Shown piece after piece: positions 1 through 64,000 of a DNA stretch of 64,000 nucleotides. The position numbers and the translations under genes were made by a program. Origin of the DNA: the human T2T-CHM13v2.0 reference genome, Homo sapiens; the NCBI GenBank assembly GCA_009914755.4, contig CP086569.2:15744001-15808000 (forward strand). The letters run 5' to 3'. A model generated the notes under the pieces. The model was not told the DNA's origin. It worked only from the letters and a program-made list of their open reading frames with translations, and made no database searches. How positions within the stretch are numbered: position 1 is the first letter of the stretch; each line of letters begins with the position of its first letter.

Positions 1-14965: not shown

Positions 14966-15144
14966 GCCTGAGATGTTAGTTGCGTGTGGGGATGTGGGGT
15001 GCACCTGTTACACTTCATTACTAATCAAAATCTGCATTTTTAGTGATTAGTCCCCAAGACAAATGGATTGTTAAAATGACATGAAGACAAGGAAGTTCTT
15101 TCTTCTTTTCTTGTAATAGCAAATCCAGTTAGAAACAATAGGTA

Positions 15145-15432
<288 letters not shown>

Positions 15433-16855
15433 AAAGCAACAACAGCAACAACACCATAAGGTAGCTTCTTCCACCCAAGTGATTTGGATTGGACCATACT
15501 GTTAATTTATTGGAATGTCAGCGACGTATCAGCAGCACTCTGAAAAGACAAGCACCCAACAGAAAGCCTAATGCACCTTGAGTTCTGAATAAACACCTCT
15601 TAAGTGCAAATGAAAAAGATGTGTATTTATTGCTCACCCACTGCAAAGATAGCAATATAAAAAGATCAATTGAAATTATAGTTTTAAAATGGGAAATATT
15701 TACGCAGAATGCCTATTTGTAGTATGCATTATCTGAATCTAAAACCAGCTGCTAGCCTCCCTACTTTGTAGAGTCTACAAACACCATGAGATCTGTAGTG
15801 TGCCCAGCTGGGTAAGGGTTAAAAATGCATCTCATAGCACCTGCTCAATGATCCTTTATTTAGAACTGAGCTAATGTGGGAAACTACTTTCCAGCCTAAA
15901 ACATGAAATATAAATGCAGTGTTTCTTGGTGGAATGGATGATGATATTAACAGCTGGTCTTTCCTAAGATGTGCCTCCTGAGGACTAAATGATAAGTCAT
16001 TTTCTGGAAGAACTGTAAATAAAGGCAGCATATTTGAGGTTATATATTTTTATTATGTAATTATATGTTGATAATAAAAATAAATAAGTAAAAGGAAAGT
16101 CTTTCTTTCTCAACATTGGGAATAAATCCATGCTCAACCTAGGAAGGGAAAGACTTGGAGTACTATGCCAAAGGGCTTTGTTACATTCACCAGTAAAGTG
16201 TGCATCTAAATAATAGCAAAACACCAAGAATCAGTTGGCTTGCGTTATTCTCCACTAGCAGTGGAAGCTCAAGTTACCCTACAGTAAGCCCCTAATCTCT
16301 ACATGCTTATCTGCTCACCAGGGAGAGTGTTTGGCCAGCTTGCACCACGGGGTCCAGTTAAACAGCCTCACCCTATACTTTGTGATATTTCTTTTGTGCC
16401 TTTTCTTTTTAATGAGAAATGGAGGCTCTCCCTGGAGACAAGGTAACGGATCACCGAAATCCACTTTCCTGGTCGATATCCAAGTTACTATCAAGGCCAT
16501 ATTGTGATGTGGATAGACAAAAATATTTCCATGAATTTTGTGAATTGTATTTTTTACTAGTTTGGTATGTAGAGAAAGATATCCTTCCATCTTTATTCTT
16601 TCTTTCTCCCTTCACACTTACTTCTTTACTATTTGTTCCTCTTCCTCATAAACATCCTAACAATCTCCCTGTGAAGATGAAGAGATAACATTGGGGAATA
16701 TATCATCATGCCAATTTTCTAAGTGTTTTATGAAACACAAAGTTACTGGAATTTTTTCAAGATTTTATCAGTAAGAAGTCTTAATATATATTCATGTATA
16801 ATAGTAAGTAAAATAGAAGGACATACAGTATTCTAGTCTTGTACTGACCACTATA

Positions 16856-16950
16856 TGCATGTGTGTGTGTGTGCACATGCATATGTGTGTGAAAAAACTC
16901 ATATACATGATACACAGATACATATTATATGCATGCATATCCAGGGTAGC
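16856..16950. repeat. (TG)n followed by AT/CA-rich simple repeat
   Basis: atgtgtgtgtgtgtgcacatgcatatgtgtgtg ... catatacatgatacacagatacatattatatgcatgcatat. Confidence 0.75.
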
Positions 16951-17189
16951 TGTGTTTATACACTTACGTACACTCAAAAATAATTGTAAATAAAGCTCTT
17001 TAGAGCATACAGACTTTTCTTTTGAAACAACAATTGCATATTTATTCTGACTGATGCTTGCAAATGCTACAAACAATATTTCAAAATGAACCTTTACTTT
17101 CCTTGGGATTTTTGGGATGATTTTTGATAAGCACAATCTTTTTCCTTTTTTAACTTTGAAAAATTAAACTTCTTATTTTATAATCCTTT

Positions 17190-17700
17190 AGGTTGACAGA
17201 AAAGTTGCAAAGGTAGTACAGGTTTTTCCCATATATGTTGCATCCAGATTCTCCTATATTGTAATTATATATTGACAAATAATACTCTATATATTTATGG
17301 AGTACTACTTGATGTGATATATGCTTTCAGTATGGACCCATTGAACAAAGCTAATTAACATATCCCTCACCCAAAAACGTATTATTTATCACTCCTGTTT
17401 AGCCAAAATTTTGTATCCTTGGATTATTACCACCCCATTCCTCTTATCCATGCCCCTGGAAAGCACCAATTTACTCTCTGTTTCTCTGAGCTGGGCTTTT
17501 TCATAGACGCTATATATGAGTGAGATCATGCAGTGTCCATCTTTCTGTGTCTGGCTTATCTCATTTAGCATAACATCCTGCATGTTGTCGCAAATGGCAG
17601 GATTTCCTTCTTTTTAAAGTTGGGATAGTATTCCATTATGTAGCTATACCATATTTCCTTTAGCCGTTCATCTGTTGATATTGTTCATTTCAAAGTAAAG
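17190..17700 (-). mobile_element. Fragment of an old LINE-1 (L1M/L1PB-like), ORF2 3' region, reverse orientation
   Basis: 17470-17700 reads gagtgagatcatgcagtgtccatctttctgtgtctggcttatctcatttagcataacatcctgcatgttgtcgcaaatggcaggatttccttctttttaaagttgggatagtattccattatgtagctataccatatttcctttagccgttcatctgttgat. This is the conserved antisense L1 segment (compare L1 antisense gagtgagaacatg...ggctgcatagtattccatggtgtatatgtgccacattttctt...catccgttgatggacatt). The left boundary is uncertain. Confidence 0.65.
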
Positions 17701-17889
17701 TAAGCCTACACTAATTAGGAAAAACGACACTTGGGATGTGTGATGAATCTTTTAATATTAGCATCTTATTGACATATCTATTGACATGAATGATGGCATT
17801 CTGCTTCTATCGAAGACATTAGTTCACACCTATGTAGCAAACCCTACATGTTCATGTTATTCTCCAATCCTCATAAGAGCCATTACTTC

Positions 17890-18200
17890 TGAATGTAAAA
17901 AATATATAAAAAATATATATACTATATGTATACATAGTAAGAGTATATATAATATACAAATATATATACTATATAAATATATGTGCCATGTAAGTATATA
18001 TGTGTATTTTATAGCATTATATAAACATATATACTATATAGTATCTAAATATATTATATATACTATATACAGTATCTAAATATACTATATATAATCTGTA
18101 CATAGTGCTTAAATACTGTGTATGTGTGTGCATATAGTATATTATCTATATATTGTATAGTATATATATATAATATGTATATATAAAATTATGGTCAATT
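17890..18200. repeat. AT-rich (TATATAC / TATAGTA)n-like low-complexity block
   Basis: aaaaatatataaaaaatatatatactatatgtatacatagtaagagtatatataatatacaaatatatatactatataaatatatgtgcc... Confidence 0.8.
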
Positions 18201-18683
18201 TGCCACAATCCAGTTACACTTACATCTATACTGTCTCTTGAAAGATAAACCAATGGACAACTTCCACTTTCTACTTTAGATACTGTTTTTATTGCCTAAG
18301 ATTTTACACACACATGCACACTCTCAGGAATACATTATGTATGGCTAAGGATGTGTGTAAAACAAATGATATAAATGTATAGTATGTGGTTCACACACAC
18401 AAACGCAATACATGCATCCTTGTATGTGTGTATCTATACATAACCATAATCTTGCAAATGACATAAACTGAATATGCTGCTAAGATTAATTGTGCTAAAA
18501 TCTGCCTCTATAATAGAAAATTTTTCTGCCATAAAGAAAACAAAACAATGTTTTAATGAGTGGTCCCTGAGGTATACACAATAGGTAACAGAGCATACAG
18601 TTTCTAAGAGTTTTATGAAACACAGTTACTGGATTTTTTCCCAATTTTCTTGATCAGTAGGAAGCATTTAGATATATTCACTA

Positions 18684-18866
<183 letters not shown>

Positions 18867-20042
18867 TCATTTTATTATATGTTTGTTTTCCTAAGCCATT
18901 AAAGATGCTTTAAATGAAGTGTATAAGTAGCCTTTGAAAAATGTGTCAATATAAGCAAAGTACACAATGAGTCCCTCATCCATTCACTTCTTTTATTGGG
19001 AGACAACATTTTGTGATAGGTGAGAAAAGTTCACATCTGAAGCCAGCCTGATATAAATTCCAAGCTCCCCCTTACCAGCTGTTTAAACATTAATAAATGA
19101 TTTACTTTCTTCCTCTTTTCCCTCACAGGGCTTTAGGATTAGAATATCACTAATACATGAATCTCAGGACTTAAAACTAAACATTTAAAAAGAATATCAT
19201 TAATATCATACACCTGATATGAATACTATAAATAGATTTTGGTATCCCTATTTATCTACCACATATCTATTCATATCATCGGAAAGAAGTATTGCAGGAG
19301 ATTAAAAAAACAAATCAAATAACAGAAAAAAATAACAAATAAAATAACGCAACCATGTTCCATGAAGCAACGTGAGTGTCCAAGTAGATAGAGCTATCCA
19401 CTCTGCATCAAGAGAGGCAGCAAGAATTTCAGGTGGAAATGGGGAAGGCTGAATGAATAGTGGAGGGTGTGAGTAGGGAGTGTGTTGAAATAAGAAATGA
19501 CAACCCAAGTGTCAAGACTTCTCATTCACCTTCTGAAAGCCCAGTTAAGGCTCTTCTCACTGTCATGCATAAGTGAGTTGAGCTGCATGGCAGATGAACT
19601 TACTTTCAAGACAAAGAGTCTATAGTTTTGAAAAATTCCTTCCAGGTCCATGAATGTTTCTTTCCCATTCCATTTCCTAGAGGAAACAGAGGCACCAACC
19701 CAACCAGGATTTTACCATCAATCAGCAGGGAAATAGAATATTTGACACCAGTATATGAATACAAATTTTGTTAATATCCTTGGATTCATAGAAGGTCCTC
19801 TGGGAGGAAGGGAGATGAGAAATTCCAAAATATTTCATTGGAAATTTTCAGCATCTCAAACTAGCAATTTCTACTGTGTTGTACATACATTAGAGAATGA
19901 TTATATTTAGTGCTCATAAAACTGATCCTAGGAAAACATGATAATCATTTCAAAATGATGGGAAGAGGCATACACAAATATATTAGTTTCAACTTCAGCT
20001 CTTTATATTGCATGGGAGACCTCGAATTGGAACATGTTTGGG

Positions 20043-20095
20043 TTTTTTGCTTGTTTGTTTTTCTTTTTTTCTTCTTCTTTTTCTTTTTTTTTTTC
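20043..20095. repeat. T-rich (TTTC/TTCT)n simple repeat
   Basis: ttttttgcttgtttgtttttctttttttcttcttctttttctttttttttttc. Confidence 0.8.
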
Positions 20096-20827
20096 AAAGA
20101 ATGTGTTTTATTTTATTTTTAAAATTTCAATAGATTCAAAGAAAGAAAACAATTTGTGTTTTCTTTCAAGATTTGTGTCCCTGTCCAAATCTTGTATCCA
20201 GTTGGAGGAGAGGCCTAGTGGAAGATGATTGGATTGTGGGTAGATTTCACTCTTGTTGCTCTCATGATAGTGAGTGAGTTCTTATGGGATCCAATGGTTC
20301 AAAAGGGTGTGGCACTTCAAAATTCACTCTCTCTTTCCTGCCACTGTAGGAAGAAGATGCTTGCTCCCCCTTCACCTCCTGGCGTGATTGTAAGTTTCCT
20401 GAGTCCTCCTAGACATGATTCCTGTTATGCCTGAAGAACTCTGAGTCAATTAAACCTCTTTTTTTAATACATTACTCAGTCTCAGGTAGTTCTTAAAGCA
20501 GTGTGAAAATAACTAATACAGAAAACCACTCAATTCCCCTTCAGGCTAGGACTTTAAGCTTGTCTCTTGTCTCTGGAGCAAGAACTGCCCCTGAAATTCC
20601 AACTCTGTGATTCCGATCATTGTAGATAATCCCATTCCTGTCCCAACAATTATTGAATGTAGTAACTCCTAATTCTTTTTGAGAATCATGGACTTGGTCA
20701 TTGCTGCATTCCATATATTTCTTTACTTTATCTCCCTTTTAGAAGTAAAGATGTTACAGTGGTGATGGTGGAGATAGTGGTGGTGGTAATAGTGAAAAGA
20801 AGAGATAATGGAAACAGAAAATTGCCA

Positions 20828-21125
20828 TGGCTGGGCATGGAGGCTCACACCAGTAATCCCAACAGTTTGGTAGACCAAAACAGGATGATCACTTGAGCCC
20901 AGGAGTTCAAGAACTTCCTGGGCAATATAGCAAGACCTTATCTCTACAAACAATTTTTAAAAGTAGCCAAGGATGGCTACGCACACCTGTAGCCCAGCCA
21001 CTTGGGAGGCTGAGACAGAAAGATTTCTTGAGCCCAGGACTTGGAGGCTACAGTGAGCTATGATCATCCTACTCTACTCCAGCCTGGCTGACAGAGCAAG
21101 AAGGTTTCAATAACAACAATGAAAA
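20828..21125 (+). mobile_element. Alu (old AluJ-like, many CpG lost)
   Basis: ggctgggcatggaggctcacaccagtaatcccaacagtttggtagaccaaaacaggatgatcacttgagcccaggagttcaagaac ... agccacttgggaggctgagacagaaagatttcttgagcccaggacttggaggctacagtgagctatgatcatcctactctactccagcctggctgacagagcaag. Confidence 0.9.
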
Positions 21126-21744
21126 TAGAAAAGTAAAGAGAAAAATCACCATAAAAACCCTACTCTATTAACTACAGTCACCATCTATTGGTGGTTGACA
21201 AAATTATTGGGTGAAACTTGGAGAAAAAATATTAATAAAATACTGATTACTTAAAAAATATATATCTGAAGAGAGCTTTTAGTTACAAAAGTGGGCTTAG
21301 ATTTCAAAAATGACTTTCACAAAATATACTTTAAGTCATGGATATCTAAAAATCACAAATAGTCAAGAAAATTTTCTAAGAACTTTACTGACTTTGAAAG
21401 TGGTTATTGGAAGTCATAGCTTTGCAATGTGGAGATTCAATGGCACGATTGTGAGAACTTCAAAACCAATAATATGCTTTGCAAGTATTTGTACTGAATC
21501 AAAGATTCAAGGGCAATTTCAAATGATATATTTGTCACAAACCAGACATACAGGGTAGAAATTGTTTCAAAATACGTAATAGCTTGTTAAAGGTACTATT
21601 ACTGATACCAAGGAAAATGAAGTTTTCTACTTTTTAAACAGAGATTGGAAATATAGAAAATAATGCAAAGTAAAGCAGACAAAAAATATTCACACTTCCT
21701 TATAAGTGAATGATAAATCATATGTACCAATTGCCCACTTTTTG

Positions 21745-23690
21745 GTCTGGCTTGGCGGGGCCTCATCCCCTTGGAGCCCAGCAAGCAAATATCCACTGGC
21801 TTTAAATACTTGTTGCCAGCACACCAGCCTGAACTCAACCTGAGACTCATGAGCTTGGTTGGGGGAGAGGCATCAGCCATTGGTGAGGCTTGAGTAGGCA
21901 GTTTTACCCTCACAGTGTAAACAAAGCCTCAGGGAAGTTCAAACTGTGGGGAGCCCATCACAGCTAAGTGAAGCCACTGCAGTGAGACTGCTTCTCTAGA
22001 TTTCTGCTCTCTGGGCAGGGCATCTCAGAAAATATGGCTGCAGCCCCATTCTGGAACTTATAGATAAAACCCCCATCTCCCTGGAACCGAACACCTGGGA
22101 GAAGGGGTGGTTGTGGATGCAGCTTCAGCAAACTTAAAATGTCCCTGCCTGACAGCCCTGAAGAGAGCACTGGATCTCCCTGCACAGTGCTCAAGCTCTG
22201 CTAAGGGACAGACTGCCTCCTCAACTGGATCCCTGACCCTCGTGTATAGAGACTGGGAGACACCTCCCAGTAGGGGCTGACAGACACCTCACACAGCAGA
22301 GATCTGGCTAGCATCTGGTGAGTGCCTTGCTGGGACAAAACTTCCAGAGGAAGGAACAAGCAGCAATCTTTGCTGTTCTGTAGCCTCCACAAGTGATACC
22401 CAGGAAAAGAGGGTCTGGAGTAAACCTCCAGCAAATGCCAGCAGACCTGCAGCAGACAGGCCAGACTGGTAGAAGGAAAACAAACAAACAGAAAATAATA
22501 TCATCAATATCAACAAAAAGGATGCTCACACAAAAACCCCATCTGAAAGTCACCAACATCAAAAACCAAAGGTAGAAAAATTCATGCAGATGATGAAAAA
22601 TCAGTGCAAAAAGCCGGAAAATTCCAAAACAAGAATGCCTCTTCTCCTCCAAAGGATCACAAAAAGCTAGAAGATACTGGTGGCCAATATTCATCATTCT
22701 TAAATAAAATAATTTTTGACTCAGAATTTCATATCCAGCCAAACTAAGCTTCATAAGCAAAGGAGAAATAAAATCTTTTACAGAAAAGCAAATGCTGAGA
22801 GATTTTGTCACCCCAGACCTGCCTTACAAGAGCTCCTGAAGGAAACACTAAATATGGAAAGTAACAACTAGTATCAGCCACTGCAAAACTTACCAAATTG
22901 TAAAGATCATCCACACTATGAAGACACTGCAATGGGCAAAATAAGCAGCTAGTATCATAATGACAGGATCAAAATCACACATAACAATATGAACCTTAAA
23001 TGTAAACAGGCTAAATGCCCCAGTTAGAAGACACAGGATGACAAATTCAAAAGTGTCAAGACCATCAGTGTGCTGTATTTAGGAGACCCATCTCATGAGT
23101 AAAGACACATAAAAAGGCTAAAAATAAAGGGATGGAGGAATATTTACCAAGCAAATAGAAAGCAAAAAAAACAGGAGTTGCAAACCTAGTCCCTGATAAA
23201 ACAGACTTTAAACCAACAAAGTTCAAATGAGACAAATAGGGGCATTACATAACAGTAAAGGGACCAATGCAACAAGAAGAGCTAACTATCCAAAATATAT
23301 ATGAACCCAATTACAGGAGCACCCAGATTTGCAAAGCAAGTTCTTAGAGACCTTAAAAGTGACTTAGACTCCTACACAATAATAGTGGGAGACTTTAATA
23401 TCCCACTGTCAATATTAGAGAGATCAATAAGAGAGAAGATTAACAAGGATATCCAGAACTGGAACTCAGCTCTGGGTCAAGCGGACCTAGTAGACATCTA
23501 TAGAACTCTCCACCTGAAATCAACAGAATATACATTCTTCTCAGAACCACATTGAACTTATTCTAAAATGGACCACATATTTAGAAGTAAAAGACTTCTT
23601 AGCAAATGCAAAGGCAGCAGAAAACATAACAAGCAGTTTCCCAGACCACGGTGCAATCAAATTAGAACTCAGAATTAAGAAACTCAAAAC
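21745..23690 (+). mobile_element. Old LINE-1 (older L1PA/L1PB-type), segment A: diverged 5' UTR, ORF1 almost entirely deleted, ORF2 endonuclease region. Cut at 23690 by the younger L1 insertion.
   Basis: 5' UTR-like ...ctgaactcaacctgagactcatgagcttggttgggggagaggcatcagccattggtgaggcttgagtaggcag.... ORF2 EN start ...ataatgacaggatcaaaatcacacataacaatatgaaccttaaatgtaaacaggctaaatgccccagttagaagacacagg... through ...ttcccagaccacggtgcaatcaaattagaactcagaattaagaaactcaaaac. ORF track 23301-23555 reads MNPITGAPRFAKQVLRDLKSDLDSYTIIVGDFNIPLS (EN domain). Confidence 0.85.
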
Positions 23691-29630
<5,940 letters not shown>

Positions 29631-31085
29631 CTGGAGACAAATAACAAGTTCTGAAATTGAGGCAGTAATTAATAGCCTACAGAAAAAAAAAAAAAATCTA
29701 GGACTGGATGGATTCACTTTAGAATTCTACCAGAGGTACAAATAGTAGTTGGTACCATTCTTTCTGAAACTATTCCAAACAATAGAAAAAGAGGGACCCT
29801 ACCTAACTCATTTTATGAGTCCAGCATCATCCTGATACTAAAAACTGGAAAAGACAAAACAAAAAAAGAAAATTTCAGGCCAATATCACTGGTGAACATT
29901 GACGTGAAAATCATCAATAAAATACTGGCAAACCAAATCCAGTAGCTTGTCAAAAAGATTATCCAACACTGTCAGTTCAGCTTCATCTCAGGAATGCAAG
30001 GCTGGTTCAATATACACAAATCAATAAACATAATCCACCACATAAACAGAACCAATGACAAAAAACACATAATTATCTCAACAGATGCAGAAAAGGCCTT
30101 TGACAAAGTTCAACATCCCTTCATGCTAAAAACTCTCAATAAACTAGGTTTTTATGGTATGTATCTGAAAATAATAAGAGCCATTTATGACAAACCCATA
30201 GCAAATATCATACTTAATTGGCAAAAACTGGAAACAATTACTTTGAAAAACAGCACAAGAAAAGAAAGCCCTCTCTCACCACTGCTATTCAACGTAGTAT
30301 AGGAATTTCTGGCCAGGACAACGAGGTAAGAGAGAGAAATGAAGAGTATTCAATTAAGAAAATAAAAAGTCAAATTGTCTCTGTTTGCAGATGACATGAT
30401 TGTATATGTAGAAATCCTCATTATCTCAGCCCAAAGTCTCCTTAAGCTGACAAGCAAGTCTCAGGATACAAAATCAATGTGAAAAAATCACAAGCATTCC
30501 TATACACTAATAACAGATAATCAGAAAGCCAAATCATGAGTCAGCTCCCATTCACTATTGCTATAAAGGAATAAAATATCTAGGAATACAACTCACAAGG
30601 GATGTGAAGGACTTCTTCAAGGAGAACTACAAACCACTGCTCAAGGAATTAAGAGAGGACAAAAACAAATGGAAAAACATTACATGCTCATGGATAGGAA
30701 GAATCAAATCATGAAAATGGCCATACTGCCCAAAGTAATTTATAGATCCAATGCTATCACCATCAAGCAACCATGACTTTCTTCACAGAATTAGAAAAAA
30801 CTATTGTAAACTTCACAGGGAACCAAAAAAGAGCCCACCTAGCCAAGAATACCCTAAGCAAAAAGAACAAAGCTGGAGGTATCAAGCTACCTGACTTCAA
30901 ACTATACTACAAAGCTACAGTAACGAAAACAGCAAGGTACTTGTACCAAAACAGATATATAGACCAAAGGAACAGAACAGAGTTCTCAGAAATAATACCA
31001 CACATCTACAGCCATCTGATCTTTGACAAACTTGACAAAAATAAGGAATGGAGAAAGGATTCCTTATTTAATAAATGGTGTTGAA
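29631..31085 (+). mobile_element. Old LINE-1 segment B (ORF2 RT region), continuation of segment A after the younger L1. Cut at 31085 by the ERV insertion.
   Basis: ...gacaaataacaagttctgaaattgaggcagtaattaatagcctac ... ggctggttcaatatacacaaatcaataaacataatccaccacataaacagaaccaatgac ... ggattccttatttaataaatggtg|. About 650 bp of L1 is missing between the end of segment A and the start of segment B. Confidence 0.85.
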
Positions 31086-31591
31086 TGCCAAGTTTGTACT
31101 GCAGATTCTGGCCAAGAAACAGATGAAAGAAGTAAGCAGATTCAGGTATTTTGCCTGACAGAGCAGCTAAGGGACTGCATGGCTTAGCACAGCTGATGAG
31201 AGTGCAGCTGCAGCAGCCTCAGTAAGCCAAAGATGCTCACATTTATTTTTGTGTAGATCTGGGGACAAAGGCCTGGAGCCAATGCAATTTGTAATTAACA
31301 TGGTTGACCCCCCAAGTAGAGGGCAGTCCTGTGCACGAATGATCAAAGGTTGGTTTCTGGAGACATAAGTAAATCAATTTATCTGATAAGTTCCTTTACA
31401 TTCCCTTGTTAACTACCCTTTACCCTAAAGAGAATTTAGCTGTCATCAGCTAAATTTAACTCCAGAATTTAGCTTCTGTCATCAGCTAAATTCTCTTCTG
31501 AGGTTTTTCAAAACCTCCTGGCCTTCCAAGAAGGTTTGTGTCTTTCCCTATTAACGTTTATAAATTTTCCAACCACTCTGATCAATCTACA
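31086..31591 (-). repeat. ERV 3' LTR (506 bp)
   Basis: About 80-85% identical to the 37022-37518 copy by eye. It contains the palindrome gaatttagctgtcatcagctaaattc twice (31432-31493), against once in the 5' LTR. Confidence 0.85.
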
Positions 31592-31620
31592 TCTCCCCTT
31601 TTTTTGTGTTTTTTTTTTGC
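31592..31620 (-). other. ERV polypurine tract (shown as its reverse complement on the + strand)
   Basis: + strand tctcccctttttttgtgttttttttttgc, which on the proviral sense strand is GCAAAAAAAAAACACAAAAAAAGGGGAGA immediately 5' of the 3' LTR start TGTAG... Confidence 0.75.
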
Positions 31621-32337
31621 ATCAGATTTTGTTGTTTGGAGAGTACAGATGTGTGCAGCAACAGGTTTGTCAGGTGCAGCAGTTATAATTCATATTCTGG
31701 CTTTGAATCCTGGAATTAGTAAATAACATAAGGAAAACATGAGTATAATCAGTAATATTCTTTTCTAATCAAAGAGTGACCCCCCAGGAGTGGCGTTCTA
31801 TCCAGAAGAGATGTTCTTGCACATCCTTCCATATGGCTGTTTGTTGGGTGTATAGATGTACAGCATTTAGAGACTCTAGAATTTTAGTTTTAAGTTTCTT
31901 TACATCTGTGGTTAAATTATAATGTAGGGCTCCCCAGAGGTGTTGTTTTACCTCATCCTAACTATGTATTGATTGATTCTAAGATAGAGAGGTGACACAG
32001 ATATGTTTATGACACCTGTCACAGTTTAATTGCTGTTGGAATGTCAGTGCATCTTTCCAATCCTCTACATATTCCAAGGCAGCCTCAAGGGCTTGCAGTC
32101 ATGCAAGCATCTTTTGATCTATATCCTGCTGTAAGAGAAGCTCATTAGACATATTTATGTCTAAGTTATATATAAAGGTAGCTGTTTGTACTGATTCAGT
32201 AATAGAGGTCACAGCAACACTAGCAGTTGCCAAGAGACTATGGCTGAGACTCTAAAGACTATAAGTGTGCCTATGAATCTTTTGGGTTTTGCTTGGAACA
32301 GGGCACGTTCTCAGGTGGCAAGGGCAGAGGGACCTTA

Positions 32338-33486
32338 CTAATCATGTGTCAAATTGACTGATAGAAATGCCTCAGCTTGCCTCCTTAATACCATGACACT
32401 AGTAATATTTAAATTAGATATATTATAATTAGTGATACCTGAGGTGAACCAAGCCTGTCCTTGCATTTGGGTCACAAACGTGTAGTTTTGGGGTGTAATG
32501 GATATATTTTTCTCATAAAGAAAATATATGGATAGGTAGTGTAAATCAGGCACTGATCTTGTGATTATGAATAAAGGTCATAGTATAATTGTTACTGAAA
32601 TTACAATATATCCTATGTCAGGTGTTAAGGGAGATGCTAAGATGTCCCAGGCACTGTAGGGTATCTTGGGATATCACATCCCTGCATTGGCCCAAATCAT
32701 AGGGGAATAGGACATGGCTAAAAAACTGTGATTGATGCCATCAGGGATTTGGACATCAGTATGGTCGCCCTGCAAATGGCCTTGGGGGCTCCAGTCTAAG
32801 ACATTATAATTGTCTAACTGGAGGCTACAAGCTAGTCCCCCATGACAGACCTCCAAGCCAAAGTGGAATCCATTACTTTGTTCTTTAGTACAGGAGGAAA
32901 TGTTGGGGAAAGTGGCATTAGTTGTATATCCAGTTTGAGGCTACCTGCAACCAAGAATGTTAAGGCATTTCCTTTGCCATAACGTAGCTGTAATTGTGTT
33001 TGGGCAGGTACTCAGTAAGGGTTAGAACTTTTATAACTTATACTTAGTGGGAGGATGGTGGAGTGATAGGTAGTGTTACCTGGCACCTTAGTCCAAATTG
33101 TGTCATTAATGAGGGACCCCACTGGGAGTAAGCCAATCCAATCCCTCCTAGGCAAGCAGTTACATTATTAGAGGATGAGAGGGTGTGTCTGCTCAAGTAA
33201 TAGGGAAGATGAAAGGCGGATCTAAGAGCTAAGCCCAATACAGTGTAGCAGTTACGGGTTGCAGACAAAGTGAGAGCATAAAAAAGGATAAAAACCCTAC
33301 ACGAGTTGCAATGTACAATAGAAAGCATAGAAAGGAATAAATTACATGAAGTGAATGTTGTCTGTATCCAGAGCAGGATTCGCTCAGTCTTCTGAGTTGT
33401 CTTTTCAGCATCCCCCAGTTAATGTCTGGGGCTTGTGTCATCTGAGGAAACCACGTCGTCCAGGGCTGCAGGTCCTGCAGGGTCAT
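32338..33486 (-). pseudogene. ERV env remnant (SU/TM), disrupted
   Basis: Minus-strand ORF fragments at 32338-32553 (N-glycosylation-rich: NISITPQNYTF...NYNISNLNITS), 33044-33328 and 33229-33486 (hydrophobic TM-like ...LCFLLYIATRVGFLSFFMLSLCLQP). Their position between pol and the 3' LTR fits env. Confidence 0.55.
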
Positions 33487-33845
33487 TTTCTTCCTTTCTG
33501 TTACTGAGCTGGGTTATAGCCACTCCATGGTATGCTTTGATGCATTGTGCTGGAATCCAAAAAGGACCTGAGGGGGTGTGAACATAAGCTTATCCTCTTC
33601 TCAAAGTTAGTAAATCATTTAGACCACACCATGCATTACTATTTACATCTTTCCATAAAACTGCATGTTTTAGGTCTTGAGAGGTTTTAACAAAGTGTTT
33701 TTCTATAGTTGACTGAAATTTATTATTTAAATTTAAGAAACCAAGGGTAAATAATGCTTATGCTAATAGTGTTGCAGGGTCCTTACTCATATTCTCTCAT
33801 TTTTGTTTTTGAGCATATTTTTAAGAGAGGAATGGACATGTTCTA

Positions 33846-34741
33846 CTATAGGCTGTCCTTGGGGGTTATAAAGGATGCCTGTGGAATATTGGGTGTGTCA
33901 CATGAGAAAAATTGTTGAAATTGTGAGCAGGCATAAGCTGGATGCTTAGCAGTTTTAATTTTTGTGGGCCACCCCATAAATGCCAAAGTTAAAAGAAGAT
34001 GTTTAATGACATTGGTTGCAATCTCCTGGAATAACATGTGCGCTAATTAGGTTGATAATTGATATCAATGAATACATATACATATCTAAGTTTTCTAAAT
34101 TCAGGGACATGAGTAACATCTGTTTGCCATAACTGATTAGGTTCTAGTCCCATAGGGTTAACACCTGTTGAAAGAGAGGATGTGCCTGTGATCTAGCAAT
34201 CTGGGCATTGCAGGATAATTTGTTTAAATAGTCTTTGGGTGTGTTGAAATTGTTTAGATAAGTATCTCCAATTTGGTGGAAAAAAAATGATGTGATTGGG
34301 AGGTTTGGTCAAGCAGTGATGCCATAAATTGCAGGTCTGCTTGATCATTGCCATAAGCCAGTGGTCCAAGCAATGAGATGAGGACTCAAATATATGTGAT
34401 AAAAACATGATGTGTACCTTGGTCCAGCAACTGGTGACGTCGAAGAAAAAGTCCAAATATGGTGGGCTCAAGAGTGGACTTAATGAGGGATATCTTAAGG
34501 TTTTGTAATAAGCATTGTGAGCAGAGACACTAACAATATTGATAGGCTGAGCAGAAAATGCTTCTAAGGCCAATATTAGGGCTCCAACCACAGCTTTCTG
34601 AGTGCTAGTAAATCCAGATTGAGTGAGGGAGTTATGCAATTCCCACCCAATAGCTGCTTTTTCACTTTTGCCAGAGCCATCTGTAAAAAGTGTTAAAACG
34701 TTATGTATGGGGGAGTGAATTACTTTGGTAGGCATAACCAC
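33846..34741 (-). pseudogene. ERV pol remnant: RNase H (34193-34741) and integrase core (33846-34037), disrupted
   Basis: 34193-34741(-) ...LTLFTDGSGKSEKAAIGWELHNSLTQSGFTSTQKAVVGALILALEAF... is an RNase H-like (TDGS...AE..AL) domain. 33846-34037(-) ...WPTKIKTAKHPAYACSQFQQFF is an integrase catalytic-core-like (K.D.GP.Y.S..F..F) segment. Confidence 0.7.
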
Positions 34742-35087
34742 AGGATTATGAGATAAGAATTGAAGTAGTATGTTAGCAGGAAGGGAATGTTCTATATGGC
34801 TTGTGTAATCCGTGTGCTAGTTGCAGGTCTAGAGATAAAGGCAAGACTTCCTGGAGTTGCATTTTACTCAAGGAAATTCTTATGACATCAGGGTCATAAC
34901 CTAGCAACTGATTGTATGATCTGTGGCCTGAATAGATGACTTTGCTAACTAGCTGGATATAGGGAGATAATGTTTTAGTCCTGGTATACGAGCAAAAAAA
35001 CCCATTCTAGTAAGTGCAGCTCTGGGGCCATTTGTCATGTTGATATTTTTGGGGAATGCTTAGTAGGAAAAACAATTGGATTGAATA

Positions 35088-35671
35088 TTATGGGTCCATG
35101 CGATCTAGTTGCCTCTGAGAAATGGCTTGCTTTGCTTCCTCAATTTCTCTTTTTGCTTCAGGAATTAAATACCTGGGAGAGGTCAGGGCTGTATTGCCCT
35201 TAAGCATAGAAAATAGGTTTTGTAACTTATCAGTAGTTATGCCTAACATGACACGAAGCCAATTAATATCACCCAGTAATTTTTGGTAATCATTTAAGGC
35301 ATATAAATTGCTAGTATTTAATTTAACATTTTGAGGTCTTACTGACCAGAAAGCTATTATGTATCCAAAATATCTCCAAGGAGAGGACATGTATACTTTT
35401 TTCAGATGCTATGATTAAACTTATTAACTGTGTATTCTTTTGAACAGAGGCATATAAACTTAAAAGTACTGGATCTGTTAGTGGCTCCTGGTAAAATATA
35501 ATCCATAAAATTAATAATCTGGCAATTAGAAAAATCTATTTTACTGGGGAGCAAAGTGTGATTTACATGATACTGACACATGGTAGGACTGTTCAGCAAC
35601 CCTTGAGGTGTGCTTTCCAAGAAATCAGTGAACTGGCCTTCATTATTGATAGCTGGTATTGTAAATGCCAA
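35088..35671 (-). pseudogene. ERV pol remnant: reverse transcriptase, disrupted
   Basis: 35402-35671(-) ...AFTIPAINNEGQFTDFLESTPQGLLNSPTMCQYHVNHTL... carries the betaretroviral RT motif (compare HERV-K F.IPS.N....FQW.VLPQGMLNSPTICQ). 35088-35390(-) is the RT thumb/connection-like region. Confidence 0.75.
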
Positions 35672-35926
35672 TTTTTCTCTTTCTTTTTCTGCAAGGGGAA
35701 TGGTATAAAATAATCTTTTAAGTAAATAATGACTATAGACTAATTTTGAGGAATCACCACAGGGGAAGGGAGCTCCTGTTGAAGGGGCCCCATAGGTTAC
35801 AGATTAGCATTAGTAGTCCATAGGTCATGTAAAAGTCTCAATTTGCCAGATCTTTTGTGTATGATGAAAATGGGCAAATTCTAAGTGCTGTTTGATGGTC
35901 CTATATGGCTGGCTTTTCATTTCTCC

Positions 35927-36881
35927 TCAACTAATGTATGGGCTTATTTTAATTTCTCTCCCTTTAAAGGCCACTGCTCTACCTAAATTAGATTTTGAGA
36001 GAGCCATGTTAGGGGTAGGGGAGGAACAACAACAGTGGTCATAATTAGAAAAGGGTTTGCTGTTCACATTATTCATTAAGTTCTGTCCTCTAGAGGAGGA
36101 ATTACTTGGCATCTAAAGTTGTTTTAGCTAGCACGGACCAGTTCCATGGGGTCATATGGAAGTTGTCTGCTAGGGCTTCAATTAATCCTTTTGTAAATGG
36201 GCTAACAGCCTCGTTGTCTCTAATGCTTTTCCTTATCTCTTTGTAAGCGTCAAAAGAAATATGTTCATATATCTGATTGCCTTGTTGATCTTGCATTACT
36301 AAACAGGCTAAGAGCTTGCTTTTAATGCTGTATGCCTAAGACAGGGTCCAATACCTGTAGTGCATCCCTTGTCTTTTTTCCAGTATATTGTGGGACGGAG
36401 CTCAGGCAAAACCTCTATTTCCTCTTTGGTATTTTTGCCTGGTAATGGTGAGGCTGAGGAATAAGGAGGAGGCAGTAATGTGGGTGACAGTTCCTCCTCC
36501 CTTCCCTTTTTAGGCTCTTCTGTGTAGAGTGAGATGAAAGCAGCCCTAACTAAGGCCCATAACCTTAGAGATTTTACTGGAATTCATTGCCCTTGTGCAT
36601 GATGTTGTCTAAAATTTTTCCTCACTTGTTCCCAGAGCTATAGATCTAGTTCTATAGAAATATAGAACCCCTCTTCTGGAACTTGGAGAGTTCAAGTAGT
36701 ATGTTACTTCAGAACCCCTAGTTCTATAGAACGCCTCTTCTGGAAACCATGGGTTATGGGAAACAACAGTTTGCATTAGGTGCCTTAATTGAGCCTGCAA
36801 AACTGAGACTCTGCTAGCTTTAAACAGCTGTTTCAATAGTTTTATATACTGCTGCCATTGAGCTGATGACTGTTTTCTCAT
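35927..36881 (-). pseudogene. ERV gag remnant (probable), disrupted
   Basis: Minus-strand ORF fragments lie between the PBS and pol (36609-36881, 36102-36296, 35927-36112). The assignment is by position; no Cys-His box was verified. Confidence 0.4.
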
Positions 36882-37001
36882 GATGAAACCCTTGCCTGAA
36901 CCATTCCTTCAAACTTGGAAATCCTGAGCAGGCACCAATGACTTAATGATTGCACAGTCTCTTACCTTTTTCAAGGGATCCATTGTGATCCTTTGCAGTG
37001 T

Positions 37002-37019
37002 TCCTCACATGGGGCACCA
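37002..37019 (-). other. ERV primer-binding site complementary to the 3' end of elongator tRNA-Met (17/18 match)
   Basis: + strand tcctcacatggggcacca gives a proviral-sense TGGTGCCCCATGTGAGGA. From memory the 3' 18 nt of tRNA-Met(CAU) are TCCTCACACGGGGCACCA, giving a perfect PBS of TGGTGCCCCGTGTGAGGA. The single difference is a CpG to CpA transition. It lies 2 nt inside the 5' LTR end. Confidence 0.7.
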
Positions 37020-37021
37020 TC

Positions 37022-37518
37022 TGCCAAGTCTTCCCTACAGACTCTGGTTGAGCTATGCATGAAAGAAGTACACAGACAGGGATTATGCCTGACAGCGCGG
37101 CTAAGGGACAGCACAACCAAGCACTGCCAATGAGAATGCAGCTGCAGCAGCCTCAATAAGCCAGAGACGCTCACATTTATTTAGTACAGATTTAATGACA
37201 AAGTCCTGGAGCAAACACAATTTATGGGTAATTAACATGTCGACCCACCAAGTAGAGAGCACTCCTGCATTTCAATGATCAAATGTTGGCTTCTGGAGAC
37301 AAAGTAAACCAATTTATCTAGATAACCTCCTTTACATTCCCTTTCTATCTACTTACCCTTTGCCCTAAAGATAATTTTGCTGCCCTAAAAAGAATTTAGC
37401 TGAAGGCAGCTAAATTCTCTTCTGAAGCTTTTGCAAAATCTCTCTGCCTTCCAAGAAGGTTTGTGTCTTTCCCTAAAACTTTTATAACTTTTTCCACCAC
37501 CCTGAATGATCTTCTACA
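37022..37518 (-). repeat. ERV 5' LTR (497 bp)
   Basis: See the provirus entry. It starts tgccaagtc and ends cttctaca. Confidence 0.85.
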
Positions 37519-37524
37519 GTTGAG

Positions 37525-38738
37525 AAAGCTGGCTAGCCATATGCAGAAAGCTGAAACTAGATCCCTTTCTTACACCTTATTCAAAAATTAACTCAAGGTA
37601 TGTTAAAGACTTAAATGTAAGAACTGAAACAATAAAAAACTTAGAAGAAAACCATTTAGGATATAGGCATGGGCAAAGACTTCATGACTAAAAAACAAAA
37701 AGCAACGGCAACAAAAGCCAAAATTGACAAATGGGATCTAATTAAACTAAAGAGCTTCTGTACAGCAAAAGAAACTATCATTAGAGTGAAAAGGCAACCT
37801 ACAGAATGGGAGAAAATTTTTGTAATCCACTCATCTGACAAAGGGCTAAAATCCAGAATCTAAAAGGAAGTTAAACAAACATACAAAAAAAAAAAGCAAC
37901 CCCATCAAAAAGTGGATGAAGGATACAAACAGATGCTTCCCAAAAAAAGACATTTATGCAGCCAATAAACATATGAAAAAAAGCTTATCACCACTGGTTA
38001 TTAGATAAACACAAATCAAATTCACAATGAGATACCATCTCATGCTAGTTAGAATGGCAACTATTAAAAAGTCAGGAAAAAACAGATGTTGGAGAGGATG
38101 TGGAGAAATAGGAATGCTTTTACAATGTTGGGAGTGTAAATTAGTTCAACCATTGTGGAAGGCAGTATGGCAATTCCTCAAGGTTGTAGAACCAAAAATA
38201 CCATTTGACCCAGCAATCTGATTATTATGTATATAGCCAACTTATTATAAATCATTCTACTAAAAAGACACATGCACACTTATGTTTTTGGGACACTGTT
38301 CACAATAGCAAAAACCTGGAACCAACCCAAATGTCCAGCAATGATAGACTGGATAAAGTAAATGTGGCACATATACACCATGGAGTACTATGCAGCCATA
38401 AAAAATGATGAATTCATAGCCTTTGCAGGGACCATGGATGAAGCTGGAAACCATCATTCTCAGCAAACTAACACAGGAACAGAAACCAAACACCACATGT
38501 TCTTACTTGTAAGTGGGATTTGAACAATGAGAACACATGGACACAGGGAGGGGAACATCACACACTGGGACCTGTCAGTGGGTGGGGGACTAGGGAAGGG
38601 ATAGCATTAGGAGAAATACCTAATATAGATGATGGGTTGATGCGTGCAGGAAACCACCAGGGCAAGTTTATACCTATGTAACAAAGCTGTATGTTCTGCA
38701 GTACTTAAAGTATAATTAAAAAAAATAGAAAAAAAAAA
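37525..38738 (+). mobile_element. Old LINE-1 segment C: ORF2 C-terminus, 3' UTR and poly-A. This is the 3' end of the same old L1 that is split by the ERV.
   Basis: ctggctagccatatgcagaaagctgaaactagatccctttcttacaccttattcaaaaattaactcaag ... ggaaccaacccaaatgtccagcaatgatagactggataaag ... acctatgtaacaaagctgtatgttctgcagtacttaaagtataattaaaaaaaatagaaaaaaaaaa. Confidence 0.9.
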
Positions 38739-39236
38739 GGAAATTAAATAGGAGAAAGAAGTTGTGTGCTTGACATTTTTCCCAAGGATGGAGCTGGGTT
38801 CCACAGTGCATTAGTCACAATGAAATCTAAGCTGGTTGCTCAGAAAGAGACAGAGAAGAGGACATAGGCACCAGAATGGCCCTACCAGAAGTAGTTTGTA
38901 ATTTCAGATGCTTTATTCTTTACCCTACTCTTTGGTTAGAAATGAGACTTGGCTCCTCAAAATTAAATGTTGTATGCAGATTTTTAAGCATATGAGATTC
39001 TTTAGACGTACTTGAATGATTACCATTTGTTCTAGTTAATTCAATCTCATTTTATTTTCTTTCTGATTGGGGTTTAAGTGACCAAGGAATCAGGTTTTAT
39101 GCCTGTTTTCGGATGCTTTTTATTCCTCCCAAGAAATAAAAAAAAAATAAATATTAAAATTATACTCATTTTTTACCTAAGATTGAATTTACTTAATGAC
39201 TTACTATATTTCCATGATAAAAAAAAGTGTGTGTGT

Positions 39237-39272
39237 ATGCATATATATGTGTATGTGTGTGTGTTTGTGTCC
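39237..39272. repeat. (GT)n/(AT)n compound microsatellite
   Basis: gtgtgtgtgtatgcatatatatgtgtatgtgtgtgtgtttgtgt. Confidence 0.8.
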
Positions 39273-39757
39273 TGTAAGTGACTCAACATATGTAAGGGTT
39301 GATAAATTTATCAGGGGCAACAAGAGCAAATTGCTAGTATATATATTAATATAAAATTATTTATGCATGTTTGATGTGTGTAAAATAAATCATTAACATT
39401 TACATATTTAATTTCAGCTTCAAATGATGCACTTATTCAAATAAGACTTGTAATCCCAAATGTTAATGCTTATTATTTTTGCAAAAACCCCATTGAAATT
39501 TAACCATCTTCTTCCTAAATCTGTGGACTGACAGAAAAAAAACCCTGCTCTTTTTATAAAAGTAAACAAGACATTAATTTAATATTAACTTTTAAGTATG
39601 AAATTATAACATTAAAAAATGATTCTATGCCCTCTTAAAATCAGTTTCTGAATATAACTTTTTACTTTGTCCCAATATACAAATAGTTGTGAGTATGTAA
39701 CCATTGTGCTGTGTACATCTTTTTCATGATTGGATGGTCTAAAACCCTAAGTGTTCA

Positions 39758-40057
39758 GGCTGGGTTTGGTGGTTCATGCCTGTAATGCCAGAAATTTGGG
39801 AGGCTGAGTCAGGTGGATCACTTGAGACCAGGAGTTCAAGACCAGCATGGCTAAAATGGTGAAACCCCATCTCTAATAAAACAAAAAATTTCACCCTGCA
39901 TGATGGCACATGACTGTAATCCCAGATACTCAGGAGGTTGAGGGAGGAGAATCACTTGAACCCAGGGGGTGCAGGTTGCAGTGAGCTGACATCACACCCC
40001 TGCACTCCAGCTTGGGCAACAGAGTGAGGCTCCATCTCAAAATAAACAAATAAAAAC
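39758..40057 (+). mobile_element. Alu (AluS-like)
   Basis: ggctgggtttggtggttcatgcctgtaatgccagaaatttgggaggctgagtcaggtggatcacttgagaccaggagttcaagaccagcatggctaaaatggtgaaaccccatctc ... gcactccagcttgggcaacagagtgaggctccatctcaaaataaacaaataaaa. Confidence 0.95.
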
Positions 40058-40576
40058 CATAAATGTTCAATTGTATACATTCTGTAATTGGGCAAAATTT
40101 TTGTCTTATTTAAAATTTATAGTTACTTTTTGAGCAGTCTGACCCTTTGGTAGGATTTATCAGAAGAAGATAGTTTGAATTTTACAGAAATGTTTGCTGA
40201 TGTCTGAAAACCGATTTCACTTGGCTTTATTTTAAGAGCTGACAGATGGGTTTCCTGTATCACAAGATTTTTTTCTGACATTTCTCAAAAATATCAGCAA
40301 GAGGAAGCAAGATATTTAAATAGCAATTTTTAACATCCTTTGAGTCACAAACACCTTGAGTAACTGATCAAAATTACTGGCCTCAATCAGAATAATGAAC
40401 ACATGCATGTTTTCAGAATTTGAGAGGATTTTCCTTGCATACATGGATCACTGGCTAAGAATGTTTCCTTCAGAAAGTAAATTGTTGGAAAGTCAAGCTC
40501 TCTTTTTTAATTTGAGAGGAAAAGTAATTTAAAGAGATAACTATCAGCAAATATTCACAATGAAAGTGGTATGTTA

Positions 40577-41026
<450 letters not shown>

Positions 41027-41455
41027 TCAAAAATAAGAATCTGTCATGTCCTTAGTGTTCATGCAGATGTTATAAGAATAGTAAGCATTTTCAAATATTG
41101 AACTTAATATTTTAAAGGTTATTGTTTCCCAGGTACAAACGGGTACACTGACAACAAAAATTGATTGTTTAATCAGTTTTCCTTGTGAGTAACAGAGTAG
41201 CGATTTATCTTCTGTTGCTGTTGTTAGATTTTAGACTCTCCACCAGGTTCTATTTAAAAGTGTTCAATCACTGGATAAAATACATATTTTAAGTAATATT
41301 GGGGGATTCAATGTTACTTTTGACAATTTTAATTTAATATCCAGTTCCTTGAGTTACTATTTACAATAATTTCTTACAATAATAAAAGTATATACAGCTA
41401 GATGATACAGTTTCAATTGGATAGATCAACATGATGCTAAAAAAGAGTAAGATTG

Positions 41456-41710
41456 GCTTGGCTCAGTGGCTCATGAGTGTAATCCCAGCACTTTGGGAAG
41501 CTAGGTGGCAGATCACTTGAGGTCAGGAGTTTGAGGTCAGCCTGGCTAACACAGTGAAACCCCATCTCTACTAAAAAAAAAAATACAAAAATTAGCTGGA
41601 TGTGGTGGTGGACACCTGTAATCCCAACTATTTGGGAGGCTGAGGCAGAAGAATTGCTTGAAACTAGGAGGCAGATGTTGCAGTGAGCAAAAGATGGAGC
41701 CACTGCACTG
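41456..41710 (+). mobile_element. Alu, 3'-truncated (no terminal segment or poly-A)
   Basis: ggcttggctcagtggctcatgagtgtaatcccagcactttgggaagctaggtggcagatcacttgaggtcaggagtttgaggtcagcctggctaacacagtgaaaccccatctctactaaaaaaaaaaatacaaaaattagctggatgtggtggtggacacctgtaatcccaactatttgggaggctgaggcagaagaattgcttgaaactaggaggcagatgttgcagtgagcaaaagatggagccactgcact. Confidence 0.9.
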
Positions 41711-43922
41711 AGATGTTTTATATGTTGTTCTTTGTGATGCTTACTTGGTTACATCAGTTTTTTTTTTTACCAAAGTGCATTAAGCTGCATAATTATGGGG
41801 TATACAGTCTTTCCTGTATACATTTTAACTTAGTCACTATTTGTAAAGACAATAAGCTAAGTTTCACCACTGATAACATATATCTCTAAAAGGAACAATT
41901 TTACAGGATTTTCATAGGGCTTATGCAATACATTTTATGTATCAAATAATATTCTGTGGGATTAGTGTGCCTGACAACACAATCTATGAAACTGTCATTT
42001 ACATGGTATTTAGTATTTAAAGACAACATCAAATTATAACCCATTTGTTAAAATGAATGTTTCCCTTTGAAATGATTAGACTTTGAAAAACTGCCTTAGG
42101 TGGCATATCTCACTGTTAAGTGATTCCAAATGACACATTACTACAGAAAGTTAAAGTGGATATTTTGAATTTCACTGTTAGAAACATAAAACTAATTCTC
42201 AAGAGTAAATATCAGTGAATGGAACTAATTAAAAGATACTATAACATTTGTTTATTTTCTTCATATATATTTTTAACAGGCATACATAATAAACTGAAAT
42301 TTTTTTCTAAATCCAGTTTCTTATGTTCTAAATGATGCTAAGAAAATACTTTTTAAGTTTATTTTTCTGTCTTAAAATTTATTAGAACCATCACACACTC
42401 CAGCACACTAGTGAACACTAGAGAACCTACTAATTTTTCAGATAAACTCTCATAAGTGCACACATAGAAATGAGTGATACAATAGCTGTGAAAAATAATA
42501 TTGCTAAGCTAATCTAATTATCTTACCTATAAAACAATGATAGGCTAGGGAAGAAAGTCACTTACTATTTGTTAGATATCTTCAATAATGTCAATTATTT
42601 GGGGGAACAGAATATAAAACTTTCAACTCATTAGAAAAAACATAACCTTGAGGATTTCCTGAGTGTATTTTAAAAATGAGAATTCATGCTCTTATGGGGT
42701 GAATTGATAGTGATTCATTTTTAAGCACATTCATTTCATGCAAATTTATGAGGGTGCATTTTTCCTCCTTATACTCTTGGTAGGTACTAAATCTGCAAAC
42801 TTCAACACTTCTAAAGGAGAATGAATTGTTTTGCTACACATTCTAAGCAAAGGAATGTTGAATAAGATTTTGACAGATCCTTTTAACGAAGTGATTTTAA
42901 TTTCTATATTAATACAATAAAATATAGAAAGCTAACATAACTTGAATAAAAATGGTTAACAACTTAAGGGAATTTGAAGCTACAATTGAACTTGTTTCCA
43001 TGAATTGCCATTAATCAATTTGCTCTATCCCTTGCCTATGAGCTAAAACAATAAACCATAGTTGTTATTTCTGTTTTTGTTCCTCACTACTAAAACTAAC
43101 AGAAGAGCAAGCCAATAGATAAAATAATATATATTATAAATCACTTGGAGAAAAATATAACCCATTGGAGAATGGAAACGTCCTTCAAATATTCATAAGG
43201 TTCAAATGGATTTTTTGCCTGTTTGCATGCTAACTCTCATCTGAACATCTCAAGTGCATTGTCAACTTTCATTTTAAATAGAATTTGTGCATGATATTAA
43301 ACCAGTTACTTCTCTGTTTTACTGTTTTTTCTTTCATTGCTTTGCGTTTGAGAGTGGAAATTTTTTTCCAGGTTTTATACAAAGATCTGAGATGTTGGAT
43401 CAATATATATGTATTTTTTGAGACGTAACTTACATACAAAAAATGCATAAATTCAAAGGACTGTTTTTGATGATTTTCATCTATTGTATACATCCATATG
43501 ACAATGAACCAATTTAGGATACAGAACTTTTTCATTACTTTAGAAAATCACCCCATCTAACCATTCTCCACCAACTAACTCTTCAACAGAGGGATGTTTT
43601 CCTAACTTCTATTGCCCTGAAAATGTTTTTTCCTGTTCTTGTGTTCCTTAATAATAAGAAAATATGACATGTATCTCTGTAGATTTTTAACTCAATAAAA
43701 CACTTTTGAGATTCATCATGATGTTGTCTTTGTCAGTAACGTATTCATTTTTATTGCAGTTCTGTATTCCCTTGAACAAATACATCACAGTTTCTCTTTT
43801 TTTTCCAGATGTTGGGCATTTGGGTTTTTTCCAGGTTTTGACTCTTCTATAAAGATTTGTATATCTTTGTAGAACATATTTCACATAGGTAATCTTCTGT
43901 AATTCCTTTTGTGATTTTTTTT

Positions 43923-44769
43923 CCTATGACCACACACTTAATATATACATATACTTTAAGTTGTGGGATACATGTGCAGAACGTGCAGGTTTGTTACATA
44001 GGTATACACGGGCCATGGTGGTTTGCTGCACGTATCAACCTGTCATCTACATCAGGTATTTCTCCTAATGCTATCCCTCTTCTAACCCCGCAGCCCTCAA
44101 CATGCCACTGTGTGTGATGTTCCCCTCCCTGTGCCCATATGTTCTCATTGTTCATGTCCCACTTATGAGTGAGAATATGTGGTGTTTGGTTTTCTGTTCC
44201 TGTGTTAGTTGGCTGAGAATGATGGTTTCCAGCTTCAGCCATGTCCCTGCAAAAGACATAACTCATCCTTTTTTATGGCTACAGAGTATTTCATAGTGTG
44301 TATGTGCCACACTTTCTTTATCGAGTCTATCACTGAGGGCAATTGGATTGGTTACAAGTCTATGCTATTGTGAATAGTATGGCAGGAAACATACATGTAC
44401 ATGTGTCTTTATAGTAGCATAATTTATAATCCTTTGGGTATATACCCAGTAATGTGATTGCTGGGTCAAATGATATTTCCGGCTCTTGATCCTTGAGGCA
44501 TCACCACACTGTTTTTCCACAATGGTTGAACTAACTTACACTCCCACCAACAGTATAAAAGCATTCATATTTCTCCACATGCTCTCCAGCATCTGTTGTT
44601 TCCTGACATTTTATTGATTGTCATTCTAACTGGTAGGAGATTGTAACTCATTGTGATTTTGATTTTTGTTTCTCTAATGATCAGTAATGATGAGCTATTT
44701 TTCATAGGTTTGTAAGCCACATAAATGTCTTTCTTTGAGAAGTGTCTGTTGCTATCCTTTGTCCACTTT
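43923..44769 (-). mobile_element. Old LINE-1 (older L1PA-type), reverse orientation, 3' UTR and ORF2 C-terminus. It is the 3' portion of an element that continues at 51261.
   Basis: After poly-T (43914-43922): ...actttaagttgtgggatacatgtgcagaacgtgcaggtttgttacataggtatacacgggccatggtggtttgctgcacgtatcaacctgtcatctacatcaggtatttctcctaatgctatccct ... tgttctcattgttcatgtcccacttatgagtgagaatatgtggtgtttggttttctgttcctgtgttagttggctgagaatgatggtttccagcttcagccatgtccctgcaaaagacat..., which is antisense L1 3' end. Ends ...gtccactttttgattttttt. Confidence 0.9.
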
Positions 44770-44777
44770 TTGATTTT

Positions 44778-51240
<6,463 letters not shown>

Positions 51241-51260
51241 GTAGGTTACAAAAAGATGTC

Positions 51261-64000: not shown

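What the first reader, a model, noticed from the sequence alone, without database searches (positions are those of the whole stretch)
31086..37518. Class II (betaretrovirus-like) provirus with a tRNA-Met primer-binding site, about 500 bp LTRs and a 6 bp TSD
The structure is complete: LTR-PBS-gag-pol-env-PPT-LTR. The flanking hexamers are gttgaa and gttgag, and a 6 bp TSD is typical of betaretroviruses/HERV-K. The RT motif is PQGLLNSPTMCQ, HERV-K-like. The PBS TGGTGCCCCATGTGAGGA matches elongator tRNA-Met 17/18 rather than the tRNA-Lys used by most HERV-K(HML) groups. The LTRs are short (about 500 bp, against about 970 bp for HML-2 LTR5). Together these point to an old, minor HML group, and HML-5/HERVK22 is my best guess from memory. 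Eyeballed LTR-LTR divergence is high, on the order of 15-20%, implying an ancient integration predating the catarrhine radiation. The internal region is only about 5.4 kb, so gag, pro and env carry large deletions.
Basis: partly seen in the sequence, partly recalled or inferred. Interest (0 to 1): 0.5.

Follow-up and report, generated by a model that had tools for sequence, protein, structure and literature searches.

The report
Old HML-5 (HERVK22) endogenous retrovirus copy

Summary
Window 31086-37518 holds a 6,433-bp provirus on the minus strand. It has two LTRs (497 and 506 bp, TG…CA ends) and an 18-nt PBS that matches elongator tRNA-Met 17/18, with the single mismatch at a CpG. It also has a polypurine tract and a 6-bp target-site duplication. 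Removing the element plus one hexamer restores an L1 ORF2 sequence with no indel.

Gag, Pol and Env remnants lie in retroviral order. Their best matches are MMTV integrase, HERV-K(HML-2) RT and HML-2 TM, so the element is class II (betaretrovirus-like).

A labelled test places it in HML-5. The published HML5 Env consensus aligns over residues 4-600 of 609 (E = 4e-146). Every other HML group matches only the TM core.

LTR divergence is 18.8% (K2P 0.22). That gives about 45-50 My at 2.2-2.3e-9 substitutions/site/yr, or about 21 My at the fastest published rate.

There is a single deletion, running from mid-capsid to the start of RT. It removes the rest of CA, NC and all of pro.

All reading frames are broken. 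The element is already known, and interest is low.

The parts
31080..31085 (+). Target-site duplication, left copy (GTTGAA), within the host L1 ORF2 fragment
   Evidence: The empty-site reconstruction with one hexamer is collinear with two other L1 copies in the window, with no indel.
31086..31591 (-). 3' LTR (506 bp, TG…CA). AATAAA lies at 31247..31242. The U3 palindrome region carries an extra 16-nt block compared with the 5' LTR.
31592..31605 (-). Polypurine tract AAAAAAAGGGGAGA, immediately 5' of the 3' LTR
   Evidence: minus-strand read-out of 31570-31640.
31700..33447 (-). env, full length but with about 20 stop codons (16 in the SU segment, 4 in the TM segment). SU runs to the furin-like site KPKR|FIG at 32289..32269, and TM covers 32236..31700. 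The HML5-type immunosuppressive-domain motif LLLQQDIDQKMLAXLQALEAALE lies at 32140..32072.
   Evidence: HML5a Env consensus residues 4-600 of 609, E = 4e-146. Pfam GP41. HML-2 TM; collinear with paralogue L013; coordinates and stop counts; the motif matches 20/23.
33470..36051 (-). pol (RT, thumb/connection, RNase H, IN), essentially full length but spread over three frames, with 19 stops in the 839-aa stitched read. The RT motif PQGLLNSPTMCQ is at 35608..35573. The YXDD box has decayed to FMDY at 35509..35492. The IN zinc-finger remnant is at about 34318..34196.
   Evidence: SRV-4 Pol residues 6-870 align across this span. HML-2 RT 7sr6 and MMTV IN 7usf/3jca. Pfam RVT_1, RVT_thumb, rve and IN_DBD_C..
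36051..36054 (-). Deletion junction, where the truncated CA N-terminal domain abuts the start of RT. The missing part is the rest of CA, NC, dUTPase, protease and G-patch, about 410 codons relative to polyprotein P0011, or roughly 1.2-2 kb.
   Evidence: The Gag, dUTPase and PR portions of the Gag-Pro-Pol probes match nowhere in the window.
36054..36881 (-). gag remnant. The likely start is MRKQ… at 36881. The MA (Gag_p10) match is at about 36854..36735. A linker follows, containing a short imperfect direct repeat. The N-terminal half of the CA N-terminal domain is at 36290..36054.
   Evidence: Gag_p10 E = 2e-5, Gag_p24 E = 1e-11. MPMV/HML-2 capsid hits..
37002..37019 (-). Primer-binding site TGGTGCCCCATGTGAGGA, complementary to the 3' end of elongator tRNA-Met (17/18; the mismatch is G>A at a CpG)
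   Evidence: reference sequences.
37022..37518 (-). 5' LTR (497 bp, TG…CA). AATAAA lies at 37181..37176. A 12-bp perfect inverted repeat, AGAATTTAGCTG/CAGCTAAATTCT, lies at about 37418..37391.
37519..37524 (+). Target-site duplication, right copy (GTTGAG)

Best explanation
This is a fixed, non-functional provirus of the HERV-K(HML-5) group (Repbase HERVK22 with LTR22-type LTRs, also proposed as 'HERV-M'), a betaretrovirus-like class II endogenous retrovirus of anthropoid primates. It is inserted antisense into an older L1 ORF2 fragment.

Inferred mechanism, from standard retrovirology and the anatomy found here: the viral RNA was reverse-transcribed from an elongator tRNA-Met primer annealed to the PBS, and plus-strand synthesis was primed at the PPT. 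The viral integrase then inserted the two-LTR DNA with a 6-bp staggered cut, which produced the GTTGAR duplication.

Since then the copy has decayed neutrally. The LTRs differ by about 19%. There are about 19 stops and several frameshifts in pol and about 20 stops in env. One deletion of roughly 1.2-2 kb removed the C-terminal part of CA, NC and the whole pro gene.

Shown here: the anatomy, the class, the HML-5 env identity, the PBS match, the TSD and the divergence. Inferred: the replication steps, the age in years, and whether the deletion happened before or after integration.
For: - LTR pair, TG/CA ends, PPT and PBS spacing.
- The 6-bp TSD was proven by empty-site reconstruction against two in-window L1 copies.
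- Domain order is Gag_p10, Gag_p24, RVT_1, RVT_thumb, rve, IN_DBD_C, GP41.
- Best solved-structure matches are MMTV IN (E = 3e-29), HML-2 RT (E = 4e-26 to 4e-31) and HML-2 TM (E = 7e-12). HIV and RSV score far lower, and no gammaretroviral protein is in the top 60.
- All named Pol relatives are betaretroviral or ERV-K-like.
- The PBS matches elongator tRNA-Met 17/18, against at most 13/18 for Ile, Lys1,2, Lys3 and initiator Met.
- The HML5 Env consensus aligns over residues 4-600 of 609 at E = 4e-146 and about 530 bits. The other nine HML groups reach only 56-108 bits.
- The HML5-specific 'LLLQ…' ISD matches 20/23, against at most 4/23 for three representative other-group ISD motifs (HML1a, HML2, HML6b) (Vargiu supplement 2).
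- HERVK22 is the only class II family with a Met PBS. Its chimpanzee representative has LTRs of 477/497 bp at 85% identity, a 6-bp TSD and TG/CA ends (PMC1779541). HML-5 is dated to about 55 My (PMC3778440).
- Related copies exist in host-contaminated metagenome contigs. L013 is 84% identical over 2.9 kb.
Against: - No labelled LTR22 or HERVK22 nucleotide consensus, and no labelled HML pol set, was available. Group assignment therefore rests on env, the PBS and descriptive features, not on LTR or pol homology.
- The RT neighbour-joining tree was uninformative, because the element sits on a long branch.
- Vargiu et al. stress that mosaic HERVs are common, so an env-only match does not strictly exclude a recombinant. 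However, the Met PBS at the other end of the element points independently to HML-5.
- The pro-encoded dUTPase and G-patch, which are typical betaretroviral markers, cannot be examined because that region is deleted.
Confidence: 0.95

Rival explanations
1. A mosaic or recombinant provirus: HML-5 env and PBS combined with gag-pol, or LTRs, from a different class II group.
For: Vargiu et al. 2016 report that mosaic HERV forms are common (title and text). My group-level sequence test covers only env. Pol could not be placed among the HML groups. LTR-only contigs from the same scan are only 68-72% identical to these LTRs, so the LTR subfamily is undetermined.
Against: The two group-diagnostic features lie at opposite ends of the element: the Met PBS next to the 5' LTR, and env next to the 3' LTR. 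Both say HML-5. The LTRs form a matched pair of the size reported for HERVK22. L013 and L006 show the same env joined to the same LTR type at 81-87% identity. There is no abrupt composition or identity break other than the single deletion junction.
Confidence: 0.04
2. A different, non-HML betaretrovirus-like ERV of a non-human primate (for example SRV/SERV-like) that happens to use tRNA-Met.
For: The host species is unknown; only Alu content shows that it is a primate. SRV-type Pol proteins give good tblastn alignments, for example 48% identity over the first 132 aa of SRV-4 Pol.
Against: Env is 55% identical end to end to the human HML5 consensus, and the ISD is of the HML5 type. SRV/MPMV-type viruses carry a gamma-type env, which would hit TLV_coat rather than GP41 (established knowledge; one search shows GP41). 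The age implied by the LTRs fits HML-5 and not a recent SRV-like endogenisation.
Confidence: 0.01

Closest known systems
HERV-K(HML-5) = HERVK22 / LTR22 family ('HERV-M'; CERV 39 in chimpanzee)
   Same: - Met-type PBS.
- LTRs of about 480-500 bp with TG/CA ends.
- 6-bp TSD.
- LTR identity of about 81-85%.
- HML5 Env consensus matched end to end, including the aberrant 'LLLQQ…' ISD.
- The proviral body has a gag-pro deletion. As I recall, Lavie et al. 2004 describe many loci that lack gag-protease; that paper could not be read here.
   Different: Nothing at the family level differs. This copy is 6.4 kb, against 7.8 kb for the chimpanzee representative, because of the CA-to-RT deletion. The LTR22 subfamily (A/B/C…) is not determined. 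The env leader shares an alternative-frame stretch ('…LRRLSESCSGYRQHSLHVIYSFLCFLLYIATRV…') with the HML5b and HML5f subgroup consensus sequences rather than with HML5a.
HERV-K(HML-2) (HERVK/LTR5)
   Same: Same supergroup and gene order. RT, TM and the SU N-terminus are detectably homologous (7sr6, 9nnd, 9mla). Both make a 6-bp TSD.
   Different: HML-2 uses tRNA-Lys, has LTRs of about 970 bp and is far younger. Its Env consensus matches this element only in the TM core (64 bits, against about 530 for HML5). Its ISD motif, LANQINDL…, matches 4/23.
Exogenous betaretroviruses (MMTV; SRV/MPMV)
   Same: Pol is closest to these viruses (MMTV IN E = 3e-29; SRV-4 Pol aligns over residues 6-870). The MA is of the Gag_p10 type. 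Both make a 6-bp TSD.
   Different: MMTV and MPMV use tRNA-Lys primers (established knowledge). The MMTV LTR is about 1.3 kb and carries sag. MPMV/SRV carry a gamma-type env. This element is a dead germline copy.

Membership tests
Retroviral provirus (LTR-PBS-gag-pol-env-PPT-LTR) | Two direct LTRs with TG…CA termini, flanked by a short target-site duplication | tested here: met
   the 497- and 506-bp LTRs align over 484 columns at 81% identity; the 6-bp TSD was verified by empty-site reconstruction against L1 copies.
Retroviral provirus (LTR-PBS-gag-pol-env-PPT-LTR) | An 18-nt tRNA-complementary PBS just 3' of the 5' LTR, and a PPT just 5' of the 3' LTR | tested here: met
Retroviral provirus (LTR-PBS-gag-pol-env-PPT-LTR) | gag, pol (RT-RNase H-IN) and env homology, in that order, on one strand | tested here: met
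Class II / betaretrovirus-like ERV | Pol is closest to betaretroviral Pol rather than to gamma/epsilon (class I) or spuma-like (class III) Pol | tested here: met
   MMTV IN and HML-2 RT are the top matches, HIV and RSV are far weaker, and no MLV-type protein is in the top 60; all named relatives are betaretroviral or ERV-K-like. No explicit tree with class I and class III outgroups was built.
Class II / betaretrovirus-like ERV | 6-bp target-site duplication | tested here: met
Class II / betaretrovirus-like ERV | A separate pro ORF encoding dUTPase, protease and G-patch | tested here: inconclusive
   No RVP, dUTPase or G-patch signal appears anywhere in the window. The region where they would lie has been deleted (junction at about 36051-36054), so their absence says nothing about the ancestral virus.
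Class II / betaretrovirus-like ERV | MA of the Gag_p10 type, and TM of the GP41/HERV-K type (not the gamma-type TLV_coat) | tested here: met
   PF02337 at 24.8 bits (cut-off 23.9) and PF00517 at 48.9 bits (cut-off 29.6). HML-2 TM structures.
HERV-K(HML-5) / HERVK22 | PBS complementary to tRNA-Met, the only class II primate family with this feature | tested here: met
   17/18 to elongator Met, with the next best at 13/18. The defining statement is in PMC1779541 and PMC3778440.
HERV-K(HML-5) / HERVK22 | Env groups with the HML5 Env consensus rather than with other HML groups | tested here: met
   hml5a scores 529 bits, hml5b 542 bits and hml5g 383 bits. The two highest-scoring subgroup consensuses (hml5a and hml5b) cover the whole protein. 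HML1-4 and HML6-10 score 56-108 bits in the TM core only. The consensus sequences come from PMC4724089 supplement 4.
HERV-K(HML-5) / HERVK22 | Aberrant immunosuppressive-domain motif beginning 'LLLQ' | tested here: met
   20/23 to LLLQQGIDQKILACLQALEAALE, against at most 4/23 to the three other-group motifs compared (HML1a, HML2, HML6b). The feature is described in PMC4724089 supplement 2.
HERV-K(HML-5) / HERVK22 | LTRs of about 480-500 bp, homologous to the LTR22 consensus sequences | not testable with these tools
   The length is consistent: 497 and 506 bp here, against 477 and 497 bp in PMC1779541 Table 2. No LTR22 consensus sequence is held, so homology was not tested. Related LTRs were found in contigs L006, L008-L013 and L015, but they are unlabelled.
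HERV-K(HML-5) / HERVK22 | Pol falls in the HML-5 clade | tested here: inconclusive
   identity is 31-40% to all betaretroviral RTs, on a long branch. No labelled HML1-10 pol references were available.
HERV-K(HML-5) / HERVK22 | Old integration (family activity about 35-55 My ago; LTR divergence in the high range) | tested here: met
   K2P is 0.21-0.22, giving 45-50 My at 2.2-2.3e-9/site/yr and about 21 My at 5e-9. Vargiu et al. report 8-23% LTR divergence for HML5 and HML6.

The most novel reading that the evidence does not exclude
The CA-to-RT deletion may not be a private post-integration loss. It could mark a non-autonomous HML-5 variant (gag-N, pol and env retained, pro lost) that was copied in trans by intact HML-5 viruses. 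In that case the same junction would recur at other loci.
Probability: 0.12. Interest if true: 0.2.

Novelty: already known. Interest (0 to 1): 0.08.

Why it matters
It matters little. HML-5/HERVK22 proviruses number about 100-140 per human genome, plus hundreds of solo LTRs. They have been catalogued since 2004 and are masked routinely. This locus adds only a clean textbook example: an intact PBS apart from one CpG transition, a verifiable 6-bp TSD inside an L1, a full-length but dead env, and one gag-pro deletion.

Tried and rejected
1. Lavie et al. 2004, the primary HML-5 paper, is not held. I used secondary sources instead.
2. A PBS-pattern scan of viral contigs returned 5 hits. All are chance matches in phage DNA with no similarity to the element.
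3. The element's SU against solved structures gave only chance aldolase hits at E of about 0.1. Pfam on the env frames found only GP41. SU homology became visible only through the better-preserved paralogue L013 and the HML5 consensus.
4. A neighbour-joining tree of RT with retrieved betaretroviral Pols was uninformative because of the long branch and the lack of labelled HML references.
5. None of the family contigs from the metagenome scan reached a 5' LTR-PBS junction, so PBS conservation across copies could not be checked.
6. ARAGORN found no tRNA gene in the window, and Rfam found nothing at gathering thresholds.
7. The HERV-K_REC Pfam match in L013's env leader (23.1 bits, below the 27.5 cut-off) was rejected as evidence for a Rec-like gene. 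It covers the Env N-terminal leader, which is conserved among HML Envs and forms Rec exon 1.
8. Class I and class III readings were rejected, because no gamma-type or spuma-type protein ranks near the betaretroviral hits.
Full report
**1. Observation**

Reading 30800-37800 and running repeat finding showed two direct repeats about 5.93 kb apart. The PBS-like string appears as its reverse complement, so the element lies on the minus strand.

A gapped alignment fixes the 5' LTR at 37518..37022 (497 bp) and the 3' LTR at 31591..31086 (506 bp). Both begin TG and end CA. The alignment has 484 columns, 53 transitions, 38 transversions and 35 gap columns, giving p = 0.188 and K2P = 0.219. With CpG sites masked, K2P is 0.206.

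Two nucleotides after the 5' LTR lies TGGTGCCCCATGTGAGGA (37019..37002). It is the only such site in the window at up to 2 mismatches, where 0.02 are expected by chance. The purine run AAAAAAAGGGGAGA lies immediately upstream of the 3' LTR.

**2. Target-site duplication**

The flanks are L1 ORF2 sequence. Two other L1 copies in the window cover the same site without interruption.

- Joining the flanks and keeping one hexamer gives a sequence collinear with both L1 copies, with no indel.
- Keeping both hexamers leaves a 6-nt insertion.

The 6-bp TSD (GTTGAA/GTTGAG, with one substitution since integration) is therefore demonstrated, not just plausible. Three Alu elements in the window show that the host is a primate.

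**3. Coding content and class**

Three-frame translation of the 5,410-bp interior against Pfam gives, in order: Gag_p10, the Gag_p24 N-terminal domain (profile positions 2-72 only), RVT_1, RVT_thumb, rve, IN_DBD_C and GP41.

Against solved structures the best matches are:

| Match | E-value |
|---|---|
| MMTV integrase (7usf, 3jca) | about 3e-29 |
| HERV-K(HML-2) RT (7sr6), a match in each of the three frames | 4e-26 to 4e-31 |
| HML-2 Env TM (9nnd, 9mla) | about 7e-12 |
| MPMV and HML-2 capsid | weaker |
| HIV and RSV proteins | far weaker |

No gammaretroviral protein appears among the top 60 rows in any frame.

A stitched 839-aa Pol searched against the large protein collection returned 101 hits. 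Every named one is betaretroviral or ERV-K-like: SRV-1/4/5, Prosimian retrovirus 1, Bovine retrovirus CH15, IAP, and 'ERV group K Pol-like'. Class II is therefore established. The quoted RT motif PQGLLNSPTMCQ lies at 35608..35573, and the YXDD box has decayed to FMDY.

**4. What is missing**

- tblastn with retrieved polyproteins aligns SRV-4 Pol residues 6-870 to 36051..33470, so pol is essentially complete.
- The Gag, dUTPase and protease parts of the Gag-Pro-Pol probes match nowhere in the window.
- The CA fragment ends at 36054 and aligns to P0011 residues 60-136, while RT resumes at P0011 residue 546.

There is thus one deletion of about 410 codons, roughly 1.2-2 kb depending on the reference. 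Its junction is at about 36051-36054. It removes the rest of CA, NC and all of pro.

This accounts for the size difference from the 7,830-bp chimpanzee HERVK22 representative. That copy has an interior of about 6.86 kb, against 5.41 kb here.

**5. Env is not deleted**

A metagenome scan with a 22-mer from the LTR core returned host-contamination contigs of the same family.

- L013 aligns to the IN-env-3'LTR part of the element over 2.9 kb at 83.6% identity, and its largest indel is 28 nt.
- L013's better-preserved Env matches HML-2 TM from its first residue (E = 3e-23) and the HML-2 SU N-terminus (E = 3e-4).
- The HML5a Env consensus aligns over residues 4-600 of 609 to window 33447..31700.

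Env is full length but has 20 stop codons.

**6. PBS identity**

I used printed sequences rather than memory. The reverse-complement template for elongator tRNA-Met and an initiator primer come from bioRxiv 10.1101/2020.12.02.402354. The Met, Ile, Lys3 and Lys1,2 PBS sequences come from PMC1084362. The scores are:

| tRNA | Matches out of 18 |
|---|---|
| Elongator Met | 17 |
| Met, variant last base (PMC1084362) | 16 |
| Ile | 13 |
| Lys1,2 | 13 |
| Lys3 | 10 |
| Initiator Met | 8 |

The single mismatch to elongator Met is G>A at the CpG, which is the expected decay.

**7. Group assignment**

The literature gives the following.

- HERVK22 is the sole class II family with a Met PBS. Its representative has LTRs of 477/497 bp at 85% identity, a 6-bp TSD and TG/CA ends (PMC1779541).
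- The HML-5 consensus PBS equals the 3' end of tRNA-Met, and the group is about 55 My old, with about 139 proviruses (PMC3778440).
- HML5 corresponds to HERVK22/LTR22, and LTR divergence is 8-23% for HML5 and HML6 (PMC4724089).

A direct labelled test was possible because supplement 4 of PMC4724089 holds Env consensus sequences for all HML groups. tblastn against the window gives:

| Env consensus | Bits | Coverage and identity |
|---|---|---|
| HML5a | 529 | whole protein, 55% identity, E = 4e-146 |
| HML5b | 542 | whole protein, 54% identity |
| HML5g | 383 | residues 8-533 of 540, 49% identity |
| HML1-4 and HML6-10 | 56-108 | TM core only, 29-34% identity |

The HML5-specific aberrant ISD described in supplement 2 matches 20/23. 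It matches at most 4/23 to the three other-group ISD motifs compared, HML1a, HML2 and HML6b.

The RT tree could not resolve the group, and no LTR22 consensus was available. Those two membership rows stay open.

**8. Age**

- K2P of 0.206-0.219 over two lineages gives about 45-50 My at 2.2-2.3e-9 substitutions/site/yr.
- At 5e-9, the upper bound of the rate range quoted in PMC3778440, it gives about 21 My.

[quoted passage not shown] Gene conversion and rate variation make this a rough figure.

**9. Mechanism**

Inferred from standard retrovirology and the anatomy found here:

1. tRNA-Met primed minus-strand synthesis at the PBS.
2. The PPT primed plus-strand synthesis.
3. Integrase inserted the DNA with a 6-bp stagger into an L1.
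4. The copy then decayed neutrally.

Nothing suggests retained function. The longest ORF is 182 aa, a remnant of RNase H and IN. No Rfam family reaches its threshold anywhere in the window.

**10. Verdict**

The element is an already-known kind of sequence and is of low interest.

Noticed in passing
window 37391-37418 (5' LTR) and about 31430-31500 (3' LTR): The U3 region holds a perfect 12-bp inverted repeat, AGAATTTAGCTG-N4-CAGCTAAATTCT. In the 3' LTR the motif is partly duplicated, with an extra 16-nt block. This accounts for most of the length difference between the two LTRs.
   Followed up: partly
window 36600-36760 (minus strand, gag MA/linker): A short imperfect direct repeat, TTCCAGAAGAGG(C/G)GTTCTATA…GAACTAG, occurs twice about 62 nt apart inside the gag remnant. 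It may be a small internal duplication.
   Followed up: no
window 33330-33480 (env leader): The env leader of this copy reads '…LRRLSESCSGYRQHSLHVIYSFLCFLLYIATRV…'. This resembles the HML5b and HML5f subgroup consensus sequences rather than HML5a ('…TTQEAEQILLQTQTPFTPDNLF…'). It suggests a frameshift shared by a subgroup of HML-5 copies, and so gives a hint of the subgroup. I judged this by eye against the supplement text.
   Followed up: partly
L013 (ERZ941748 contig), env N-terminus: The paralogue's Env leader gives a sub-threshold Pfam HERV-K_REC match (23.1 bits against a cut-off of 27.5). I read this as conservation of the Env leader, which forms Rec exon 1, and not as evidence for a Rec gene.
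   Followed up: partly
window 30800-31085 and 37519-37800; also about 45996-46030 and 51617-51651 (minus strand); Alus near 40577, 47596 and 55021: The provirus lies antisense within an L1 ORF2 fragment. At least two further L1 ORF2 fragments and three Alu elements lie downstream, so this is a repeat-rich primate region.
   Followed up: partly
PMC4724089 supplement 6 (PBS table): RetroTector's PBS table labels near-identical strings (tggtgccccatgtgaggc, tggtgccccacgtgagga, tggtgccccgcatgagga) as K or I with low scores, not as Met. Automated PBS calls for HML-5 loci can therefore be misleading.
   Followed up: no
L008, L009, L010, L012, L015 (metagenome contigs): LTR-only relatives are just 68-72% identical to this element's LTRs, whereas L006 and L013 are 81-87% identical. 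This fits several LTR22 subfamilies, but no labels were available to assign them.
   Followed up: no
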